Source: Candidatus Cloacimonadales bacterium (GTDB lineage: Bacteria; Cloacimonadota; Cloacimonadia; Cloacimonadales; JAFGVF01). Taken from it: a stretch of 64,000 nt of DNA. The notes under the pieces are model-generated. The model did not search any database. It had not been told where the DNA came from and saw only the letters and a list, made by a program, of their open reading frames with translations. The stretch covers positions 608,001 through 672,000 of the forward strand of contig CAXXJV010000001.1 of assembly GCA_963663475.2 (NCBI GenBank). Reading direction: 5' to 3'. The position numbers and the translations under genes are program-made. Position 1 is the first letter of the stretch; the number at the start of each line of letters is the position of its first letter. Below are positions 1-64,000 of this stretch, one piece after another.

Positions 1-605
1 TTCATGCTCATGAGATTTTAGAACTAATCCTTTCAATTACAATTGTTAGAAAAGATACTAAAGTTTTAGCAAAAACACTATTAAATACCTTTGGTGGTTT
101 AAACTCAGTTATGAATGCCTCAGCTGAGGATTTACAAGAGATTCCAGGTGTTGGACTTAAAACAGCTACCACGATTAAATTATTTAAGGATGTTAATGTT
201 TATCTCATGCGGGAAAAAATGAATAGAATCCATGTTTTTAAATCTGTTGAATCAGTCCATAATTACCTAATACTTAAGTATAGAGGTGTTAAGAATGAAG
301 AGTTCAGAGTCCTGTATGTTAATAGTAAGAATATACTCTTAAAAGATGGACTTATTTCTAAAGGGATTTCAACCAAGACTTTAATAGATTTTAGATTAAT
401 TGCCAAAGAGATATTTAATATTTCAGCAACAGGCATAATTGTTGTTCATAATCATCCATCAGGCGACTGCAAGCCATCAAATCAAGATATTTCTACTACT
501 AATAATCTTAAGTCTTTCTTAAATCATTTAAATGTACGTTTGCTAGACCATTTTATTGTAGGATATGATGAAATATTTTCTTTTGCTGAAGAGGGACTTC
601 TGTAA
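1..605 (+). CDS. radC: RadC/JAB-domain protein, 5' end outside the window
   Basis: Frame is open from position 3 (HAHEILELILSITIVRKDTKVLAKTLLNTFGGLNSVM...). HhH motif IPGVG and JAB motif HNHPSGDCKPSNQD...LLDH. Confidence 0.9.
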   Translation, partial: HAHEILELILSITIVRKDTKVLAKTLLNTFGGLNSVMNASAEDLQEIPGVGLKTATTIKLFKDVNVYLMREKMNRIHVFKSVESVHNYLILKYRGVKNEEFRVLYVNSKNILLKDGLISKGISTKTLIDFRLIAKEIFNISATGIIVVHNHPSGDCKPSNQDISTTNNLKSFLNHLNVRLLDHFIVGYDEIFSFAEEGLL

Positions 606-607
606 GC

Positions 608-733
608 CACATAGTCTATTAGAGCTTTAGTAATACTTTGCTAAAGCTAGGTATCACAGGTTAATAGTGCATATTCTTTTAGATAAATAATATAGTTCTA
701 TTCTCAAAAATCTACTGCATTATTTAGATTTTA
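608..733. repeat. Degenerate copy of MITE-like repeat family C
   Basis: Left end tagagctttagt and right end ctattctcaaaaatctactgcattatttaga resemble the termini of the copies at 18277 and 39298. Confidence 0.5.
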
Positions 734-738
734 GCTAA

Positions 739-778
739 AAGAAAGAGCAATAAATCAAGTATTTTATTGCTCTTTCTT
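739..778. terminator. Bidirectional intrinsic terminator between convergent radC and the HtrA gene
   Basis: 16-bp perfect inverted repeat aagaaagagcaataaa/tttattgctctttctt with an 8-nt loop. Confidence 0.7.
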
Positions 779-836
779 ACTTTATTAAACCCGAAGTTAT
801 TCTGTTAACATCTGAGAATATTGTCGCCCTTCAGGA

Positions 837-1988
837 TTAAGCTTCTTCTATGATATATTTAATTTGGATATTTTCATTATTTCTTACGACATCCAAGACT
901 ACTTCATCTCCAACAAAGATATCGATAATTGCTAAATTGATATCATTCCTATCTGCTAAAACAACTCCATTAATTCCTATGAGTTTATCTCCTAGTAATA
1001 AGCCAGCTTCTTTACAAGCTGAATTGTCTTTTATTTGAACTACTGTTAATTCTTGTGAGCTACTTGTTCTTGAAGAAGAGGCATGTACTTTAAAACCATA
1101 GTCTATAGTCCTTATTTTACCAAATTGAACTAATTCATAGACAACTTTTTTTACCCTATTGATTGGAATAGCAAAGCCTATACCTACAGAGCCACCAGAC
1201 TCTGATAAAATGAAGGTATTTATACCTATCACTTCCCCTTGGACATTTACCAAAGGACCACCACTATTACCTGGATTGATAGCAGCATCTGTCTGAATCA
1301 TCCTCTTATATATCTTATTATCACTAGTACTGGGATCACTAAAATTTCTATTCAGAGCAGAAATTACTCCAAATGAAAGGGTTGGCTTCGAATCTTTGAT
1401 AATGAAGCTATAAGGATTACCTAGGGCAATAGCCCATCTACCAATTTGTAATTTATCAGAATCAGCTATTTTAGCGCAATCATGATTATCACCAGCAATT
1501 TTTAAAACTGCAATATCATGTTCATCTGCAACTCCTACTAATTTGGCTTGACTGTGCTGCCCATCATTGGCCACGACAGTTATTTCAATAGCTTTTTCAA
1601 CAACATGAGCATTGGTTATAATATAGCCATCTTCTGTTATTATTACACCTGTACCCACTGATTTGACATCCCTATAGCGGGGATAATAACCAAAGAATTG
1701 ATCAAAGATAGAGTAAGGTCTATTTCGCACACTTTCTCTCTTGAGAACATTTACAGAAACTACTGATTTTGAAATCTCTTGGGCAGATAAAACAATTTTA
1801 CTTTCTAAATCTAAAGCTAAAGTAGAATCTTTGAAAATAGTAGATTTAAAGGCATCAAATTCTTCTTGAGTAATATATTTAGACTTATCCTCATTTGCAT
1901 CATCCATAAAGAAACCTGTATAGGTTATCACAACTAGAAATATTATATTTATGACTATAATATATATCGATGTTTTGCTATGTTTCAC
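837..1988 (-). CDS. HtrA/DegP-family trypsin-like serine protease with PDZ domain
   Basis: N-terminal TM segment, TNAHV, DIAVLK, TDAAINPGNSGGPL catalytic motif, C-terminal PDZ. Confidence 0.92.
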   Translation of the reverse strand: MKHSKTSIYIIVINIIFLVVITYTGFFMDDANEDKSKYITQEEFDAFKSTIFKDSTLALDLESKIVLSAQEISKSVVSVNVLKRESVRNRPYSIFDQFFGYYPRYRDVKSVGTGVIITEDGYIITNAHVVEKAIEITVVANDGQHSQAKLVGVADEHDIAVLKIAGDNHDCAKIADSDKLQIGRWAIALGNPYSFIIKDSKPTLSFGVISALNRNFSDPSTSDNKIYKRMIQTDAAINPGNSGGPLVNVQGEVIGINTFILSESGGSVGIGFAIPINRVKKVVYELVQFGKIRTIDYGFKVHASSSRTSSSQELTVVQIKDNSACKEAGLLLGDKLIGINGVVLADRNDINLAIIDIFVGDEVVLDVVRNNENIQIKYIIEEA

Positions 1989-1998
1989 GTGAAACCTC

Positions 1999-2742
1999 TT
2001 ATAATATTTTATTAATTATTGATTTAATTTCCTTGATATCACAGCTAGTATTATAGCAGGGGCCATTAGGTCTTGAATTTAAGATACCAATTACGGGAAT
2101 CTTATCAATATCCTTAATTCCTTCAGTTAAATCACGATGGCAAGCTACAGCCAAGATAATTTTAGGACGAATATCTTTGATGATTTTCCTAGCTAGAGTA
2201 CCACCTGTTGCAATTCTTACCTTGATACCATACTCTGTTTGAATCGCTTTAAAGTCTTGGATAAGGCATTTACCGCAATCGTGGCAGTTATCTATATCAC
2301 TTGTTACTTTGTAGGGGCAGTCAGCATTTTGTAGGCAATGAGGGAGAAGAATAAGAATATCTTTCCTGTCATATTTAGCAATTTGTTTCTTTCTTATATT
2401 ATTATTATAGGCTATAAGCAATCTAGAGAATTTTTGATAATAGATACTTTCGCTATCAAATAGTTTATGAATTATTGGATAAAATAAATGGTAGAAACAA
2501 TAATAACTTATTCCAGTTAGGATGAGAATTTTCTTTGATTTTACATTTATTAGGGAGATACTTATACCAAAGGCTAAAATGAAGATAAGAAGTCCTATGA
2601 GGAAAAACAGACTATCGGTAGTTAAGTTAAAAAAGGTTATTTTATCCCTGAAGGGGTAGATGATAAAAACTAGTGATAGAAGTGATATAGTTAGCTTAAG
2701 AGCATAACTATAAAGGTGCTTACCCAAGTTTTTCATTAACAT
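1999..2742 (-). CDS. DUF116-family membrane-anchored Cys-rich protein
   Basis: LLPHCLQ...CHDCGKC...TGGTLARK...VAC...GPC pattern preceded by TM helices. Confidence 0.8.
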   Translation of the reverse strand: MLMKNLGKHLYSYALKLTISLLSLVFIIYPFRDKITFFNLTTDSLFFLIGLLIFILAFGISISLINVKSKKILILTGISYYCFYHLFYPIIHKLFDSESIYYQKFSRLLIAYNNNIRKKQIAKYDRKDILILLPHCLQNADCPYKVTSDIDNCHDCGKCLIQDFKAIQTEYGIKVRIATGGTLARKIIKDIRPKIILAVACHRDLTEGIKDIDKIPVIGILNSRPNGPCYNTSCDIKEIKSIINKIL

Positions 2743-3682
2743 TTAACTTAGCCCCAAGGTTGTAAGCATGGGCTGTCATTACTTTTTTACCTTGTGGTTT
2801 AACTTCAGTGACTAGCACTTGTCCCCCATTACAAGAAACCACAAAACCTTCATTCTTAATAATTTGGGTAATTACTCCTGGGGGATAAATATTTTCATCT
2901 GAATATTTTTCAGCTCTAAGTATCTGCAGGTCTTTACCTTGTCTTTGGGTTCTTGCTCCAGGTTGATAAGAAAGACCTCTAATTTTTCCCAGTATATTAT
3001 ATAGGTTAGCATTCCAATCAATAAGCAAATCATCTTTTTCTACTTTTTGGCAATAAGTAGCTTGAGAATCATCCTGTTTAATAAGTTCATATCCTTGTTT
3101 TTCAATACCTTGCAAGGTTTCCAATAAGAATTCAGCACCTAAAGTAGCCATATAGTCAGAGTATTCTGAAAAATTCATCTTAGGGGGAACTTGAATCTTT
3201 TTCTGATTTATAATAGGACCAGCATCCATAGCAGCAACAATTTTAAAAATAGTCAAAGCAGAAATTTCATCATTACGAAAAAGAGAGCTTTGGAGGGGTG
3301 AGGCTCCTCTTAAGTCAGGTAGCAAAGAGGGATGGAGATTTATACAGCCAAGAGAGGGTATTTTCCTAAGCCTTTTGCCCAAAAAGCCACCATAAGCGAC
3401 CGTTACTAGTATATCTGGACTTAGATCACTAATTTCTTTTAAAACATCCTCAGAATTGATATTTGAAGGCTGAATTATTGGCAGTTTTAATTCCAGGCTG
3501 CTAATTTTTACAGGACAGGGCGTAACCTTCCTATTTCTTCCTCTAGCTTTATCAGGTTGGGTAACAACCAGAATTGGTTTAAATTTACTTGAGTTTAAAA
3601 TCTCTAAACTTTTAACAGCAAATTCAGGTGTACCTAGGAAGATTACTTTTTTAATTTGATCAGTCTTGTATATTTTCGCCAT
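2720..3682 (-). CDS. fmt: Methionyl-tRNA formyltransferase
   Basis: FLGTPEFA, VVTQPD, NLHPSLLP, MDAGP; follows def. Confidence 0.96.
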   Translation of the reverse strand: MAKIYKTDQIKKVIFLGTPEFAVKSLEILNSSKFKPILVVTQPDKARGRNRKVTPCPVKISSLELKLPIIQPSNINSEDVLKEISDLSPDILVTVAYGGFLGKRLRKIPSLGCINLHPSLLPDLRGASPLQSSLFRNDEISALTIFKIVAAMDAGPIINQKKIQVPPKMNFSEYSDYMATLGAEFLLETLQGIEKQGYELIKQDDSQATYCQKVEKDDLLIDWNANLYNILGKIRGLSYQPGARTQRQGKDLQILRAEKYSDENIYPPGVITQIIKNEGFVVSCNGGQVLVTEVKPQGKKVMTAHAYNLGAKLNVNEKLG

Positions 3683-4223
3683 TTGATTTTGTTTGGTTAA
3701 TATAATGATCGATTTTATTTTTATGCATAAGATATTTCAGTTTGTTGAGGTGATCTACAAAAAGTACACCATTCAAATGGTCAAATTCATGTTGGAAGAC
3801 CACAGCAGGGAATTCAGAGAATTCTTCTTGGAAGAAATTACCGTCAACATCTTGAGCTTTAATTTTTATATGACTTGGTCTTTTAACTTTTTCAAAAACA
3901 TCAGGCACACTTAAGCAGCCTTCTTCGTGAGTAATAAGTCCTTCAGAAAAAGTAATTTCAGGATTAATAAAGACTTTTGGACTTTTAGTAGCTCCTTCTT
4001 GGGCCCAATAAAAATCGACTACAAAGATGCGTTTACTTACTCCAACTTGAGGGGCTGCTAAACCAACCCCATCAGTTACATACATAGTATAGGTTAGGTC
4101 ATCCACAAACTTTTTGAGTTCCTCGTCAAAATCTGTAACAGGTTCAGCTGTTAATCTGAGTACCTTATCCCCAATAATTCTTATCTTGAGGAGTTTTTTT
4201 TTATTTGTTTTCGCCTTTTTCAT
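3660..4223 (-). CDS. def: Peptide deformylase
   Basis: GVGLAAPQVG, EGCLS, QHEFDHLNG motifs. Confidence 0.97.
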   Translation of the reverse strand: MKKAKTNKKKLLKIRIIGDKVLRLTAEPVTDFDEELKKFVDDLTYTMYVTDGVGLAAPQVGVSKRIFVVDFYWAQEGATKSPKVFINPEITFSEGLITHEEGCLSVPDVFEKVKRPSHIKIKAQDVDGNFFQEEFSEFPAVVFQHEFDHLNGVLFVDHLNKLKYLMHKNKIDHYINQTKSNGENIQD

Positions 4224-4554
4224 CCACTTTTCCTACTACTGCACTTTTGACAACTTCAATAACTGTGTGTGTATTTTTATCAATTTCAATAGACATTGTA
4301 TTTTTATCGCTATCTACTTTAACAATTTTACCAAGTATTCCACTACTTAGTTGAATTTGATCATTTTTTTGTAAGCTATCAAGCATATTTTGATGTTCTT
4401 TTTGCTGTTTTTTCTGTGGTCTTAATATTAAAAAATAGAATATTAAAGCGAAGGGAACCATCATGATAAGCATACTCATGAAGCCATTACCTTGTTGTCC
4501 ACCTTCACCTGCAGGAGGTGCAGCCATCATTAAACTAGTTATTATATTACTCAT
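4201..4554 (-). CDS. yajC: Preprotein translocase subunit YajC
   Basis: IFYFLILRPQKKQQKEHQNML...GILGKI; aaggag RBS. Confidence 0.93.
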   Translation of the reverse strand: MSNIITSLMMAAPPAGEGGQQGNGFMSMLIMMVPFALIFYFLILRPQKKQQKEHQNMLDSLQKNDQIQLSSGILGKIVKVDSDKNTMSIEIDKNTHTVIEVVKSAVVGKVDEKGENK

Positions 4555-4635
4555 TTATTTCTCCTTTTATTAAGTTAAGTTCTATAAAAATATCTCTTAT
4601 TTTAAGTCAATACTTTTCTGATACTTATGCAGACA

Positions 4636-4968
4636 TTATCTATTTTGCATAAAATTTTCAAACTCAGCTACTTTTTCAACTAATTTCTTATAGAGGTCTT
4701 CATACTTGTCCCTATCCTCTTGTTTCCCAGCATTTTCTAGTTCAAGCCCAATTTGACTTAAATCTCCTAAAGATAAGTTTGCTGCAGTACCCTTTAGGGT
4801 GTGGCCGTTGTTTCTTATCATCAGGCCATTATCTTCTTGGACAGCTTTTTTAATATCTATAAGGATACCTTGAGCGAATTCAAGGAAGTCCTCAAGGAGT
4901 TCGTTGAGTAGCTCTTCATCTCCAACTCTTTCAATTGCATCCTGATAATCGAAAATATTCTTACTCAT
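4636..4968 (-). CDS. Stand-alone Hpt (histidine phosphotransfer) protein
   Basis: GHTLKGTAANL motif in a 110-aa helical protein; ggagg RBS. Confidence 0.9.
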   Translation of the reverse strand: MSKNIFDYQDAIERVGDEELLNELLEDFLEFAQGILIDIKKAVQEDNGLMIRNNGHTLKGTAANLSLGDLSQIGLELENAGKQEDRDKYEDLYKKLVEKVAEFENFMQNR

Positions 4969-5220
4969 TATTCCTCCATTTTATAAAGTATTATTAAAAT
5001 AAAATATACTTTTAAACCTGTCAACTATTATTTTATAGCAAATTCTAGCAAAGCAATTTCTATGTCAATGACTTACTTTAAGTAGGGGGATTGTTCACCT
5101 GGCTTTCACTTTAGCAAATGAAGAAAATTCTATAAGGAGAAAATAGTAGATGAAATAGCAATATTTTTCTTGTTTATTTCTTTTTGTATCCTTAGGAAAA
5201 GACCTCTTTCCTCCCCTATT

Positions 5221-5299
5221 CATCATTTATCCTTCCTTTACAGTCTTTCGATGAAACCTGGACTTTCATCGAAAGACTGTAAAGGAAGGAATAAGGATG
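5221..5299. repeat. Long palindrome family A, copy 1
   Basis: Arms tccttcctttacagtctttcgatgaaa (5230-5256) and its reverse complement (5264-5290), loop cctggac; other copies at 40530 and 61814. Confidence 0.95.
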
Positions 5300-5482
5300 C
5301 TACAAGGATAAGATTAGAGCTTTGAACTTGCTAGAGATTAAATTATGTCAAGATATTGGGCATGCAAGTTATAGCATATAGAAATGATATTGTAAGAATA
5401 TAAAGTTTATTTTTAAAATTAAATGCTTGACAAATAGATAAAATATATTAATTCTAATTTCGTAGATATAAGGAGTTATCAC

Positions 5483-7444
5483 ATGAACAAAGTTTATTTA
5501 AATGTTAAAAACTATGTCCAAAATGTCTTGTTAATTTTGTTAGTTATGTTTTGTTTAAATGCCTGTGAAGACAAGTCAACTAAAGCAGAAATTAGTCAGA
5601 TATTTGTTTCACCAGATTCTTTAAGTTTTGACGAGGAAAACATTAGTAGTGTAATCACTTTAACATCTGATAGTAGTCGAGAAGTAGAGTGGGAAATCAC
5701 ATCAAAAGCTCAATGGATAGAAGTTGATTACGATAGCGGTAGCCTTGCTGATGAAGAGGTCATTCTGGATTTTAGAGCTATCCCCTACACCTTGTGGCCT
5801 GGGACTTACCAAGATTCAGTAAAGTTCTCTTCTGCTTCAGGTTCTGTGTGTAAAGTAGATCTCTATCTTGAAGTAAGGGAAAAGCACCCTTACGGAGTTT
5901 TAACAATAGATAGTCTCTTAATGGCTAATTTAGTTGAAGATTGTTCATTTAAGCTTAAGAATTTAGGAACTGATAGTCTTGTTTGGAATCTTCATAAGAC
6001 AGAAGAATGGCTAGAAATTAGTCCTACTTCAGGCATACTTGCCAGGAACAGACATACTTTGATTCGAGTTAGTGTTGATAAGCATAATATGGATCCAGCA
6101 ATTCATCAAGGTGAAATTTTAATTACCTCTAATTCTTCATCTGGTAACATCACTCTTCCTTACCTTATTGAAATCCCAGAAATACCTATCTTAGAGTTGG
6201 ACCAAACAAAGATCAGGTTCATGTATGATGAAGATGTTGATTCCTTGCATATTATAAATCAGGGAAACAGTCCTTTAGAATGGAGAGCGATAATAGATGG
6301 ATCATTTGTGACTTTAACAGGAGATTCAGGGAGTATAAACGCTAAAGATTCTGTCTGTGTAGGGATTGAAATAGACAGAAGCGATTTGAGTACTGGAGTT
6401 CATTCAGGTGAAATTGCTTTTACTAATGGTGAAAATGAAATAGGGAGTGTGCAAATTGAAGTATTTAACTACGCAGAAAGTAATGGTAATAGATTTTTAG
6501 ATTTCAATATTGCAGATGCTAGATTTTCCAGACAACTTAATAAAATAATTGCTTTGTCCAATATCCCTAATCATGGTTTATATATAATAGACCCAGTAAG
6601 TGGTGATGACCAATATGTAAATCTATCCTATGAATCCTCATGTCTTTCTCTATCTCCCAATGGTCTATATGCTATAGTTGGGCATGATTATATCGCGAGT
6701 TATGTGAACTTACAGTCAATCTGTGTTGAAAGCGTCTATCTAATTTCAGGAAAAGCTGGTGATATTGTTTTAGATAATAATGGTTTCTTTCATGTCTTCC
6801 CTACTCAAGCTCAATGGACTCATGTATCGTCTGTGGAACTAGCAACAGGAAATGAACAAATTGACACATCATTAATTTATAGTGGTTGTAAGGGGAGATT
6901 ACATCCTTCAGGCAACTATATTTATGCATCTAATGATGCAATAAGCCCTGGTAATATTTATAAATTTAATATTAGTAATGGTTATGCAGATTATCTGTAC
7001 GATTTTCCCTACACAATTCCTAACCTAGTACCACGCTATTTCCCAAACTTATGGTTAGCTCACGATGGGACAAAAGCTTATTCTGGCAATGGTGAAATAT
7101 TTACTACAACAGATTTACAGGAATCAGATATGCTTTACCAAGGTGACTTTTCAGGGATTGATAGAATTGCTTGGTTGGATGATAACCCCAATTCAAGTGA
7201 TTTATATTTAATTGAAACTGGATCATATTTAGCTGAAACAGAAGTTAAAATTTATGACAGTAATAATTATACTTATATCAGAGGATATTCATTACCTATA
7301 TTGCAATTCCCAAATTATATGAGCATTCAGAATCGCCAAGCCAAAGGTAAATATGTTTTTTCTAACGATTCAGCTGATAGTTTATTCTGTTTAGCAACAA
7401 TATCTGGTTCAAGTTATTGGTTATTGCTTTCCTTTGATAACTAA
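5483..7444 (+). CDS. Lipoprotein with tandem BACON/Ig-like domains and a C-terminal beta-propeller
   Basis: Lipobox-like LNAC; three repeats of the W...W(I/L)EV/IS..SG pattern; C-terminal propeller-like repeats. Confidence 0.7.
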   Translation: MNKVYLNVKNYVQNVLLILLVMFCLNACEDKSTKAEISQIFVSPDSLSFDEENISSVITLTSDSSREVEWEITSKAQWIEVDYDSGSLADEEVILDFRAIPYTLWPGTYQDSVKFSSASGSVCKVDLYLEVREKHPYGVLTIDSLLMANLVEDCSFKLKNLGTDSLVWNLHKTEEWLEISPTSGILARNRHTLIRVSVDKHNMDPAIHQGEILITSNSSSGNITLPYLIEIPEIPILELDQTKIRFMYDEDVDSLHIINQGNSPLEWRAIIDGSFVTLTGDSGSINAKDSVCVGIEIDRSDLSTGVHSGEIAFTNGENEIGSVQIEVFNYAESNGNRFLDFNIADARFSRQLNKIIALSNIPNHGLYIIDPVSGDDQYVNLSYESSCLSLSPNGLYAIVGHDYIASYVNLQSICVESVYLISGKAGDIVLDNNGFFHVFPTQAQWTHVSSVELATGNEQIDTSLIYSGCKGRLHPSGNYIYASNDAISPGNIYKFNISNGYADYLYDFPYTIPNLVPRYFPNLWLAHDGTKAYSGNGEIFTTTDLQESDMLYQGDFSGIDRIAWLDDNPNSSDLYLIETGSYLAETEVKIYDSNNYTYIRGYSLPILQFPNYMSIQNRQAKGKYVFSNDSADSLFCLATISGSSYWLLLSFDN

Positions 7445-7609
7445 CTAGACGAGTAGATTGAAGTATTCCACTAAGGAAAACATAAGGAGAATTAAATTTT
7501 TATTGACATTATTATGTCTTAAGTATTTACTTGTTAAAATATATTAAGATTCGTAATAAATACTTAAATAAAGCCTTTAGAAGACCTATTTTGTGTTTGG
7601 AGGAAGGAT

Positions 7610-9916
7610 ATGGATTATAAAAAAAGAGTGGATGAGATATTAAATAATTCAAAGCTAATAATAGATTCTGACCCTGAAAGTGTTATAAAACAAGTCCTAG
7701 ATCTTTATTCAGAATTCGAAGATAGTAGTGATTATGAAACAACTGGCCAGCTCTGTAAATTTATAGGGACACTATATCTAAAAAACGGTAATTCCGCTTC
7801 AGCACAAAAATTTTATTTTCAAGCAATTTCAAATTTCAAGTTAGTGGATAATTTTAATGAGATTGCCAAAATATATAATAATTTAGTAATTTCAAGCTAT
7901 TATTTACATAAGTATGAGATGATTGAGGAGTATAGCAGGTTAGCATTAGATTATTTTGAGAAGTCAAGAGATGCTGGAGGTATTATATCTGTCACTAATA
8001 ACTTAGCTAAGTATTACCGTAACATCAATTCCTATGATAAGGCCTTTGTCCTCTTAGAAGACACCTTAAAGAGGTATAAGAATGAGATGGATCGAGAAGA
8101 CTATTTAGTCATGTCGGCTAACTTCGCAAATGTTTGTCTTAATAAGGGTAATATAGAGAAGGGGCTAGATATTCTGCTTGATTTGAGTGATAAGGTTAAG
8201 AATACTAAGTTCTACAATGCTAGTGCAGTTATCCATCTTTATCTTACAGAATACTATGAATCTATCGGAGATTATAAACTAGCTCTTGAAAGCCATAAAA
8301 AACGCTATAATAGTGCTATAATAGGCAGACAGGAAAGTATATCTAGTGATATTAATAACTACTTAAACACTTTGAATATTGATATTGACCGATTACAATA
8401 TGAAAGAACTCTAAAGCAAAATAAAGAGCTAATTCAGGCCCATGACTTAGTAACAAGGAAAAATGGTTTTTTAGAGACATTAATTAACACTATTCCTATA
8501 CCCTTATTTTATTGTGATAATAACTTTATTTATTTAGGATGTAATGATTCTTATACTAAATACTTTAATAAAAGTAGAGAAGAAATTATTGGTAAGCAGG
8601 TTGGTTTTACATTAGTCAATCAAGAAGAGATTGCTTATCTTACTCAGATGACTTGGGAAGCAAAAAGCAGTAATAAATCGATAAAGTTTATTGCTAATAT
8701 TACCAAAAAAGAGGGAGTCACAAGGACTGTTGAAATTGTATATAGTAATTTCTTTGATGAATCTAGTGAGCCTAGTGGTATGCTGTGTATGTTAAAAGAT
8801 ATTACTGCTGATATTGAACAACAAAAAGTGGTTAAAGAACTAAATGCCCACCTTAAATCAATTTTAGAAAGTGCCCCAAAAGTTTATATCTGTTCAATTG
8901 ATAGAAACTATAAATACACTTACTTTAATAAGAATTATGCTCAATCTGTAAAAAGGCATATAGGTTTAGAAGTTAAAAAAGGCTTTGATTATTTCAGAAG
9001 ATATCAGAGTCAAGCTGAAATCTCTGATAAAAGAAAGCTCTTGAGTAGAGTCTTTGCAGGTGAAACTATCTCAGGAGTTAGGGAATATACAAATCTTGAG
9101 AAGCCTGAAATATTACAATACTATTATTCCCCAATTATCGAAGATGATGGTCAGATAATTGGTGCAACTGTATTTTCCTATGATATTACGATGCGAGTTT
9201 TGGCACAGAGAGATTTAGCCCTTTCCAATAAGACTAAAGACAAATTCTTCTCAATCATTGCTCATGATTTACGTTCTCCGATTGGCAACATTAAGTCTGC
9301 TTTAGAGTTCTTAACAACAGAAAGAGATCTTTCTCAAGAAGACTTGATGGAGATGTTAGATAAACTATCCAGCTCCGCTATCAATACATATGATTTACTA
9401 GAGAATCTCTTGCAGTGGTCTTTAACCGAGAGGGGTCTAATTGAAAATAATTCTGAATATTATTATTTAAGTGAGTTAATTGACCAAGCTATTAAGATTA
9501 CCAAGAATATCGCCCATAGTAAAAATATCCAGCTAGAAACCTTGTGTTCTTCTGCTATCCAGGTGTATGTAGATAAAAATATGTTTTTCACTATATTAAG
9601 GAATTTAATAAATAATGCTATAAAGTATTCTTACGAAAACTCATCAATTATTATTAGGGCAACAAGTGATGATAAATATGCTCTTATAAAGGTAATTGAT
9701 CATGGTATTGGTATTAAAAAAGAAGTAATTCCTTATTTGAATCAAATGGATAAAACAGTAACAACCTATGGAACTTCAGGTGAGAAAGGGTCTGGTTTAG
9801 GACTAGTCTTATGTAATGAGCTTGTAACAAAAGTAGGCGGAAAGCTATGGGTTGAAAGCCAAGAAGGTAAGGGTTCAACCTTCTACTTCACTATCCCGGT
9901 AAAAGATAAATATTAA
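7610..9916 (+). CDS. Cytoplasmic TPR-PAS-PAS sensor histidine kinase
   Basis: TPR-like N-terminus, two PAS-like segments, H-box IIAHDLRSP, N-box NLINNAIKY, G boxes DHGIG and GSGLGL. Confidence 0.9.
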   Translation: MDYKKRVDEILNNSKLIIDSDPESVIKQVLDLYSEFEDSSDYETTGQLCKFIGTLYLKNGNSASAQKFYFQAISNFKLVDNFNEIAKIYNNLVISSYYLHKYEMIEEYSRLALDYFEKSRDAGGIISVTNNLAKYYRNINSYDKAFVLLEDTLKRYKNEMDREDYLVMSANFANVCLNKGNIEKGLDILLDLSDKVKNTKFYNASAVIHLYLTEYYESIGDYKLALESHKKRYNSAIIGRQESISSDINNYLNTLNIDIDRLQYERTLKQNKELIQAHDLVTRKNGFLETLINTIPIPLFYCDNNFIYLGCNDSYTKYFNKSREEIIGKQVGFTLVNQEEIAYLTQMTWEAKSSNKSIKFIANITKKEGVTRTVEIVYSNFFDESSEPSGMLCMLKDITADIEQQKVVKELNAHLKSILESAPKVYICSIDRNYKYTYFNKNYAQSVKRHIGLEVKKGFDYFRRYQSQAEISDKRKLLSRVFAGETISGVREYTNLEKPEILQYYYSPIIEDDGQIIGATVFSYDITMRVLAQRDLALSNKTKDKFFSIIAHDLRSPIGNIKSALEFLTTERDLSQEDLMEMLDKLSSSAINTYDLLENLLQWSLTERGLIENNSEYYYLSELIDQAIKITKNIAHSKNIQLETLCSSAIQVYVDKNMFFTILRNLINNAIKYSYENSSIIIRATSDDKYALIKVIDHGIGIKKEVIPYLNQMDKTVTTYGTSGEKGSGLGLVLCNELVTKVGGKLWVESQEGKGSTFYFTIPVKDKY

Positions 9917-10308
9917 TGGAAATTATTTGTGTAAGATTGAATCCTGGAGCTAGACTTAAGGAAGCAATCTATGAGCTTGCAAGCAGAAAAAAGATTAAAG
10001 CTGGGATAGTAGTAACTTGTCTTGGAAGTTTAAAAAAAGTAAATATTCGTTTAGCTGGAGCTGAAAATATTCTTTGCAAGACTCAAGCTTATGAGATTCT
10101 TTCCTTAACTGGAACTTTTAACAATAAAAATCAAGGGCATTTTCACATATCAGTTTCTGATAAAAATGGAGCATGTTGGGGTGGTCATCTCTTAGATGAT
10201 AATATAATTGCAAGTACTGTAGAAGTTGCCATAGGCATAATCCCTAATACTAGTTTCCTAAGGGAAAATGACCCAGAAACAGGTTATTTAGAATTGGTGG
10301 TGAAATGA
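9916..10308 (+). CDS. PPC/DUF296-domain protein
   Basis: RLNPG, EILSLTG, HFHISVSD...GGHL; start overlaps the kinase stop (TAATG). Confidence 0.88.
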   Translation: MEIICVRLNPGARLKEAIYELASRKKIKAGIVVTCLGSLKKVNIRLAGAENILCKTQAYEILSLTGTFNNKNQGHFHISVSDKNGACWGGHLLDDNIIASTVEVAIGIIPNTSFLRENDPETGYLELVVK

Positions 10309-11459
10309 TTTATTTAGATAATGCAGCAAGCTCTTTCCCCAAAGCACCTGGTGTAAGCCAAGCTCTTGCTGATCATATTAATAATATTGCAGGTAATACA
10401 GGTAGATCTTCCTATTCAGGAGCAGTGACAAATTCTTTAATGATTTTTGAAACAAGAGAAAAGCTAGCCCAGCTACTAAATACAGGAGACAGCTCTCGCT
10501 TTATCTTTACTCAAAATGCTAGCCATGCTTTAAATATAGCAATTTTAGGTAGTGTGAAAGCTGGTGATAATATCTTAATCTCTCCCTTAGAGCATAACTC
10601 GGTTATGCGGCCTCTCTCCTACTTGCAAGAACACTTAGCTATAAATATCCATACTTTTAAGTTAAAAGACAATATGGATATTGATTGGGAAGATTTTTCT
10701 CAGCAGATAAAATCAAAGAAAATTAGCAAGATAATTACTATCCTAGCTTCTAATGTTACTGGAAGTATTCTTCCAATAGAGAAAATTGCCAGTTTTTGCA
10801 ATAATTCTTCTATCGATTTAATAGTAGATGCTTCTCAATATGTAGGCTATGCCCCACTTAACCTGGCAAAGCTTAATGCCCAAGCAATCTGTTTTCCTGG
10901 TCATAAAGGTCTTTTAGGACCTAGCGGAACAGGTCTTCTTTGGCTAGGAGATGATTTTAATCCTCAAGCTTTAACTTTTGGAGGAACTGGTTCTAAATCT
11001 GAATCAATTATTCAGCCAGATTTTCTTCCAGATAAATATGAAGCAGGAACCCCAAACATTACTGGTATTTTTGGTCTCTCTAAAGCACTTGATTATCTTC
11101 TTGATTATGGCTTAGACAAGATTTTGAAAAAAAGAAGACAGATTTATACTTATCTACTTGAAAAAATAGCTAATATGGATGAAATTATTATCTATAGTAA
11201 TCAGGATATTGATAGACAAATAGGCTTGCTTTCCTTTAATATTAAAGAGATGCCTTGTTCAAAAGTTACCTACCAGCTTGACAAAAAGGATATTGCGGTT
11301 CGAATGGGACTGCATTGTGCTCCTCAAGCTCATAGATTTATTAATACATATGACTTAGGGGGATGTGTACGAATGAGTCCAAGCTCTTTCACAAGCGAAA
11401 GAGAAATAGATACAACAGTTAAAACATTAAAAGAGATTATTTATGGATTTAAAAGATAA
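10305..11459 (+). CDS. Class V PLP aminotransferase, cysteine desulfurase / selenocysteine lyase family
   Basis: IYLDNAASS, EHNS, DASQ, PGHKGLLGP, RMGLHCAP; directly upstream of selD. Confidence 0.9.
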   Translation: MIYLDNAASSFPKAPGVSQALADHINNIAGNTGRSSYSGAVTNSLMIFETREKLAQLLNTGDSSRFIFTQNASHALNIAILGSVKAGDNILISPLEHNSVMRPLSYLQEHLAINIHTFKLKDNMDIDWEDFSQQIKSKKISKIITILASNVTGSILPIEKIASFCNNSSIDLIVDASQYVGYAPLNLAKLNAQAICFPGHKGLLGPSGTGLLWLGDDFNPQALTFGGTGSKSESIIQPDFLPDKYEAGTPNITGIFGLSKALDYLLDYGLDKILKKRRQIYTYLLEKIANMDEIIIYSNQDIDRQIGLLSFNIKEMPCSKVTYQLDKKDIAVRMGLHCAPQAHRFINTYDLGGCVRMSPSSFTSEREIDTTVKTLKEIIYGFKR

Positions 11460-12492
11460 AGTTAAAAAGCTTACTGATTACAGTAAGTATTCTGGCTGAG
11501 GAGCTAAACTAAGTCCAGAGGTTCTGGACCGTGCTCTTGCAGGTATGGAGCAAGGCAATTATCCTAACTTGCTACTTGATTATTCTCACGCTGAAGATGC
11601 TGGTGTTTATAAAGTTAGTGATGATTTAGCTATTGTGCAAACACTTGATTTCTTTCCTCCTATAGTAGACGAAGCTTATCAGTTCGGACAGATTGCTGCT
11701 TGTAATGCACTTTCTGATATCTACGCTATGGGAGCTTGCCCTAAAACAGCTATGAGTATTGTCTGTTTCCCTGATGATACACTTGACATAACTATCCTTA
11801 GAGAAATTATGCAAGGTGCTTTGTCTATCTTAAAAGAAGCAGAAACAGCTTTAGTTGGAGGACATAGTATTAGTGACAGTGATATCAAATTTGGACTTTC
11901 AGTTACTGGTTTTGTTAACCCTAATAAGATTATCAAGAATAATAGTCCTCGCGATAAGGATCTTATCATCGTAACGAAACCAATTGGCACAGGTATCATC
12001 AACACTGTTCTCAAGGCCGATATGGCCTCACCAGAGCTAGTAAACTTAGCAGTCAAGTACATGACTCAGCTAAACAGGAAGGCAGCTGAGATAGCCCAAA
12101 ACTATGATATTTCATGTGGAACTGATATAACTGGTTTTGGATTGTTAGGCCATTTAGTGGAAATGATTCAAGATTCACAGCTAGGAGCTCTAATAGAATA
12201 TAAAAAAGTAGCTATACTACCGGAAGTACTAGACTTTGCTAAGATGGGTTTAGTTCCTGCGGGCACCTATAATAATAAGAATTACAGAAGCTGTTATATC
12301 AATGATATTGAAAAGCTTCCTCAAGAAGAAATAGATATATTATTTGATCCTCAGACTTCTGGAGGATTACTTTATGGAGTAAAAGCTGACCAAGCTGAGG
12401 CTATGCTTAAAGAATTATTAGAAGCGGGAATTGATGCATATATATGTGGAGAATTTAGTAAAGATATTAATAAAATTGAGGTAAAATTCTAA
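11443..12492 (+). CDS. selD: Selenide, water dikinase SelD, a selenoprotein (Sec at codon 19, TGA 11497-11499), 349 aa
   Basis: ATG 11443 gives MDLKDKVKKLTDYSKYSG-TGA-GAKLSPEVLDRAL, in frame with the ORF-track protein at 11545. TGA sits at the catalytic Cys/Sec of the G[CU]G.K motif. DFFPP, GGHS, DITGFGLLGH and DPQTSGGLL are present. Confidence 0.95.
11501..11536 (+). promoter_or_regulatory. SECIS element of selD
   Basis: Hairpin gtccaga-ggt-tctggac (11513-11529) with a G-containing loop about 21 nt after the UGA; lower stem gagc/gctc. Confidence 0.8.
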
Positions 12493-12737
12493 TGGATTTT
12501 GTTATTACTTTTACATCTTCTCACCTTGCCATGTCTGCTAATAAAATTCTCAGTAAGCAAGAATATAAAAGCGAGGTGATTCCAACCCCCAGAGAAATTA
12601 GCTCTGAATGTGGTTTCGCCCTGCTTATTCAGGTGGAAAATGAGGAGACTTTAAACTTGTATTTTAAAGAAAAAAAGATAGTATATGATAAGATATATTT
12701 AAAGAGAGGAGATTTTTATGAAGATTGTAGATGGTAG
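12492..12737 (+). CDS. DUF3343-family small protein (selenium-cluster associated)
   Basis: TFTSSHLAM...IPTPREISSECGFAL pattern; between selD and yedF. Confidence 0.82.
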   Translation: MDFVITFTSSHLAMSANKILSKQEYKSEVIPTPREISSECGFALLIQVENEETLNLYFKEKKIVYDKIYLKRGDFYEDCRW

Positions 12738-13347
12738 AAAATTAGCCTGTCCTAAGCCTGTATTACTAACTAAAGATGCTATTAGTAATCCTGAGACTAA
12801 GCAAGTTGAGGTTATTGTTGATAATAAGGCTGCTTTAGAAAATGTAAAAAGATTTTTAACTAATTTTGGCTTTGAAGTAGAAAAAGTAACTACTCATACC
12901 ATAAATGATAAGGCAGAATTCAGAATAACTGGCAATAGAGTTAATTCTGATCAAGATGAAACTAAGTTTGACGCTAATGACTATCCTTGTCCTATTCCGC
13001 AACCTTCACCTAAAGGTAAGACTATTTTTATTAAAAGTCAGTATTTAGGTCTAGGAGATGATGAATTAGGAGCCCTTTTAATGAAGGCCTTTATTTACAC
13101 ACTTAATGAAGTAGATAAGCTTCCAGAGAGAATCTTATTTATGAATTCAGGGGTGAAGCTTTGCTTAAAAGATGCAATAACCTTAGAAAACTTGCAGAAA
13201 TTAGAAGCTAAAGGAGTTGATATCTTAGTGTGTGGTACTTGTTTAGACTTCTTTGGTGTTTCTGAAGAACTTAGAGTTGGTAAAATATCTAATATGTATG
13301 ATATAGCAGGTTCTTTAACTAGTGATCCTTCGGTAGTTACTATTTAG
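12718..13347 (+). CDS. yedF: Sulfurtransferase-like selenium metabolism protein YedF (TusA plus DsrE-like domains)
   Basis: DGRKLACPKPV (TusA-like), GDDELGALLMKAF, FMNSGVKL, CGTCLDFF...SNMY. Confidence 0.9.
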   Translation: MKIVDGRKLACPKPVLLTKDAISNPETKQVEVIVDNKAALENVKRFLTNFGFEVEKVTTHTINDKAEFRITGNRVNSDQDETKFDANDYPCPIPQPSPKGKTIFIKSQYLGLGDDELGALLMKAFIYTLNEVDKLPERILFMNSGVKLCLKDAITLENLQKLEAKGVDILVCGTCLDFFGVSEELRVGKISNMYDIAGSLTSDPSVVTI

Positions 13348-15694
13348 ATTTTTTACTAGATTTCTTCTTATATTCTGCAGCTCTGAGAAGTACTTGAGTA
13401 AGCTTGTTGATACTAATAGGTTTACTTAAGTAGTCATTCATGCCAGACTCAAGATACTTAGTTTCATCTTCAGTCTTGGCATTAGCTGTTACTGCTACGA
13501 TATAGGGTTGTTTTATTTGGGAAGCATCTCTAATAATTTTCATAGCTGTAACACCATCCATGATAGGCATTTCAATATCCATGAGGACTACATCAAATTG
13601 CTTATTAAGAGCTATTTGATGTGCCTCTTCCCCATTACTTACCAATTGGGGTTTATAGCCTAACTTGTCCATAATAGTCATAATAAGTTTTTGGTTAATC
13701 TTATTATCTTCTGCTATCAATATTTCCAAGGGTTGCTTGCGGGCAAATGCTTTATCAATACTGTATGACTTCTTGTTTTCTTTGATAGACTTTTTAATAT
13801 TCTTAGAAGCTGGAGCTAATTTTAGCTCTACAATAAAAGTTGATCCTTGCCCATATTTACTTTTAACAGAGACACGTCCTTGCATAGCATCTACTAATCT
13901 CCTAACAATAGCTAAACCTAGGCCTGTACCTCCCCTTTGACTTGTTACAGATGACTTAGTTTGAGTGAAAGGATCAAACAATCTCTTGATTTCTTTTTGC
14001 TTAATTCCAATTCCTGTATCTTTAACAGAAATCCTGTAATTATCATTATCATCTAATTTCTCAAAGGTAACAGTAATGCCACCTTGATCTGTGAACTTTA
14101 CAGCATTATATATTATATTGAGAAGAATTTGCTTAATCCTAGTCTTATCTCCATGAAAGTAATTCTTTTCTGTTTTATCATAAGCAAATTTTAGGTAAAG
14201 ATCTTTTTCTCTAGATCTGGATATTACAATTGTTTCTATCTCATTAAAGAGATCAATCATGGAAAAATCAGATTTTGATAGTTTAAAGTTAGTAGATTCT
14301 AATTTTGAAAAATCTAAGACATCGTTGATTACTTCTAAAAGGGTATCTCCAGATATTTTAATTGAGTTAACATAATCCTCTTGTTCATCACTTAAAGAAG
14401 TATCTCTAAGTAATTCTGTCATACCTAAGATACCATTGAGAGGTGTTCTTATTTCATGGCTCATTGTAGCCAAGAACTGGCTTTTAGCAATGTTAGCAGC
14501 CTCTGCTTTTTCAGTCTCTAGTTTTAATTTATTCTGGAATTCAATGAATTTAGTAACATCTCGAGAGATAATAGAAATCCCAACTATTTTACCATTACTA
14601 ACTATAGGACTGGTAGATAATTCTCGATAAGACGTATTCTTAGCCTTATCAACTTTAATAGTCTTACTATCAGCAGAACCTGTAAATGCTCCTTCAATAA
14701 ATTCCCTATGGGCTTCTAGTTTAGAAGAGTCCTTATTCTGATATAGATTCATCCCTATTTCGATCTTAAATCCATATTCTTCTTGAAGATGTTTTTGGTA
14801 AGACTTATTAAAATAAACGACATTTCCATTGATATCTAAAGAGATAATCATTTCATCAATACTCTCAAGTAGGTTGTTTAAATAGAGTTTAGTAGTGTTA
14901 AGTTCAGTATGGGTCTTAATCTCATCATCAATATCTCTATAAATAGCATAAAGACCATTAGTACCATCAGGAAATTTTAGTTTAGTACTAATGAGAGATA
15001 CATTTATAGGATGACCATCCTTATGTAATCTGATAAGATTTAACTTAATTGTATCATGATATTCTAAATCTCTGTTTATCTGCCTTCCCTCTTCCCTATC
15101 TTGCTCAGAGCATAGATAGTCATCAATTGACTTACCGATTAATTCTCTTTTAGTATAGCCAAAAATATTTGTGAACATAGGATTTATATTGATAACAATA
15201 CCTTCAGCAGTAGTTAAGGCAATAGCTTCAGGTGCATTTTCAAAAAGAGTTTGAAAGAGGACTTCTTGTTTGGCTAAACGATCTTCTATTGCTTGATTTT
15301 TTATAGCTGTTCTTGCATGTTCAATTATAGAATTGATTGCAATTGGAAGTCTATAAGAATATTGGGCATTACTTAAACTATAATCCTTAACCCCTAAAGA
15401 TAATAAAATTTTGACATCATCCATTCTAGATCGTTCAACAAAGGCAAAAATTGGGATATTGAATTCTTCTGAAGAAAGAAGTTTAACTATTTCAAAACTA
15501 ATTTCCCATTGAATATTGCAATAGAGAATAGCCAAATCAATTTCTTGGGTATTTACTATCTTTTTAAGTGTATTCCAATTGTTTGCACTGTAAGCAAGGC
15601 TATCAGGAAGATCTTGCTTAAGTCTCTGAACTGCATCTTCTAAATCTTGTTGAGATTGATGAATAATCAAAATTTTATAATTTTCTCTTTTCAT
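13340..15694 (-). CDS. Hybrid sensor kinase (pseudo-REC, PAS, PAS, HisKA, HATPase, REC)
   Basis: [29 protein letters not shown]-terminal REC AEDN...LMDIEMP...KP. The N-terminal REC-like domain has LAILY instead of the phospho-Asp. Confidence 0.92.
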
Positions 15695-15796
15695 ATTGTA
15701 AAAAAATACTATATTATAATTTTAGTCAAACTAAAAAATAATTAATTTTATTTAATAGCTTGAATATTAAAGAAAAATAACTGACGAGGAAAAGAA

Positions 15797-16717
15797 ATGA
15801 AGAAATTAATGGTTATATTATCTTTAGCTATACTTGTTCTTGCAGCCTGTCATAATGACAAACAAGAAGCTAAAAAGTATTATGTAAGTATCTTACCCCA
15901 AAAGTTCTTTGTAGAAAAAATTGTAGAAGACAAATTTGAGATTGCAGTACTAGTTAAACCTGGAGAAAGTCCAGCTACCTATGAACCAACAACCAAACAG
16001 ATGATTGATTTAAGTAAAACAAAAGCCCTCTTCTCAATTGGAGTTCCCTTTGAACAGACTATTATTCCAAAACTTAAAGAACAATATCCTAACTTGGAAA
16101 TTATTGCTACTGATAAAGGTATTAACAAGCACAGTCCTGAAAGTTTTGTAGATTTGTTTCATGACAGTCATTCACATCATGAACATGAAGTCCTAGAAAA
16201 TAAGCATGAGCATGGCCATAAGCATGAAGGACTTGATCCTCATATCTGGCTTAGTCCAAAATTAGTTCAGCAACAAGTCAGAAATATTGCAGATTACTTC
16301 ATCTCGACTTATCCACAAGATGCAGACTTCTTTGCAGACAATAGGGATAAATTTATCAAAGAATTAGAAGCTGTTTCTCAAGAAATCAAGGATATTTTTG
16401 CTAATAATGAAAATAGAGAATTTCTCTGTTTTCACCCAGCTTGGGGTTATTTTGCAGATGATTTTGATTTAAAGCAAATTCCTATTGAAATTGAAGGTAA
16501 AGAACCTACTCCGCAAGAGCAAAAAAGAATTATGGAATTTGCTAAAGACAAAGGAATTAAGTTTATTTTTGTTCAAGCCCAATTTGATCAGAAAATTGCT
16601 CAATCAATAGCTGAAGAAATTGGTGGATCTGTAATTTTGATTGACCCTTTAGCTCAAGATTATTTAAGTAACTTAAAAAATATCGCTAGCAAAATAGCAG
16701 AAAGTATGGAGCAATGA
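15797..16717 (+). CDS. znuA: Zn/Mn ABC transporter substrate-binding lipoprotein
   Basis: LAAC lipobox, His-rich loop, DPHIWL, HPAWGYF. Confidence 0.9.
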   Translation: MKKLMVILSLAILVLAACHNDKQEAKKYYVSILPQKFFVEKIVEDKFEIAVLVKPGESPATYEPTTKQMIDLSKTKALFSIGVPFEQTIIPKLKEQYPNLEIIATDKGINKHSPESFVDLFHDSHSHHEHEVLENKHEHGHKHEGLDPHIWLSPKLVQQQVRNIADYFISTYPQDADFFADNRDKFIKELEAVSQEIKDIFANNENREFLCFHPAWGYFADDFDLKQIPIEIEGKEPTPQEQKRIMEFAKDKGIKFIFVQAQFDQKIAQSIAEEIGGSVILIDPLAQDYLSNLKNIASKIAESMEQ

Positions 16718-17442
16718 AGATAATAGAATTTAACAATGTGTATTTTAACTATGATAACAGCCCTACCTTGGTTGATATCTCTTTTTCGGTAGAGAAAAAT
16801 GATTTTGTGGCTATTGTAGGTCCTAATGGAGGAGGTAAATCTACCCTTCTCAAATTAATTTTAGCTCAGATAGTCCCTTCTCAAGGGACTCTGACTGTTT
16901 TTGGAGATAAGAACTATAAATCATTAGAGAAGATTGGCTATGTTCCTCAGTTCACAACTCATCAGCATGATTTTCCCTTAAAGTTGATTGATATGGTTTT
17001 ACAAAGTAAGTTAAGAAGTAATTCTTTTTTCACTCATTACAGCAAGCAAGACAAAGAGAATGCTATTAATATCTTAAATATGCTAGGAATAGCTGATTTT
17101 AAAGATAAATTTCTTTCAGAACTCTCTGGAGGCCAACGGCAACGTGCCTTAATAGCCAGAGCCTTACTTGATAAGCCTGAAATTTTGATTTTAGATGAGC
17201 CAACTGCCTCTGTAGATATATCAGTTGAACAAGACATTTACGATATTTTGAGAGATTTAAACAAGGATATGACAATCTTACTAGTTACTCATGATGTAAG
17301 CTTTGTTTCTAAATATGTTAATAAAGTATTTTGCGTTAATAGATATCTTCATTCCCATAAACTTGATGATCTTACAGAAAAGGATGCTCAAGAAGTTTAT
17401 AACCAATCAATGAAGATGATAAAACATCAGTGTGGATTATAA
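16714..17442 (+). CDS. znuC: Zn/Mn ABC transporter ATPase
   Basis: GPNGGGKST, LSGGQRQR, LDEP, IGYVPQ. Confidence 0.9.
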   Translation: MKIIEFNNVYFNYDNSPTLVDISFSVEKNDFVAIVGPNGGGKSTLLKLILAQIVPSQGTLTVFGDKNYKSLEKIGYVPQFTTHQHDFPLKLIDMVLQSKLRSNSFFTHYSKQDKENAINILNMLGIADFKDKFLSELSGGQRQRALIARALLDKPEILILDEPTASVDISVEQDIYDILRDLNKDMTILLVTHDVSFVSKYVNKVFCVNRYLHSHKLDDLTEKDAQEVYNQSMKMIKHQCGL

Positions 17443-17444
17443 TT

Positions 17445-18248
17445 ATGGATTTTTTCACTTCTCTTTTTACTGTTTCATTTCTTAGAAATGCCCTCTTAGC
17501 AGGCTTGCTAGCAAGTATAGTTTGCGGGGTTACTGGTTCCTTTGTTGTTGTAAAAAGAATTTCTTTCGTTAGTGGAGCTATAGCCCACTCAGTATTAGGA
17601 GGAATTGGGATAGCTTATTTCTTAAACTTCTCCCCTACTTTAGGTGCCTTTATTTTTGCAGTTTTAGCAGCTATCTTGATAAGTATAATTAAACAGAGAA
17701 AAAAGCAAAATGAAGATACTGTACTTAGTGCTTTTTGGGCTGTTGGCATGGCCATAGGTATAATCTTTATGTCTATGACCCCTGGTTATAACTCTAACCT
17801 CATGACTTATCTTTTTGGTAATATCTTATTAGTTACTAATACAGACCTAATATCTCTAGTAATATTAGTCTTGGTAATTCTATCTACAGTTATCATATTT
17901 TATCGTCAATTTGTGGCCATGATATTCGACGAAGAGTTTGCCCGTTTAAAGAAAATTAAGGTAAACTTACTCTATACACTTCTCCTAATCCTAATCTCTC
18001 TAAGTGTAGTAATTCTAATCAGAGTTGTGGGTATAATCCTTGTCATTGCCCTACTTACACTGCCTGCAGCTATCTCTCGTCTGTTTAATAGATCTATTGG
18101 AGGGATGATGTTATGGGCTTCAGTCTTAGGATTAGTCTTTACCTTTTTAGGATTATGGTTTTCTTATCTCTTAAATCTGCCTACAGGTTCAGTAATAATC
18201 GTTTTAGCTGGTATAAGCTATATAACTGGAGCACTTATCAAGAATTAA
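17445..18248 (+). CDS. znuB: Zn/Mn ABC transporter permease (start moved to ATG 17445)
   Basis: AIAHSVLGG, YLFGNIL, FDEEFA; hydrophobic. Confidence 0.9.
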   Translation: MDFFTSLFTVSFLRNALLAGLLASIVCGVTGSFVVVKRISFVSGAIAHSVLGGIGIAYFLNFSPTLGAFIFAVLAAILISIIKQRKKQNEDTVLSAFWAVGMAIGIIFMSMTPGYNSNLMTYLFGNILLVTNTDLISLVILVLVILSTVIIFYRQFVAMIFDEEFARLKKIKVNLLYTLLLILISLSVVILIRVVGIILVIALLTLPAAISRLFNRSIGGMMLWASVLGLVFTFLGLWFSYLLNLPTGSVIIVLAGISYITGALIKN

Positions 18249-18276
18249 CTGGTCAGGTGAATTCTTGCGGTATGAG

Positions 18277-18448
18277 TTTAACGCAGATAGTGTTGTAGAG
18301 CTTTAGAGAAGAGTGCAAATTCCTGTAGAAAAATAGCTTGCAGAATTCTGAAGCATATAATATATATATATTCGGAAGAATTATGTAAGTTACTTTTGCA
18401 AAAGAATATTCTGCTATTCTCAAAGATCTATTGCATTATTTGGGTTTA
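18277..18448. mobile_element. MITE-like repeat family C, full-length copy (about 170 bp)
   Basis: Collinear similarity to 39298-39467 and imperfect terminal inverted repeats of about 35 bp; the right end abuts the stop codon of the YifB gene. Confidence 0.75.
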
Positions 18449-19990
18449 ACCCCAAAAAGACTTCTCTAAACTCCTATATTGTATAGATTCTGAGATATGC
18501 TGAGCTTTAATATTCTCACTACCTTCCAAATCTGCTACAGTGCGAGCCACCTTTAAGATTCTATCATAAACTCTTGCTGAATAGCCCCTCTTTTCTATGG
18601 TTAACTTAAGAAGTTGATTACTGTCTTCATCTAACTGACAATAAATTCTAGTATGTTTAGGATTCATTTGAGCATTACAAAAGATTGAATCATCTTTAAA
18701 TCTTTTTAATTGAATCTGTCTAGCCTTATTAACTCTAGCTCTAATATCTTTAGAGTATTCACCATCAGGAATTCCTCCTAAATCTTTGTAGGGAACTGCT
18801 GGTACTTCTATATGCAGATCAATTCTATCAAGAAGGGGGCCTGAGACTCTTGCCCTATAACGCTGGATCATATTGCCAGTACAGGTACATTCATGACCAG
18901 GAATATTGCAATTAAAGTAACCACAGGGACAGGGGTTCATAGAGGTTACTAAGATGAATTTGGCAGGAAAGTTAAGACTCTGACTAGCTCTGGAAACTGT
19001 CACAATTCCATCTTCGAGTGGCTGCCTTAATACTTCTAATACTGATTTCTTGAATTCTGGAAGCTCGTCCAGAAAGAGAACTCCATTGTGAGACAAGGAG
19101 ACTTCACCAGGTTTAGGGTAAGTTCCTCCTCCAATTAAGGCAACATCACTAGTTGTATGATGAGGAGACCTGTAAGGACGGTTAACAACAATCCCATTTC
19201 TTTTATTTGTTGGGACCCCAGCCACAGAGTGAATCTTAGTTGTTTCTAAAGCCTCATCTAAGGATAAATCTGGAAGAATAGTAGCAAATCTTTTAGCTAG
19301 CATAGTTTTTCCTGAACCAGGAGGACCAACCATTAGTATGTTATGACCTCCAGCTGCAGAGACTTCTAATGCTCTCTTAACATGGTATTGTCCTTTCACA
19401 TCATGCATATCTATCTCTGATTCATTCAAAGAGGAAAAAATCTTTTTAATATCAAGAATAAATGGAGAAATTTCCACCTTTCCTTCTAAGAAGGATATTG
19501 CCTTTACAAGTGAATGAACAGGTATCACGTCTAAATCTTGAACAATAGCTGCTTCACTTGCATTTTCAAAAGGAAGAATAATGCCTTTTAATTTATCTTT
19601 TTTAGCTTCTAAAGCTATGGGTAGTGTTCCCTTTATTGGTTTGACAGTTCCATCCAGAGATAGTTCGCCCATAATTGCGTAATCCAGAGCATAAGGTACT
19701 TTTATTGTTTTATAAGACATAAGAAGAGCAATAGCAATTGAAAGGTCTAAAGTTGAACCATCTTTTTTTAGATCAGCTGGTGCTAGATTTATAATCTTTG
19801 TTCCTGCTTTGTTCTGATAGCCAGAGTTTGCTATAGCGGAACTAACTCTCTCTTTACTTTCCTTAACGCTATTTGAGGGCATTCCTACCATAATTGTAGG
19901 TCCTGATAACTTACCGTAGTGATCTACTTCTACTTCAATCTTATGAGCATCAATTCCTAGTGTTGTATAGGAAATAGTTTTCCCTAACAT
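18446..19990 (-). CDS. comM: YifB/ComM Mg-chelatase-like AAA+ ATPase (start moved to ATG 19990)
   Basis: KESKERV, INLAPAD, GELSLDG, GPPGSGKT, RSPHH, FLDELPEF, SGPLLDRID; ggagg RBS before MLGKT. Confidence 0.92.
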   Translation of the reverse strand: MLGKTISYTTLGIDAHKIEVEVDHYGKLSGPTIMVGMPSNSVKESKERVSSAIANSGYQNKAGTKIINLAPADLKKDGSTLDLSIAIALLMSYKTIKVPYALDYAIMGELSLDGTVKPIKGTLPIALEAKKDKLKGIILPFENASEAAIVQDLDVIPVHSLVKAISFLEGKVEISPFILDIKKIFSSLNESEIDMHDVKGQYHVKRALEVSAAGGHNILMVGPPGSGKTMLAKRFATILPDLSLDEALETTKIHSVAGVPTNKRNGIVVNRPYRSPHHTTSDVALIGGGTYPKPGEVSLSHNGVLFLDELPEFKKSVLEVLRQPLEDGIVTVSRASQSLNFPAKFILVTSMNPCPCGYFNCNIPGHECTCTGNMIQRYRARVSGPLLDRIDLHIEVPAVPYKDLGGIPDGEYSKDIRARVNKARQIQLKRFKDDSIFCNAQMNPKHTRIYCQLDEDSNQLLKLTIEKRGYSARVYDRILKVARTVADLEGSENIKAQHISESIQYRSLEKSFWG

Positions 19991-20361
19991 AATAACCTCC
20001 ATTTAACTTATAAATTCAAGATATTATCTTACTTGTAGGTTGTCAATATATATTTGCTAAATTCATATAAATAGCCAACTAATGCAACACTAATATTTTA
20101 ATAACTAAAGCCTTTTCTAGGTTAATAAGCATTTTGACCTATTAGGACTTAGGAAACATACAAGGGGGATTAAGGAAAGAAAAGACTTAGTATTTCTACC
20201 TGACAGGAAATTGTGGATAATTACACCTTTCAGATTAGCTACTAATATGTTTTTGAGTCCTTTAAAGCAAGAAATTTTTGGTATTTAGATTTTTTTCTTG
20301 CCATAATTGTTACTTTAATTTTTTTGTCATAGTTGAGATAAAAAAAATAAAAGAGGACTTT

Positions 20362-20922
20362 ATGGCTTCAACTTCTGATATCCGTAATGGAATGATTATA
20401 GAATGGAAAAATGGAATTTACGAATTTGTTGAATTCCTACATGTTAAACCTGGTAAAGGTGCGGCATTTGTTAGATCTAAACTTAGAAATGTTAGAACAG
20501 GACAAGTTGTTGAAAACACCTTTAGAACAAGTGAAACTTTTAATGAGATAAGAATTGAAAAGAGTAAGAAAGAATATTTATATAGAGATGGTGATTTCTA
20601 TGTTCTTATGGATTTAGATAACTATGAGATGATGAATGTTCATGCTGATGTAATGGAAAAATATGCAAAATTCTTAAAAGAGAATATGCAGATTACCATC
20701 AAGACTACACCAGATAATGAGATTATAGATTTAGAATTACCTGTTTATGTTATTCAAGAGATTGCTGAGTGCGAACCTAACATAAAGGGAAATACAGCTT
20801 CAGGATCTGGAAAAGTAGCTACAACAGAAACTGGTTTAAGAATCATGGTACCTTTCTTTGTTGAACAAGGAGAGAAAATCAAGATTGATACAAGAACTGG
20901 TGAATACATAGAGAGAGCTTAA
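20362..20922 (+). CDS. efp: Elongation factor P (start moved to ATG 20362)
   Basis: HVKPGKGAAFVRSK, ETG..I.VPFF, IDTRTGEY; gagg RBS. Confidence 0.96.
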   Translation: MASTSDIRNGMIIEWKNGIYEFVEFLHVKPGKGAAFVRSKLRNVRTGQVVENTFRTSETFNEIRIEKSKKEYLYRDGDFYVLMDLDNYEMMNVHADVMEKYAKFLKENMQITIKTTPDNEIIDLELPVYVIQEIAECEPNIKGNTASGSGKVATTETGLRIMVPFFVEQGEKIKIDTRTGEYIERA

Positions 20923-20956
20923 TAAACCGATAATAAGATATCCTTAGGAGGAATAA

Positions 20957-21169
20957 ATGGCAAAAGGAAAAGCATTTGCAGCAAAACTTGCTCACGAACT
21001 TTCAACTGAAGGTAAAGTGATGTGTCCTGTTTGTAACCAAGAAGTAAAGAAAGTAAAATTAGTTAGAGCCAGAAACAGCAAAGGTAACACCTGGGCACCA
21101 AAATATCAATTCGTTAGCATGTGTAAGTGCAATGAAAAAGATATTATGGCTGGAAAAATTAACGCTTAA
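20957..21169 (+). CDS. Small basic protein with CxxC...CxC, possible bL38/DUF4295-like zinc-binding protein
   Basis: Strong aggagg RBS, Lys-rich, followed by a terminator; MAK...CPVC...VKLVRA...W...MCKC. Confidence 0.75.
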   Translation: MAKGKAFAAKLAHELSTEGKVMCPVCNQEVKKVKLVRARNSKGNTWAPKYQFVSMCKCNEKDIMAGKINA

Positions 21170-21187
21170 TTTGAATTGATTTATAAT

Positions 21188-21225
21188 AATCCCTGTGCCA
21201 CAATACTAGTACAGGGATTTTTTTT
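21188..21225 (+). terminator. Intrinsic terminator after efp and the small ORF
   Basis: aatccctgtgc...gtacagggatt stem followed by a T run. Confidence 0.8.
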
Positions 21226-21253
21226 AAATTCTTGTTTTTAGAAGGAGATTTAA

Positions 21254-22540
21254 ATGAAAAATATAATCCCGGTAGAAGTAACTTCTGAAGTAGGCAAACT
21301 TGATGGTGTAATTCTACACAGACCAGGTAGAGAAGTGGAGAATATGACACCTGGCAATGCTGAGAAAGCCTTGTACAGTGATATTTTAAATTTAAACGTT
21401 GCTGAGAAAGAATACGCTGATTTCTACGATGTACTTTCAATGATTACAACAACCTACGAAGTAAGAGACCTGCTCACAGAAGTATTAGTAAATGAAAAAG
21501 TAAAACACAATCTTATCCATAAAATATGTCAGAATGAAAATGAACCTAGAATCTTCAATTCTCTGATGTCTCTCTCTCCTAAAGAAACTACCCGTCAGCT
21601 CTTTGAAGGTGTAATTCTCAAAAAAAATAATCTTACAAATTTCCTTAGTCAGGAAAAATATATCTTAAGACCTCTCCATAATTTCTTCTTTATGAGAGAT
21701 GCTTCTATGTCTATTGGCAATGAAGTTCTCATTGGAAAAATGGCAAATCAGGTTAGAGAAAGAGAATCAATTATTATGGAAACCATCTTCGATTATCATC
21801 CTGATTTCAAGACTAGAACCTTCAATCCAGTAAATTCAAAAAAAGTATCTCCAAGTAAGATTACTATTGAAGGGGGAGATGTTCTAGTTGCTAATGAAAA
21901 CACTATTCTAATTGGTATGGGTGGTAGATCTACTTCTGAAGGTATTGATTACTTGATAGAACATTATAAAAATAGTGGTAAAGACTTCAATATTATTGTT
22001 CAGGAATTACCTCTAGCTCCAGAATCATTTATTCACTTAGATATGGTATTTACCTTCTTAAGTTATAATCAATGTATGGTTTATGAGCCTGTTATCTTAA
22101 AAAACAATAGACTTGAGACTGTTTCTATTCATATTAGAAATGGCCAAGTAAAGATAGCTTATGAAGATAATATAATCAAAGCTCTTGCTAAGCTTGGTCA
22201 TGAAGTTGAGCCTCTCTTCTGTGGAGGAAGGACTGATGTTTGGACTCAAGAGAGAGAACAGTGGCATAGTGGAACAAACTTCTTTGCAGTAGGGCCAGGT
22301 AAAGTTCTTGGTTATGGTAGAAATACTCACACAATGGATGAATTAGCAAAGAATGGTTATGCTGTTTTACCTGCAAGAGACATTGTAGCTAAGAAAACAG
22401 ATATTACCAAGTATGAAAAGTACTGTATAGCAATTGAAGGTTCAGAGCTTGCTCGTGGTGGTGGTGGCTGTCGTTGTATGACCATGCCTTTCAAGAGACA
22501 AAGTATCAACTCAAAAGCTGATGATAAGAAGGTTAAGTAA
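21254..22540 (+). CDS. arcA: Arginine deiminase
   Basis: VTSEVGKL..VILHRPG.E, FFMRD, IEGGD, HLDMVF, SELARGGGGCRCMTMP. Confidence 0.94.
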   Translation: MKNIIPVEVTSEVGKLDGVILHRPGREVENMTPGNAEKALYSDILNLNVAEKEYADFYDVLSMITTTYEVRDLLTEVLVNEKVKHNLIHKICQNENEPRIFNSLMSLSPKETTRQLFEGVILKKNNLTNFLSQEKYILRPLHNFFFMRDASMSIGNEVLIGKMANQVRERESIIMETIFDYHPDFKTRTFNPVNSKKVSPSKITIEGGDVLVANENTILIGMGGRSTSEGIDYLIEHYKNSGKDFNIIVQELPLAPESFIHLDMVFTFLSYNQCMVYEPVILKNNRLETVSIHIRNGQVKIAYEDNIIKALAKLGHEVEPLFCGGRTDVWTQEREQWHSGTNFFAVGPGKVLGYGRNTHTMDELAKNGYAVLPARDIVAKKTDITKYEKYCIAIEGSELARGGGGCRCMTMPFKRQSINSKADDKKVK

Positions 22541-22547
22541 GAAGTAG

Positions 22548-24506
22548 ATGGAAAAAATTGAAATTCTTGAATATTTTGAAGGAAATGAATCTCACTTTGC
22601 TAAAAAAATAGAGGATAGAGATAATAGATTTCTAATTGAAAAAGCATCAAAGCAAAAACTGAAACTTTCTGCTAATAGAGTATTATTTAATCATATAATA
22701 ACTTCTGATAAAGAACTGCCTGAGATTATAGACAAGCTTAGTAAGTCTATAGAAAAACAGAAAACTAACTTTTCAGTTATTGAGCTTTGGGAACTTGCCC
22801 AAGAAGATATTCGAGAATATAGTGTTGAGGAATTAGCTTCATTCTTTGTTGATAATCCTGATACAGTAACCCAGTCTGCTCTTTTCCACCTAATTAGAGA
22901 AGAAAAGAATCACTTCAAACGTAAGGGCACCCTAGTTACTCCTAGGAAAGCTGAACAAATTGAAGAGATTCTTATTCAAGAAAATAAAGAAAAGGAGAAG
23001 CAAGAGATTTATTCTTTCTTCTCAGACAATATTGGGTTAGCTATGAGGAATGACTCGCTAGCTAACCCAGAAATTTTTAATCATTTAAAAGCCTGGCTTA
23101 AAGACCCATCTAACGAGCTTCTATCATCTGTTATTGATAAATATGCTAACGGCCAGGATAGTCGTTTTTTTGTCTATAACCTGCTAAAGGTTAACCAGAT
23201 AATCCCTGAAAATTCTGATAAATTTGCTACGATATATGGTGTTTCTACTGACTTCTCACAAACAACTAAACTTGAAGCTGAAAGATTAGAAATTGCTTGT
23301 TCAGATAGGGAAGACCTGTCTTACCTTACATCATATACCATTGATAGTGAAGAAACTAAAGAAATAGATGATGCTATTTCTTTTGATAGACTAGATGGCG
23401 AGTATCTACTAGGTATCCATATTACTGATTTAGCCAGCTTTATTAGTAAGGATTCAGTTCTAGACCAAGAAGCATTTGAGAGAGTTTCAACTGTCTATCT
23501 AGAAACTGGTGAAATCCCAATGTTTCCTACTGAAATTTGCCATGATAAACTTAGCTTAGTAAAAGATAAAATTAGACCCTGCTTGTCTGCTCTTTTCACC
23601 TTCTCAGAAGATTTTGAGTTAATCTCTAGGAGATTTACGTTAGCAAACTTGACTGTTAGGCATAAAATTTCCTATAATGAGCTTGATAAGATAATTAGGA
23701 AATCAAAATCAGACCCTAGTCATGATTTTAATATTCTCAAGAAACTCACAGATAAGCTCAGAAAGAAAAGATTCGAAGCTGGAGCAATTGAGATTAACAG
23801 GCCTGAGATAGAAATTAGGGTAGTGGATGGTAAAATAAAACTAAGTGCTACAAATCAAAGATCAATTTCTCGCAGGATAATCAGCGAACTGATGATTCTG
23901 ATGAATAATAATATAGCAGAATTTGCAGCCCAAAACCAGCTTCCCTTCATATATAGAATACAAGAAATGCCTAATGAAGACTATAAGCACTACCTGCAAC
24001 CTGATTTTTATGATCCTATTATGAATGATAAACTCATTAGAATGATTAGGCCTTCCAATTTCTCCTCTCAGCCAAGCAAACACTATGGATTAGGGGTAGA
24101 TTTCTATTCCCAAACAACATCACCTTTAAGACGGTATTTTGACCTTCTGATGCAAAGACAAATTGTCTCCTTCCTTAAACAGCAAACAGCATTATATAAT
24201 CAAGAAGAATTGTTGAGTTTTATTACTAATATTGAAGCAACTAATAAACACTATTCACAGCTATATACTGCTTCCTTTAACTTCTGGTTCTTAAAATATC
24301 TTGAAGAAAATCTTAAGTATGAACCACTCTCAGCAGTTGTTGTCTCTGATAATCAAAATTCCTATACCTTTGAGTTGTTAGATTTTGGTAAGAGATATAA
24401 TTTACGCACAAAAGATAATTTAGCCATAGGAGATACTGTAAGTTTATTAATTGAGAAAATTCAAGCTGAAAAAGATATTATTAAATTTTCCTTAATTAAT
24501 GACTAA
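22548..24506 (+). CDS. RNB-domain 3'-5' exoribonuclease (RNase II/R family)
   Basis: TIDSEETKEIDDAIS catalytic motif, HYGLG, TSPLRRYFDL. Confidence 0.9.
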   Translation: MEKIEILEYFEGNESHFAKKIEDRDNRFLIEKASKQKLKLSANRVLFNHIITSDKELPEIIDKLSKSIEKQKTNFSVIELWELAQEDIREYSVEELASFFVDNPDTVTQSALFHLIREEKNHFKRKGTLVTPRKAEQIEEILIQENKEKEKQEIYSFFSDNIGLAMRNDSLANPEIFNHLKAWLKDPSNELLSSVIDKYANGQDSRFFVYNLLKVNQIIPENSDKFATIYGVSTDFSQTTKLEAERLEIACSDREDLSYLTSYTIDSEETKEIDDAISFDRLDGEYLLGIHITDLASFISKDSVLDQEAFERVSTVYLETGEIPMFPTEICHDKLSLVKDKIRPCLSALFTFSEDFELISRRFTLANLTVRHKISYNELDKIIRKSKSDPSHDFNILKKLTDKLRKKRFEAGAIEINRPEIEIRVVDGKIKLSATNQRSISRRIISELMILMNNNIAEFAAQNQLPFIYRIQEMPNEDYKHYLQPDFYDPIMNDKLIRMIRPSNFSSQPSKHYGLGVDFYSQTTSPLRRYFDLLMQRQIVSFLKQQTALYNQEELLSFITNIEATNKHYSQLYTASFNFWFLKYLEENLKYEPLSAVVVSDNQNSYTFELLDFGKRYNLRTKDNLAIGDTVSLLIEKIQAEKDIIKFSLIND

Positions 24507-24686
24507 TGGTCCCATAATTTTCTTTGTAAGACAGATAAGCTAGGAAGCATAAAGCCAAATAAGAATAAGCTAAGATACAGAGTGTTGATAAAGTCAACTT
24601 CTCTAAGTTTTTGGTCTCTTTTTGCAAAAAGAGATCGCTAATAGATTTATTCAAACTCGAGCAAGATAGTATTTAAATACATTGCA

Positions 24687-24833
24687 GTGAAGAGTTTGGA
24701 TAAAGATATAGCGACTTTAATAAAAAATTTCTAAATTACTTAGATGAAGCTTAGTGTCTGATCCATTTCAAGAATTGTGAGTTTATCCCAAATAATGCAT
24801 TAGACCTTTGAGAATAGCACTATATTCTTCTGT
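24687..24833. repeat. Repeat family C fragments (core shared with 51194-51313 plus a terminal repeat)
   Basis: gtgaagagtttggataaagatatagcgactttaat...gcttagtgtctga matches the 51.2-kb copy; cccaaataatgcattagacctttgagaatagcac matches the family terminus. Confidence 0.7.
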
Positions 24834-24838
24834 AAAGC

Positions 24839-26071
24839 CTAGTCCACCATTCGGGTTAAAGATTTTTTAAGAATCTCTAGCAGGGCTTCTTTAGTCAAAA
24901 GTGGATTCTCAATCCAAATTCTTTTAGCTTCTTTGATATAGAAATTCTTTTCTCTAGCAGTTTTGAGATTTAACTTCTTGATGATAGTTAAACCATTTAA
25001 GGGGTAAATTGAATCTGTAAAAAGTTTTATCTTTTCTCTAATAATAGCATGTTGTGGGAAATTAGGGAAAGATATATCAAGAATTTCTAGGGCATAATTA
25101 AGGTCAGCAAGATTATTATAGACAAAATAATTGAGAGAAGGAATTTGCGAGTAATTTAGAAGAGCTTGAACGCATTCACTTATCCTCATAGCCTTTTTAA
25201 CTAATTTGATGTTTATAGTAAGTTTTATTAAAGCCTTTTCCATATCTTTAGTAGTGTCACAAGCAAGAGCTAAGAGGGCTAGTCTTATGACTAGTTCTGC
25301 TTTATAAGCATCTATTTTAGCTATAGCCTTTATGGTTTTCTCTTCCTTGTCTTGTAAAGGAGGTAAAATATAAGGCATTAGATGAGTTTGATAACAGAGC
25401 TTAAGTGCTTTGGCGAAGCCTTGTTTGAGAATCATAGCAATAAATTCATCTTTAATCCGCTCAATACTGATATATTGCAGGTGGTCTTTCCACTTAATGA
25501 TACCTTGCAAAGTCTGCTCTTCAATAGTAAAGTCAAGTCTAGCTGCAAATCTGATAGCTCTCAGTATTCTTAAAGGGTCTTCTTGAAATATTAAATCTGG
25601 ATCAGATGTAGATCTAATTAGTTTATTATTTAGATCATTAATTCCTCTCTCTGTAACATCAATTATTTCTTTTGTAGATATCTTGTAATAGAGAGAATTG
25701 ATAGTAAAGTCACGTCGGAAGGCATCAGCTTGTAGGCCTGCAAAATCAACTTGTGGATGCCTACTTTTATCCTGATAAACTTCAGATCTAGTCATAACAA
25801 ACTCAACTTTATGGCCAGCTATTTGAACCATTGCTGTACCAAATCTTTTATAAATAATTGGACGAGAGCATAATCTTTTCTTATATAAATACTTGGCTAG
25901 TCTAACACCTCCTAGGGGGAGATTAACGACGAAATCAAGATCATTTAAATCATTGTTAAGGAGAAGGTCACGAACGTAGCCTCCCACAAGAAAGGTCTTG
26001 TTAGCAAATTCCGAGTTAGTAATAGTGTTTGCTATAAGTTTAATTATATTTTCTAAGTCTTGTTTTTTCAT
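24839..26071 (-). CDS. CCA tRNA nucleotidyltransferase / poly(A) polymerase family
   Basis: VGGYVRDLLL..DLDF, RRDFTIN, EDPLRILRAIRF, SIERI. Confidence 0.92.
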   Translation of the reverse strand: MKKQDLENIIKLIANTITNSEFANKTFLVGGYVRDLLLNNDLNDLDFVVNLPLGGVRLAKYLYKKRLCSRPIIYKRFGTAMVQIAGHKVEFVMTRSEVYQDKSRHPQVDFAGLQADAFRRDFTINSLYYKISTKEIIDVTERGINDLNNKLIRSTSDPDLIFQEDPLRILRAIRFAARLDFTIEEQTLQGIIKWKDHLQYISIERIKDEFIAMILKQGFAKALKLCYQTHLMPYILPPLQDKEEKTIKAIAKIDAYKAELVIRLALLALACDTTKDMEKALIKLTINIKLVKKAMRISECVQALLNYSQIPSLNYFVYNNLADLNYALEILDISFPNFPQHAIIREKIKLFTDSIYPLNGLTIIKKLNLKTAREKNFYIKEAKRIWIENPLLTKEALLEILKKSLTRMVD

Positions 26072-26208
26072 ATTAAAGAATAAATTATTGCAGTCTAGTA
26101 AACTGTCAATAGGATTTTAAAACCAATAGTACTGGAGACTTATGCAGAAGAATCTATATTCTTCACTAAAAGTCTACTCTAGCATTCGTGATTATGTCTT
26201 ATTCAGCT

Positions 26209-26240
26209 AAAAACAAAAGCAGGTCTCAGACCTGCTTTTG
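26209..26240 (-). terminator. Intrinsic terminator of the secreted selenoprotein gene
   Basis: caaaagcaggtc-tca-gacctgcttttg perfect hairpin followed by a T run on the minus strand. Confidence 0.8.
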
Positions 26241-26268
26241 TGGAATATTTTCTACAAATAGATTTTTT

Positions 26269-28134
26269 CTATTTGATTAAAATTGTTTTAGAACTAAATG
26301 TCTTTTCGGGAGTTACAACTTTATAGAAGTAAATACCGTTTGAACATTTGTTGCCATTTTGATCTCTTCCATCCCAAGTTATATTATGCATACCTTGTGT
26401 GAAAGTTTCATCAGCAAGAGTTTTAATCAATTGACCTTTCAAGTTATAAATAGACACTTGGATATGTTGAGCTTTTCTAGCTTGAATATCAATAGCAGAC
26501 ATCTTATTAAATGGGTTAGGATAAGAGCTTTTGCTTACGATCAACTCTTGACTATCATTTTCATTAGAAACACCATTGTTAATAATGATTTCGATTGGTT
26601 CTGAAGGCATGGAAAGTCCACCTGGAGAGTAAACACCTTTAATAACATAAACATGGGTGCCATCTTCAACATCTTCATCAGTATAAGTAAGAACTTCAGT
26701 GTCCATAATTGTAGCTATAAAGGTTGTACCTCTTTGGATTTTATAACCAAAAAGACCTCTAACTTCTGGGAATATTGGTGGTTCCCAGGTTAGGACTATA
26801 TCATTTCCATTTTCAACTGTATAAGCAAAGTTAGTAGGAGCTACTAAATCACTAATAGGATTTGGACTTGTGATTGTTACTTCTTGACCTGGCATTTGAT
26901 GCTCGTCAATTGGCATTATAGTGAATCTGAAGTATTTTCCAACATGCTCTGGTGTAAAGTGAAGAGTTAATTGATCAGCATTGATGTTATTAAAGTCTGA
27001 CCAGTTTTCACCATCATCAGAAATATACCAAGCCATCATAGTTTCACCCTCATCATCATCATCAGCATCAACGAAGTCATAAATAACATCTACTGAGAAG
27101 TTTTTCATTAAAACACCATCAAATCTAAGGTTTTCAGCAACAGGTGCCTGGTTAGGGAAGCCTGAACCTGAAAGAGTAATTGTGTTTGTTTCAAAACCTA
27201 GAATATCAGTGGTAATAGTTATTAATCCATTATAATCTGTTTCTTCTGTTGGTAAGAATGTGATAGTATGGTTTTCAATAGCACCAGGAGCTAGACTATA
27301 GTTCATTTCACCAGAAAGTTCAAAACCAGGAGCATCCATAGTGATACTTACATTTGTAGTTGTACCTGAAACGTTGGCTACTACGAATGATTTGGTAAAA
27401 TTAGAGCCAATATAAGCAGGACCAAAATCTGCTTCAGTCATTGAAACAGCAGAAGAACCAGCTTCATCAGCTTGGTAAATTTCTGAATCACCTGATAAGA
27501 TTCTTTGAACTAAAACAAAGCCTTTGATAGTTGAAGCATCCCAGCTTGAATCCACTGAGAAGGCATGACTATATGTACCGCTTTGACCAGCATTAGATTG
27601 AGTAAAATCTTCATCTGCATAAGCAATCACAGATGAGAAATAACTATCAGTTATATATCTGGTTAAAATATAAATAACCTTAACATTTGCATTATCAAAA
27701 GCTTGCTCAAGTTGGATAGTAGCATTTAAGCTATATTCACCAGCAGAGCCTAAAAGATAAGAATCAATTGTCATTGGTGCTTCATTATTAATTAGTTGAT
27801 TATAAATTGGTAAAAATTGTGCATTGTAAGCATCAACAGCTGCACCGACTTCTAGTTCAGTACCTTGGAAAGCTGTTTGAGGGATACCTTGTGAATTTGA
27901 ACCTACAAGTCCTCTTCTTGAAGAGTAGTTAGGGGATTGGTTAGCAGAGTCACCTTGCCAAATAAGTGGGACAACGTTTGGCTGGTTATTATAAAGATTG
28001 AACAGACCTGTTCTTGCGCGTGGACAGTATCCTCACCAAGATTCAGTGAATACTTCTCCAACAACATTTAATTGAGCTGCTGTGAGAGAAAGTAAACTAA
28101 GTAACAACATAGCAAAAATCATTGCTTTTTTCAT
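26269..28134 (-). CDS. Secreted Omp28/thioredoxin-like selenoprotein (UxxC; Sec34, TGA at 28035-28033) with Ig/FN3-like modules and a T9SS-like C-terminal domain, 621 aa
   Basis: ATG 28134 with gaaggag RBS gives MKKAMIFAMLLLSLLSLTAAQLNVVGEVFTESW-TGA-GYCPRARTGL...GIPQ..., with no other stop until it joins the 501-aa ORF in frame. C-terminus is SYPNPFN...IYNLKGQLIKTL...WDG...GIYFY...K. Confidence 0.9.
28000..28013 (-). promoter_or_regulatory. SECIS apical hairpin of the secreted selenoprotein
   Basis: Minus strand gaaca-ggtc-tgttc, 20-33 nt after the UGA. The core caggtctg matches the E. coli fdhF SECIS apex (GCAGGUCUGC) as I recall it. Confidence 0.8.
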
Positions 28135-28546
28135 ACTTAAATTCTCCTTCCATTTTTTTAAGTTTTTGTATTTCACATCTTGTTGCAATATTATACAAGC
28201 AATTCTTTTATGGCAAGAACTTTTTTTATTAATAAGATTTTTTAAAAAAATTATTGCTCAAGTTAACTATGTTAACCATTAATTCAAGCCAAGTTCTAGT
28301 CATATATTCCCTTACCACATCTCCTCTTTTTATTACCGCAGGAAAGAACTTGAAACCCAAATTGAATAGTTGTACTTTCTGAAAACTAGCTAGCTTATTA
28401 GTAAACTTAATTATCTTATCTTCACCCTCCTCTCCTCCTTACTACTAGTGAAAAAGGCTTTTTTCCTTGACGTAAAAAAAGGCTTTTTAAATGATGCAGT
28501 TAGTAAAATATCGCAATATCTTAGATAATAAAAAGAGGTAATAAAA

Positions 28547-29749
28547 ATGACTATAGAAGAACAAGTAAAATTGCTTAAAAAAGGGGTTGAAGAAATAGTC
28601 CCTGAAGATCAATTAATTGCAAAACTCAAGAAATCAGCAAAGACAGGTAAACCTCTAAGAGTTAAATATGGCATTGATCCTACTGGATCTCAAGTGCATA
28701 TTGGCCATTTAGTTCCTATTAGAAAGATGAGGCAATTTCAAGATTTAGGCCACATAGGTGTGATTATTATTGGTGATTTTACAGCTCAAATTGGTGATCC
28801 TACTGGTAAAAATGAGACTCGTCCTCCTCTAACAAAAGAGCAAATAATGAAGAACTGTGAAAAGTATATGGACCAGCTCTACACAGTTTTAGATAAAGAT
28901 AAGACTGAAGTGAGATTCCAAACAGAGTGGTTTGGTAATATGACTATGGCTGATGTGATAAAGTTAATGGGAAGATTTACTCTAGCCCAGTTCTTGGCTC
29001 ATGACACTTTCCGTAAAAGATATGAAAATGGCTTACCTTTAGGAATGCATGAAATCATGTACCCAATTTTACAGGGTTATGATTCAGTTGCCATTGAATC
29101 AGATATAGAATTAGGAGCTACAGAGCAAAAATTTAATTTATTAGCAGGTCGAGATATGCAACGCTACCATAATCAAGAAGAGCAGGTTGCTATCATGTCT
29201 CCTATCTTAATGGGTACTGATGGTGTTAACAAAATGGGTAAATCTCTTAATAATTATATTGCAGTTTTCGACAGTCCTAAAGATAAATACGGTAAGGTAA
29301 TGTCTATTCCTGATAATCTTATTATTAATTATTTTACTTACGCTACTAATTTTACTGAGGAAGAGATTGCTTCAGTTCAGAAGAGATTAGAGTCTGGAGA
29401 AAACCCTAAGATTTTAAAACAGCTTCTAGCAAGGGAACTAGTAAAAATCTATCATGGTCCTGAGATTGCTCAAGCAGAAGAAGATGCTTTCAATTCTGTT
29501 TTTGCTAAAGGCAACATTCCTGATGATATTGAAGAATTTCATTTTAGTGAAGATAAAATCTGGATTATAAAGCTATTAACAGATACTAATTTATGTAAAA
29601 CAAATGGAGAAGCAAAACGCATGATTAAGCAGAATGCTGTCTCTATAGATGGCGAGAAAATAACCAATCCGGACTTAGAAATAGAATTGCAGGATGAATT
29701 TACTATAAAGGTTGGTAAAAGAAGATTCGCTAAAATTCTTAAACAATAG
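28547..29749 (+). CDS. tyrS: Tyrosine--tRNA ligase
   Basis: GIDPTG..HIGH, YPILQGYD, KMGKS, C-terminal S4 domain VGKRRF. Confidence 0.97.
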   Translation: MTIEEQVKLLKKGVEEIVPEDQLIAKLKKSAKTGKPLRVKYGIDPTGSQVHIGHLVPIRKMRQFQDLGHIGVIIIGDFTAQIGDPTGKNETRPPLTKEQIMKNCEKYMDQLYTVLDKDKTEVRFQTEWFGNMTMADVIKLMGRFTLAQFLAHDTFRKRYENGLPLGMHEIMYPILQGYDSVAIESDIELGATEQKFNLLAGRDMQRYHNQEEQVAIMSPILMGTDGVNKMGKSLNNYIAVFDSPKDKYGKVMSIPDNLIINYFTYATNFTEEEIASVQKRLESGENPKILKQLLARELVKIYHGPEIAQAEEDAFNSVFAKGNIPDDIEEFHFSEDKIWIIKLLTDTNLCKTNGEAKRMIKQNAVSIDGEKITNPDLEIELQDEFTIKVGKRRFAKILKQ

Positions 29750-29764
29750 AAAGATAGGTAAATT

Positions 29765-30427
29765 ATGAATATGGATTTTACAAGTCAAGTCTTAGCCTTC
29801 TTCTTCATCTTTATGTCTATCGTTATCCATGAGATAAGTCATGGTTACACAGCCTATATGCTAGGAGATGATACAGCTAAGAGGATGGGGAGGTTATCCT
29901 TAAACCCTCTTCACCATGTAGATATATTTGGTACAATAGTGCTACCTATAATACTCTTCATGACTGCTGGATTTGCTTTTGGATATGCAAAACCAGTCCC
30001 AATAAACCCCTATAATTTTAAGAATTATAAGAAGGGTATGGGAATAACAGGGGCAGCAGGTCCTTTATCAAACTTTATAATAACCTTCCTGCTAGCAATA
30101 ATTTATGTTATTTTGGCTAAATCTGGCTTAGGGGATGGAGTAAGAGCCTTTAGTGTTTTAAGGCTGACAATGCAAGTAAATATTTTCTTAGCCTTGTTTA
30201 ATCTGATACCAGTTCCTCCTCTTGATGGTTCAAGAATTGTGGGTGCTTTTTTATCAGACCAAGCTTACATAAAATATTCTAAGTTAGAACGTTATGGAAT
30301 GTATATTATTTTAGGAGCCTTAGTTTTAGGTTCATTGTTAAACATTTCCATTATCGGATTAATAATCAATAAGCCTTTCCAAATTGTATGGGGTTTCTTT
30401 GCCCAGATGATTAATGCTTTGTTGTAA
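29765..30427 (+). CDS. Site-2 protease (M50) family membrane metalloprotease
   Basis: HEISH, AGP, FNLIPVPPLDG. Confidence 0.93.
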   Translation: MNMDFTSQVLAFFFIFMSIVIHEISHGYTAYMLGDDTAKRMGRLSLNPLHHVDIFGTIVLPIILFMTAGFAFGYAKPVPINPYNFKNYKKGMGITGAAGPLSNFIITFLLAIIYVILAKSGLGDGVRAFSVLRLTMQVNIFLALFNLIPVPPLDGSRIVGAFLSDQAYIKYSKLERYGMYIILGALVLGSLLNISIIGLIINKPFQIVWGFFAQMINALL

Positions 30428-30528
30428 GTCAAAGATTTAGTCCAAATAAGGCAGTAGATTTTTGATAAATAGAAATTAAAAAAAATAAAATAAAAAAAGG
30501 AATTACTTTGTATTTCCGAGGAGAATTT

Positions 30529-31962
30529 ATGGAGTTAAAGAAAATTCAAGCTATGATTGATGCTAAAGAAATCAAAGCTGTTGATTTGAAATATGCTGGT
30601 TTAGATGGAAGATGGTATCATATATCATTTCCAGCAGCTAGATTAGAGAGTGTTATTGAGCTAGGAGTTCCTTTTGATGGTTCAAGTATACCAGGCATGA
30701 AAGCAGTTGAATCAGGTGATATGGTTTTAATGCCAGACTTATCTTCTGCTCATATAGACCCAATTTCAGACTATGAATTTGAGGGAAAAGTATTAAGAAT
30801 TCTATGTTCAATCTGTGATGCAGAGACAAGAGTTGGTGTTAAAAAAGATCCCCGCTCAGTTGCTCTTAGAGCTCAGAAATATCTTGAATCAACTGGCATA
30901 GCTGATACTTCTTATTGGATTCCTGAATTTGAATTCCATATTTTTGATGATATAAAATATTCTAATAGTAACTTCAATGTATCTTGCCAAATCTCTTCCT
31001 CTGAAGACAAGCAGTGTTTCCCTCAAGACTGTCAAGATTATAACGGTCTTGCTCAATCTCACACAAAAGGCTACCATATGGATAATCCTCATGATAGATT
31101 CTATGGTTTACGTTTACAGATGTGTGAAATCATTGAAAGCTTAAACATAGATGTTAGATATAATCATCATGAAGTAGGCCTTTCTTCTCAACAAGAGATT
31201 GAGACAGAACTCTTAGCCTTCCCTAAAGCATGTGATGATACTAAGGTAATTAAAGATATTATCAGAAGAGTATCTCTTGAGAATGGTTTTACTGCTACCT
31301 TTATGCCAAAACCTATCTATAATGAAGCTGGCAATGGTATGCACTTCCATATGATGTTAAAAAAGAATGGCAAAAATATCTTCTGGAAAAAAGGTGGCTA
31401 TGCTGACCTTTCTGATGAAGCTATCTGGTTCATGAGAGGTATTTTGCTTCATGGCCGTTCTTTAGCTGCCTTTACTAATCCATCTACTAACTCTTATAAG
31501 AGATTATTACCTGGTTTTGAAGCTCCAACAAAACTCTTCTTTGGTTTAGCAAATAGATCAGCTGCTATTAGAATTCCTAAGTATGCAACTACTGAAGAAA
31601 CTAAAAGATTTGAATACCGTACAGGTGATGCTACCTGTAATCCTTACTTAGCAATGTCTGCTCTCCTACTTGCTGGTTTAGACGGTATAAATAGAAAGCT
31701 AGATGGTCAAGGACATAACTTCGGACCTCATGATGATAATGTCTTTAATTGGTCTGATGAAAGAAAAGCTACTATTGAATCTATTCCTGAAAACTTAGCA
31801 GGTGCTTTAGATGCTTTAGAAGCTGACCATGATTACCTCCTTGCTGGTGATGTCTTTAATAAGGAACTTATCGAGTCATTTATTGCCCTAAAACGTAAAG
31901 AAATTACTGAAGTTAATAACAGACCTCATCCAATGGAAATGGCCTTATATTATAATGTTTAA
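30529..31962 (+). CDS. glnA: Type I glutamine synthetase (start moved to ATG 30529)
   Basis: FDGSSI, HHEVG, TFMPKP, GNGMHFH, NSYKRL.PGFEAP, NRSAAIRIP, NPYLA. Confidence 0.95.
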   Translation: MELKKIQAMIDAKEIKAVDLKYAGLDGRWYHISFPAARLESVIELGVPFDGSSIPGMKAVESGDMVLMPDLSSAHIDPISDYEFEGKVLRILCSICDAETRVGVKKDPRSVALRAQKYLESTGIADTSYWIPEFEFHIFDDIKYSNSNFNVSCQISSSEDKQCFPQDCQDYNGLAQSHTKGYHMDNPHDRFYGLRLQMCEIIESLNIDVRYNHHEVGLSSQQEIETELLAFPKACDDTKVIKDIIRRVSLENGFTATFMPKPIYNEAGNGMHFHMMLKKNGKNIFWKKGGYADLSDEAIWFMRGILLHGRSLAAFTNPSTNSYKRLLPGFEAPTKLFFGLANRSAAIRIPKYATTEETKRFEYRTGDATCNPYLAMSALLLAGLDGINRKLDGQGHNFGPHDDNVFNWSDERKATIESIPENLAGALDALEADHDYLLAGDVFNKELIESFIALKRKEITEVNNRPHPMEMALYYNV

Positions 31963-31982
31963 ATAATAAATACATAATACTT

Positions 31983-32025
31983 AACCCCAATATTCTTGTA
32001 AGCTTGAATCTTGGGGTTTTTATTT
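31983..32025 (+). terminator. Intrinsic terminator after glnA
   Basis: aaccccaatattc...gaatcttggggtt followed by a T-rich run. Confidence 0.7.
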
Positions 32026-32233
32026 TATCCAGTCGATAAACTCAATATGGGCGAATAAAATAAGCCCTACACATGATGTAATGTAGATTAAGCCTAGCTT
32101 AGCCCTCTATCATGACACTATTAGTCCTAAAGCTAATAAATAACAAATAGAGGCCCAATAGACGGTAAAGGAACTTTCTTCTTATGGCTGGGGCATCTTG
32201 CCGTCAGAATAAACAGGCTTTTGAAAGCATAAT

Positions 32234-32261
32234 TTGACAAAAATCAAATAAATAATATATT
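32234..32261 (+). promoter_or_regulatory. Sigma-70-type promoter
   Basis: TTGACA-N16-TATATT about 30 nt upstream of the ATG at 32291. Confidence 0.5.
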
Positions 32262-32290
32262 GTAATAAATAATAAAATTAGAGGATTCTT

Positions 32291-33586
32291 ATGAAGATAT
32301 TACTAGTGATAGCTATAATTTTAACAAGTTTTGCTTGTTTAAATGCAGAAGTTGAAGATGATTTTGTTGAAGCAATTACTAATGGGAGATACCAAGAAGC
32401 AGAGTCTTATTATAGCCCTGAGTTAGCCAATGCACTCCAGAAGGGTAAGTTAGAATTTGTCTGGCAGGGAATTTTAAGAAACACAGGAGATTTTGAAGTT
32501 GTGGTTGAATCTAAAAGGGAAAATAGGGAAGACTTCTATTCAGTAGTTACCACCCTCAAGTTTGAGAATGTCTATATGGATATGGTTTTAACAATAAACA
32601 AAGATAATCAGGTATCTGGTTTATTCTTCAGGCCTTCGGAATACACAGGTGATTTAGAACAAAAACCTCCTTATGTAGATGAGAGTAAAATCATAGAAGA
32701 AGATGTAGAATTTGATTGTAAGGGTTTTAAAATGTATGGTACTTTAACAGTTCCCAAGAATCAAAGAGCTTTTCCAATAGTAATAATGGCCACAGGTTCT
32801 GGTCCAAATGACAGAGATGAGAAAATTGGTGCTAACAAACCTTTTAAAAACATTGCCCAAGGCTTAGGAGCATTAGGTGTTGCTACTTTACGTTATGACA
32901 AGCGAACCTTAACCCATGGGGCTGAGATAGCTAAACTGCCTGAGTTTAATATTGATAATGAATATACCGAAGAAGTTGCTGCAGCCATAGACTATTTATC
33001 CACAAAATATACTGGCCGTAATATTTATTATTTAGGACATAGCATGGGAGCTTTTATGGCCCCTAGGGTTATGAATAAGAATTCTGAGTTGAGAGGGGCT
33101 GTCATGTTAGCTGCAAATGCAAGGCCATTAGAGGATTTAGTTTTGGAGCAAACAGAGTATATCATGGTAGAAACTGGTGATGTAAATGCCATGCGACTTG
33201 CCTTAATCGAAAAAGCAGTTGCAGAAGTAAAGAAGATTAACAATCTTGAGGTTGAGGTTGAAGAGCCTCTACTTTTAGATGTTTCTAAAGAATATTGGTT
33301 ATCCTTAAACCAGTATGATCCTTTAAAGGAAGCTAAAAACATTAAAGGCCAAGTATTAATAGTCCAAGGTCAACGAGATTATCAAGTTACAATGACAGAT
33401 TTCAATATCTGGCGAGATAAATTTGCTAATAATAAGAGCTGGCACTTTAAATCATATGAAGATTTAAATCATCTTTTCATGTCTGGCCAAGGCAAGTCAT
33501 TACCTAAAGAGTACATGAAACCTGCCTATGTGGCAGAAGAGGTAATTACAGATATAGCTAGATTTATAAATAATTTAGAAAAATAA
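32291..33586 (+). CDS. Secreted alpha/beta hydrolase with a DUF3887-like N-terminal domain
   Basis: Signal peptide, GSGPNDRDE, RYDKR, GHSMG nucleophile, QG.RDYQV, LNHLF. Confidence 0.85.
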   Translation: MKILLVIAIILTSFACLNAEVEDDFVEAITNGRYQEAESYYSPELANALQKGKLEFVWQGILRNTGDFEVVVESKRENREDFYSVVTTLKFENVYMDMVLTINKDNQVSGLFFRPSEYTGDLEQKPPYVDESKIIEEDVEFDCKGFKMYGTLTVPKNQRAFPIVIMATGSGPNDRDEKIGANKPFKNIAQGLGALGVATLRYDKRTLTHGAEIAKLPEFNIDNEYTEEVAAAIDYLSTKYTGRNIYYLGHSMGAFMAPRVMNKNSELRGAVMLAANARPLEDLVLEQTEYIMVETGDVNAMRLALIEKAVAEVKKINNLEVEVEEPLLLDVSKEYWLSLNQYDPLKEAKNIKGQVLIVQGQRDYQVTMTDFNIWRDKFANNKSWHFKSYEDLNHLFMSGQGKSLPKEYMKPAYVAEEVITDIARFINNLEK

Positions 33587-33685
33587 AAAGAATTATCAGA
33601 CCTTTTTTATTTAGCTAAAAAAAAGCTTGCTACTTTTTACCCATAAATTTTTGTGGCATAGTAGAGTAACTCAAAAGGAGATATC

Positions 33686-34087
33686 ATGACTGATAAACAA
33701 CAAATTGAAGAAACAGTAGAGGGACCATTAACTCTTACTTTAACCTTGGAAGATGGAAAAGAATTGAATTGCGAAGTTTTAGCAAGTATTGAACATAATG
33801 ATAAAGAATATATCGCAGTTCTTCCTGAAGATGAAGATGAGTTCTGGATTTATGAATATTCAGAAAACGAAGATGGTACTCTTAATATCAACAACATAGA
33901 AGATGATGAAATTTTTGATGAAGTTGGAAGAGCTTTTGAAGAAATGTTTGACGCAGAAGAAGAAGTTGATGCTATGTTAGAAAATGACGATGAAGAGCAA
34001 GAACATGAATGCAACTGCAATTGTGATGATGACGATTGTGACTGCGATGATGATGATTGCGATTGTGATTGTCAGGATAAAAAATAG
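33686..34087 (+). CDS. DUF1292-family acidic protein with a Cys/Asp-rich tail
   Basis: LTLEDGKELNCEV...KEYIAVLP...IEDDEIFDEV pattern; aaggag RBS. Confidence 0.8.
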   Translation: MTDKQQIEETVEGPLTLTLTLEDGKELNCEVLASIEHNDKEYIAVLPEDEDEFWIYEYSENEDGTLNINNIEDDEIFDEVGRAFEEMFDAEEEVDAMLENDDEEQEHECNCNCDDDDCDCDDDDCDCDCQDKK

Positions 34088-34102
34088 ATTTTAACTTTTA
34101 TT

Positions 34103-34130
34103 AAAACAGGGAGCAATCCCTGTTTTTTTT
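34103..34130 (+). terminator. Intrinsic terminator
   Basis: aaaacaggga-gcaa-tccctgtttt followed by a T run. Confidence 0.85.
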
Positions 34131-34229
34131 AATTTTTTCCCTTTGTAGCTTTTTGTAGGTATAAGTTAGTCAACACTATAAATCCATATTACCCTAACAC
34201 ACTATTATTCCAAGAATGAAGGAGACCTT

Positions 34230-35951
34230 TTGATAAAAAGATTTATAGCCTTTTATAAACCACATAAACTTTTGTTCTATATTGATATTATTGCTGCAAT
34301 TCTTGCATCTCTTCTCAGTATTATTTTTCCTACTATAACTAGAAAACTAATCCGAGAAACAATTCCTGACAAGGATATAAGACTGATAATCATCTTTTTT
34401 ACTATTCTCTTGTTCATTTTCATTGCTAAAGCAATTCTTAGCTATATTAGGGTTAAATGGGGACATATTTTAGGTGTTAGAATAGAAGCTGATATGAGGT
34501 CTAAACTTTTTAGACACTTGCAGAAACTCTCCTTTACCTACTATGATAATACCAAGACTGGCCATATCATGTCTAGAATTACCAATGATCTTAACACTAT
34601 AGCAGAAGTTGCTCACCATGCACCAGAAGATCTTATAATCTCTCTTTTTACCATTATCGGATCTTTCATCTTTATGTTTAAATTTAATACCACCTTAGCA
34701 TTTTTTGCCCTTATCCCTCTTCCTTTTATGGTAATCTGGGGATTAACTCTCGGAAGAAGAATGAAGCATGGTTTCAGAAATGTAAGAAAGAAAATAGCAG
34801 ATATGAACTCATCAGTAGAGAATTCTGTTCAGGGTATCAGAGAAGTCAAATCTTACGCCAATGAAGATGTTGAAATTGCTAAGTTCGGTGATGTAAATAT
34901 TCATTTTAAAAAAGCCAAAGAAAATATGTATGCACTTATGTCTCTTTTCCATACAGGAATGGGTTTTATAACTGATTTATATTATGGAATTGTTTTAGCA
35001 GCTGCTACTTGGTTAATTTTGAACAACAGACTTGAAGTAGCTGATTTAATAGCCTTTATTCTCTATATTAACTTTATATTAAACCCGATCAATCGCTTAA
35101 TTAACTTCGTAGAACAGTACCAACAAGGAACGACAGCCTTTGAAAGATTCACGGAGATAATGGATATTGAACCTGATATTAATGATATTGCAAATCCTGT
35201 AAAACTGAAAAATGTCTCAGGTAAGATTGAGCTAAGAAATCTTGATTTTAAGTATCATGGGAGCTCAGACATGATTCTCTCCAACATAAACCTAGATATT
35301 AAGCCTGGTCAAACTGTTGCGCTTGTAGGGGAATCTGGAGCTGGTAAATCAACCTTAGTTTCTCTAATCCCTCGTTTTTATGAACCTAGCAAGGGAGATA
35401 TCCTCATTGATGGGACAAAGGTTAAGGATTTAGAACAAAGATTTTTAAGAGATAATATTGGGATAGTTCAGCAAAATGTCTTTCTCTTTGATACATCTAT
35501 CAGAGAAAACATTCTTTATGGTAATCCCCAAGCCAGCGATCAAGAAGTCATTGAAGCAGCAAGATCAGCTAATATTCTTGATTTTATCCTTTCTCTACCT
35601 GATGGCTTTGAAACCTTAGTTGGGGAGAGGGGAGTAAAACTTTCTGGAGGCCAAAAACAAAGAGTCTCTATTGCCAGGGTCTTTTTAAAAGATCCTCCAA
35701 TCTTAATCTTTGATGAAGCTACATCTTCACTAGATACTGAATCAGAACTATATATCCAAGAAGCCTTAAATCAGCTAAGTGTGGGAAGAACAACCATTAT
35801 TATAGCTCATAGACTCTCCACCGTTGCTAATGCAGATTACACATATGTTATGCGCAAAGGTGAGATTGTTGAATCTGGACAACATCATGACCTACTAGCC
35901 CAAAAAGGTTATTACTATAATCTTTGTTCAAGAATGAATGTTTTTGATTAA
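34230..35951 (+). CDS. ABC exporter, fused permease/ATPase (MdlB/MsbA-like)
   Basis: TM domain, GESGAGKST, LSGGQKQR, FDEATSSLD, IAHRLST; TTG start with aaggag RBS. Confidence 0.92.
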   Translation: MIKRFIAFYKPHKLLFYIDIIAAILASLLSIIFPTITRKLIRETIPDKDIRLIIIFFTILLFIFIAKAILSYIRVKWGHILGVRIEADMRSKLFRHLQKLSFTYYDNTKTGHIMSRITNDLNTIAEVAHHAPEDLIISLFTIIGSFIFMFKFNTTLAFFALIPLPFMVIWGLTLGRRMKHGFRNVRKKIADMNSSVENSVQGIREVKSYANEDVEIAKFGDVNIHFKKAKENMYALMSLFHTGMGFITDLYYGIVLAAATWLILNNRLEVADLIAFILYINFILNPINRLINFVEQYQQGTTAFERFTEIMDIEPDINDIANPVKLKNVSGKIELRNLDFKYHGSSDMILSNINLDIKPGQTVALVGESGAGKSTLVSLIPRFYEPSKGDILIDGTKVKDLEQRFLRDNIGIVQQNVFLFDTSIRENILYGNPQASDQEVIEAARSANILDFILSLPDGFETLVGERGVKLSGGQKQRVSIARVFLKDPPILIFDEATSSLDTESELYIQEALNQLSVGRTTIIIAHRLSTVANADYTYVMRKGEIVESGQHHDLLAQKGYYYNLCSRMNVFD

Positions 35952-35971
35952 GTATTTTTAAGGTAAATTGT

Positions 35972-36832
35972 ATGAATAAATTAAAAGATAAAGATCAGGC
36001 TATCATCTGGATGCTTGTTTCAGCCCTAGCTTTTGCCCTAATGGGGGCTATGGTCAAACTAGCCTCTCAAGTAACAGTTGTGGAAAAAGTCTTTTTCAGA
36101 AACTTAATCACCTTCCTGCTTATGCTGATAATTATCATCAAAGAAAAAGAGAACCCTTTCCGACAAGCTGGGGCTACTAAATTTCTGATTTTCCGTTCTT
36201 TAGCTGGATTAGCAGGAGTTATTCTTTACTTCTATGCTATCTCAAATATGCCTTTAGCAGATTCTACAATGCTGAACAAACTCTCACCCTTCTTTGTTAT
36301 CCTCTTTGCTGGTATCTTCCTCAAAGAAGGCTTTAACTTGAGAAAAGTTATTGTGATCATTCTTGCCTTCTTAGGAGCACTATTGATTATAAAACCTCAG
36401 TTTGATATGACTATTTTTCCTGCTATAGCTGGTCTATTATCAGCTGTTTTTGCTGGACTAGCCTATACACTTGTTAGATTTCTCAAAGGCAAGGCATCAT
36501 CCTCAATAATAGTCTTCTATTTCTCAACTATCTCTGTTATTGCTAGCCTTCCCATGGTCGTAACTAATTTTACTCTACCTACTTATACCAACCTACTTTT
36601 ACTCATAAGTATAGGTATTTTTGCCGGTATTGGGCAAATCACCCTAACCAAGGCCTATCATTTAGCAGCAGCTTCTGAAATTTCTATCTACAACTATGCT
36701 TCCATACTTTTTGCCACTATTTTAGGCTTATTTATCGGTGATTCCTTGCCCGATACCTTGTCTATCATAGGAGGTCTTATCATTTTCTTCACAGCCTTCT
36801 ATAACTATAAATTGCTGAAGAAAAAAAGTTAA
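35972..36832 (+). CDS. EamA/DMT-family transporter
   Basis: About 10 TM helices in two EamA repeats (VFFRN...SPFF...LKE). Confidence 0.88.
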   Translation: MNKLKDKDQAIIWMLVSALAFALMGAMVKLASQVTVVEKVFFRNLITFLLMLIIIIKEKENPFRQAGATKFLIFRSLAGLAGVILYFYAISNMPLADSTMLNKLSPFFVILFAGIFLKEGFNLRKVIVIILAFLGALLIIKPQFDMTIFPAIAGLLSAVFAGLAYTLVRFLKGKASSSIIVFYFSTISVIASLPMVVTNFTLPTYTNLLLLISIGIFAGIGQITLTKAYHLAAASEISIYNYASILFATILGLFIGDSLPDTLSIIGGLIIFFTAFYNYKLLKKKS

Positions 36833-36905
36833 GATAATATTGGAATATAACTTGCATCTAACTCATTAAAATGAATTAAATTATAATTAACATAAAGAGG
36901 ATTTT

Positions 36906-39257
36906 ATGAAAAAAAGCTTACTTTTATTACTTTTAGCAACTACGAGTCTGCTCTTTAGTCAAGGAAGTCTCCCTGATTGCTACCCAACTAACCAAGAAAT
37001 AACCGACCAAATTTTGCAATATCAAGAAGACTATCCTGATATTTGTCAAGTTACTGTTGCCGGCTACTCCCAAGAAGATAATTTACCTATTTATTTAGTT
37101 AAATTATCTGAAAATGTCCAAGAATTCCAAGCTGAAAAACCTGTTATTTTATTCAGTTCACTTATCCATGCTGAAGAAGTTTTAGGCATCCCTATTACCC
37201 TTAAAACTATTGATGAAATTCTTACTCATAATAGTTCATCTCCTTACTCAAACTGGCTACAACAGTTACAAATATATTTTATTCCAACCTTAAATCCAGA
37301 AGGCTACCAAGTAGTTTCTGATGGTATCGATACTTCTTACCGTAAAAATAAACGCGATAATAATGAAAATGGCATCTTTGATTTTAACGCTGTTGTTGGC
37401 CATGATATAGATGGTGTTGATCCTAACCGTAACTTCCCGCTAAATTGGGTACACGGTGATACCTTATACTCAACATCAGGACTTGAAGTTTATGACTACT
37501 ATCGTGGTCCTGCCCCTCTTTCAGAATCTGAAGTAAACATTATTTGGGATTTTGTAGAAGAATATAAACCAGTTTATTCTATTCAATGGCACTCATCCAG
37601 AACAGGTAACTTATCGGAAAAAGTCTACTATCCTTGGAACTGGTACAATCTTAGACCATCTCCAGACCTAGATATGTCTGAGCAATTAGGTCTAGGCGTT
37701 GCTGCGAATATGCTTAAAGAAAACCAAGCTAATACTTATGAATGCTATCCAGGAACTGGCCGAAAAGGCTCCCAAGACCATTCCTTATACCAGGCTTTTG
37801 GAACCCTTCAAATCCTTGTTGAATGTGGAACCCTTAATCTTCAACCAGAAGAAGATGGTATGAACTTCGTTGCCCAACAAGGTTATAATGCTTCTGCCTG
37901 GATGCTTAATAGAGCCCTTCCTAATAGCATAGAAACAGCTTCAAACTCTATGCTAACTGGTGTGATTACGGATGCTGTCTCAGGTCAACCCCTAGAAGCT
38001 GAAATCGAAATTGCTGGCCGAAATCAAAGATACCTAGCACCAAGATTATCCTTAGCTGAAAGTGGAAGATACTTCCGCCCTCTTGTTAATGGACAATACA
38101 CTCTTATTGTAAAAAAAGAAGGCTATTATACTCACACCCAAAACATTACTGTCTATAACGTTAGAACTACTAAAAATGTTGAACTAACACCGCTACCTCT
38201 CCCTAACTCAGCTCTATCTCTTAATATTGATGGCTTCTGGGGTCCAGGAAAAGTTAAAATCGAATACCTTGATATTGCAGATCATATAGTAGAAATCGAT
38301 GATTTCACTCCTAATTCTCCCCAAGTTATCGACCTTATTTCAGGACAAGTTATGCTTACCTTCGAAAGCCCTGACCGCTACTTTACTGATGAGTTCACCA
38401 TCCCTAATGGTCCTTATGCTATCAATATCGACCTTACTAACTTCCAAGATTTATTTACTGATTACTTTGATAATTTAGATAATTGGACTGGTACTGATAA
38501 CTGGGATATCACTTCTTATACTAATTCTGAAGGATTAACTCAATCATTCATGTCTGATTCTAAACACTGGAACTTTAATTTTGAATCAGGATATGATAAT
38601 AACTTCTATGAACATAACTGTGATTATCACCTTACAACTAATCAACCAATCATTATCAATCCTGACCGTATTAATTATATAGAATTAGAACACTGGCTCT
38701 ATACTGAATGGGATTATGACTGGGCGACTGTCTATATTAGCTCTGATGGTGTAAATTGGATAGATACACCTGTTTGGACTGAATCTGGCCAGTTTGACTA
38801 CCTCCATAAAGATTGGATTAAAATACCTGATGATTTCACATCTAATCAGCTATATATCACCCTATCTCTAACTGATGACGGGGCTGAACAAAGATTAGTT
38901 GACCCAGGTTGGAATATTAACAAAATCTCTGTTAAATCTTTCTCCCCTCAAGTAACTTCGAATGAAAATGACGTGGTCCAAACTTCAAATTCTCTCTTAG
39001 GTAAAAACTACCCTAATCCATTTAATCCTCAAACTTCAATTAGCTTTAGCTTAGATAAAAATTTAAACCATAATGCTAAAATTGAAATTTATAATTTAAG
39101 GGGACAAAAAGTGAAACAAATCCCTCTCCATGAAAATGATATTAAGGCTGGAAAAGTTACTTGGAATGCTGAAGAACAAGCTTCTGGTGTTTACCTATAT
39201 CGCTTGACTTCTGATGGTATTGTGATTGATACTAAAAAAGCAACATTGCTAAAATAA
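36906..39257 (+). CDS. Secreted M14 zinc carboxypeptidase with T9SS-like C-terminal domain
   Basis: Signal peptide, IHAEE, NPEG, RKN, GVDPNRNF, QWHS; C-terminal NYPNPFNP...IYNLRGQKVK...SGVYLY. Confidence 0.88.
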   Translation: MKKSLLLLLLATTSLLFSQGSLPDCYPTNQEITDQILQYQEDYPDICQVTVAGYSQEDNLPIYLVKLSENVQEFQAEKPVILFSSLIHAEEVLGIPITLKTIDEILTHNSSSPYSNWLQQLQIYFIPTLNPEGYQVVSDGIDTSYRKNKRDNNENGIFDFNAVVGHDIDGVDPNRNFPLNWVHGDTLYSTSGLEVYDYYRGPAPLSESEVNIIWDFVEEYKPVYSIQWHSSRTGNLSEKVYYPWNWYNLRPSPDLDMSEQLGLGVAANMLKENQANTYECYPGTGRKGSQDHSLYQAFGTLQILVECGTLNLQPEEDGMNFVAQQGYNASAWMLNRALPNSIETASNSMLTGVITDAVSGQPLEAEIEIAGRNQRYLAPRLSLAESGRYFRPLVNGQYTLIVKKEGYYTHTQNITVYNVRTTKNVELTPLPLPNSALSLNIDGFWGPGKVKIEYLDIADHIVEIDDFTPNSPQVIDLISGQVMLTFESPDRYFTDEFTIPNGPYAINIDLTNFQDLFTDYFDNLDNWTGTDNWDITSYTNSEGLTQSFMSDSKHWNFNFESGYDNNFYEHNCDYHLTTNQPIIINPDRINYIELEHWLYTEWDYDWATVYISSDGVNWIDTPVWTESGQFDYLHKDWIKIPDDFTSNQLYITLSLTDDGAEQRLVDPGWNINKISVKSFSPQVTSNENDVVQTSNSLLGKNYPNPFNPQTSISFSLDKNLNHNAKIEIYNLRGQKVKQIPLHENDIKAGKVTWNAEEQASGVYLYRLTSDGIVIDTKKATLLK

Positions 39258-39297
39258 ATTTGCCTATTATATATACAGGATCTAACAAACCCTGCTA

Positions 39298-39467
39298 TTT
39301 AACCCAGATAGTGTAGTAGAGCTTTAGTGAAGAGTGCAGATTATTCTAGCAAAATAGCTTACAGAATTTTGACGCATATATTTTATATATTCGGAGAAAT
39401 TATGGAAGCTACTTTTGCAGAAGAATATAGTGCTATTCACAAAGGTCTACTGCATTATTGGGTTTAA
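39298..39467. mobile_element. MITE-like repeat family C, full-length copy, followed by a further solo end (about 39464-39503)
   Basis: Collinear with 18277-18448. Left end tttaacccagatagtgtagtagagctttagtgaagag versus right-end reverse complement ttaaacccaataatgcagtagacctttgtgaatag. Confidence 0.75.
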
Positions 39468-39511
39468 CTTAAATAATGCAGTAGATTCTTGAGAATAGTA
39501 GTATTTTATTT

Positions 39512-40482
39512 GGCTCAAGTTCAAGTCTGGTGGGTATAATATAGGAAAATGAGAATATTTCATAACTAAATTGATTTATCAAAAATCCCTGACTTGAACT
39601 TGAGCATGTTTTTTGTTGGAGACCGGAGTTCCTCAGCCGTAGGCAAGGGACTTCGGGTGAAGAGTGTCGGAAGTCATCTTCCTAACACTGGGAACGCCAG
39701 CATCCCTGCTGGCATTTTCTCTTCTGCCAGACATCCAAACTGCAAATCCTTACTTTGCTAAAGCTCTACCCGCCTTTGGGTCGCGGGATTCCAGCCCGCG
39801 TTTACTCTGGTGGCAAGTGGTTACGAATCCTAGTCTGCCCAGCAAAACTAGAGCGTCAGCATCCCTGCTGGCATTTTCTCTTCTGCTAGACTGAAAAAAG
39901 ACTTACTCACTCTCTCTTCTGAGCAAGATAATTTCTATTATATCTAATAATAAAAGACTCAAGTTCAAGTCTGGTGGGAATAATATAGGAAAATGAGAAT
40001 ATTTCATAACTATATTGATTTATCAAAAATCCCTGAAAGGGATAAAATAATTTAGCCCAGGGTAAGATGCTGAAAGTATAGCAACCCTGGGTAATGATGG
40101 CTAGCCCAAAGATATTACCCTGTAAGGGTTTAATAAAAGAATAAATAATGTATTATATAATAAATCTATGGTATATATGATGTTATTTAACCCTTTCGGG
40201 GTTCAGTACCCGGGCTTGCATTCCCTTCAGGAATTTACCCCGGGCTAAACTATTTATCCTCTTATGGGGATTTAAGACCTATCCCTGACTTGAGTCTGCT
40301 TTTTGTTGGAGACCGGAGTTCCTCAGCCGTAGGCAAGGGACTTCGGGTGAAGAGTGTCGGAAGTCGCTACTCCGTGAGCAACTCCCGTCACTCTTCATAT
40401 AATCTTACTTGTAACTTTCTATTATTCAAGCAATATACTATAATGAAAGTCTCTTATTTACCAGCAGACTTGAACAAGAGCC
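39512..40482. mobile_element. Composite MITE family B element (971 bp) with 8-bp target-site duplication
   Basis: Ends ggctcaagttcaagtctggtgg ... ccagcagacttgaacaagagcc, flanked by ttttattt on both sides (39504-39511 and 40483-40490). Second left end at 39956; 66-bp exact internal duplication 39610-39675 = 40300-40365. Confidence 0.85.
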
Positions 40483-40529
40483 TTTTATTTCACAAAAATT
40501 ACTGAGGAAAAACTACATTTTCCTCTATT

Positions 40530-40608
40530 CATCCCTAATCCTTCCTTTACAGTCTTTCGATGAAAGTCCCAGTTTCATCGAAAGACTGTAAAGGAAGGAT
40601 TAAGGATG
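40530..40608. repeat. Long palindrome family A, copy 2
   Basis: 30-bp perfect arms (40536-40565 and 40573-40602), loop gtcccag. Confidence 0.95.
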
Positions 40609-40653
40609 GAAAGGGTATTAGTGTTAAACCCAAATGGTGCAATAGATCTTTGT

Positions 40654-40767
40654 GGATGCAAGGATGCATCCACTCCATAAAAGGTCTGCAAGGATGCAGC
40701 CACTCCATAAAAGGTCTGCAAGGATGCATCCACTTCACAAAGGGCCAGCAAGGATGCTAGCGTTCCC
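40654..40767. repeat. 30-bp tandem REP-like repeats (three units plus a variant)
   Basis: tgcaaggatgca(t/g)ccactccataaaaggtc at 40657, 40687 and 40717, then gccagcaaggatgctagcgttccc. Confidence 0.9.
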
Positions 40768-40769
40768 AG

Positions 40770-41510
40770 TTATTCAAAAGATAGCTTTTTTAGGTATTTT
40801 TCAGCTTCAATTAAATCTTCAGGGGTATCAATTCCAATAGCTCTATAATTTGTTTTAACCATCTTAATCTTGTAGCCATTCTCTAGAAATCTAAGTTGTT
40901 CTAATTTTTCAATCTTTTCTAGTTGCCCTTGGGGAAGTCTGACAAAATCAAGAAGAGCTTGTTTTCTATAAGCATAGACTCCAACATGTTTAAAATAAGA
41001 TACAGGCTCAATTTTATCTCTGTTGTAGGGAATAGGAGAGCGAGAGAAATAGAGGGCATGAAGGTTTTTAGCACAGACAACTTTAACATTGTTAGGGTTG
41101 TTAATTTCTTTTTCATTGGTCAGTGGGTGCATGAGAGAGGCTAGGCTAACAGATTTATCTGCAAAAGCCTGAATTAGTTCTCTGAGTGGTTGAAGCTGGA
41201 TAAAAGGTTCATCACCTTGCACATTAATAATTAAGTCATAGTCTAAGTTTTTAACCACTTCAGCAATTCTATCAGTACCTGAGGGATGGTCAGGGGAGGT
41301 AAGAAGGCATTTAGCAGCAAATTCTTCAACTCTATTCTTAATCATTTCATTATCTGTTGCTATAATAATAGGCAAGTTTAGTCCTAAAACTGCTTCATAG
41401 ACATGTTGAATTATAGGTTTTTGTCCTAGGGTGACTAGGGGTTTGCCAGGGAAGCGAGAAGAAGCAAATCTTGCAGGAATGACAATCAGAGTTTTTAAGT
41501 TAGTATCCAT
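40770..41510 (-). CDS. kdsB: 3-deoxy-manno-octulosonate cytidylyltransferase
   Basis: IPARFASSRFPGKPL, SGTDR, NVQGDEP, YFSRSPIP, LEQLR, IDTPED. Confidence 0.97.
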   Translation of the reverse strand: MDTNLKTLIVIPARFASSRFPGKPLVTLGQKPIIQHVYEAVLGLNLPIIIATDNEMIKNRVEEFAAKCLLTSPDHPSGTDRIAEVVKNLDYDLIINVQGDEPFIQLQPLRELIQAFADKSVSLASLMHPLTNEKEINNPNNVKVVCAKNLHALYFSRSPIPYNRDKIEPVSYFKHVGVYAYRKQALLDFVRLPQGQLEKIEKLEQLRFLENGYKIKMVKTNYRAIGIDTPEDLIEAEKYLKKLSFE

Positions 41511-41512
41511 AA

Positions 41513-42346
41513 CTAGTTCTTTACCTCTATGTTAGTTATTTGGTATTTAGCTTGCCATTTTAGTTCTACAAAGGCATCAAAAACCCAAGCATTCTGGCTT
41601 TTTCTGACTAGTAGAGAATTACGGGTATTTTTAATATTTTCGATAATAAGGGAGGCATCAATTTCGACAAACTTCTCTTGAAATTTATCACTAGAAATAA
41701 GAGAGCCTTTTACTTGAGGTTTTATACCAGCTATCAGGTTATATACAGCATCATTATAAGCTTCATTATAGGCAGTAATCATATTATCAGCAGTATAAGT
41801 TCCACAACTAATTAGCCAGTCATCTTTAGAGCTAATTCTGTTTTCAGTGAACCAGACAGGAACTTGATTGATGGTCTGTCTCAGAGTATCTAATACTACT
41901 TTTTGAGAAGAATTACCGATTAAACCAATTGTCATACCTAAAGTTTGGTAGCTATTAAAAATATCGCAACTAGTAAAATAGTTCTTAAGAGCTGGAATAT
42001 CGCTAGCAACTTGAAGTTTGAAGTCTGTAAGAATTGGAGTTTTAGTTATTTCATTTTCTTTCATTTTTAGTTTGGCTATCACAATAGAAGACTTCTTTCT
42101 TTGGGCTAGAATTGATCCTTTCTCTTTTATCTTGTCTTGAGTAACTTGAGGATCATAAGAGTAAGTAGCAGCAATTCCGACTGAGAAATCACCAGCTGGC
42201 ATGTTTAAAAACCAGTTAGGTAATTCTAATTCTTGAATTTCAATACTATTTACATCTTCTAAGAGAGATAATTCGTTTCCTGTTTTTAGATTATTAGAAC
42301 AGGAAAGCAGAACTAAAATAAAAAACAAGATGAATAACTTCTTCAT
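41513..42346 (-). CDS. Hypothetical lipoprotein (two P.WF repeats, LPP20-like)
   Basis: LLSC lipobox; LPNWF and VPVWF repeats. Confidence 0.6.
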   Translation of the reverse strand: MKKLFILFFILVLLSCSNNLKTGNELSLLEDVNSIEIQELELPNWFLNMPAGDFSVGIAATYSYDPQVTQDKIKEKGSILAQRKKSSIVIAKLKMKENEITKTPILTDFKLQVASDIPALKNYFTSCDIFNSYQTLGMTIGLIGNSSQKVVLDTLRQTINQVPVWFTENRISSKDDWLISCGTYTADNMITAYNEAYNDAVYNLIAGIKPQVKGSLISSDKFQEKFVEIDASLIIENIKNTRNSLLVRKSQNAWVFDAFVELKWQAKYQITNIEVKN

Positions 42347-42350
42347 AGGC

Positions 42351-44186
42351 TTACCTCTTTTTGTAATACTTCTTTAAATAAACTAAAAGTGATGAAACAT
42401 CAGTGAAATTAACACCTGGGATACGTGACATTTGCCCTATGTTGTTAGGTTTAATCTTATTAAGTTTTTCTCTAGCTTCGTAGGCAATAGACTCTATTTC
42501 CATAAAATCTATATCTTGGGGGATTAGCTGATTTTGAACATTTTCAAACTTGTTTATATCAGCTAATTGTCTTTTTAAATAGCCTTCATACTTACATTCT
42601 AAAGAGACCCTTTCTGCTACATCAGGAGGAATACTTTCAGAAAACTTAAAGCCAAACCGACTTAAATCTGCAAAAGAAATATCTGGTCTTTTAAGTAACT
42701 TTATAAACTTAATCGGCTCTTTAAGACCTTCTATTGCTAAACAATTAGTATTTTCTAACTTATTAATAATTCTCTGTTTGAGGTCTTGATTATGAGAAAA
42801 CTTCTGCCAACGTTGGTCTGAAACAAGACCTAGCTTATAACCTAAAGGCATAAGTCTTTCATCTGCATTATCCTGGCGTAAGAAGAGTCTATACTCTGCT
42901 CGAGAAGTGAACATTCTATAAGGTTCATTGGTACCCTTGGTAACTAAGTCATCCAAAAGAACGCCAATATAAGATTTTGATCTATCAAAGTGCAGAGGGT
43001 CTTGATTATTTAAAGAAAGAACTGCATTAATACCTGCAGCAATACCTTGAGCTCCTGCTTCTTCATAGCCTGATGTTCCATTAATCTGACCTGCTAAGTA
43101 AAGTCCTGAAATACTCTTAGTCTCCATTGAAGATTTTATATCACTTGGGATTACATAATCATATTCAATAGCGTAAGCATAGCGAATAAGCTTGGCTTTT
43201 TCTAGGCCTGAAATTGAATGAATTAGTTGGATTTGCACATCTGGAGGTAATGAATTACTAACTCCATTAACATAGGCTTCATAAGTATCTCTTCCTTCGG
43301 GTTCAATAAAGACGTGGTGCTGATTTTTATCAGAGAACTTAACTATTTTATCTTCGATAGAAGGGCAATATCTTGGTCCAACACCTGAAATTTTACCACC
43401 ATAGAGGGCAGAACGTTGGAGATTATTTTCAATAATTTCATGACTTCTCGGATTAGTATGTGTTAACCAACAATCCACAAGATTCTTAACTTTTACATCT
43501 CGATAGAAGGAAAAGCCAGAAGGATTTTCATCACCAGGTTGAACTTCTAGTTTAGAATAATCAATAGTTCTTAAATCAATTCTGGCAGGTGTACCTGTTT
43601 TAAATCTAGCTAAATTTAAGCCTAGGTCTCTCAAGGAGGCAGATAAGTCATTAGCTGCAGGTTCTCCAGATCTTCCTCCTGGATATACCTTGTGGCCTAT
43701 ATGAATGGCTCCTTTTAAGAAGGTACCGTTAGCTAAAATTACCTTGGGAGCGTAATATTTATAACCTATTTGGGATAAGACCCCTATTACATTTTTCTGA
43801 GAATCTACTAAAACTTCTGAAATTGTATCCTCAATTATCTGTAAATTAGTTTGCTCTTCTAAGTGTTGTCTCATTATCTTAGAATATAAGTCTCTATCAT
43901 TTTGAGAACGGGGAGCCCAGACAGCTGGACCTTTCTTTTTATTAAGCATTCTAAATTGAATACCACTCAAATCAGCAACATAACCTAACTCACCCCCAAG
44001 AGCATCAATTTCTCTTGCCAGATGCCCTTTAGCTGGTCCACCCACAGAGGGATTACAGGACATTCTCCCGATGCTTTCTAATTTTATCACAAAGATGGCA
44101 GTGTTAGCCCCCATCCTAGCAGAAGCTAAAGCAGCTTCAACTCCTGCATGACCTGCTCCAACTACTATTACATCAAAATTATTCAT
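42351..44186 (-). CDS. mnmG: tRNA uridine-5-carboxymethylaminomethyl modification enzyme MnmG/GidA
   Basis: GAGHAGVEAA, MSCNPSVGG, KTGTPAR, GPRYCPSIEDK, AGQINGTSGYEEA, EPYRMFTSRAEYRL. Confidence 0.98.
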   Translation of the reverse strand: MNNFDVIVVGAGHAGVEAALASARMGANTAIFVIKLESIGRMSCNPSVGGPAKGHLAREIDALGGELGYVADLSGIQFRMLNKKKGPAVWAPRSQNDRDLYSKIMRQHLEEQTNLQIIEDTISEVLVDSQKNVIGVLSQIGYKYYAPKVILANGTFLKGAIHIGHKVYPGGRSGEPAANDLSASLRDLGLNLARFKTGTPARIDLRTIDYSKLEVQPGDENPSGFSFYRDVKVKNLVDCWLTHTNPRSHEIIENNLQRSALYGGKISGVGPRYCPSIEDKIVKFSDKNQHHVFIEPEGRDTYEAYVNGVSNSLPPDVQIQLIHSISGLEKAKLIRYAYAIEYDYVIPSDIKSSMETKSISGLYLAGQINGTSGYEEAGAQGIAAGINAVLSLNNQDPLHFDRSKSYIGVLLDDLVTKGTNEPYRMFTSRAEYRLFLRQDNADERLMPLGYKLGLVSDQRWQKFSHNQDLKQRIINKLENTNCLAIEGLKEPIKFIKLLKRPDISFADLSRFGFKFSESIPPDVAERVSLECKYEGYLKRQLADINKFENVQNQLIPQDIDFMEIESIAYEAREKLNKIKPNNIGQMSRIPGVNFTDVSSLLVYLKKYYKKR

Positions 44187-44195
44187 TTTTATCCT

Positions 44196-44804
44196 TTAAA
44201 AAAGTAGTTTTTCTATCCACTTTGTTACTTGATCTATACCGACCTTCTTGATTGAGGAAAAAGGAATTACTTGAACATCACTTAAGTCAAACTCTTTTTT
44301 AATTCTAGTGATTTCTTTTGGTATAGTTGTCTTTTTAATCTTATCGCACTTTGTTGCTACAAAACAAAAGGGAATTCCTGATTCAAGTAAAAGATCTTTC
44401 ATTAAAATATCTTTAGGATCTGCTTTTCTTCTAATATCTACTAAGAGGGCAATTCCTTTTAACTGATATCTTTCAGCAAAATAAGTCGAAATCATCTTAC
44501 GCCAAGAATCCCTTTCCTCTAAGGATACCTTAGCAAAGCCATAACCAGGTAAATCACAGATAGTAAAAAAACCGGATTCCTGACTATCATCAAATTTTAC
44601 CCTAATATTGAAGGTATTTAACAACCTTGTTTTTCCTGGCTTACCAGAAGTTTTTGCTAATAGTTTTCTATTAGTTATTGTATTGATGAGAGTTGATTTA
44701 CCGACATTAGATCTGCCTGCAAAAGCAATCTCTCCAAAGACTGTTTCTGGATAGTCCTTAGGATAAACTGCACTTTTTACAAATTGGGATTCTACTATAC
44801 GCAT
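44196..44804 (-). CDS. engB: Ribosome biogenesis GTPase EngB/YihA/YsxC
   Basis: GRSNVGKS, KPGKT, DLPGYGFAK, TKCDK. Confidence 0.96.
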   Translation of the reverse strand: MRIVESQFVKSAVYPKDYPETVFGEIAFAGRSNVGKSTLINTITNRKLLAKTSGKPGKTRLLNTFNIRVKFDDSQESGFFTICDLPGYGFAKVSLEERDSWRKMISTYFAERYQLKGIALLVDIRRKADPKDILMKDLLLESGIPFCFVATKCDKIKKTTIPKEITRIKKEFDLSDVQVIPFSSIKKVGIDQVTKWIEKLLF

Positions 44805-44806
44805 AA

Positions 44807-45175
44807 TTATTCAGAATAGATTAATGATGACTTTTCTGATTCCCATACTTCAACTTCATAAACTCTACATCCCTCGATATCAACCATACTAGCAAGTTTT
44901 TGATAAAGATATTTTGCGATATTTTCTGAAGTAGGGTTTAATTCTGTAAAGGGTTCAATAGTATTTAAATGTTTGTGATCTAGTTCTTCCATTAGACTAT
45001 CCAACCATTTTTTTGCAAGAGTAAAGTCAACAGCCATTCCTAATTCATCTACTTTTTCACAAGCCAAACAAATCCTAACCTTCCAGTTGTGTCCATGAAT
45101 ATTCTTACACAATCCTGGATACTCTCTGAGATTATGAGCAGCAGAAAAGTGGGAAGTTACATTTATTTTATACAT
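44807..45175 (-). CDS. queD: 6-carboxytetrahydropterin synthase
   Basis: FSAAH, CKNIHGHNW, LDHKHLN, NPTSENIA, VWES. Confidence 0.95.
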   Translation of the reverse strand: MYKINVTSHFSAAHNLREYPGLCKNIHGHNWKVRICLACEKVDELGMAVDFTLAKKWLDSLMEELDHKHLNTIEPFTELNPTSENIAKYLYQKLASMVDIEGCRVYEVEVWESEKSSLIYSE

Positions 45176-45421
45176 TTTTATCTTCTCCTTAAGTTATATA
45201 TAATTATAAATTACAAGATACTAAACAAGGCTCATGTGTCAATAAAAAGATTAGTATTATTCAAGTAAGGCTAATTAGCAAAAGTAGCTTTATTTAGTAT
45301 TTTTATTATTGTAATTTTTACACGATGCAAACATTAACAGAATTATAAACAGATATTTATGAAATTTTACTTTACATTTTTATAGGCCTTTCAATAATTA
45401 GTATAATAAGGATTGTATACC

Positions 45422-47764
45422 ATGACGAAAAATAATATTCCTCAAGAAAATATTAAAATTTTATTGCAAAAGGCCCAAGAGATTATCAACATCTCTCCAG
45501 ATTTAAGTCTGAAATATGCTCTATTAGCTCAAGAAAGAGCTTCTTCAGGAGAAAAGCAGGCTTATTATGGTATTTTTAATAAAATTCTTGGTGAATGTTA
45601 TTTACTTTTAAATGAGTTGAAGTTAGCTCAGGAATATATAAGCAAGGCAAAAGATTACTATTATCAGAGAAGTGAATTGCTTCCTAAATTAGAAATCAAT
45701 TCCCTTATGGCTAAATACTTCATAAAGACAGGTGATATTGACAGGGCAGTTGAAATATATCATGAAATGCTACTAACTTCAACAACCTTAAAGTTCTCTA
45801 AAGGTACAGTAATGGCCTTGCTAGAGATGGCAACTATGTATATTCAAGTTAGAGAATACAGGTTAGCTTATGACCTTTTATCTTCAATAACTTATGATGA
45901 TTTAGCAGATACTTCTAGGGAGATGAAGTTAAAAGTCTTTAATAATAAAGTCTTAGCATCAATAAAATGCAATATAACAAGCGGGTTAAAGGTTTTATTA
46001 AAGAAATCACTGAATTTAGCTAAGGAGGTTGCAGATAAGGCTTATTTAAAGACTTGTTATGAGAATTACTACTTATATTATAAATTAAGCAATAATATTC
46101 CCTTAGCCTTTGATTTTTTAGAAAAGACCTATGATCTTAATAATGAATTAACGTTAAAAAACTCTCAAAGTGAAATAGCTAAGATACTTAATCAGTATGA
46201 AATTGATAAAAAAGAGCAAGTAATCAGTCAAATTGAAGATAAGCGACTAGCCTTAGAAGAGGCTAATAAAATTATCAGAAAGCAAAAACTATTCTTAGAG
46301 ACTATTTTAGATACTATCCCCAATGCGATCTATTATAAAGATTTATCAGGAAACTATTTAGGTTATAATAAAAAATGGATTGATCTATTCGTAGGTAAAT
46401 CAAAACGTTATAAAATCACCAATCTTTATGATGTTCTGCCTAAAGAGCAAGCTGATATTTTAACTAAAGATGATGAAATTTTATTATATCAGAAAAGACA
46501 GACCAAGAATGAATACAAGATTCCTTTAGCAGATAAAAAAGAGCATTCTTTAGTAATTTATAAGGATGTATTCAGGGATGAAAGAGGAGCAATTGATGGT
46601 ATTATCGGAGTTGTAAATGATGTTACTGAGTATAAAAATACCTACTTAGAAGCTTCTAGAAACAATAGTTTTCTCAATGCAATTTTTGATTATGCCCCTA
46701 TAGGCATTTGCATTTTTGCTGATGATGGCAAAATAGAGAAGGCCAACAATTATTTGAAAGAAATTCTTTTACAGTATGCAGATGCTGATTTTGAAAATAT
46801 TTTAGATTTTGTTTTAGATGAAGATAGAGATGAAATAGCAAATTCACTAGCTAAATCTTTATTAAACAACAATACCAATACTACAGAATTAAGGCTTCAA
46901 GCTCAGAATGGTATGATTATTTATGCTGAAATATCTTACTCGCCGGTGATCAGTCCTAATACCCATAAATCAATGAATCTAGCTATTATTAAAGACATAA
47001 CAGACAGGAAGATATATAATGAAACCCTTCTCAGATCTGAGAGAAAACTTAGAGATGCAAACTATGCGAAGGATAGATTTTTCTCCATAATTGCCCACGA
47101 TCTAAGAGGTCCCATAGGTAACTATCGAGAAGTTTTCAAACTTTTATCAACCAAGAGAGAGATTTTTAGCGAGCAAGAAAAAGCTAATTTGATGGGTGAA
47201 CTTTATAAATCAGCAGACCATACATTTACTTTATTAGAAAATTTACTACAATGGACAAGAAGTCAGAAGAATGAGCTTCAGATAATGCCTAACTATTATT
47301 CAATTTTTGAGATAGCAACTAACACTATTAATACTCTTTCAGCTTTAGTAGAAAGTAAGAAATTAACCATTGAAAATGATGTTAAACTTGAACATACAGG
47401 TTATTTTGATATAAATATGATTTCAACAGTACTTAGAAATTTGCTTTCGAATGCTATTAAATTTTCTCACAGAAACTCAAAGATATTAATTACTTCTGCC
47501 ATTGATAATGACTTATTATCTGTGACAGTAAAAGATTTTGGAGTTGGAATTCCAGCAAAGAAATTAGAAACGCTTTTCGACCCCAAAGAGATGTCTTCAA
47601 CTTTAGGAACAGCTAAAGAGAAGGGAACAGGTTTAGGTTTAGTCCTTTGCAAGAACTTTGTCGAACTGAATCATGGAAGTATCTGGGTTCAAAGCAAAGA
47701 AAATGAAGGAACAAGCTTCACCTTTACTTTACCACTGGAAAATTCACTACAAGAGAACCACTAA
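45422..47764 (+). CDS. Cytoplasmic TPR-PAS-PAS sensor histidine kinase (paralogue of 7610-9916; start ATG 45422 or TTG 45413)
   Basis: IIAHDLRGP, LLENLLQW, NLLSNAIKF, EKGTGLGL; same architecture as 7610-9916. Confidence 0.9.
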   Translation: MTKNNIPQENIKILLQKAQEIINISPDLSLKYALLAQERASSGEKQAYYGIFNKILGECYLLLNELKLAQEYISKAKDYYYQRSELLPKLEINSLMAKYFIKTGDIDRAVEIYHEMLLTSTTLKFSKGTVMALLEMATMYIQVREYRLAYDLLSSITYDDLADTSREMKLKVFNNKVLASIKCNITSGLKVLLKKSLNLAKEVADKAYLKTCYENYYLYYKLSNNIPLAFDFLEKTYDLNNELTLKNSQSEIAKILNQYEIDKKEQVISQIEDKRLALEEANKIIRKQKLFLETILDTIPNAIYYKDLSGNYLGYNKKWIDLFVGKSKRYKITNLYDVLPKEQADILTKDDEILLYQKRQTKNEYKIPLADKKEHSLVIYKDVFRDERGAIDGIIGVVNDVTEYKNTYLEASRNNSFLNAIFDYAPIGICIFADDGKIEKANNYLKEILLQYADADFENILDFVLDEDRDEIANSLAKSLLNNNTNTTELRLQAQNGMIIYAEISYSPVISPNTHKSMNLAIIKDITDRKIYNETLLRSERKLRDANYAKDRFFSIIAHDLRGPIGNYREVFKLLSTKREIFSEQEKANLMGELYKSADHTFTLLENLLQWTRSQKNELQIMPNYYSIFEIATNTINTLSALVESKKLTIENDVKLEHTGYFDINMISTVLRNLLSNAIKFSHRNSKILITSAIDNDLLSVTVKDFGVGIPAKKLETLFDPKEMSSTLGTAKEKGTGLGLVLCKNFVELNHGSIWVQSKENEGTSFTFTLPLENSLQENH

Positions 47765-47792
47765 TAAAGCAAAAAGTGAGAAATAGAAAAAA

Positions 47793-48764
47793 ATGAAAAT
47801 TTTATTAATCAGATTTTCTTCTCTAGGAGATATAGTCCTAACTCAACCATTAATTGCTCAATTAAAAGAGTCCTATCCTAGGGCAGAGATTCACTACTTA
47901 ACAAAAACAGCTTTCGCCCCTTTAGTTGAAAGTTATTTTTCTGTTGATAAAGTCTTAACAGACTACCAGTCGCTTAGGGGACTCTTGTCTATTAAAAAAA
48001 ATAAGTATGATTTAGTCATTGATCTTCATAACAAGTTTAATTCTTGGCTAGCCAAAACAATTATTCATGGTAAAAAGTCTTTTACCTACAATAAGCAAAG
48101 AAGACTAAGAAAAAAAATAGTAGCTCATAAAACTAACCAAAGCATAAAAACTACTCTTGATCTTTATAATTCTGTTTTTAGAAAGATGAAGCTTGCTTAT
48201 ACTTTTAGGCAACCTTGTTTAAAAACTCCATCAGCAAGCTCTAAACTCCTTCCTCGAGGTGAGAAATATAAAGTTATGATTTTCCCTGGAGCTACTCATA
48301 ACACAAAGAGAATACCCTGTCATAAATTGATTTCCTTTATAAATAATTATGACCATGACCAGACCTCTTTTTATCTGATGGGGTCTAAAGATGAAAAGAA
48401 TATAACTAGCAAAATTAAAGAGAAAAGTAAGAAGGAAACTTTTGATTTAGCAGGTGACTTTAATTTAGTTCAACTTGTGGCAGCTATAAGTGAAGCTGAC
48501 ATTGTGCTAAGTAATGATTCTGGTCCTATGCACATAGCAGCAGCTTTAGGTAAGGCTCAAATAGCCTTTTTTGGCTCTACTAATCTTTCCTTAGGTTTTG
48601 GTCCTCTTAACAAGCAAGCAAGAGTCTTAACCTATCCGATAGAGTGTTCACCTTGTAGTTTACATGGAGGCAAAGAGTGTCCGCTAGGTCACTTCTCTTG
48701 TATGCAAAACATCTCTGTTGAAGCAATTTATGCTAATTATATTGAGTTATTAAAACTGGTGTAA
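47793..48764 (+). CDS. GT9-family LPS heptosyltransferase
   Basis: IRFSSLGDIVL, DLH, NDSGPMHIAAA, CSPCSLHG..CPLGHF.CM. Confidence 0.9.
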   Translation: MKILLIRFSSLGDIVLTQPLIAQLKESYPRAEIHYLTKTAFAPLVESYFSVDKVLTDYQSLRGLLSIKKNKYDLVIDLHNKFNSWLAKTIIHGKKSFTYNKQRRLRKKIVAHKTNQSIKTTLDLYNSVFRKMKLAYTFRQPCLKTPSASSKLLPRGEKYKVMIFPGATHNTKRIPCHKLISFINNYDHDQTSFYLMGSKDEKNITSKIKEKSKKETFDLAGDFNLVQLVAAISEADIVLSNDSGPMHIAAALGKAQIAFFGSTNLSLGFGPLNKQARVLTYPIECSPCSLHGGKECPLGHFSCMQNISVEAIYANYIELLKLV

Positions 48765-48777
48765 TTAAGGAAAAGAA

Positions 48778-49665
48778 ATGACATCAAGTTTAATAACAGG
48801 TTTGCTTGCCTTTGTTTTATGGGGATTATTTCCAATTTATTGGCGAGCCTTACAGGCTGTACCTGCTCCTGAAATCTTAGCCTACAGAATAGTAGGATCA
48901 TTATTCTTTGTGATTTTTCTCTTAGCTGTAATGAAGAAATGGACCTGGATAAAAGAGTTGACTTACAAGAAACTAGCTTTTTATGGGTTGACTTCTATTT
49001 TCATCTCCATCAATTGGTTAGTCTATATTTGGGCAGTCAATAATGATCAAGTTGTTGAGGCAAGTCTAGGTTATTATATCAATCCCTTAACTAATGTTCT
49101 TTTAGGAACCATTTTTTTACAAGAAAAGCTTAGACCTATGCAAAAGCTTGCTATTTTTATTGCCCTGATAGGTGTAGCCTTTCTAACCTATAAATATGGT
49201 AAACTACCTTGGGTTTCTCTAATCTTAGCTATCTCCTTTGCAGTTTATGGTCTTCTCAAAAAGAAATCAGACTTAGGCGGAATAGAATCTTTTTCCTTAG
49301 AATCATTAATCTTATCTCTTCCTGCTTTTATCTTTATCATCTTTCTCTTCAATCAAGGCAATAGTTCTTGGGGTAAGCTTGGACTAGTTTCAGACCTTTT
49401 ATTACTAGGAGCAGGAACTGCCACAGCTTTACCGCTTGTCCTCTTTAACTTAGCAGCTAAGAAATTAACTCTAACTAGCTTAGGAATGCTACAATATATT
49501 GCTCCTACTCTTCAGCTTTTAATAGGTCTCTTAGTTTTTAAGGAAACCTTTCCTATGGATAAGTTAATAGGTTTTGTAATTATTTGGCTAGCCTTAATTA
49601 TTTATACTAGCGAATTAGTGTATTATAATAATCAAAATCAAAAAAAACTACCTATTAAGGAGTGA
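48778..49665 (+). CDS. rarD: RarD/EamA-family transporter
   Basis: WGLFPIYW, INWLVYIWAVN, EASLGYYINPL, LQYIAPTLQ. Confidence 0.92.
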   Translation: MTSSLITGLLAFVLWGLFPIYWRALQAVPAPEILAYRIVGSLFFVIFLLAVMKKWTWIKELTYKKLAFYGLTSIFISINWLVYIWAVNNDQVVEASLGYYINPLTNVLLGTIFLQEKLRPMQKLAIFIALIGVAFLTYKYGKLPWVSLILAISFAVYGLLKKKSDLGGIESFSLESLILSLPAFIFIIFLFNQGNSSWGKLGLVSDLLLLGAGTATALPLVLFNLAAKKLTLTSLGMLQYIAPTLQLLIGLLVFKETFPMDKLIGFVIIWLALIIYTSELVYYNNQNQKKLPIKE

Positions 49666-50590
49666 TTAAGATTTTCTGACTATTCTTGAAGTGTAACTTA
49701 GCAATATTCTCGAAAACATCTTGACCTAAGTCTGCAAGAATTTTCTTACCTGCTACAATAGTTGCATCCCCACCACCCTTGGGTAACTTATGTCCATACT
49801 CTTTTGAATAATAGTCTATACCAGCATTAAATTTTGCTCTTGCTAGTATTGAAGCTGTTGCAACTGCCATATCTCTTTCGCCTTTATGGGCCTGTAAAAT
49901 ATCACAATTATCTATTTTCTCGGAATTTAAGTAATATTCGACTAGGCCTTGTTTGGTAAATCTATCTACAAAAATGCCCTGAGGATTAAACTTCCTTGCT
50001 AAAGTGGCAATTACTTTGGAATGACACCAGGCTAAGAGGTGGTTAAGATTCTTCTTACTTTGGGTGAAATTGTAGTATAATTCATTATATTTTTTAGGAG
50101 TTAAAGTTATTAATTGATAACGGTTAGGAAACCTCTCCCTAATCTTCTCTGCAATAATATTTATCTGTTTGTCTTGTAGAAGTTTACTATCTCTTACTCC
50201 CATTCTTTCTAGACTGATAATATCCTGACTCTGGCAATAAAAAGCAGCTACAACTAGAGGTCCGTAATAATCTCCTTTACCTGATTCGTCGCTACCTATC
50301 CATTTATCCCAAGTATGGAGACTTTCTAATAAGTTTAAAGAGTTATCTCCTTCAACCTGAATAACAAGCTCATTTAAAATTCTGTTCAGCTGACTTTCTT
50401 TAGTTGAAACTACAAAAGAAATCTTATTCTTCTTGCTACTATAATAGATATTAATCTTACTTGTTTCCTCTTGCCACACATACTCTAACTGCAATCCATA
50501 GGCAATTTCTTTCTGACTTATTAGTGTCAAATTTTGCCTTAGCGCTCTACTTTTAAATAGGCTTACTTTATCAGTAAATTCTTGCTTCAT
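49655..50590 (-). CDS. rnhC: Ribonuclease HIII
   Basis: IGSDESGKGDYYGPLVV, GVRDSK, KYNELY, ASILAR, AKLHFKN. Confidence 0.9.
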   Translation of the reverse strand: MKQEFTDKVSLFKSRALRQNLTLISQKEIAYGLQLEYVWQEETSKINIYYSSKKNKISFVVSTKESQLNRILNELVIQVEGDNSLNLLESLHTWDKWIGSDESGKGDYYGPLVVAAFYCQSQDIISLERMGVRDSKLLQDKQINIIAEKIRERFPNRYQLITLTPKKYNELYYNFTQSKKNLNHLLAWCHSKVIATLARKFNPQGIFVDRFTKQGLVEYYLNSEKIDNCDILQAHKGERDMAVATASILARAKFNAGIDYYSKEYGHKLPKGGGDATIVAGKKILADLGQDVFENIAKLHFKNSQKILITP

Positions 50591-50744
50591 ATTATTTCCT
50601 CTATGATTAAGTTTTTCAGCTAGAAGATTATGTCAATATTTATCACATGGACTTCATAAGATATTAAATTAAGTTTAGTTTTTCTCTACAAATAATTTGA
50701 CTAATATATTCATTCCTATTATCTTGTATTGTAGGAGTGTGAAT

Positions 50745-51185
50745 ATGAAAAAAGATATTTTTTCTCAATTAAAAACCATTGAAGATGGTATGAATAATTT
50801 GCTAGGAGCAATGTCTTCACTAACTCATAGTAAGTACACTTTTCAGGATAATTATGATGAAGTGTGGACACCTAACTGTGATGTCTATATATCGAACTCT
50901 ATATTGAATATAGTTATCGAATTAGCTGGTGTCGAGAAAGATTCAATTGAATTAGTTTTTAATGATTCTTACCTCTTACTTAGGGGTAACAGAGATTTTG
51001 GAGTCCCTTGCAGTGATGTTTGTTTTTATCATATGGAAATAGAAACTGGTGCTTTTGAAAGAGCAATTTATTTTCCTGATGTTCAATTAGATAAAAATAA
51101 CCCACTTGTGAAATTCGAAAATGGTATTTTAAAAATTCAATTTGCTTTAAGTGAGGAGAAAGAATCTATTATAGAAGTTGAGTAA
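50745..51185 (+). CDS. Hsp20/alpha-crystallin small heat-shock protein (start moved to ATG 50745)
   Basis: WTPNCDVY, ELAGV, GAFER, FENGIL; aggag RBS. Confidence 0.88.
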   Translation: MKKDIFSQLKTIEDGMNNLLGAMSSLTHSKYTFQDNYDEVWTPNCDVYISNSILNIVIELAGVEKDSIELVFNDSYLLLRGNRDFGVPCSDVCFYHMEIETGAFERAIYFPDVQLDKNNPLVKFENGILKIQFALSEEKESIIEVE

Positions 51186-51193
51186 AATATTAT

Positions 51194-51313
51194 AGTAGAC
51201 CTTTGTGAAGAGTTTGGACAAAAATATAGCGACTTTAATAAGATTTCTAAATTACCTAGATCTAGCTTAGTGTCTGAAACAATTCATGAATGGTGGGTTT
51301 ATCAACAGTCTGC
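51194..51313. mobile_element. MITE-like repeat family C variant
   Basis: Ends agtagacctttgtgaag ... tttatcaacagtctgct; core shared with 24687-24787. Confidence 0.65.
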
Positions 51314-51436
51314 TTATAGAGGCTATCTGGTAAAGATAAATGCTTGAAATATAGCTTTCTTTTTTAGATTTAATATGATTTAAAGATTGACAAGCTAGTC
51401 TTTTATAAAATCCTTGAACTCAAGGAGTTTAATTTT

Positions 51437-52591
51437 ATGATTTTACCAGATTTTGATAATAGTTTGCTTAATTTAACAGCATCAATTTCTTTGGCCTATG
51501 GATGTAGTCCTATTTATAAGCCTCTAGCAAAGCTATCATTAGAGGAATTAAAGAGTAAGAAAAATGTAATTTTAATGGTTATAGATGGTTTGGGCTATAA
51601 CTTTTTTAAGGAAAATGTAAGTAATCAATTACTAATTAATGGGGATTTAGGAGCAATTACTTCTGTATTCCCCTCAACAACCGCAGTTGCGATAACCTCC
51701 ATTTTAACAGGTAAATCACCTCATGAGCATGCCCTAACAGGCTGGTTTGTCTATTTAAAAGAATTAGGATCTGTATCGAAAATCTTGCCTTTAGCACCAA
51801 GATACTCTGATACAGTTTATTTTAACAATGATGAAGAATCAAATGATGTATACGGCTTTGATTCTTTAATAGATAATTTTAAAGTAGATAGTCATTTTAT
51901 TCACTTAAACAAGTATCAAAATGATGCTTACCAAAAATTACTCAGAGGCAAATCCCACTTTCATGGCTTTGATAATATATCTGAAATAGCCACTCAAGTT
52001 AATAAGGTAGTAAATTCTACAGAATCTTCCAAGAAGTTTATCTATACCTATTGGAATGGTTTAGATGCTATTTCCCATAATTATGGCTATAATTCTCCAG
52101 AAGCTTGCCAGCATTTTACCCAGATTCAGGAACAAATAGTAGAAGTTGCCCAGACAATTAATACTCAAGACACAGCCTTAATCGTTACAGCAGATCACGG
52201 GTTCATTAATGTACCAGATGAGCATAAGCTTAGGGTTAAAGACATTCCAGGCTTAAGAGAATGCTTAGTTTTACCCCTTATGGGAGAGCCACGTTCACCT
52301 TATTGTTATCTTAGGTCTGGTAAAGAAAAACAATTTATTGACATCTGGGAAAAACACCTATCTGCATATTCGCAACTTTTTCATATTGACGAATTATTAG
52401 AAAAACAAGTTTTTGGTCTTAATGATAGACATAATAAGTTTTCTGATCGAGTAGGCGACTATGTAATAGTGATGAATGACTCTTATGTCTTAATCGATAA
52501 TGTTTTATTAGAGAAGGAAATGAATTTAGTTGGATATCATGGTGGTTTAACCCAGAATGAAATGCTAGTCCCACTAATTTACATAGGATAA
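51437..52591 (+). CDS. Alkaline phosphatase superfamily (nucleotide pyrophosphatase/phosphodiesterase-like) protein
   Basis: IDGLG, SVFPSTT, LDAISH, TADHG, GYHGGL..EM.VP. Confidence 0.88.
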   Translation: MILPDFDNSLLNLTASISLAYGCSPIYKPLAKLSLEELKSKKNVILMVIDGLGYNFFKENVSNQLLINGDLGAITSVFPSTTAVAITSILTGKSPHEHALTGWFVYLKELGSVSKILPLAPRYSDTVYFNNDEESNDVYGFDSLIDNFKVDSHFIHLNKYQNDAYQKLLRGKSHFHGFDNISEIATQVNKVVNSTESSKKFIYTYWNGLDAISHNYGYNSPEACQHFTQIQEQIVEVAQTINTQDTALIVTADHGFINVPDEHKLRVKDIPGLRECLVLPLMGEPRSPYCYLRSGKEKQFIDIWEKHLSAYSQLFHIDELLEKQVFGLNDRHNKFSDRVGDYVIVMNDSYVLIDNVLLEKEMNLVGYHGGLTQNEMLVPLIYIG

Positions 52592-52593
52592 AT

Positions 52594-53070
52594 ATGAAAA
52601 AAATTTTTTTGTTAATAATTTTACTAAGTCTTCTCTTGGCATGTAAAGAGAAGACTAATGAACTTGCCACAGATCAAGCTGAATCAGAAAAAGACTCCTT
52701 AAGTCAAACTAGGGAGGAAGTAGATTTCTCAAACTCTCAAATGGTAATTAATCCTGAAACTGGTGATACTATTTATGTAGATTTTGGGATTAAGTATGAG
52801 GAGGGGATAGAGCATAAGAAATATGAGAAATACTTTATTATTTCTACCTATACATCCTATACAAAAGATAGTAAATTGCAAGTTGAACTTAGCAAATGGA
52901 AAGAATTAGAAGTTGATGCTTATCTAGAAGATGTTAAAATCGGACAAGCTAGTAAGTACTTTATTTCCATAGGTAAATTTGCTGATCAAGAACAAGCAAT
53001 GGAAAAACTTGAAGCTTTCAAGAAAAAATATCCAACTGCCAGAATACATATTCAATCTATTACTCAATAA
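52594..53070 (+). CDS. Lipoprotein with a C-terminal SPOR-like domain
   Basis: LLAC lipobox; C-terminal Y.ISIGKF...A pattern. Confidence 0.65.
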   Translation: MKKIFLLIILLSLLLACKEKTNELATDQAESEKDSLSQTREEVDFSNSQMVINPETGDTIYVDFGIKYEEGIEHKKYEKYFIISTYTSYTKDSKLQVELSKWKELEVDAYLEDVKIGQASKYFISIGKFADQEQAMEKLEAFKKKYPTARIHIQSITQ

Positions 53071-53224
53071 GGCTTTTAACCAACGATTTTTAAGAAATAT
53101 TTTAGCAGTTTACCCCCTAAAATTAGTAGATAAAATAACTTTTTAGATTAATGGATAATAAATTGCATTAACTATATGTTAGAGAGTGATTATAAAAAAT
53201 GATATAAAGAAATGAGGAGAAAAA

Positions 53225-56200
53225 ATGAAAAAATTTATTTTGTTGTTTTCCTTGCTTATGACCATTAGTATGGTGATGGCAGTTCAGGAAAACTTAATGG
53301 ATTTACACCAAAACTCTATTACTTTACAGAATAGTAATGATTATGGTGTAGATATCGCTTATGAACTTGGAAACATAGAGATTAAGACTAATAATACTCG
53401 TGGTGGAGAATATGCAGAGATTTTTGCAAAGGACTATTCTTTAACTAAAGATGAGGGTTTACCTCAATTACCATACAGTCAGAAAATCATCTCAGTTCCA
53501 CTTGGTGCAAGTGTTGAAGCTTCTATTGAAGTTAATTCAGCAAGTAGTTTAAACCTAGTCAGAAGAGGTTTTAATCAAGCAATTATTCCTGCTCAACCAT
53601 CTGTGGCTAAGTGTGAAAATATCGAAGATATGCCTTTTATCAAAAATGAACAAATATATAATGCAGATAAAGCTTTTAAATACCAACCAGTAAGTGTTAA
53701 AGAAATTGGTATTTTGAGAGGAATGAGACTTTTTGAAGTTAACTTCTATCCAGTTGAATACAATCCAGTATCTGGAGACCTCCGTGTTATCAACTCTGCA
53801 GATGTTACTATTGAATTTGTCAATGGCGATATCTATGCTACTGAAGAATTAAAAGCTAAAACAAGATCCTTTATGTTTGAAGGTATTTATTCTCAAAACA
53901 TCTTCAACTATTACCCTTCAAGATCTTCTTTAGAAAACTACCCACTTGGCTACTTAATAATTACACCAAACCAATTTATGGATACTTTAGAACCATTCAT
54001 TACCTGGAAACAAGAACAAGGTTATGATGTAACTATTGGTATTACTGATAATATCGGTTCTTCTACAAGTGCAATTAAAAACTATATCCAAGGTATCTGG
54101 GACGCAGCTACTCCTAACAACCCTGCTCCTTCTTACTTATTAATAGTTGGTGATACTCCTCAAGTTCCAGCTTACGCTGGTTCAACAGATTCTGGTCATG
54201 TAACAGACCTTAATTATGTTAGATTAAACGGTACAGACTATCTTCCTGAAATGTATTTTGGAAGATTCTCAGCAACAACAGTTGCCCAGTTAACCCCTCA
54301 AGTTAATAAAACTTTAACCTATCAAAAATATGAAATGTCCGACCCTTCTTACCTTGAAAGAGCAACTCTTATTGCCGGTGTAGATGGTTACTGGGCTAAT
54401 ACTCATGGTAATGGTACCATTAACTATGGTAGCGATAACTATTTCAACGAAGAACATGATATAGATGTTACTACTTATTACTATCCTCAATCAGGTTCTT
54501 CTGCTGCAAGTATCGTAGCAGATGCAAGTGCTGGTTTAGGTTATTTAAATTATACTGCTCATGGTTCTGAAACTTCATGGTCAGACCCTAGTTTTACCAT
54601 TTCAAATATTAATAGTCTCCAAAACTCAGGTAAATATCCTGTTGTTGTAGGAAACTGCTGTTTAACAAATCACTTCAATACAGGTACATGTTTCGGTGAA
54701 GCTTGGTTAAGAGCTACTAACGGTGCAGTTATCTATATTGGTGGAACAAACTCAACCTACTGGGATGAAGACTACTGGTGGTCTGTTGGTCACTTCACTC
54801 CTACTTCAACATCTAACCCAACTTATGCTGGATCTGGACTAGGTATGTACGATGCCCTCTTCCATGAACATAATGAAGCTTTTGAAGACTGGGCTCATAC
54901 TGCAGGTTCTATGGTATTCACAGGTAATATGGCTGTCCAATCCTCAGCTTCAACTAGAAAAAATTATTACTGGGAAATCTACTCAATTATGGGTGACCCT
55001 TCTTTAATGCCTTATATTGGTGTTCCTCAAGCTCAAACTGTTGATTACTCTAACACTATGCTTGTTGGCATGACTTCTCTTAATATCACAGCAGCTCCTT
55101 ATAGCTATGCTGCTCTTTCTAAAGAAGGCCAGCTTCTTGGAACAGTCTTAACAGACGGTACAGGAAATGGTACAATCAACTTTGAAGCACTTAACCTTCC
55201 TGGTAATGTTAAATTAGTTGTGTCTCACACTGACTACCAACCATTTATCACAGATATTGAAGTTGTACCAGCAGAAGGTCCTTTCCTTGTTATTGATAAC
55301 CAACAAATTACTGGAAACATTGCAGCAGGTCAAAACCTCGACATGGCTCTTACTATTGGAAATGTTGGTGTTGAAGCTGTAGCAAATGTTGATGTTACTC
55401 TTACAAGTCTTGATGCTAATGCTACTATTACTAATGCCAATACTACTATAGCTAATATCGATGCAAATAGCACTAGTCAATTAGCTTCTGCTTTTGAAAT
55501 AACACTTGCTAATGGTATCAACCAAGGCGACAATATTGCCTTTAATTTACTCCTTGAATCAGCTGACGAAAGCTGGGAATATGAAATAATGCTAACTGCT
55601 GTTGGACCACATTTTATTATCACTGAAGTTGAAGTAAACGATGGTGATAACAACTTACTTGATCCTAACGAGACTGCTCAACTTTTAATCAGCTTCCAAA
55701 ATAATGGTAATTTTGTAGCTAATACTAGTGTAGCAAGTTTAATCTCAGCAACACCTGGCATAACTATTGCTGATCCAAACATTGCATTAGGAGATATTGC
55801 TGCTAATGCTAACGGTCAATTCACTGTTACTGTTGAAACATCTGCTTATATGGAAACTGGAACTATTGCAAACTTCACTACTAATTTCACTAGTGAATAT
55901 AACGTTATCTCTTCAGATAACTTTGAGCTATCTGTTGGTTTACTCTTTGAAGACTTTGAATCTGGTGACTTTGCATCAGACTTCAACTGGAATACTCCTG
56001 GTTGGTCTGTTGTAAGTAACGAAGCTCATGAAGGTTCTCACTCTGCTAAATCAAATACTATTAACCACAGCCAATCAGCTTCTATGACTGTTCAAATGGA
56101 TGATGTAACTGCAGGTCAAATAAGCTTCTGGGTAAAAGTATCTTCAGAAAGTGGCTATGATGAATTAACTTTCTATATTGATAATGCTGCCCAAGATTCT

Positions 56201-56992
56201 TGGAGTGGTACTGTTAACTGGCAAGAAGTATCTTACAATGTTACTGATGGTAACCATACCTTTAAGTGGGAATATAGCAAAGACTATAGTGTAAGTGAAG
56301 GTGATGATTGTGCTTGGATTGACTATATTGTCTTCCCTACCGCTACAAGTGAAGTTGGCGATCCTGTGATAGCTCTTGATATGACAGAATATGACTTTGG
56401 TGCTGTTGCAAGTGGTCAAACTCAATTCACCATCTCCAACTCTGGCCAAGGTATCTTAGCTGGTCAAATTTCACTTAATAGTCAAAGCGTATTCTCAATA
56501 AGCTTAGAAGACCAAGAAGCTAACAACCAGCTTAATTACTCTCTTGATCCTGAAGCAGAATTGCAAGTAACTCTTCACTTCAATCCTATTGCTAATGTTG
56601 AATACTCTGATAATGTCATTATTACTTCAAATGATCCACAACAGGAACAAGTTGTAATTAATGTTTACGGAACAGGTCAAGGTGTATCTAATGATGACGA
56701 AAACCTTATTCCACAAATAACAGAACTTCAAGGAAACTACCCTAATCCATTTAACCCTCAAACTGCTATTAAATATGCAGTTAAGCAAGATGGAAACGTT
56801 TCCCTTAAAATATTTAATTTAAAAGGCCAGCTTGTTAAAACTCTTGTTAATGATGATGTTAAAGCTGGATTCCATAGTATTGTCTGGGATGGCAAAAATA
56901 ATTTTGGAACAGATGTTGCAACAGGTATATACTTGTATCGTCTAGAAACCAAAACATATAACCAAACCAAAAAGATGATGCTGATGAAATAA
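53225..56992 (+). CDS. Gingipain-like C25 cysteine peptidase with propeptide, Ig modules and T9SS-like C-terminal domain
   Basis: GLPQLP propeptide, WKQEQG, LIVGD, GRFS, NYTAHG, GNCC catalytic region, GDP; C-terminal NYPNPFNP...WDG...KKMMLMK. Confidence 0.93.
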   Translation: MKKFILLFSLLMTISMVMAVQENLMDLHQNSITLQNSNDYGVDIAYELGNIEIKTNNTRGGEYAEIFAKDYSLTKDEGLPQLPYSQKIISVPLGASVEASIEVNSASSLNLVRRGFNQAIIPAQPSVAKCENIEDMPFIKNEQIYNADKAFKYQPVSVKEIGILRGMRLFEVNFYPVEYNPVSGDLRVINSADVTIEFVNGDIYATEELKAKTRSFMFEGIYSQNIFNYYPSRSSLENYPLGYLIITPNQFMDTLEPFITWKQEQGYDVTIGITDNIGSSTSAIKNYIQGIWDAATPNNPAPSYLLIVGDTPQVPAYAGSTDSGHVTDLNYVRLNGTDYLPEMYFGRFSATTVAQLTPQVNKTLTYQKYEMSDPSYLERATLIAGVDGYWANTHGNGTINYGSDNYFNEEHDIDVTTYYYPQSGSSAASIVADASAGLGYLNYTAHGSETSWSDPSFTISNINSLQNSGKYPVVVGNCCLTNHFNTGTCFGEAWLRATNGAVIYIGGTNSTYWDEDYWWSVGHFTPTSTSNPTYAGSGLGMYDALFHEHNEAFEDWAHTAGSMVFTGNMAVQSSASTRKNYYWEIYSIMGDPSLMPYIGVPQAQTVDYSNTMLVGMTSLNITAAPYSYAALSKEGQLLGTVLTDGTGNGTINFEALNLPGNVKLVVSHTDYQPFITDIEVVPAEGPFLVIDNQQITGNIAAGQNLDMALTIGNVGVEAVANVDVTLTSLDANATITNANTTIANIDANSTSQLASAFEITLANGINQGDNIAFNLLLESADESWEYEIMLTAVGPHFIITEVEVNDGDNNLLDPNETAQLLISFQNNGNFVANTSVASLISATPGITIADPNIALGDIAANANGQFTVTVETSAYMETGTIANFTTNFTSEYNVISSDNFELSVGLLFEDFESGDFASDFNWNTPGWSVVSNEAHEGSHSAKSNTINHSQSASMTVQMDDVTAGQISFWVKVSSESGYDELTFYIDNAAQDSWSGTVNWQEVSYNVTDGNHTFKWEYSKDYSVSEGDDCAWIDYIVFPTATSEVGDPVIALDMTEYDFGAVASGQTQFTISNSGQGILAGQISLNSQSVFSISLEDQEANNQLNYSLDPEAELQVTLHFNPIANVEYSDNVIITSNDPQQEQVVINVYGTGQGVSNDDENLIPQITELQGNYPNPFNPQTAIKYAVKQDGNVSLKIFNLKGQLVKTLVNDDVKAGFHSIVWDGKNNFGTDVATGIYLYRLETKTYNQTKKMMLMK
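56904..56920 (+). promoter_or_regulatory. Sigma-54 (-24/-12) promoter inside the gingipain coding sequence
   Basis: ttGGaacagatgttGCa: GG 56906-56907, exactly 10 nt, GC 56918-56919; the same elements are kept in the duplicate at 57891. Confidence 0.6.
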
Positions 56993-57048
56993 CCTCCTTG
57001 TATGCTAGCAGATAAAGGTTGGGCTCCCCGCCCAACCTTTCTGCATTT
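56931..57048 (+). ncRNA. Candidate 3'-end-derived sRNA, copy 1
   Basis: Lies between a sigma-54 motif and a strong hairpin; 113 of 114 nt identical to 57921-58034; contains anti-SD aacctcctt. Confidence 0.5.
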
Positions 57049-57049
57049 T
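57008..57049 (+). terminator. Intrinsic terminator of the gingipain gene and sRNA copy 1
   Basis: gcag(at)aaaggttgggc-tcccc-gcccaacctttctgc followed by atttt. Confidence 0.75.
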
Positions 57050-57102
57050 AAGAACTTTCTTTTTTATCCCTTGCAGGTATTTTATGTAACTTCATTAATT
57101 TT

Positions 57103-57333
57103 GGCTCAAGTTCAAGCCTGGTGGGAATATATAGGAAAATGAGAATATTTCATTACTATATTGATTCATCAAAAATCCCTGAAAGGGATAAAATAATTTA
57201 GCCCAAGGTAAGATGCTGAAAGTATCGCAAGCCTGGGTAATGATGGTTGTCCCAAAGATATTACCCTGTAAGGGTTTAATAAAATGATAAATAATGTAAG
57301 TCTCTTATTTACCACCAGACTTGAACAAGAGCC
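57103..57333. mobile_element. MITE family B, 231-bp copy with 8-bp target-site duplication
   Basis: Ends ggctcaagttcaagcctggtgg ... ccaccagacttgaacaagagcc; ttaatttt at 57095-57102 and 57334-57341. Confidence 0.9.
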
Positions 57334-57890
57334 TTAATTTTTGATCCATATCTTAGTGTAATTAGTGTAATCCGTGGATAGACTATTTCTTTTTACACAG
57401 TCTGGCCCGCCTTCCCAGTTAGAGCCGTCAGGCGGGGAGAGTAAACATTCCCCTTTCAGCTCCTTGTCAGTGAAACCAGTTAAAGCTGAAAGCGAAAACT
57501 CTCTTCTTGCATCTTAATACTTATTTTCCTGCAACAATCATTATTTTATAAATATTTATATATGTGCAAAATTTACCATACAGTCACGTTGTAAAAGTTG
57601 ATAAATAGCTACTTTTTCATAAAGACTGTCTTATGTCTAATATCATGACTTGAACTTTTCTGTTAAACAGGAGCTTTTCATCCCTTAACTCTTGTATATA
57701 CTGTTTACACATTCTTAATTATTGTCCGTAACAGTGTAGACATTTCTTTAAAAAAGGTAAAAAGTGTAAATTTTCTTACTAGTTATGCTTATTTGTGAGC
57801 TTTCTTTTTTCTAAGGCTAACTTACTAATAGTCTGATATTTATTAAGTATTTTAAAATTATTTTTAACTTTTTTTTGAAATTTAATTTGT

Positions 57891-57907
57891 TTGGAACACC
57901 TATTGCA
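57891..57907 (+). promoter_or_regulatory. Sigma-54 (-24/-12) promoter of the stand-alone sRNA copy
   Basis: ttGGaacacctattGCa: GG 57893-57894, 10 nt, GC 57905-57906. TGT...ACA boxes at 57693-57709 and 57723-57742 could be activator sites. Confidence 0.7.
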
Positions 57908-57917
57908 TTATTATATA

Positions 57918-58034
57918 AGCGTATCGTCTAGAAACCAAAACATATAACCAAACCAAAAAGATGATGCTGATGAAATAACCTCCTTGTATGCTAGCAGACA
58001 AAGGTTGGGCTCCCCGCCCAACCTTTCTGCATTT
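57918..58034 (+). ncRNA. Candidate sigma-54-dependent sRNA, stand-alone copy 2
   Basis: Predicted +1 (about 57918) lies 3 nt before the duplicated block begins; ends in the terminator hairpin; no RBS-preceded ORF. Confidence 0.6.
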
Positions 58035-58044
58035 ATAGACTATT

Positions 58045-58740
58045 TTATTTTTCCCAATACTTATCTTGAGGGTATTTTTCTTTTAATTCTTTTGCCAACT
58101 TCTTATATTCTTTCTTCATCTTATTAGCCTGCAAAATCTCTAACTTAAGGAAATTCTCCTCATGGGAAGAAAACTCTTCCTCTGGATCTTCAATATCTTT
58201 TCCCTTGTAAAACATAGCTGTTTCAAAGGTTTTTAAAGCTTCTTTATTTTTCTTTAGCTTCAACTGAGCTCTTGCTAACCACATGTAAGCATCATAATGT
58301 TCTTCTCTTGTTTCAATTGCTTTAGTAAAAGCTTCTTCCGCCTTAACCCAATTTCCTAACTTATAATATACTTCACCCTTATGTCTCCAAGGACAAGACC
58401 AGTTAGCAAATTTATCATTCAAGTAATTATAATGAGGTAGAGATTCCTCAAGTCTTCCTATTGTTAAATAGATATTAGCTAACTGAAACCTTTGGGCAGC
58501 TTGTAAATCGTCTGCAATTTCCTCAAGTTTAGCCAGTGTTTTATTCATCTCTGAATAATGAACCATGAGTAAGTTATAGTTGCTACTAGCCAGGTCTTTA
58601 GAGCTATTTGCATCTTCTAAAACAGCCTTTAGATTTTCAAAACTAGCATCTTCAAAGTAAGACGTTAAGAGATCTTGACTAGCCCCGAAGACAAGTCTAG
58701 TAGCCATCAAAACGATTAAAAGACAAAATACTTTTTTCAT
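58045..58740 (-). CDS. Exported TPR-repeat protein
   Basis: Signal peptide-like N-terminus; TPR patterns (LANIYLTIGRLEES, KGEVYYKLGNW..AEEAF). Confidence 0.8.
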   Translation of the reverse strand: MKKVFCLLIVLMATRLVFGASQDLLTSYFEDASFENLKAVLEDANSSKDLASSNYNLLMVHYSEMNKTLAKLEEIADDLQAAQRFQLANIYLTIGRLEESLPHYNYLNDKFANWSCPWRHKGEVYYKLGNWVKAEEAFTKAIETREEHYDAYMWLARAQLKLKKNKEALKTFETAMFYKGKDIEDPEEEFSSHEENFLKLEILQANKMKKEYKKLAKELKEKYPQDKYWEK

Positions 58741-59185
58741 ACATTAATACTCCTATTTGATAATTAAAACCAAGAGATTACTTGGTTAAAAGCAATATTT
58801 AAGAAAAAGTATATATGTGTCAAATATTAAAAAGAACTATTAAGTTATGCAAGATTAACTCTTAGGATTTACTATAATTATTTGGGTTAAAGAGCATTAA
58901 GTAAAGAATCCATGTAAGAGAAGCTTGATTAGTTTTTAGAAGAATCTGCTATTAAGCATGTTTTTTATAAGCAAAAAACTGAAAACTATCTTATAAGGAA
59001 CTATTTTAGCAAAAGTTTTAGTAATTTAGCATATTTTATGCAATTATTGAAATCAGAATCAGTTTTTTGTATTTTTTGGTGAGAAATGAAGCTATTAACC
59101 CAAGTAGCACAGTAATCAGAAGCTATTACAACAAAAAGCTTGTCAAAAAAAAGCTATAGATTAATTTTAGTGTAGGGTAAACAAT

Positions 59186-60889
59186 ATGAATAAATTTAGA
59201 TTAATACTAATAATACTTATCAGCAATTGCTTAGGTCTTGTAGCTAGCGAGTGGACCATTCTTATTTATATGGCTGCAGATAATGGACTACATGACTATG
59301 CTTTAGAGGATATTGCCGAAATGGAACTTTCCTCCTTTAGTTCTCAAGCTAACATAATTGTAGAGATGGACGGGGATGCGAATAGCGATTTATCAGCAAG
59401 CTATAGATATAAAATTACGGAGAATCCCCAAGCTGGAATTCAATCTCCTATCATTGCAAATTTGGGAGAAAGAAATTCAGGTTCTTACTTAACTTTAAAG
59501 AATTTTGTAGAGTGGGGCTTTAACCGCTATAAGTCTTCAAAAAAAGCCTTAATTATCTGGTCTCATGGCAACGGCTGGGCAAAAGATAGACTAAATAAGG
59601 GTATTGCGCCTGATAACACCTCTCAAAGCTTTATAAGTATGTCAAATCATGAAATGCAAGCAGCCTTAAGTGAAATCGAGCTTGATCTTCTTATCTATGA
59701 TGCTTGTAATATGCAGACTATTGAAAATTTAATTGAGCTAGAGGGGAGAGCTGATTATATCATCGGTTCTGAAGCCACTGTTCCTTCCACTGGCCTACCT
59801 TATGGTCAGATTTTTGACTACTGGCAAGAAGCTACTGATATAGACTCCCTAGTTATAAATATTCCTAAAATATATGTTGAAGCCTATAGACCAGGCAATG
59901 TTTATAATTCTGGACCCTTTTTAAGAAGAGTTACTTCCTCTACTGCCAATATGTCTAAACTTTCCACTTTTAAAGAAGACCTTAATGCTTTTCTAACTAA
60001 GTGGAGTTCTGATCCAAGAGACTTTATCATTTCTAGAGAGGATCTAAATGAATTTGGTATCACTTCTACTGATGTTGATTTAAAAGAACTTCTAGATAAT
60101 TTATCTGATACTACTAGCAATAATGATTTGCAAGAAGATTGTCTGGACTTAAGCTCTAAATTAGACTCTCTTTTTATTAGTTATGACTCTTCCTCATTCG
60201 ATTATAAAGTAGGATCAGCTAGTATTTGGTTTCCCAAGTACTCCTGGCAATTTGCTAACAACTGGCAGATTTATAGAATGTTGCATTTTGCTCAAGGAGC
60301 TATAGGTAACTTTTTAAACAAGTTCTTAGCACCTGATGAAATCCCTCCCTTTCCTTTTGAAATTACTAAGTCACAGGTAATTAACGAGACAATCTATTTA
60401 GAATGGGAAAATCATCTTGATCCTGACCCTCTAAACTACCAAATTACTTTTGACTTTAATGATGGCACTAGTCAGATAATTAATCTGGAAAACTTAGGCA
60501 GCTACCAGACAAGTGTTAAAGAGAATGGTCAAGTCTATATTCTAGCCCAAGATGCAGCAGGAAACCAGACAAAATCCTCTGTCTTAGATTTTGAAATTGG
60601 AAGCGACTACGGTAAGCTTTATCTAGCTCCCAACCCCATAAGAAAAGATAATGAAGGTAAAATAATATTCTATGCTGAGAATAGCGGGGGTAAAAAGGCT
60701 GAAATAAGCTTATTTTCCCTAAGTGGTAAAGTTATATCAAAAGCTAAAATTAACTTGCCTGAGGGGATAAATGAGCATAAGATTGACCTCTCTGATATTA
60801 TTAAGGTAAAATTATCATCAGGAATTTACTTGTGCAGCTTAAAGATTGAAAATAAGTACTATAAAACAAAATTCGCTGTGGAATATTAA
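59186..60889 (+). CDS. Clostripain-like C11 cysteine peptidase with a divergent T9SS-like C-terminal domain
   Basis: WTILIYMAADN, WSHGNGW, DACNM, GSE; C-terminal APNP...FSLSGK...SGIYL...K. Confidence 0.88.
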   Translation: MNKFRLILIILISNCLGLVASEWTILIYMAADNGLHDYALEDIAEMELSSFSSQANIIVEMDGDANSDLSASYRYKITENPQAGIQSPIIANLGERNSGSYLTLKNFVEWGFNRYKSSKKALIIWSHGNGWAKDRLNKGIAPDNTSQSFISMSNHEMQAALSEIELDLLIYDACNMQTIENLIELEGRADYIIGSEATVPSTGLPYGQIFDYWQEATDIDSLVINIPKIYVEAYRPGNVYNSGPFLRRVTSSTANMSKLSTFKEDLNAFLTKWSSDPRDFIISREDLNEFGITSTDVDLKELLDNLSDTTSNNDLQEDCLDLSSKLDSLFISYDSSSFDYKVGSASIWFPKYSWQFANNWQIYRMLHFAQGAIGNFLNKFLAPDEIPPFPFEITKSQVINETIYLEWENHLDPDPLNYQITFDFNDGTSQIINLENLGSYQTSVKENGQVYILAQDAAGNQTKSSVLDFEIGSDYGKLYLAPNPIRKDNEGKIIFYAENSGGKKAEISLFSLSGKVISKAKINLPEGINEHKIDLSDIIKVKLSSGIYLCSLKIENKYYKTKFAVEY

Positions 60890-60984
60890 GTGTTAATTAA
60901 TTCTTACTTGAGATTTAATATTTATTAAACTAATTTTACTTTACTTTTGATAGTAACAATATGATAAATAAGCTCTTAAGTATT

Positions 60985-61220
60985 TGTGGACAAAATTCCA
61001 TAAGCTAAATGTGGAAAAGATTTGTTAATTTTTAGCTAAATTATTATTAAAACAATCAAATAGGTTAGATCAAGTCTATGTGTATAAGTAGTGGATAAGT
61101 ACTTGCATAAATCAACATATTGTTCCTTATTTATATGTCTATTAATATGATAGACATATTGTGGATAATGTGTATATTAAGGATAAGTAGTAGTTAATCC
61201 TGGATGAAAATTGGGTATAA
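60985..61220. other. DnaA-box cluster, candidate replication origin
   Basis: Co-oriented TGTGGATAA-type 9-mers at 60985, 61010, 61079, 61090, 61160 (perfect), 61169 and 61212 in a very AT-rich intergenic region. Confidence 0.65.
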
Positions 61221-61307
61221 GTCATAAGGTACATAGAAAAGAGAAAGTGGTGGTAACTCACTGTTTCTGAGGCTAATTATTTCTTTTCTTTCTTTCCAAC
61301 CCATCTT

Positions 61308-61642
61308 TACGCAGATGACAAGTAGTTACGGGATTGTCTCGAGGGATTCCAGCCCGCGGTTACGCTGAAGACAAGCGGTTACGGTGCCTATGGAGTGGAA
61401 GCATCCTTGCTTGCACACACATTATTCTGAGACAAGAGATGGTCTCAGTCCATAGTTTTTATAACTCGTGATTACGCAGAAGACAAGCGGTTACGGATTG
61501 GGTCGCGGGATTCCAGCCCGCGGTTACGCAGATAATAAAGTGGTAACGGTGCCTAAGGAGTGGAAGCATCCTTGCTTGCACACACATTATTCTGAGACCA
61601 GGGATGGTCTCAGTCCATAGTTTTTTTCTAGCCCGCGGTTGC
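61308..61642. repeat. Duplicated mosaic of REP-like hairpins (about 160-bp unit, two copies)
   Basis: gggattccagcccgcggttacg...ggagtggaagcatccttgcttgcacacacattattctgagac...ggtctcagtccatagttttt occurs twice, in opposite orientation to the 62266 array. Confidence 0.9.
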
Positions 61643-61813
61643 GAAGGTATCATGCTGTTACCAGGCTTGGCATCTACTATCAGATGGTGGACTGCTTGTC
61701 CGTCACATTATTTTTTGTTAGTTTTTTCCTATTATCCCACTATTTGGGATTATCTTCACTCATCTTTGTAGCAAGTCTATAATTTATCTCAAATCAACAG
61801 AAAAATCGCCTAT

Positions 61814-61894
61814 TCATCCATGTACCTTCCTTTACAGTCTTTCGATGAAACACGGACTTTCATCGAAAGACTGTAAAGGAAGGTACATGGATGA
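61814..61894. repeat. Long palindrome family A, copy 3
   Basis: 37-bp perfect arms (61814-61850 and 61858-61894), loop cacggac. Confidence 0.95.
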
Positions 61895-61993
61895 CAAGAG
61901 AAAACAACCAGCCATCAAAGAAATGAAAATTTAGAAAAACTAAAAAAAATGAGTCTTCACAAGAGCCAGAAGACCTTTAATAATAAAAATTCT

Positions 61994-62172
61994 GGATCTA
62001 GTTCAAGTCTGGTGGAAATAATATAGGAAAATTAGAATATTTCATTACTATATTGATTCATCAAAAATCCCTGAAAGGGATAAAATAATTTAGTCCAGGG
62101 TTAGATGCTGAAAGTATCGCAACCCTGGGTAATTATGTATCTAAAAAAGTTTAATCCTGTAATGGTTTGATA
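61994..62172. mobile_element. MITE family B, truncated copy (left end only)
   Basis: gttcaagtctggtggaaataatataggaaa...atccctgaaagggataaaataatttagtccaggg...caaccctgggtaat matches the copies at 39956 and 57103. Confidence 0.8.
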
Positions 62173-62265
62173 AACATTGACTCCTTTCATATTATCTCCT
62201 AGAATTTTCTATTTTTTATCTAGGAAAGTGTACCAGTTTAAACTGCCATCTTCACCATAAGCCCT

Positions 62266-62740
62266 GTAACCACTTGTCTTCTGCGTAAACGCGGGCTGGA
62301 ATCCCGCGACCCATTCCCGTAACCGCTTGGCATCTACGTAACCGCGGGCTGGAATCCCGCGACCCAAGCCCATAACCACTTTATTATCTGCATAACCGCG
62401 GGCTGGAATCCCGCGACCCAAGCCCATAACCACTTGTAATCTGCATAAACGCGGGCTAGAATCCCGCGACCCAAGCCCGTAACCACTTTATTATCTGCGT
62501 AAACGCGGGCTGGAATCACGCGACCCAATCCCATAACCACTTTATTATCTGCGTAAACGCGGGCTGGAATCCCGCGACCCATTCCCGTAACCGCTTGGCA
62601 TCTACGTAACCGAGGGCTAGAATCCCGCGACCCAATTCCATAACCACTTGTAATCTGGGTAAACGAGGGCTAGAATCCCACGACCCAAGCCCGTAACCAC
62701 TTTATTATCTGCGTAAACGAGGGCTGGAATCCCACGACCC
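62266..62740. repeat. Tandem array of nine 53/54-bp REP-like units
   Basis: Hairpin core g(c/a)gggct(g/a)gaatccc(g/a)c at 62291, 62344, 62398, 62451, 62505, 62559, 62612, 62665 and 62719. Confidence 0.95.
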
Positions 62741-62777
62741 GAAGACGGGCAGGTTTTTGGCAAGGTAGATTTTTCCA

Positions 62778-63270
62778 AAAACTCTGTGTAACTCCTCTTT
62801 ACCTCGGTGAAACTCTGTGTTAAGGATAATTCTCTTTCGTCAATCCGTGGATAGACTTCTCTTGTAGGCAGTATTATACTGCCTACTGCGAGCAAGGATG
62901 CTCGCGTTCCCAGTTAGTCCCGCGTTCCCAGTAGTAAGTCCCGCACACAGTTAGAATCTTCTTTCTCTCCATCTCACTATCACCCTGTCTCTCCATCTCA
63001 CTATCACCCTGTTTCTCCATCACCCCTGCTTTGAGCCGAAAGGCGAAAATCCTCTTATTCGTGAAATTCGTTTTAATTCGAGTTAATTCGTGTAAAGAAT
63101 CTTCCTTCTTAAAACTCTGTGAACTCTGTGGAAACCTCTGTGAACTCTGTGTTAAGGTTCTTAAAAAATCCGTGAAATCCGTGAAATCCGTGGATAGACT
63201 TCTTTTGTAGGCAGTATAATACTGCCTACTGCGGGCAAGGATGCCCGCCTTCCCAGTTAGTCCCGCGACC
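62778..63270. repeat. Mosaic of short-period repeats and a duplicated GTAG-REP module
   Basis: ctctgtg repeats, (aaatccgtg)x3, attcg repeats, a ctccatctcactatcaccctgt duplication; gtaggcagta-N3-tactgcctac at 62864 and 63207. Confidence 0.85.
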
Positions 63271-63459
63271 CAAATATGGGCAGAATATAGCTTGCTTTCA
63301 AGCAAATTCAAAAAAATAGTGAGTATATCTTGACATAGCTATTTTAGAGATTATTTTGGTTAAAAATGAAAAGTGAAACTTATCTTAGATAAATTATAGG
63401 TCATATAAAGGCAAAGTTCACTAAAATATTTGGACAAAAAAGAAAAAAGAAAAGGGATT

Positions 63460-64000
63460 ATGATAGCAGTATATATTGATGATAACAGTAATAGCAATTT
63501 AAACACTATGATCAACTACATAGTTGATTTTACCTTTGTTACTTTAGGTTATAGCCACAAGATCATATATTCTCTCAAGGGATTATCTGAGTTTGATGTC
63601 TTAATTTGGTATGATTCGAAGGGCATACAAAAGGAGCAAATTGTTAGTTTCGCTAAGAAAATACCAATTATTGTTGTTAGATATCATGAAAATCTCTATA
63701 TACCAAGTCAGTTAAAAGGCAATATTCTAGCATCAAAGATAAAAAAAATTAAGTTTTATAATGAAGTTATCCCAATAATACACAACAATCTCTTGACCAA
63801 TATAGTTGAAGAGGTTAAGCAAAGCGATATTGCCTTAACTATAATGAATTTTGATATCTTTGGTAACTTATATTATCATATTGCAGATTGTGAATTTAGG
63901 GCAAAAAAAGCTGATGATGGCATAATAGAACAGGGATCTATTTTCGATGAATTTTATCACCAGCCCATTGTAAATCATCTTTTAGCTTTTACTGAAAAGA
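63460..64000 (+). CDS. Partial ORF running off the window, possibly the N-terminus of a polysaccharide-deacetylase-associated protein
   Basis: ATG 63460 (MIAVYIDDNS...) is open to the end of the window; FDIFGNLYYHI...E...QPIVN resembles that family's motif. Confidence 0.6.
   Translation, partial: MIAVYIDDNSNSNLNTMINYIVDFTFVTLGYSHKIIYSLKGLSEFDVLIWYDSKGIQKEQIVSFAKKIPIIVVRYHENLYIPSQLKGNILASKIKKIKFYNEVIPIIHNNLLTNIVEEVKQSDIALTIMNFDIFGNLYYHIADCEFRAKKADDGIIEQGSIFDEFYHQPIVNHLLAFTEK

Follow-up and report, generated by a model that had tools for sequence, protein, structure and literature searches.

Results

A reading frame with a single internal TGA

The window, by which we mean the whole 64,000-nucleotide stretch of Candidatus Cloacimonadales DNA that was analysed, carries on the minus strand at 26269-28134 one gene of 621 codons, read as a frame from the sequence and closed by a TAG stop codon at 26269-26271. 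The sole in-frame stop inside this frame is a TGA at 28033-28035, which forms codon 34 in the context GEVFTESW-TGA-GYCP. An earlier sequence-only reading had proposed that the ORF track starts this gene 120 codons too late, and this was borne out: the table-11 ORF opens at ATG 27774, which is codon 121, while the start codon of the complete frame lies at 28132-28134 behind the good ribosome-binding site claimed for it. The motif E.FT..W-TGA-GYCP and the open frame joining it to the 501-aa ORF were found in place, as was the cis-Pro-like GIP motif (G83-I84-P85, 27880-27888), the proline of which does not vary in the alignment of homologues (36 of 36). Within the same taxonomic family, 11 orthologues encoded in other genomes are collinear with the window gene, all 12 proteins measuring 621-623 aa. 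The locus contains the following features, given from the 5' to the 3' end of the gene.

26269..28134, minus strand: complete gene of the predicted selenoprotein (reading frame and 11 collinear orthologues)
28144..28149, minus strand: Shine-Dalgarno-like AAGGAG, 9 nt 5' of the ATG; invariant in two other assemblies
28075..28134, minus strand: putative signal peptide, residues 1-20, judged by eye (MKK, hydrophobic core, then TAA, the predicted cut and Q)
27781..28074, minus strand: thioredoxin-fold subdomain, residues 21-118 (model pLDDT 93.4; thioredoxin matches; 1fo5, E 0.0015)
28033..28035, minus strand: TGA codon 34, here read as selenocysteine, the U of U34-G-Y-C37
28024..28026, minus strand: TGT codon 37, putative resolving Cys of UxxC, kept in at least 90% of 36 sequences
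28000..28013, minus strand: SECIS-type hairpin, 20-33 nt 3' of the UGA
27880..27882, minus strand: invariant Pro85, directly before strand beta-3
27442..27780, minus strand: Omp28-type seven-strand beta-sandwich subdomain, residues 119-231 (model and 2r2c match)
26578..27435, minus strand: three predicted all-beta (Ig/FN3-like) modules, residues ~234-326, 332-425 and 434-519 (model)
26281..26523, minus strand: T9SS type-A C-terminal sorting domain, residues 538-618 (profile matches)
26213..26241, minus strand: intrinsic-terminator-like hairpin, 13-bp stem and T run, 28 nt past the stop codon

In a model of the full-length protein the signal-peptide region forms a helix at residues 2-17. All 12 orthologues have A19 and Q21, and Gln21 is the predicted mature N-terminus.

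The TGA codon was found unchanged in two further metagenome assemblies, in agreement with the claim that it is no sequencing error. Contigs from these two runs span the whole stretch with 17 and 11 differences over 2101 nt, and both are identical to the window at 27800-28154. According to the run labels, the stretch occurs in wastewater and microbial-mat metagenomes. The only contig from an RNA library that matches the gene covers 26247-28020 and thus does not cross the TGA, ending 13 nt short of it. This contig, which may be contaminating DNA, shows at most that there is library sequence 246 nt upstream of the annotated start.

Predicted selenocysteine forms and cysteine forms in related genomes

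Selenocysteine-containing thioredoxin-fold proteins are typically recognised by an interchange of Sec and Cys at the redox motif. Among the 86 matches listed across 41 related genomes, 29 contain exactly one in-frame TGA and 57 contain none; the redox motif of these homologues, which include divergent paralogues, was located by phmmer and pairwise alignment. The TGA falls inside the redox motif in all 29 TGA-bearing frames (from 17 genomes), while Cys (TGC or TGT) occupies the same place in 8 of the 8 TGA-free frames examined. The Cys/TGA pairing at position 34 that had been predicted for related genomes is therefore present. The window gene and its 11 orthologues from the same family all carry the TGA in a frame that is open on both sides, at identities of 54-95% over the first 230 residues. 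From this pairing we infer that TGA-34 encodes selenocysteine.

The 29 TGA frames comprise 25 with UxxC, 2 with CxxU and 2 with GCUG. Forms with UxxC, CxxU, GCUG and CxxC of one domain thus occur side by side in related genomes.

An RNA hairpin downstream of the UGA

A SECIS-like hairpin had been placed 20-33 nt after the UGA, and it sits exactly there. It consists of a 5-bp stem and a GGUC loop (GAACA-GGUC-UGUUC); this stem length holds for the genus, and the stem reaches 6-7 bp in some relatives. To assess constraint at the RNA level, synonymous change was scanned in 12 orthologues over 456 scored codon columns (452 five-column windows). The least change (0.018, relative to a gene mean of 0.47) was found at codons 41-45, which correspond exactly to the hairpin, and the next two lowest windows overlap it. 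Each of the 14 distinct sequences forms all five core pairs, and the pair 25-34 is G-C in 8, A-U in 6 and unpaired in none, although this covariation reflects few independent events since the sequences are kin. Pairing was found in 81.6% of the cells as against 27.6-57.1% in slid registers, a value reached by none of 500 shuffles. The hairpin is thus conserved as RNA; its SECIS-like character was judged by the spacing and loop rules of the published bSECIS model.

When homologues were compared at this position, a SECIS-like hairpin was present in 25 of the 29 Sec forms, where synonymous recoding predicts 4.0; for the window gene, 12% of synonymous recodings yield such a hairpin. The proposed conservation among TGA-containing homologues therefore holds, but the hairpin is not exclusive to them, since 6 of 8 Cys-form homologues carry one as well (1.5 expected). 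It could thus serve another purpose or be a fossil.

Folding energy was set aside as a SECIS test in favour of synonymous conservation, pair counts and the position-specific hairpin test, because it does not discriminate. The single-sequence energy of the window gene was no better than that of shuffles (z -0.01 and z 0.35) or of synonymous recodings (z 0.01), and the mean z relative to recodings was nearly equal whether the aligned column held TGA (-0.82, 28 frames) or Cys (-0.79, 9 frames). An Rfam scan of 27700-28300 at E<=10 gave three chance-level matches, none of them to a SECIS family.

The hairpin resembles that of the selD gene of the same genome (11497-11556), which likewise lies just past a UGA and in which an A-U pair closes an apical G-G-U loop. 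The two differ in that the selD loop starts 21 nt after the UGA instead of 25 nt, and in that the selD hairpin, with a 7-bp stem and a GGU loop, is more stable than the 5-bp stem of the window gene.

Machinery for selenocysteine insertion

The sequence-only reading had noted selD in the same window and had called for selA, selB and selC elsewhere in the genome, and all four were found above their curated cut-offs. The selD gene (358 bits) lies at 11443-12492 of the window and has its own in-frame TGA at 11497-11499, while selA (508 bits), selB (333 bits) and selC, the tRNA-Sec gene (62.5 bits), are clustered together. Among the 17 genomes that carry TGA forms, selA exceeds the cut-off in 15 and is partial in one. 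The remaining genome (G016; 97% complete, 500 contigs) has selB and tRNA-Sec over threshold, and neither selA nor selD was found in it. Among genomes without a selA match, 8 of 9 have TGA-free forms only. Taken with the Sec/Cys pairing and the conserved hairpin, this complete machinery supports the reading of the window gene as a selenoprotein gene.

The catalytic unit resembles HBP35

To study the fold of the N-terminal unit, we used a model built from 36 sequences (pLDDT 93.4, pTM 0.90). In this model a thioredoxin fold packs on an Omp28-type beta-sandwich. The thioredoxin part (strands 5-11, 35-41, 67-70 and 74-77, helices 18-31, 51-58 and 83-95 in model numbering) has the topology beta-alpha-beta-alpha-beta-beta-alpha, with the redox motif (model residues 15-18) at the N-terminus of helix 1. 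As in classical thioredoxins, this topology and motif position are combined with a conserved proline before strand 3. Thioredoxins match model residues 1-99 at Z 9.0-9.9, and in the profile match to thioredoxin 1fo5 (E 0.0015) Pro85 aligns with the proline of that protein. The residues that are invariant among the 36 sequences cluster at the thioredoxin active site and the Pro85 loop.

The earlier proposal of an Omp28/thioredoxin UxxC domain held, with one correction. A UxxC motif is indeed present in a thioredoxin fold joined to an Omp28-type sandwich, but the CxxC half is an ordinary thioredoxin fold: the solved Omp28 domain (2r2c, from the P. gingivalis lipoprotein Omp28), which has no CxxC part, superposes over 100 residues on the beta-sandwich half alone (model residues 100-212), with Z 11.2 and an rmsd of 2.2 A. 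Unlike the lipoprotein Omp28, this protein has no lipobox Cys after the signal peptide. Pfam PF11551 (Omp28; gathering threshold 34.9 bits) gave no match in this protein at E<=1, and one relative scored 16.8 bits.

For the N-terminal unit as a whole, the structure that matches best is HBP35 of Porphyromonas gingivalis (5y1a), with Z 20.7 and an rmsd of 2.5 A for 208 of the 214 residues (Foldseek E 2.4e-10). A profile search locates the motif NVVLEVFTAEWCGYCP in HBP35, and the active-site context is nearly the same in the two proteins, VVLEVFTAEWCGYCP in HBP35 and VVGEVFTESWUGYCP here. They share a thioredoxin fold, a beta-sandwich and a C-terminal T9SS domain, preceded by a signal peptide that is putative in the present protein, with Gln as the mature N-terminus in HBP35 and, by prediction, in this protein. 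The protein studied here therefore has the HBP35-like surface-thioredoxin architecture (thioredoxin, beta-sandwich and T9SS C-terminal domain). The differences are that HBP35 has CxxC in place of UxxC, that sequence identity reaches only 15-16%, that the host of HBP35 belongs to a different phylum, and that HBP35 has 344 aa whereas the protein studied here has 621 aa and three extra beta-sandwich modules before the sorting domain.

The HBP35 study (PMC2907840) reports that the protein reduces insulin disulfides in a manner requiring C48 and C51, that its C-terminal domain is involved in transport to the outer membrane, and that recombinant mature forms start at Q22. The same study describes hemin binding, a requirement for HBP35 for growth under hemin scarcity, complementation of an Escherichia coli dsbA mutant, and additional products of 27 and 29 kDa from internal starts (PMC2907840). 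The hemin-binding site is not transferable to the present protein in view of the 15-16% identity.

The same two-domain arrangement was found in Atu2684/AGR_C_4864 (2axo; Z 17.6 over 192 residues, E 1.2e-08, weak profile match), a small protein of unknown function whose solved chain has 222 residues and which lacks selenocysteine. In contrast to the small cytoplasmic thioredoxin carriers, the protein described here is multi-domain, fused to an Omp28-type sandwich and T9SS-sorted, its export being predicted from sequence features.

Stalk, sorting domain and genomic context

The proposed Ig/FN3 stalk domains correspond to three beta-sandwich modules in the full-length AlphaFold model (12 close orthologues), in which they consist of strands throughout with pLDDT mostly 77-93; given its pTM of 0.35 and a pLDDT below 50 in the thioredoxin part, this model was used for the middle modules only. 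Sub-threshold Pfam matches in this region were to Cep192_D4/ASH, IG_AIR9 and fn3. At the C-terminus, a T9SS-like sorting domain had been suggested, and a type-A domain was recovered above cut-off with TIGR04183 (38.1 bits; cut-off 23), PF18962 (37.3; 27) and PF13860 (44; 27). Of the two HMM checks envisaged at the outset, the one for the sorting domain was thus positive, whereas the one for Omp28 in Pfam was not. The genome encodes a PorU sortase (571.6 bits; cut-off 420) and about 149 matches to T9SS sorting domains. By analogy with P. gingivalis cargo, the protein is probably localized at the cell surface. Relatives join this N-terminal unit to C-terminal modules of widely differing kinds: PKD, beta-helix, dockerin, MAM, choice-of-anchor J and GLUG.

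The idea that the protein keeps neighbouring cysteine proteases reduced found no support in the genomic context. The C25 and C11 peptidase genes lie 25-31 kb from the selenoprotein gene and are not its neighbours, the flanking genes being housekeeping genes, and co-occurrence of such cargo within the 64-kb window is to be expected given the number of sorting domains genome-wide. Service to the cysteine proteases of the window was dropped as a candidate function, as no linkage was found.

Public annotation and known families

As anticipated, standard annotation truncates the gene. The public copy of the window gene is stored as 501 aa and those of the orthologues as 501-580 aa, and two database entries (P0002 and P0003) read the TGA as Trp (ESWWGYCP). 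The truncated ORF opens with Met121 (27774) at the first strand of the beta-sandwich subdomain, so that truncation after the TGA removes the signal peptide and the whole catalytic domain. The public annotations cut off this catalytic part because the codon read here as selenocysteine is a TGA stop codon.

The gene is real, but the kind of selenoprotein is already known: the curated NCBIfam equivalog_domain NF045500, "Omp28-related selenoprotein", is homologous over residues 21-225 (E 7.7e-12) and represents the same domain type. This protein scores 45.3 bits (37.2 bits in the genome search) against a cut-off of 200 bits. None of 10 relatives tested (best 75.8) and none of 151 genomes sampled from the phylum reached this cut-off, which places the true members of NF045500 elsewhere and this clade outside the model. 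Automatic pipelines will therefore keep missing the clade.

Our literature searches turned up no publication that connects selenoproteins to type IX secretion, and nothing on Omp28 selenoproteins or on selenoproteins of Cloacimonas or Cloacimonadota. The main texts of BSepDB (PMC13326102) and deep-Sep (PMC12013277) use none of the terms Omp28, Cloacimon-, hemin, outer membrane and secret-; the supplements or websites of these two resources may list the family.

Discussion

The data are best explained by a genuine selenoprotein gene, the product of which is an HBP35-like, T9SS-exported thiol-disulfide oxidoreductase (probability roughly 0.87). In the proposed mechanism, SelB with Sec-tRNA(Sec) would bind the GAACA-GGUC-UGUUC hairpin past UGA-34, leading to insertion of selenocysteine. 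The 621-aa precursor would then pass the inner membrane by means of its N-terminal signal peptide, which the sequence suggests is cut before Gln21. By analogy with known T9SS cargo, the precursor would fold in the periplasm and be delivered to the type IX secretion system by its type-A sorting domain, after which PorU would remove this domain and probably tether the protein to the cell surface. A stalk of three beta-sandwich modules would carry at its tip the thioredoxin fold packed against the Omp28-type sandwich. There, as the fold and the comparison with HBP35 suggest, Sec34 at the N-terminus of helix 1 would act as the attacking nucleophile and Cys37 would resolve the mixed selenenylsulfide, while the invariant Pro85 loop would form the substrate groove as in thioredoxins.

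The alternative that survives best accepts the selenoprotein and gives it a different main job: binding of haem, another ligand or metal by the selenol-thiol pair or the beta-sandwich, or action as a periplasmic DsbA-like oxidant before export. We consider this possible, though well short of an even chance. Redox catalysis is the typical use of a selenol in the attacking position, and the invariant residues centre on the thioredoxin active site and the Pro85 loop; both speak for a catalytic role. On the other side, no extracellular reductant is known, and the varied C-terminal fusions of the N-terminal unit in relatives suggest a general-purpose surface module. The hemin binding of HBP35, its need at low hemin and its complementation of the dsbA mutant, as described in PMC2907840, also point this way, but at 15-16% identity its hemin site is not transferable.

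The TGA could also be a true stop, in which case the locus would encode a 33-residue peptide and, from a downstream start (Met121 or another), a separate T9SS cargo consisting of beta-sandwich modules only. This is improbable. A shortened product could not reach the T9SS, since it would have no signal peptide. The Shine-Dalgarno-like sequence is found at ATG 28134 and not at ATG 27774, and the downstream starts vary among orthologues (501, 546 and 566-580 aa). Moreover, all 12 orthologues show protein-level conservation of residues 1-120, residues 21-120 and the rest are predicted to fold as one high-confidence two-domain unit, and Cys takes the place of the TGA in every TGA-free frame examined (8 of 8). 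That public collections hold the short forms of 501 aa (window gene) and 501-580 aa (orthologues), that TGA does end 2 of 38 long frames in this genome, and that internal starts are described for HBP35 (27- and 29-kDa products, PMC2907840) would fit a true stop.

Two further explanations deserve very little credence. An error of sequencing or assembly, or a recent nonsense mutation that made the gene a pseudogene, would also leave one in-frame stop within an open frame. This explanation is refuted by the presence of that TGA in three assemblies, which come from separate studies, and in 11 of 11 orthologues down to 54% identity; conservation at the protein level extends to both sides of it. A genetic code in which TGA stands for Trp or Gly (code 4 or 25), in line with the Trp of the two database entries, is equally hard to credit: TGA is not a general sense codon, as table-11 ORFs tile the window at normal density (51 of at least 100 aa), the 621 codons of the gene include TGA just once, homologues free of TGA invariably have Cys at the aligned position and never Trp or Gly, the TGA of selD stands at the classical Sec position, and the genome has dedicated Sec machinery.

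If the selenoprotein reading is correct, a selenocysteine-containing T9SS cargo would bring selenium chemistry to the cell surface of anaerobes. More tentatively, this may be the first recognised bacterial selenoenzyme family that is displayed outside the outer membrane by the T9SS. In this speculative picture, Cys and Sec would have been exchanged repeatedly within the phylum and Sec would have moved among UxxC, CxxU and GCUG, with the hairpins of the Cys forms maybe allowing the switch to run both ways; the selenol would make for a highly reactive extracellular reductase that opens disulfide-bonded proteins or captures haem or metals. For annotation, the consequence is that all public copies found are wrong, being either truncated or given a Trp at the active site. 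Of the 41 related genomes that were examined, no fewer than 17 carry such genes. With its UxxC, CxxU, GCUG and CxxC forms, the family represents a compact natural experiment on the exchange of selenocysteine and cysteine.

A probable selenocysteine codon in a mis-annotated gene for a predicted secreted protein

The gene studied here is a genuine selenoprotein gene with good support, and public databases annotate it wrongly. Its open frame, read from the sequence, is preceded by AAGGAG 9 nt upstream of the ATG, and a 13-bp terminator-like hairpin lies downstream of the stop codon. The main features are:

28132-28134 (ATG) to 26269-26271 (TAG), minus strand: open frame of the selenoprotein gene
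28033-28035, minus strand: sole internal stop, TGA codon 34, in the context GEVFTESW-TGA-GYCP
28000-28013, minus strand: hairpin GAACA-GGUC-UGUUC, 20-33 nt past the UGA

In a mechanical (table-11) ORF list the start is placed at codon 121, ATG 27774. Since the flanking genes encode a poly(A)-polymerase/CCA-type enzyme and a tyrosyl-tRNA synthetase, the gene stands alone; the G+C content of the window is 33.8%.

Sec/Cys pairing and the selenocysteine machinery

Homologues of residues 1-230 were present in all 41 related genomes covered by a six-frame search, and among the 86 matches listed 29 contained exactly one in-frame TGA and 57 contained none; this 29/86 is the unbiased TGA ratio, extra loci having been chosen in favour of TGA forms. 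The TGA fell within the redox motif in every one of the 29 TGA-bearing frames (UxxC in 25, CxxU in 2 and G-C-U-G in 2), and the motif position was TGC or TGT in all eight TGA-free frames examined. The TGA is kept in this gene and in each of its 11 orthologues in other genomes belonging to the taxonomic family, whose identity to it over the first 230 residues is 54-95%.

In the organism's own genome selA, selB and tRNA-Sec (508, 333 and 62.5 bits, respectively) are clustered together; selD (358 bits), also present, has a TGA of its own. Among genomes with TGA forms, selA scored above the cut-off in 15 of 17; G035 holds partial selA plus selB, tRNA-Sec and selD, and G016 has selB and tRNA-Sec, while neither selA nor selD was found in its 500 contigs. 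Eight of the nine genomes without a selA match contained only TGA-free forms. Together with the conserved hairpin described below, the pairing and the machinery bear out the core of the sequence-only reading, namely that this is a selenoprotein.

General recoding of TGA is ruled out, because the window is tiled by table-11 ORFs in the usual way and Cys is invariably the aligned residue. Sequencing error is likewise excluded: two contigs, one from a microbial-mat and one from a wastewater run, span the whole stretch with 17 and 11 differences from the window, respectively, and neither differs within 27800-28154.

The hairpin downstream of the UGA

Over the 456 codon columns that could be scored in 12 orthologues, synonymous difference averaged 0.47, and the least synonymous change of all five-column windows, 0.018, occurred at codons 41-45, which coincide exactly with the stem-loop and are also overlapped by the second and third lowest windows. 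The five core pairs form in every one of 16 sequences (14 distinct), and pairing is far poorer in shifted registers. Pair 25-34 is G-C in 8 of the distinct sequences, A-U in 6 and unpaired in none; this covariation represents few independent events because the sequences are related. The folding energy of the hairpin is unremarkable and does not discriminate, and it has no Rfam match.

We scored a hairpin as SECIS-like when it had a stem of at least 5 bp and a loop of 3-7 nt with G in the first two positions, beginning 15-34 nt after the codon. Such hairpins occurred in 25 of 29 Sec forms versus 4.0 expected from synonymous recoding. The selD gene served as an internal positive control, with a 7-bp SECIS stem, a GGU loop and a nearly equal distance from its UGA. 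This gene (11443-12492, plus strand; TGA 11497-11499) itself encodes a selenoprotein (...YSG-U-GAKL...), which the table-11 ORF list shortens to 11545-12492.

The same hairpin type was found in 6 of 8 Cys forms versus 1.5 expected, which counts against specificity for TGA. In the five close Cys-form loci L037-L041, whose source genomes all have selA, and in a second Cys-form frame (L038:193-1461), the Cys codon is followed at ~20 nt by a hairpin of 5-8 bp whose loop is GUC or GGUCG. They may represent latent or fossil SECIS elements, or the structure may serve another purpose.

Protein architecture and likeness to HBP35

The N-terminal unit was modelled from a 36-sequence alignment (pLDDT 93.4, pTM 0.90). 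The first part is predicted to adopt a thioredoxin-type beta-alpha-beta-alpha-beta-beta-alpha fold, with the U/CxxC motif opening helix 1 and the invariant Pro85 lying directly ahead of strand 3 in the model, followed by a predicted seven-strand beta-sandwich. Foldseek was consistent with the structural comparison:

Structural matches of the N-terminal model
HBP35 (35-kDa hemin-binding protein) of Porphyromonas gingivalis (5y1a): Z 20.7, rmsd 2.5 A, 208 aligned residues, whole unit
2axo: Z 17.6, 192 aligned residues, whole unit
Omp28 domain (2r2c): Z 11.2, rmsd 2.2 A, 100 aligned residues, sandwich half (model residues 100-212)
Thioredoxins: Z 9.0-9.9, 84-87 aligned residues, first half (within model residues 1-99)

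Residues 234-519 were modelled as three all-beta sandwich modules with sub-threshold Ig/FN3-type Pfam matches, and residues 538-618 form a type-A T9SS sorting domain that scores over the curated cut-offs. PorU is present in the genome, which has 149 sorting-domain matches. Codon 21 (28072-28074), the first past the predicted cleavage site, encodes Gln in 12 of 12 orthologues and in most paralogues (alignments A2 and A3). This fits the pyroglutamate 'Q-rule' for secreted proteins of Bacteroidetes.

By profile search, the active-site string of HBP35 is almost identical to that of the selenoprotein. HBP35 reduces insulin disulfides, for which C48 and C51 are required, complements an E. coli dsbA mutant, binds hemin and is glycosylated on the cell surface, its C-terminal domain being involved in outer-membrane transport (PMC2907840). 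Its recombinant mature form begins at Q22 (PMC2907840), and the predicted mature start of the selenoprotein is likewise Gln. A further study states in its title that HBP35 secretion depends on the Por secretion system (PMC3120885).

On the comparative evidence, Sec would be inserted at codon 34 in a SelB-dependent manner. By homology and fold, the protein would then be exported by the Sec translocon and cleaved ahead of Gln21, exported by the T9SS and attached to the surface, where it would catalyse thiol-disulfide exchange through attack by the Sec34 selenolate and resolution by Cys37. The proposal that it might keep the window's cysteine proteases reduced finds no support in the gene context. 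The peptidases with sorting domains lie 9-31 kb off, and with ~149 sorting-domain cargo genes in 3.3 Mb such proximity carries no information:

36906-39257, plus strand: M14 carboxypeptidase, 783 aa, T9SS sorting domain
53225-56992, plus strand: C25 gingipain-like peptidase with propeptide, 1255 aa, T9SS sorting domain
59186-60889, plus strand: C11 clostripain-like peptidase, 567 aa, T9SS sorting domain

Relation to known families

The protein matched NCBIfam NF045500 ('Omp28-related selenoprotein') with an E-value of 7.7e-12 but scored 45.3 bits, short of the 200-bit cut-off, which was reached by none of 10 relatives tested and in none of 151 sampled genomes of the phylum. It is thus related to that family without being one of its members. 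The domain itself is present at E<=1e-10 in 111 of the 151 genomes. No description of this selenoprotein family was found in the literature searched, which took in the main texts of two selenoprotein catalogues; it may be among the families that those catalogues list.

Public protein collections (sources including NCBI, ENA and JGI) store the gene as a 501-aa fragment, and its orthologues either as fragments of 501-580 aa or at 621 aa with Trp as residue 34. The label that one source gives to an orthologue is 'T9SS type A sorting domain-containing protein [Candidatus Cloacimonetes bacterium]'. The orthologue entries P0002 and P0003 reach full length solely through translation of TGA as Trp by the gene caller, giving ESWWGYCP, a code-4 artefact on short contigs.

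Divergent paralogues in related genomes place Sec elsewhere in the motif, in C-x-G-U followed by GGDY (L052:495-3182, plus strand; L053:548-2767, minus strand) or in G-C-U-G (L054:561-1577 and L055:564-1574, both minus strand), so that one domain family contains UxxC, CxxU, CU and CxxC forms. The genus-mate genome G004 has a second paralogue in Cys form (L056:483-2972, plus strand; 41% identity to the query), with a changed active-site context (SSNL-C-GYC-T), GLUG repeats in place of the Ig/CTD part, and no SECIS-like hairpin.

The selenoprotein represents a Sec-containing, HBP35-like clade of T9SS cargo. The thioredoxin/Omp28 unit is N-terminal in every relative listed, followed by PKD, right-handed beta-helix, dockerin, MAM, choice-of-anchor J or carboxypeptidase-regulatory-like modules. 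This constant position, with fusion to very different C-terminal modules, suggests that the unit is a portable surface redox module.

Follow-up and report, generated by a model that had tools for sequence, protein, structure and literature searches.

A gene for a gingipain-type peptidase of the C25 family, with a T9SS C-terminal sorting domain, occupies positions 53225-56992 (plus strand) of the window, the whole stretch of 64,000 nucleotides of Candidatus Cloacimonadales DNA that was analysed. Its 1255-aa open reading frame (ORF) matches the Pfam families Peptidase_C25 (3e-64), Propeptide_C25, Peptidase_C25_C and Por_Secre_tail, and the protein is 63% identical to its orthologue in G008, a genome of the sister genus, and 43-45% identical to those in G007, G009 and G014. 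The last 19 codons, the stop codon, the 3' UTR and the terminator of this gene make up the first copy (c1, core at 56935-57048, plus strand) of a near-identical block of 114 bases, the second copy of which (c2, core at 57921-58034, plus strand) is free-standing. A single mismatch separates the two cores (57011 T, 57997 C), and it falls inside the 2-nt bulge of a terminator hairpin. The repeat search returned one family with two members (56926-57065 and 57912-58051, offset 986 bp), and blastn against the organism's own 3.30-Mb genome found no copy beyond c1 and c2, so that the duplicated block with its one bulge mismatch, first noted in a preliminary description of this DNA, is borne out. An assembly artefact is excluded because the two-copy layout recurs in seven other assemblies or contigs, several of which are single-contig chromosomes.

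Between the copies lies a variable spacer (57049-57701) with no ORF of at least 50 aa. It contains a roughly 200-bp dispersed repeat (57103-57298, starting GGCTCAAGTTCAAG), whose stretch 57109-57289 recurs at a depth of 59-86 copies in the genome, and shorter repeat families reach as far as about 57465. Across six species, the spacers agree over no more than their final 32-98 nt and some short islands. Beyond c2 follows a convergent TPR-repeat gene (58045-58740, minus strand; Pfam TPR_1 and related families), which is syntenic in the genus. This gene marks the original downstream neighbour, and c2 is therefore no gene's leader. Read from the sequence, the reading frame of c1 meets a TAA one codon ahead of the core in c2, and the first start codon there yields MMLMK. 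Two small frames at c2 (33 and 36 aa, both on the minus strand with a TTG start) were rejected, as was a 47-aa frame that extends out of the conserved block. No tRNA or tmRNA was found in the window.

Predicted structure and conservation of the block

Both copies are predicted to fold into the same three-part RNA. The 5' part is a stem-loop (56935-56981 in c1, 57921-57967 in c2) with a 9-bp stem around an invariant C/A-rich loop of 29 nt, the middle is a single-stranded linker (56982-57007 and 57968-57993) with ACCUCCUU at 56992-56999 and 57978-57985, and the 3' part is a G+C-rich terminator hairpin (57008-57044 and 57994-58030), all on the plus strand. Minimum free energies are -33.6 and -33.3 kcal/mol for the two copies (z -5.1 and -5.3), values that none of 200 shuffles equalled. 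The terminator hairpin, which was called at c1 by scan, has 11 pairs, six of them G-C, and is followed by a short U-tract (CUGCAUUU(U/A)). Three pairs of its helix are changed on both sides, 99.1% of cells are paired, and 0-1 of 500 shuffles match this; the 5' stem has no covariation support, because its sequence never varies. The linker motif ACCUCCUU consists of the same eight letters as the anti-Shine-Dalgarno tail of the organism's own 16S rRNA (GGAUCACCUCCUUUUAA), and among 2433 crude ORFs, 605 are preceded by AGGAG, compared with 18 for a control window. A search of Rfam 15 with positions 55500-59500 gave nothing at the gathering score. The best match, cyano_het_sRNA, scores 26 bits where the gathering score is 35.7, is confined to the hairpin and runs on the opposite strand, and no described Rfam 15 family takes in c1 and c2.

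The two copies are present at the same locus in all seven genomes of the genus (145-150 bits with the covariance model) and on the metagenome contig L047, while the sister genus (G008) has c1 and no second copy. Core identity amounts to 97-100% over the 14 copies of the genus genomes and to 93% in the single copy of G008. Core positions 1-78 do not vary among the 15 aligned copies or in either copy of L047 (17 in all), copies that are not independent samples, since all compared genomes are MAGs of one small clade. Outside these 78 nt identity drops to 64-79% in the remainder of the gene, and no alignment of the spacer is possible. Nucleotide identity to the genome analysed here (G000) reaches 98-100% over the last 19 codons, against 64-79% upstream. 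In a codon test, 18 of 18 amino-acid-invariant codons among the last 19 are also codon-invariant, compared with 17 of 68 among 165 aligned upstream codons, and the 3' UTR portion of the frozen stretch is likewise invariant.

This pattern bears on the notion that c2 is what a partial tandem duplication left behind, neutral and held close to c1 by gene conversion, with c1 kept for the coding of the sorting domain alone. The ex-coding sequence held by c2 would fit such an origin, as would a weak likeness of the two upstream regions in G000 (local alignment score 35 against a median of 23 in shuffles, five of 200 of which scored as high). For the DNA beyond the promoter, the score was seldom matched by shuffles in two of six genomes (5 and 3 of 200) and often matched in the other four. 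Against it stand the frozen synonymous sites and 3' UTR, and the fact that c1 of G008 is frozen though c2 is absent. Within the same genome, c1 and c2 also differ at the bulge base and by one compensatory stem change, so that recent conversion is not seen, the copies evolve independently, and gene conversion does not explain their constancy. This account is already contradicted by the data, and we give it next to no probability.

Direct repeats of the attL/attR type, left by an element integrated at the 3' end of the C25 gene and constant through the spread of that element, are similarly suggested by the layout itself, in which direct repeats including a gene's 3' end flank species-variable DNA, and by the mobile-looking dispersed repeats in the G000 spacer. 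Yet the spacer encodes no integrase and no ORF of at least 50 aa, its ends (promoter and box, see below) are conserved and syntenic in eight loci, and c1 of G008 has the same frozen sequence in single copy. The block is also known nowhere but here: a scan of 185,579 species genomes gave ten stretches in seven records, all from this locus. That relatives keep both copies together with the GG-N10-GC motif ahead of each, while the letters between the elements vary, likewise speaks against a mere att or target duplication, which the preliminary description had raised as its own counter-argument. We consider an integrated element highly improbable.

A scan of metagenomes added three stretches, namely the G005 contig again, the new two-copy contig L047 and a chance match (L048). 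Further copies at the ends of other sorting-domain genes, as the preliminary description had envisaged, were found neither by blastn in the own genome nor with the covariance model (R1). Matches of 30-40 bits to this model in genus g2 and a few other places lie at the 3' ends of other sorting-domain genes and were rejected as relatives; they share the ...KKMxLMK* codons and the terminator, not the RNA. The C25 orthologues of G007, G009 and G014 end in ...KKM(L/M)LMK* as well, but without the motif, CCUCC or the hairpin.

Candidate promoters and upstream elements

Sigma-54 promoters have GG at -24 and GC at -12, one helical turn apart (TGGCAC-N5-TTGCW type), and their transcripts start about 11-12 nt 3' of the GC. 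Motifs of this kind, proposed ahead of both copies in the preliminary description, were confirmed at 56904-56920 for c1 (TTGGAACAGATGTTGCA, within the codons for FGTDVA; predicted +1 at about 56931) and at 57891-57907 for c2 (TTGGAACACCTATTGCA; predicted +1 at about 57918), both on the plus strand. The two candidates read TGGAAC-N5-TTGCA, with a single departure from the consensus (C to A). Ahead of c1, TTTGGAAC-N5-TTGCAAC is found in all eight complete upstream sequences, where the inter-element letters alone vary; a ninth is truncated at a contig end and stands outside this count. At the c2 loci, GG-N10-GC is present in eight of eight, TGGAAC in seven (TGGAAT in G003) and TTGCA in seven (ATGCA in L047), and cross-species conservation ahead of c2 begins at this motif. 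The C25 gene itself has a sigma-54-type -24/-12 motif at 53151-53167 (plus strand; ATGGATAATAAATTGCA, 73 nt before the ATG), detected in a scan of the own genome. Its GG, its TTGCAT and their spacing are invariant in 7/7 genus genomes, and the DNA upstream of it is unalignable.

The genome contains rpoN (PF04552, 171.7 bits in a 487-aa frame), the gene on whose presence the earlier proposal depended, and ten strong matches to the enhancer-binding protein (EBP) domain PF00158 (Sigma54_activat), each of at least 196 bits. There are 30 unique TGG-N8-TTGC[AT] sites in intergenic DNA. At 13 of them an ORF begins in sense 40-100 nt further on, against one looking the other way, and the control spacings N6, N7, N9 and N10 give 3, 3, 2 and 2. 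Two of the sites lie directly 3' of EBP genes, and the promoter motif of the C25 gene belongs to this class of the genome's own. The canonical TGGCAC-N5-TTGC[AT] is found at just two places in the genome, each within coding DNA, and the sigma-54 assignment therefore rests on an A/T-shifted variant. TGGAAC and AATGCA variants are included among the ChIP-mapped sigma-54 sites of Escherichia coli described in the available part of one study (PMC4591121). An orphan sigma-54-like site at position 61092 of the window is conserved in one of six congeners.

A candidate EBP site (putative enhancer) lies upstream of c2 at 57702-57742 (plus strand), with TGTTTACA at 57702-57709 and GTAAC-AG-TGTAGACA at 57728-57742. 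The TGT...ACA boxes within it fall at 57702-57709 and 57735-57742. A box of the form TAA[CT]-N2-3-TGTNNACA is present in all eight two-copy loci as a candidate for binding, 171-186 nt ahead of the core in seven and 425 nt in G002, at a genome-wide density of TGTNNACA of 0.11 per kb; c1 has no such box in the 300 nt upstream. From box to promoter extends an A/T-rich tract (57743-57890, plus strand; 82% A+T in this genome). In the 95 nt before TGG, A+T content is 77-85% in 8/8 loci, compared with an intergenic mean of 67% (sd 9%, 3342 windows, 0.6% of which reach 85%). The paired boxes and the tract described earlier are thus both found here, while in the relatives the tract and one of the boxes are what is conserved, standing within otherwise unalignable DNA. 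Genome-wide, the combination of box and promoter occurs at 20 sites against about 10 expected, mostly in coding DNA, and there is consequently no signal of a wide regulon. A second orphan locus (G000:C1:857733-858300) has the same layout as c2, with TGTTTACA as its box at -159, TGGAACTAACAATGCA unchanged in 7/7 genomes and a predicted conserved, structured RNA with ACCUCCUC, for which Rfam gave nothing at the gathering score.

The same functional sRNA might instead be made without sigma-54, c2 being transcribed from a housekeeping-type TTGGAA-N17-TATAAG promoter and c1 arising by cleavage of the C25 mRNA only. A consensus scan does give TTGGAA-N18-TATACT at c1 (9 of 12 matches), a TATATA block stands 3 nt ahead of the core in both copies, c1 is without the upstream box, and the 3' end of the C25 gene is transcribed within an RNA contig of 2985 nt. 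In this organism, however, housekeeping promoters depend on TTGACA without mismatch, which stands in sense in 301 of 986 upstream regions and antisense in 63, and which is also found in the rRNA promoter and in none of the c2 copies. Moreover, the TT of TTGGAA is substituted in G005 (GTGGAAC) and the TGG retained, the -10 hexamer has become TTTAAT in L047, and TTGCA, which would be spacer under such a reading, is kept in seven of eight loci; a scan for similar promoter-like sites gave 14, against 11.5 in shuffles. We regard a sigma-70-type promoter as unlikely here. A Bacteroidetes-type -7 box (TAnnTTTG) was also considered as a housekeeping signal and rejected, being unenriched (105 sense, 90 antisense).

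Transcript contigs and possible targets

The RNA data consist of assembled contigs from four runs (X1, X2, X8 and X13) out of 19 listed, and transcript starts are unreadable from such assemblies. X8 gave no contig and X13 a single one on the spacer repeat; the contigs of X1 and X2 cover the C25 gene and c1, and none was placed on c2-specific flanks. Two short contigs (56898-57018 and 56898-56991; two runs of one study) have a depth of 38-47, against 9-13 for the gene body, which can be explained by strains sharing the conserved tail. They begin upstream of the -24 box of c1 and not at the predicted +1 (56931). Since strains differ just there (A or G at 56897), this boundary is ambiguous rather than contrary, and neither the contig ends at 56898 nor an adapter junction at 56991 can be read as RNA ends.

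Paired with 2433 start regions, neither the linker nor the loop gave duplex energies that improved on ten shuffles (linker -25.7, shuffles -19.9 to -25.2; loop -21.3, shuffles -14.5 to -19.6). Exact complements of at least 11 nt fell mostly on the antisense strands of other sorting-domain gene ends, and no pattern was seen among 19 AGGAGGTTA sites. The organism is without CsrA and without Hfq, the latter having been searched for and not found.

That the target searches gave none would suit a purely cis-acting 3' module, in which terminator and an element for mRNA stability or the end of translation are combined and have no role in trans, and c2 serves as a terminator or insulator of convergent genes. 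Physically, c1 is indeed the 3' UTR and terminator of the C25 gene, and c2 adjoins the 3' end of the convergent TPR gene. A hairpin alone suffices for termination, yet it is the hairpin that varies, through compensatory changes, and the 78 nt before it that are frozen in 17 copies. Furthermore, c2 is preceded by 270-870 nt of unalignable, ORF-free DNA and hence has no mRNA to stabilise, and its upstream conservation begins exactly at the promoter-like motif. We judge a cis-acting module improbable.

Proposed birth of a small RNA from a gene's tail

According to our analysis, c1 and c2 are rather probably copies of a sigma-54-driven sRNA of about 115-120 nt with an exposed anti-Shine-Dalgarno motif, born at a gene's 3' end and then duplicated. 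The sequence-level predictions of the preliminary description that could be tested all came out as proposed, and the block looks like a regulatory small RNA caught at birth from the tail of a gene. The c1-type tail is co-terminal with the terminator of the parent mRNA and frozen beyond coding needs, which in terms of sequence would place it among 3' UTR-derived sRNAs; two homologous copies per genome, each conserved and separately evolving, are what defines sibling (multicopy) sRNAs.

We posit that in a genus of uncultured Cloacimonadales a single small regulatory RNA is probably encoded twice, by c1 and by c2. The RNA would have come from the 3' end of the C25 gene (last 19 codons, 3' UTR and terminator), an origin for which the support is good. 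Its direction, from gene end to free copy, is backed by orthologues in which the protein ends alike but the RNA features are missing. Selection at the nucleotide level would already have acted on the tail in the ancestor of the two sister genera, and later, in one genus, the tail and about 30 nt of upstream coding sequence would have been copied some 0.3-1 kb downstream. Motifs, conservation and gene content suggest that sigma-54 RNA polymerase transcribes c2 from TGGAAC-N5-TTGCA, presumably switched by an enhancer-binding protein on the TGTNNACA box, with the A/T-rich tract aiding DNA looping. Production of c1 may depend on its own intragenic -24/-12 motif, on processing of the C25 mRNA, or on both, and that mRNA would itself start from a sigma-54-type promoter. 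In the most speculative step, the anti-Shine-Dalgarno motif and the loop might pair with the ribosome-binding sites of target mRNAs, which would take place without Hfq and extend a regulon over secreted T9SS proteins.

A broader reading is that three sister lineages preserve three successive stages of sRNA birth, and that c2 and the second orphan locus belong to one EBP/sigma-54 regulon; we offer this tentatively, as something short of an even chance. In the first stage (genus g2 and a more distant family) the 3' end of the C25 gene would be ordinary, in the second (genus g3) it would be frozen as an embedded sRNA whose sigma-54 motif lies within the gene, and in the third (genus g1) an embedded copy would stand beside a free duplicate with a full enhancer, bend and -24/-12 promoter. 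The regulon would be a small one of RNAs bearing anti-Shine-Dalgarno motifs, made up of c2 and the second orphan locus, and might be coupled to sigma-54 control of secreted T9SS proteases in a cell without Hfq or CsrA.

The sRNAs Qrr1-4 (with LuxO) and GlmY (with GlrR) are reportedly dependent on sigma-54 and an EBP. The activation of GlmY by GlrR is also described in the accessible portion of PMC4591121. Like these, c2 is free-standing, has a -24/-12 motif and a candidate upstream activator site, and occurs in several copies; the second orphan locus with its related box would recall a multi-sRNA regulon. Unlike them, c1 and c2 belong to another phylum and show no sequence or Rfam relation, the -24 element is A/T-shifted (TGGAAC or TGGATA), and one copy is embedded in a gene. 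GlnZ, an sRNA from the glnA 3' UTR under NtrC control (bioRxiv 10.1101/2022.04.01.486790), resembles c1 in that its level follows an NtrC-controlled (sigma-54-type) parent gene, as the level of c1 would follow the sigma-54-type promoter of the C25 gene, but as far as the part of that source at hand describes it, processing is the only route to GlnZ, which lacks a free paralogue.

Type I 3' UTR-derived sRNAs, whose promoter lies within the parent coding sequence, include MicL, DapZ and the UhpU of Escherichia, and the internal promoter of UhpU depends on FliA (PMC12704781). As these are portrayed in the available text, c1 shares with them the parent terminator, an alternative-sigma motif within the last codons of the gene, possible dual biogenesis (processing and own promoter) and gain of the promoter in a specific lineage. 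It differs in its free-standing paralogue nearby, in the predicted use of sigma-54 with its need for an enhancer, in that no Hfq was found, and in being predicted from sequence. Conserved intragenic sigma-54 binding sites have been reported in E. coli (Bonocora et al. 2015, PMC4591121), where TGGAAC variants are bound in vivo. Like those sites, the c1 motif keeps GG and TGC and varies at low-information positions (eight sequences). In the sections available to us, three of the E. coli sites drive transcripts into the adjacent gene as mRNAs with long 5' UTRs, whereas the c1 motif lies immediately before a predicted terminator-bounded RNA.

The origins of bacterial sRNA genes are mostly reconstructed after the event, and mRNA 3' ends have been proposed in reviews as a reservoir for them. 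At this locus both forms of the RNA are still adjacent, and outgroups are without one or both. For UhpU, the step from a processed 3' fragment to an own promoter has been documented, according to the part of the source available (PMC12704781). If our interpretation is true, the locus would add the next step, the copying of an embedded RNA into an independent gene. As far as a limited literature search shows, this would be the first sRNA candidate in Cloacimonadota, and the secreted T9SS peptidases of this lineage would be expressed from a predicted A/T-shifted sigma-54 promoter.

The repeated block and its conservation among relatives

The window contains a direct repeat of 140 nt (56926-57065 and 57912-58051, spacing 986 bp), whose cores lie at the 3' end of a C25 peptidase gene (c1, 56935-57048) and in DNA without an ORF (c2, 57921-58034). 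The near-identical block with one mismatch, as given in the preliminary description, was confirmed, the differing base being 57011 T in c1 and 57997 C in c2. The parent gene of c1 (53225-56992) is a 1255-aa ORF with a propeptide, a Peptidase_C25 domain and a type IX secretion sorting domain. A TPR gene (58045-58740) runs convergent to c2, with its stop 11 nt away. No further copies occur elsewhere in the 3.30 Mb of the genome (G000; two contigs, 33% G+C).

A DNA search of 40 relatives recovered both copies in all six other genomes of the genus (g1), and c1 alone, with no c2, in G008, which belongs to a sister genus within the family. A metagenome scan added one two-copy contig (L047). Public database entries containing this block are MAGs that bear the label Candidatus Cloacimonadales or Cloacimonadota. 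Core identity is 97-100% among the 14 copies of g1 and 93% in G008, and core positions 1-78 do not vary across the 15 aligned copies or in the two copies of L047.

The parent proteins of G000 and G008 are 63% identical. Compared with G000, nucleotide identity amounts to 64-79% before the tail of the gene and 98-100% within it. Before the tail, 165 codons could be aligned; the amino acid is invariant at 68 of them, and the codon itself at only 17 of these, compared with 18/18 in the last 19 codons. In G008, c1 is frozen even without c2. Within genomes the bulge base differs between c1 and c2, and in G002 and G005 a compensatory T-A to C-G change is found in c1 only, so that c1 differs from c2. 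These differences indicate that the copies were held constant separately and not through recent conversion. We consider it very probable that selection maintains the block as a functional element.

By contrast, the spacer measures 387-875 nt in six genomes, which have no more than its last 32-98 nt and a few short islands in common. Part of it consists, in the window, of a dispersed repeat some 200 bp long (57103-57298) with a sharp 5' boundary (GGCTCAAGTTCAAG at 57103), present in about 60-85 genome copies with 90-96% identity on both contigs. This repeat looks MITE-like and gave a weak Rfam match on the minus strand (Acido-Lenti-1, 21.5 bits vs 37); at its other sites, an inverted partial copy and a tail segment of 43-50 nt often come after it. 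Shorter repeat families reach to about 57465, and repeat invasion explains the differing spacer lengths among genomes. The alternative of an att-site or target duplication fails, because the spacer contains no integrase or other ORF. Short-repeat arrays (GGAGTGGAAGCATCCTTGCTTGCAC type, tandem units of about 53 nt) are also found at 61295-61600 and recur at >100 places in the genome.

The predicted RNA and its possible origin

Both copies are predicted to fold alike, into a 5' stem of 9 bp (GUAUCGUCU with AGAUGAUGC) around a 29-nt C/A-rich loop, an unpaired linker of 26 nt (UGAUGAAAUAACCUCCUUGUAUGCUA), and a final terminator hairpin of 15 pairs with a 2-nt bulge. The folding energies of -33.6 and -33.3 kcal/mol (z -5.1 and -5.3) were equalled by none of 200 shuffles. 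In the terminator helix three pairs are changed on both sides, which was matched by 0-1 of 500 shuffles; the 5' stem does not vary among copies and hence gives no covariation signal for or against it. No Rfam family matches c1 or c2. Taken as a whole, the block is likely a small RNA.

AGGAG precedes 605 of 2433 crude ORFs, compared with 18 in a control window, so the organism uses Shine-Dalgarno sites. The 3' end of its 16S rRNA is GGAUCACCUCCUUUUAA, and the unpaired ACCUCCUU of the predicted RNA is a copy of this anti-Shine-Dalgarno sequence. An exposed motif of this type is the usual design of small RNAs that occlude ribosome-binding sites. Neither Hfq nor CsrA gave a family match in the 99%-complete genome G000. 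Target searches performed no better than shuffles, so that the mode of action can only be inferred.

With regard to origin, the C25 orthologues of G007 and G009 (genus g2; 44-45% identity) and of G014, from another family (43%), have a sorting-domain tail of the same type (YFYRMETDNYVKTKKMLLMK*), written in different codons. Their gene ends lack TGGAAC-N5-TTGCA as well as CCUCC after the stop, and their terminators are unrelated. In c2 the reading frame of c1 is closed by TAA one codon ahead of the core, which marks c2 as former coding sequence and implies that the gene gave rise to the RNA and not the reverse. The distribution of c2 may reflect a gain in g1 or a loss in the sister genus. Complementarity between the codons that specify ..YRL.. 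and those that specify ..KKM(I/M).. exists already in certain unrelated T9SS cargo genes (UAUCGUCU with AGAUGAU). Such complementarity at sorting-domain 3' ends reaches 8/9 pairs in the best match and 7/9 in a second (G005:C30), examples being G009:C1:121641-121750 and G005:C30:1987-2081. The 5' stem may thus have pre-existed as raw material in sorting-domain coding sequence.

Sigma-54-type promoters and expression

The genome encodes sigma-54, as the preliminary reading requires, together with 10 strong enhancer-binding proteins (EBPs). The textbook sigma-54 promoter is TGGCAC-N5-TTGC[AT], which occurs only twice in G000, both times in coding DNA. Of the 30 unique intergenic TGG-N8-TTGC[AT] sites, 13 have a sense ORF start 40-100 nt downstream and one has a start in the other direction. 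Altered spacings (N6, N7, N9, N10) left 3, 3, 2 and 2 sites before ORF starts, and base changes (GG to CC, GC to CG or CC) left 0-1; for the GG to AA control, itself an A/T-rich pattern found at 59 intergenic sites, the counts were 14 sense vs 5 the other way. Judged by sequence, an A/T-shifted sigma-54-type promoter class is clear in this genome. Two of its members lie directly after EBP genes, and the C25 gene has its own sigma-54-type promoter (TGGATAATAAATTGCA, 53151-53167) 73 nt before the ATG, where GG, TTGCAT and the spacing are invariant in 7/7 genomes of g1 and the DNA upstream is unalignable. Class members often precede ORFs >1000 aa (e.g., G000:C1:347585, 1064183, 1649129, 2353437), which suggests that large proteins, possibly secreted ones, are under sigma-54 control. 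A further sigma-54-like member of the class (TGGAATATAACTTGCA) lies at 36841, 65 nt before a 784-aa ORF.

At the two copies, the GG-N10-GC motifs, the TGT..ACA boxes and the A/T tract were all recovered where they had been described. The c2 motif shows GG-N10-GC in 8/8 loci and TGGAAC and TTGCA in 7/8 each; variation is limited to the 2-3 positions that follow TGGAAC, and conservation across species sets in at TTTGTTTGG. The c1 motif (TTTGGAAC-N5-TTGCAAC) is present in 8/8 complete sequences and varies solely between its two elements. The same pattern of variation served to argue for selection of intragenic sigma-54 sites in Escherichia coli, where bound TGGAAC and AATGCA variants also exist (PMC4591121). 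By the rule of that study, which puts the start 19 bp past the centre of the motif, transcription is predicted to begin at 56931 (c1) and 57918 (c2), 3-4 nt ahead of the 5' stem.

The spacer also carries a candidate EBP site upstream of c2 (the TGTAGACA box). A box of the form TAA[CT]-N2-3-TGTNNACA is found in 8/8 two-copy loci, 171-186 nt from the core in seven and 425 nt in G002, and is, promoter aside, the sole spacer island common to all; the genome-wide density of TGTNNACA is 0.11 per kb. The 95 nt before the c2 TGG are 77-85% A+T in 8/8 loci, vs 67% (sd 9%) in 3342 intergenic windows. The two copies also admit a sigma-70-type reading, TTGGAA-N17/18-TATAAG/TATACT, but housekeeping promoters here very strongly favour an exact TTGACA as -35 element (301 sense and 63 antisense in 986 upstream regions), a hexamer that the rRNA promoter has and no c2 copy does. 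Moreover, G005 has lost the TT of TTGGAA and retained TGG, and the -10 hexamer is spoiled in L047, so that we regard this alternative as unlikely. TAnnTTTG was not enriched as a housekeeping signal in G000. We lean towards c2 being driven by sigma-54.

No TGTNNACA-type box was found within 300 nt upstream of c1, which makes a promoter of its own a roughly even matter, and we place independent firing of c1 slightly on the doubtful side. Possibly the c1 motif is silent, or the c2 enhancer, 330-800 nt downstream, acts on it as well; it may also have a different role.

RNA evidence was sought among 19 listed runs, 12 recorded as RNA, of which four were examined as assembled contigs. Two runs (X1 and X2) of one metatranscriptome study, labelled as marine sediment, hold this organism or a near strain, as judged from a 2985-nt contig that shows a single difference in 428 nt. 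The C25 gene has a depth of 13.3 in X1 and 9.1 in X2, and short contigs cover 56898-57018 at depth 38 and 56898-56991 at depth 47. Their left edge adjoins a strain difference (A or G at 56897), beyond which the strains are identical, so that both the edge and the extra depth are explicable by mixed strains. None of the contigs of the four runs was assignable to c2. The 3' end of the parent gene is expressed.

A second locus and comparison with known systems

A second orphan locus lies outside the window (G000:C1:857733-858300; about 134-700 in L055), with a TGTTTACACCTGTAAC box 159 nt before a sigma-54-type promoter (TGGAACTAACAATGCA). This promoter and the box (GTTTACAC..GTA, also given as TGTTTACAC..GTA) are invariant in 7/7 genomes of g1. 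Downstream follows a conserved structured RNA candidate of about 250-380 nt (z -3.55), which has a long helix and T7 at its end, carries CGCUACCUCCUCA / ACCUCCUC and matches no Rfam family. This makes it a candidate for a second small RNA of the same regulatory module, and the locus supports the notion that an EBP/sigma-54 module drives non-coding RNAs in g1. Within the window, an orphan TGGATAAGTACTTGCA site (61092-61107) with a TGTGGACA box at -107 is conserved in just one of six congeners and has no ORF of at least 90 aa within 2.3 kb.

The overall interpretation of the preliminary description, a regulatory RNA existing both inside a gene and as an independent unit, is supported at the sequence level. 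Among known systems, c1 resembles type I 3' UTR small RNAs (MicL, DapZ) and UhpU with its dual biogenesis; for the latter, PMC12704781 describes a FliA promoter that arose inside uhpT in one lineage. In turn, c2 resembles sigma-54 small RNAs such as Qrr and GlmY. In the open-access literature searched we found neither a description of an embedded 3' small RNA with a free-standing paralogue nor a paper on small RNAs in Cloacimonadota. The component kinds are already known, and the novelty lies in their combination as an embedded-plus-free sibling pair of putative sigma-54-type small RNAs in an unstudied phylum.
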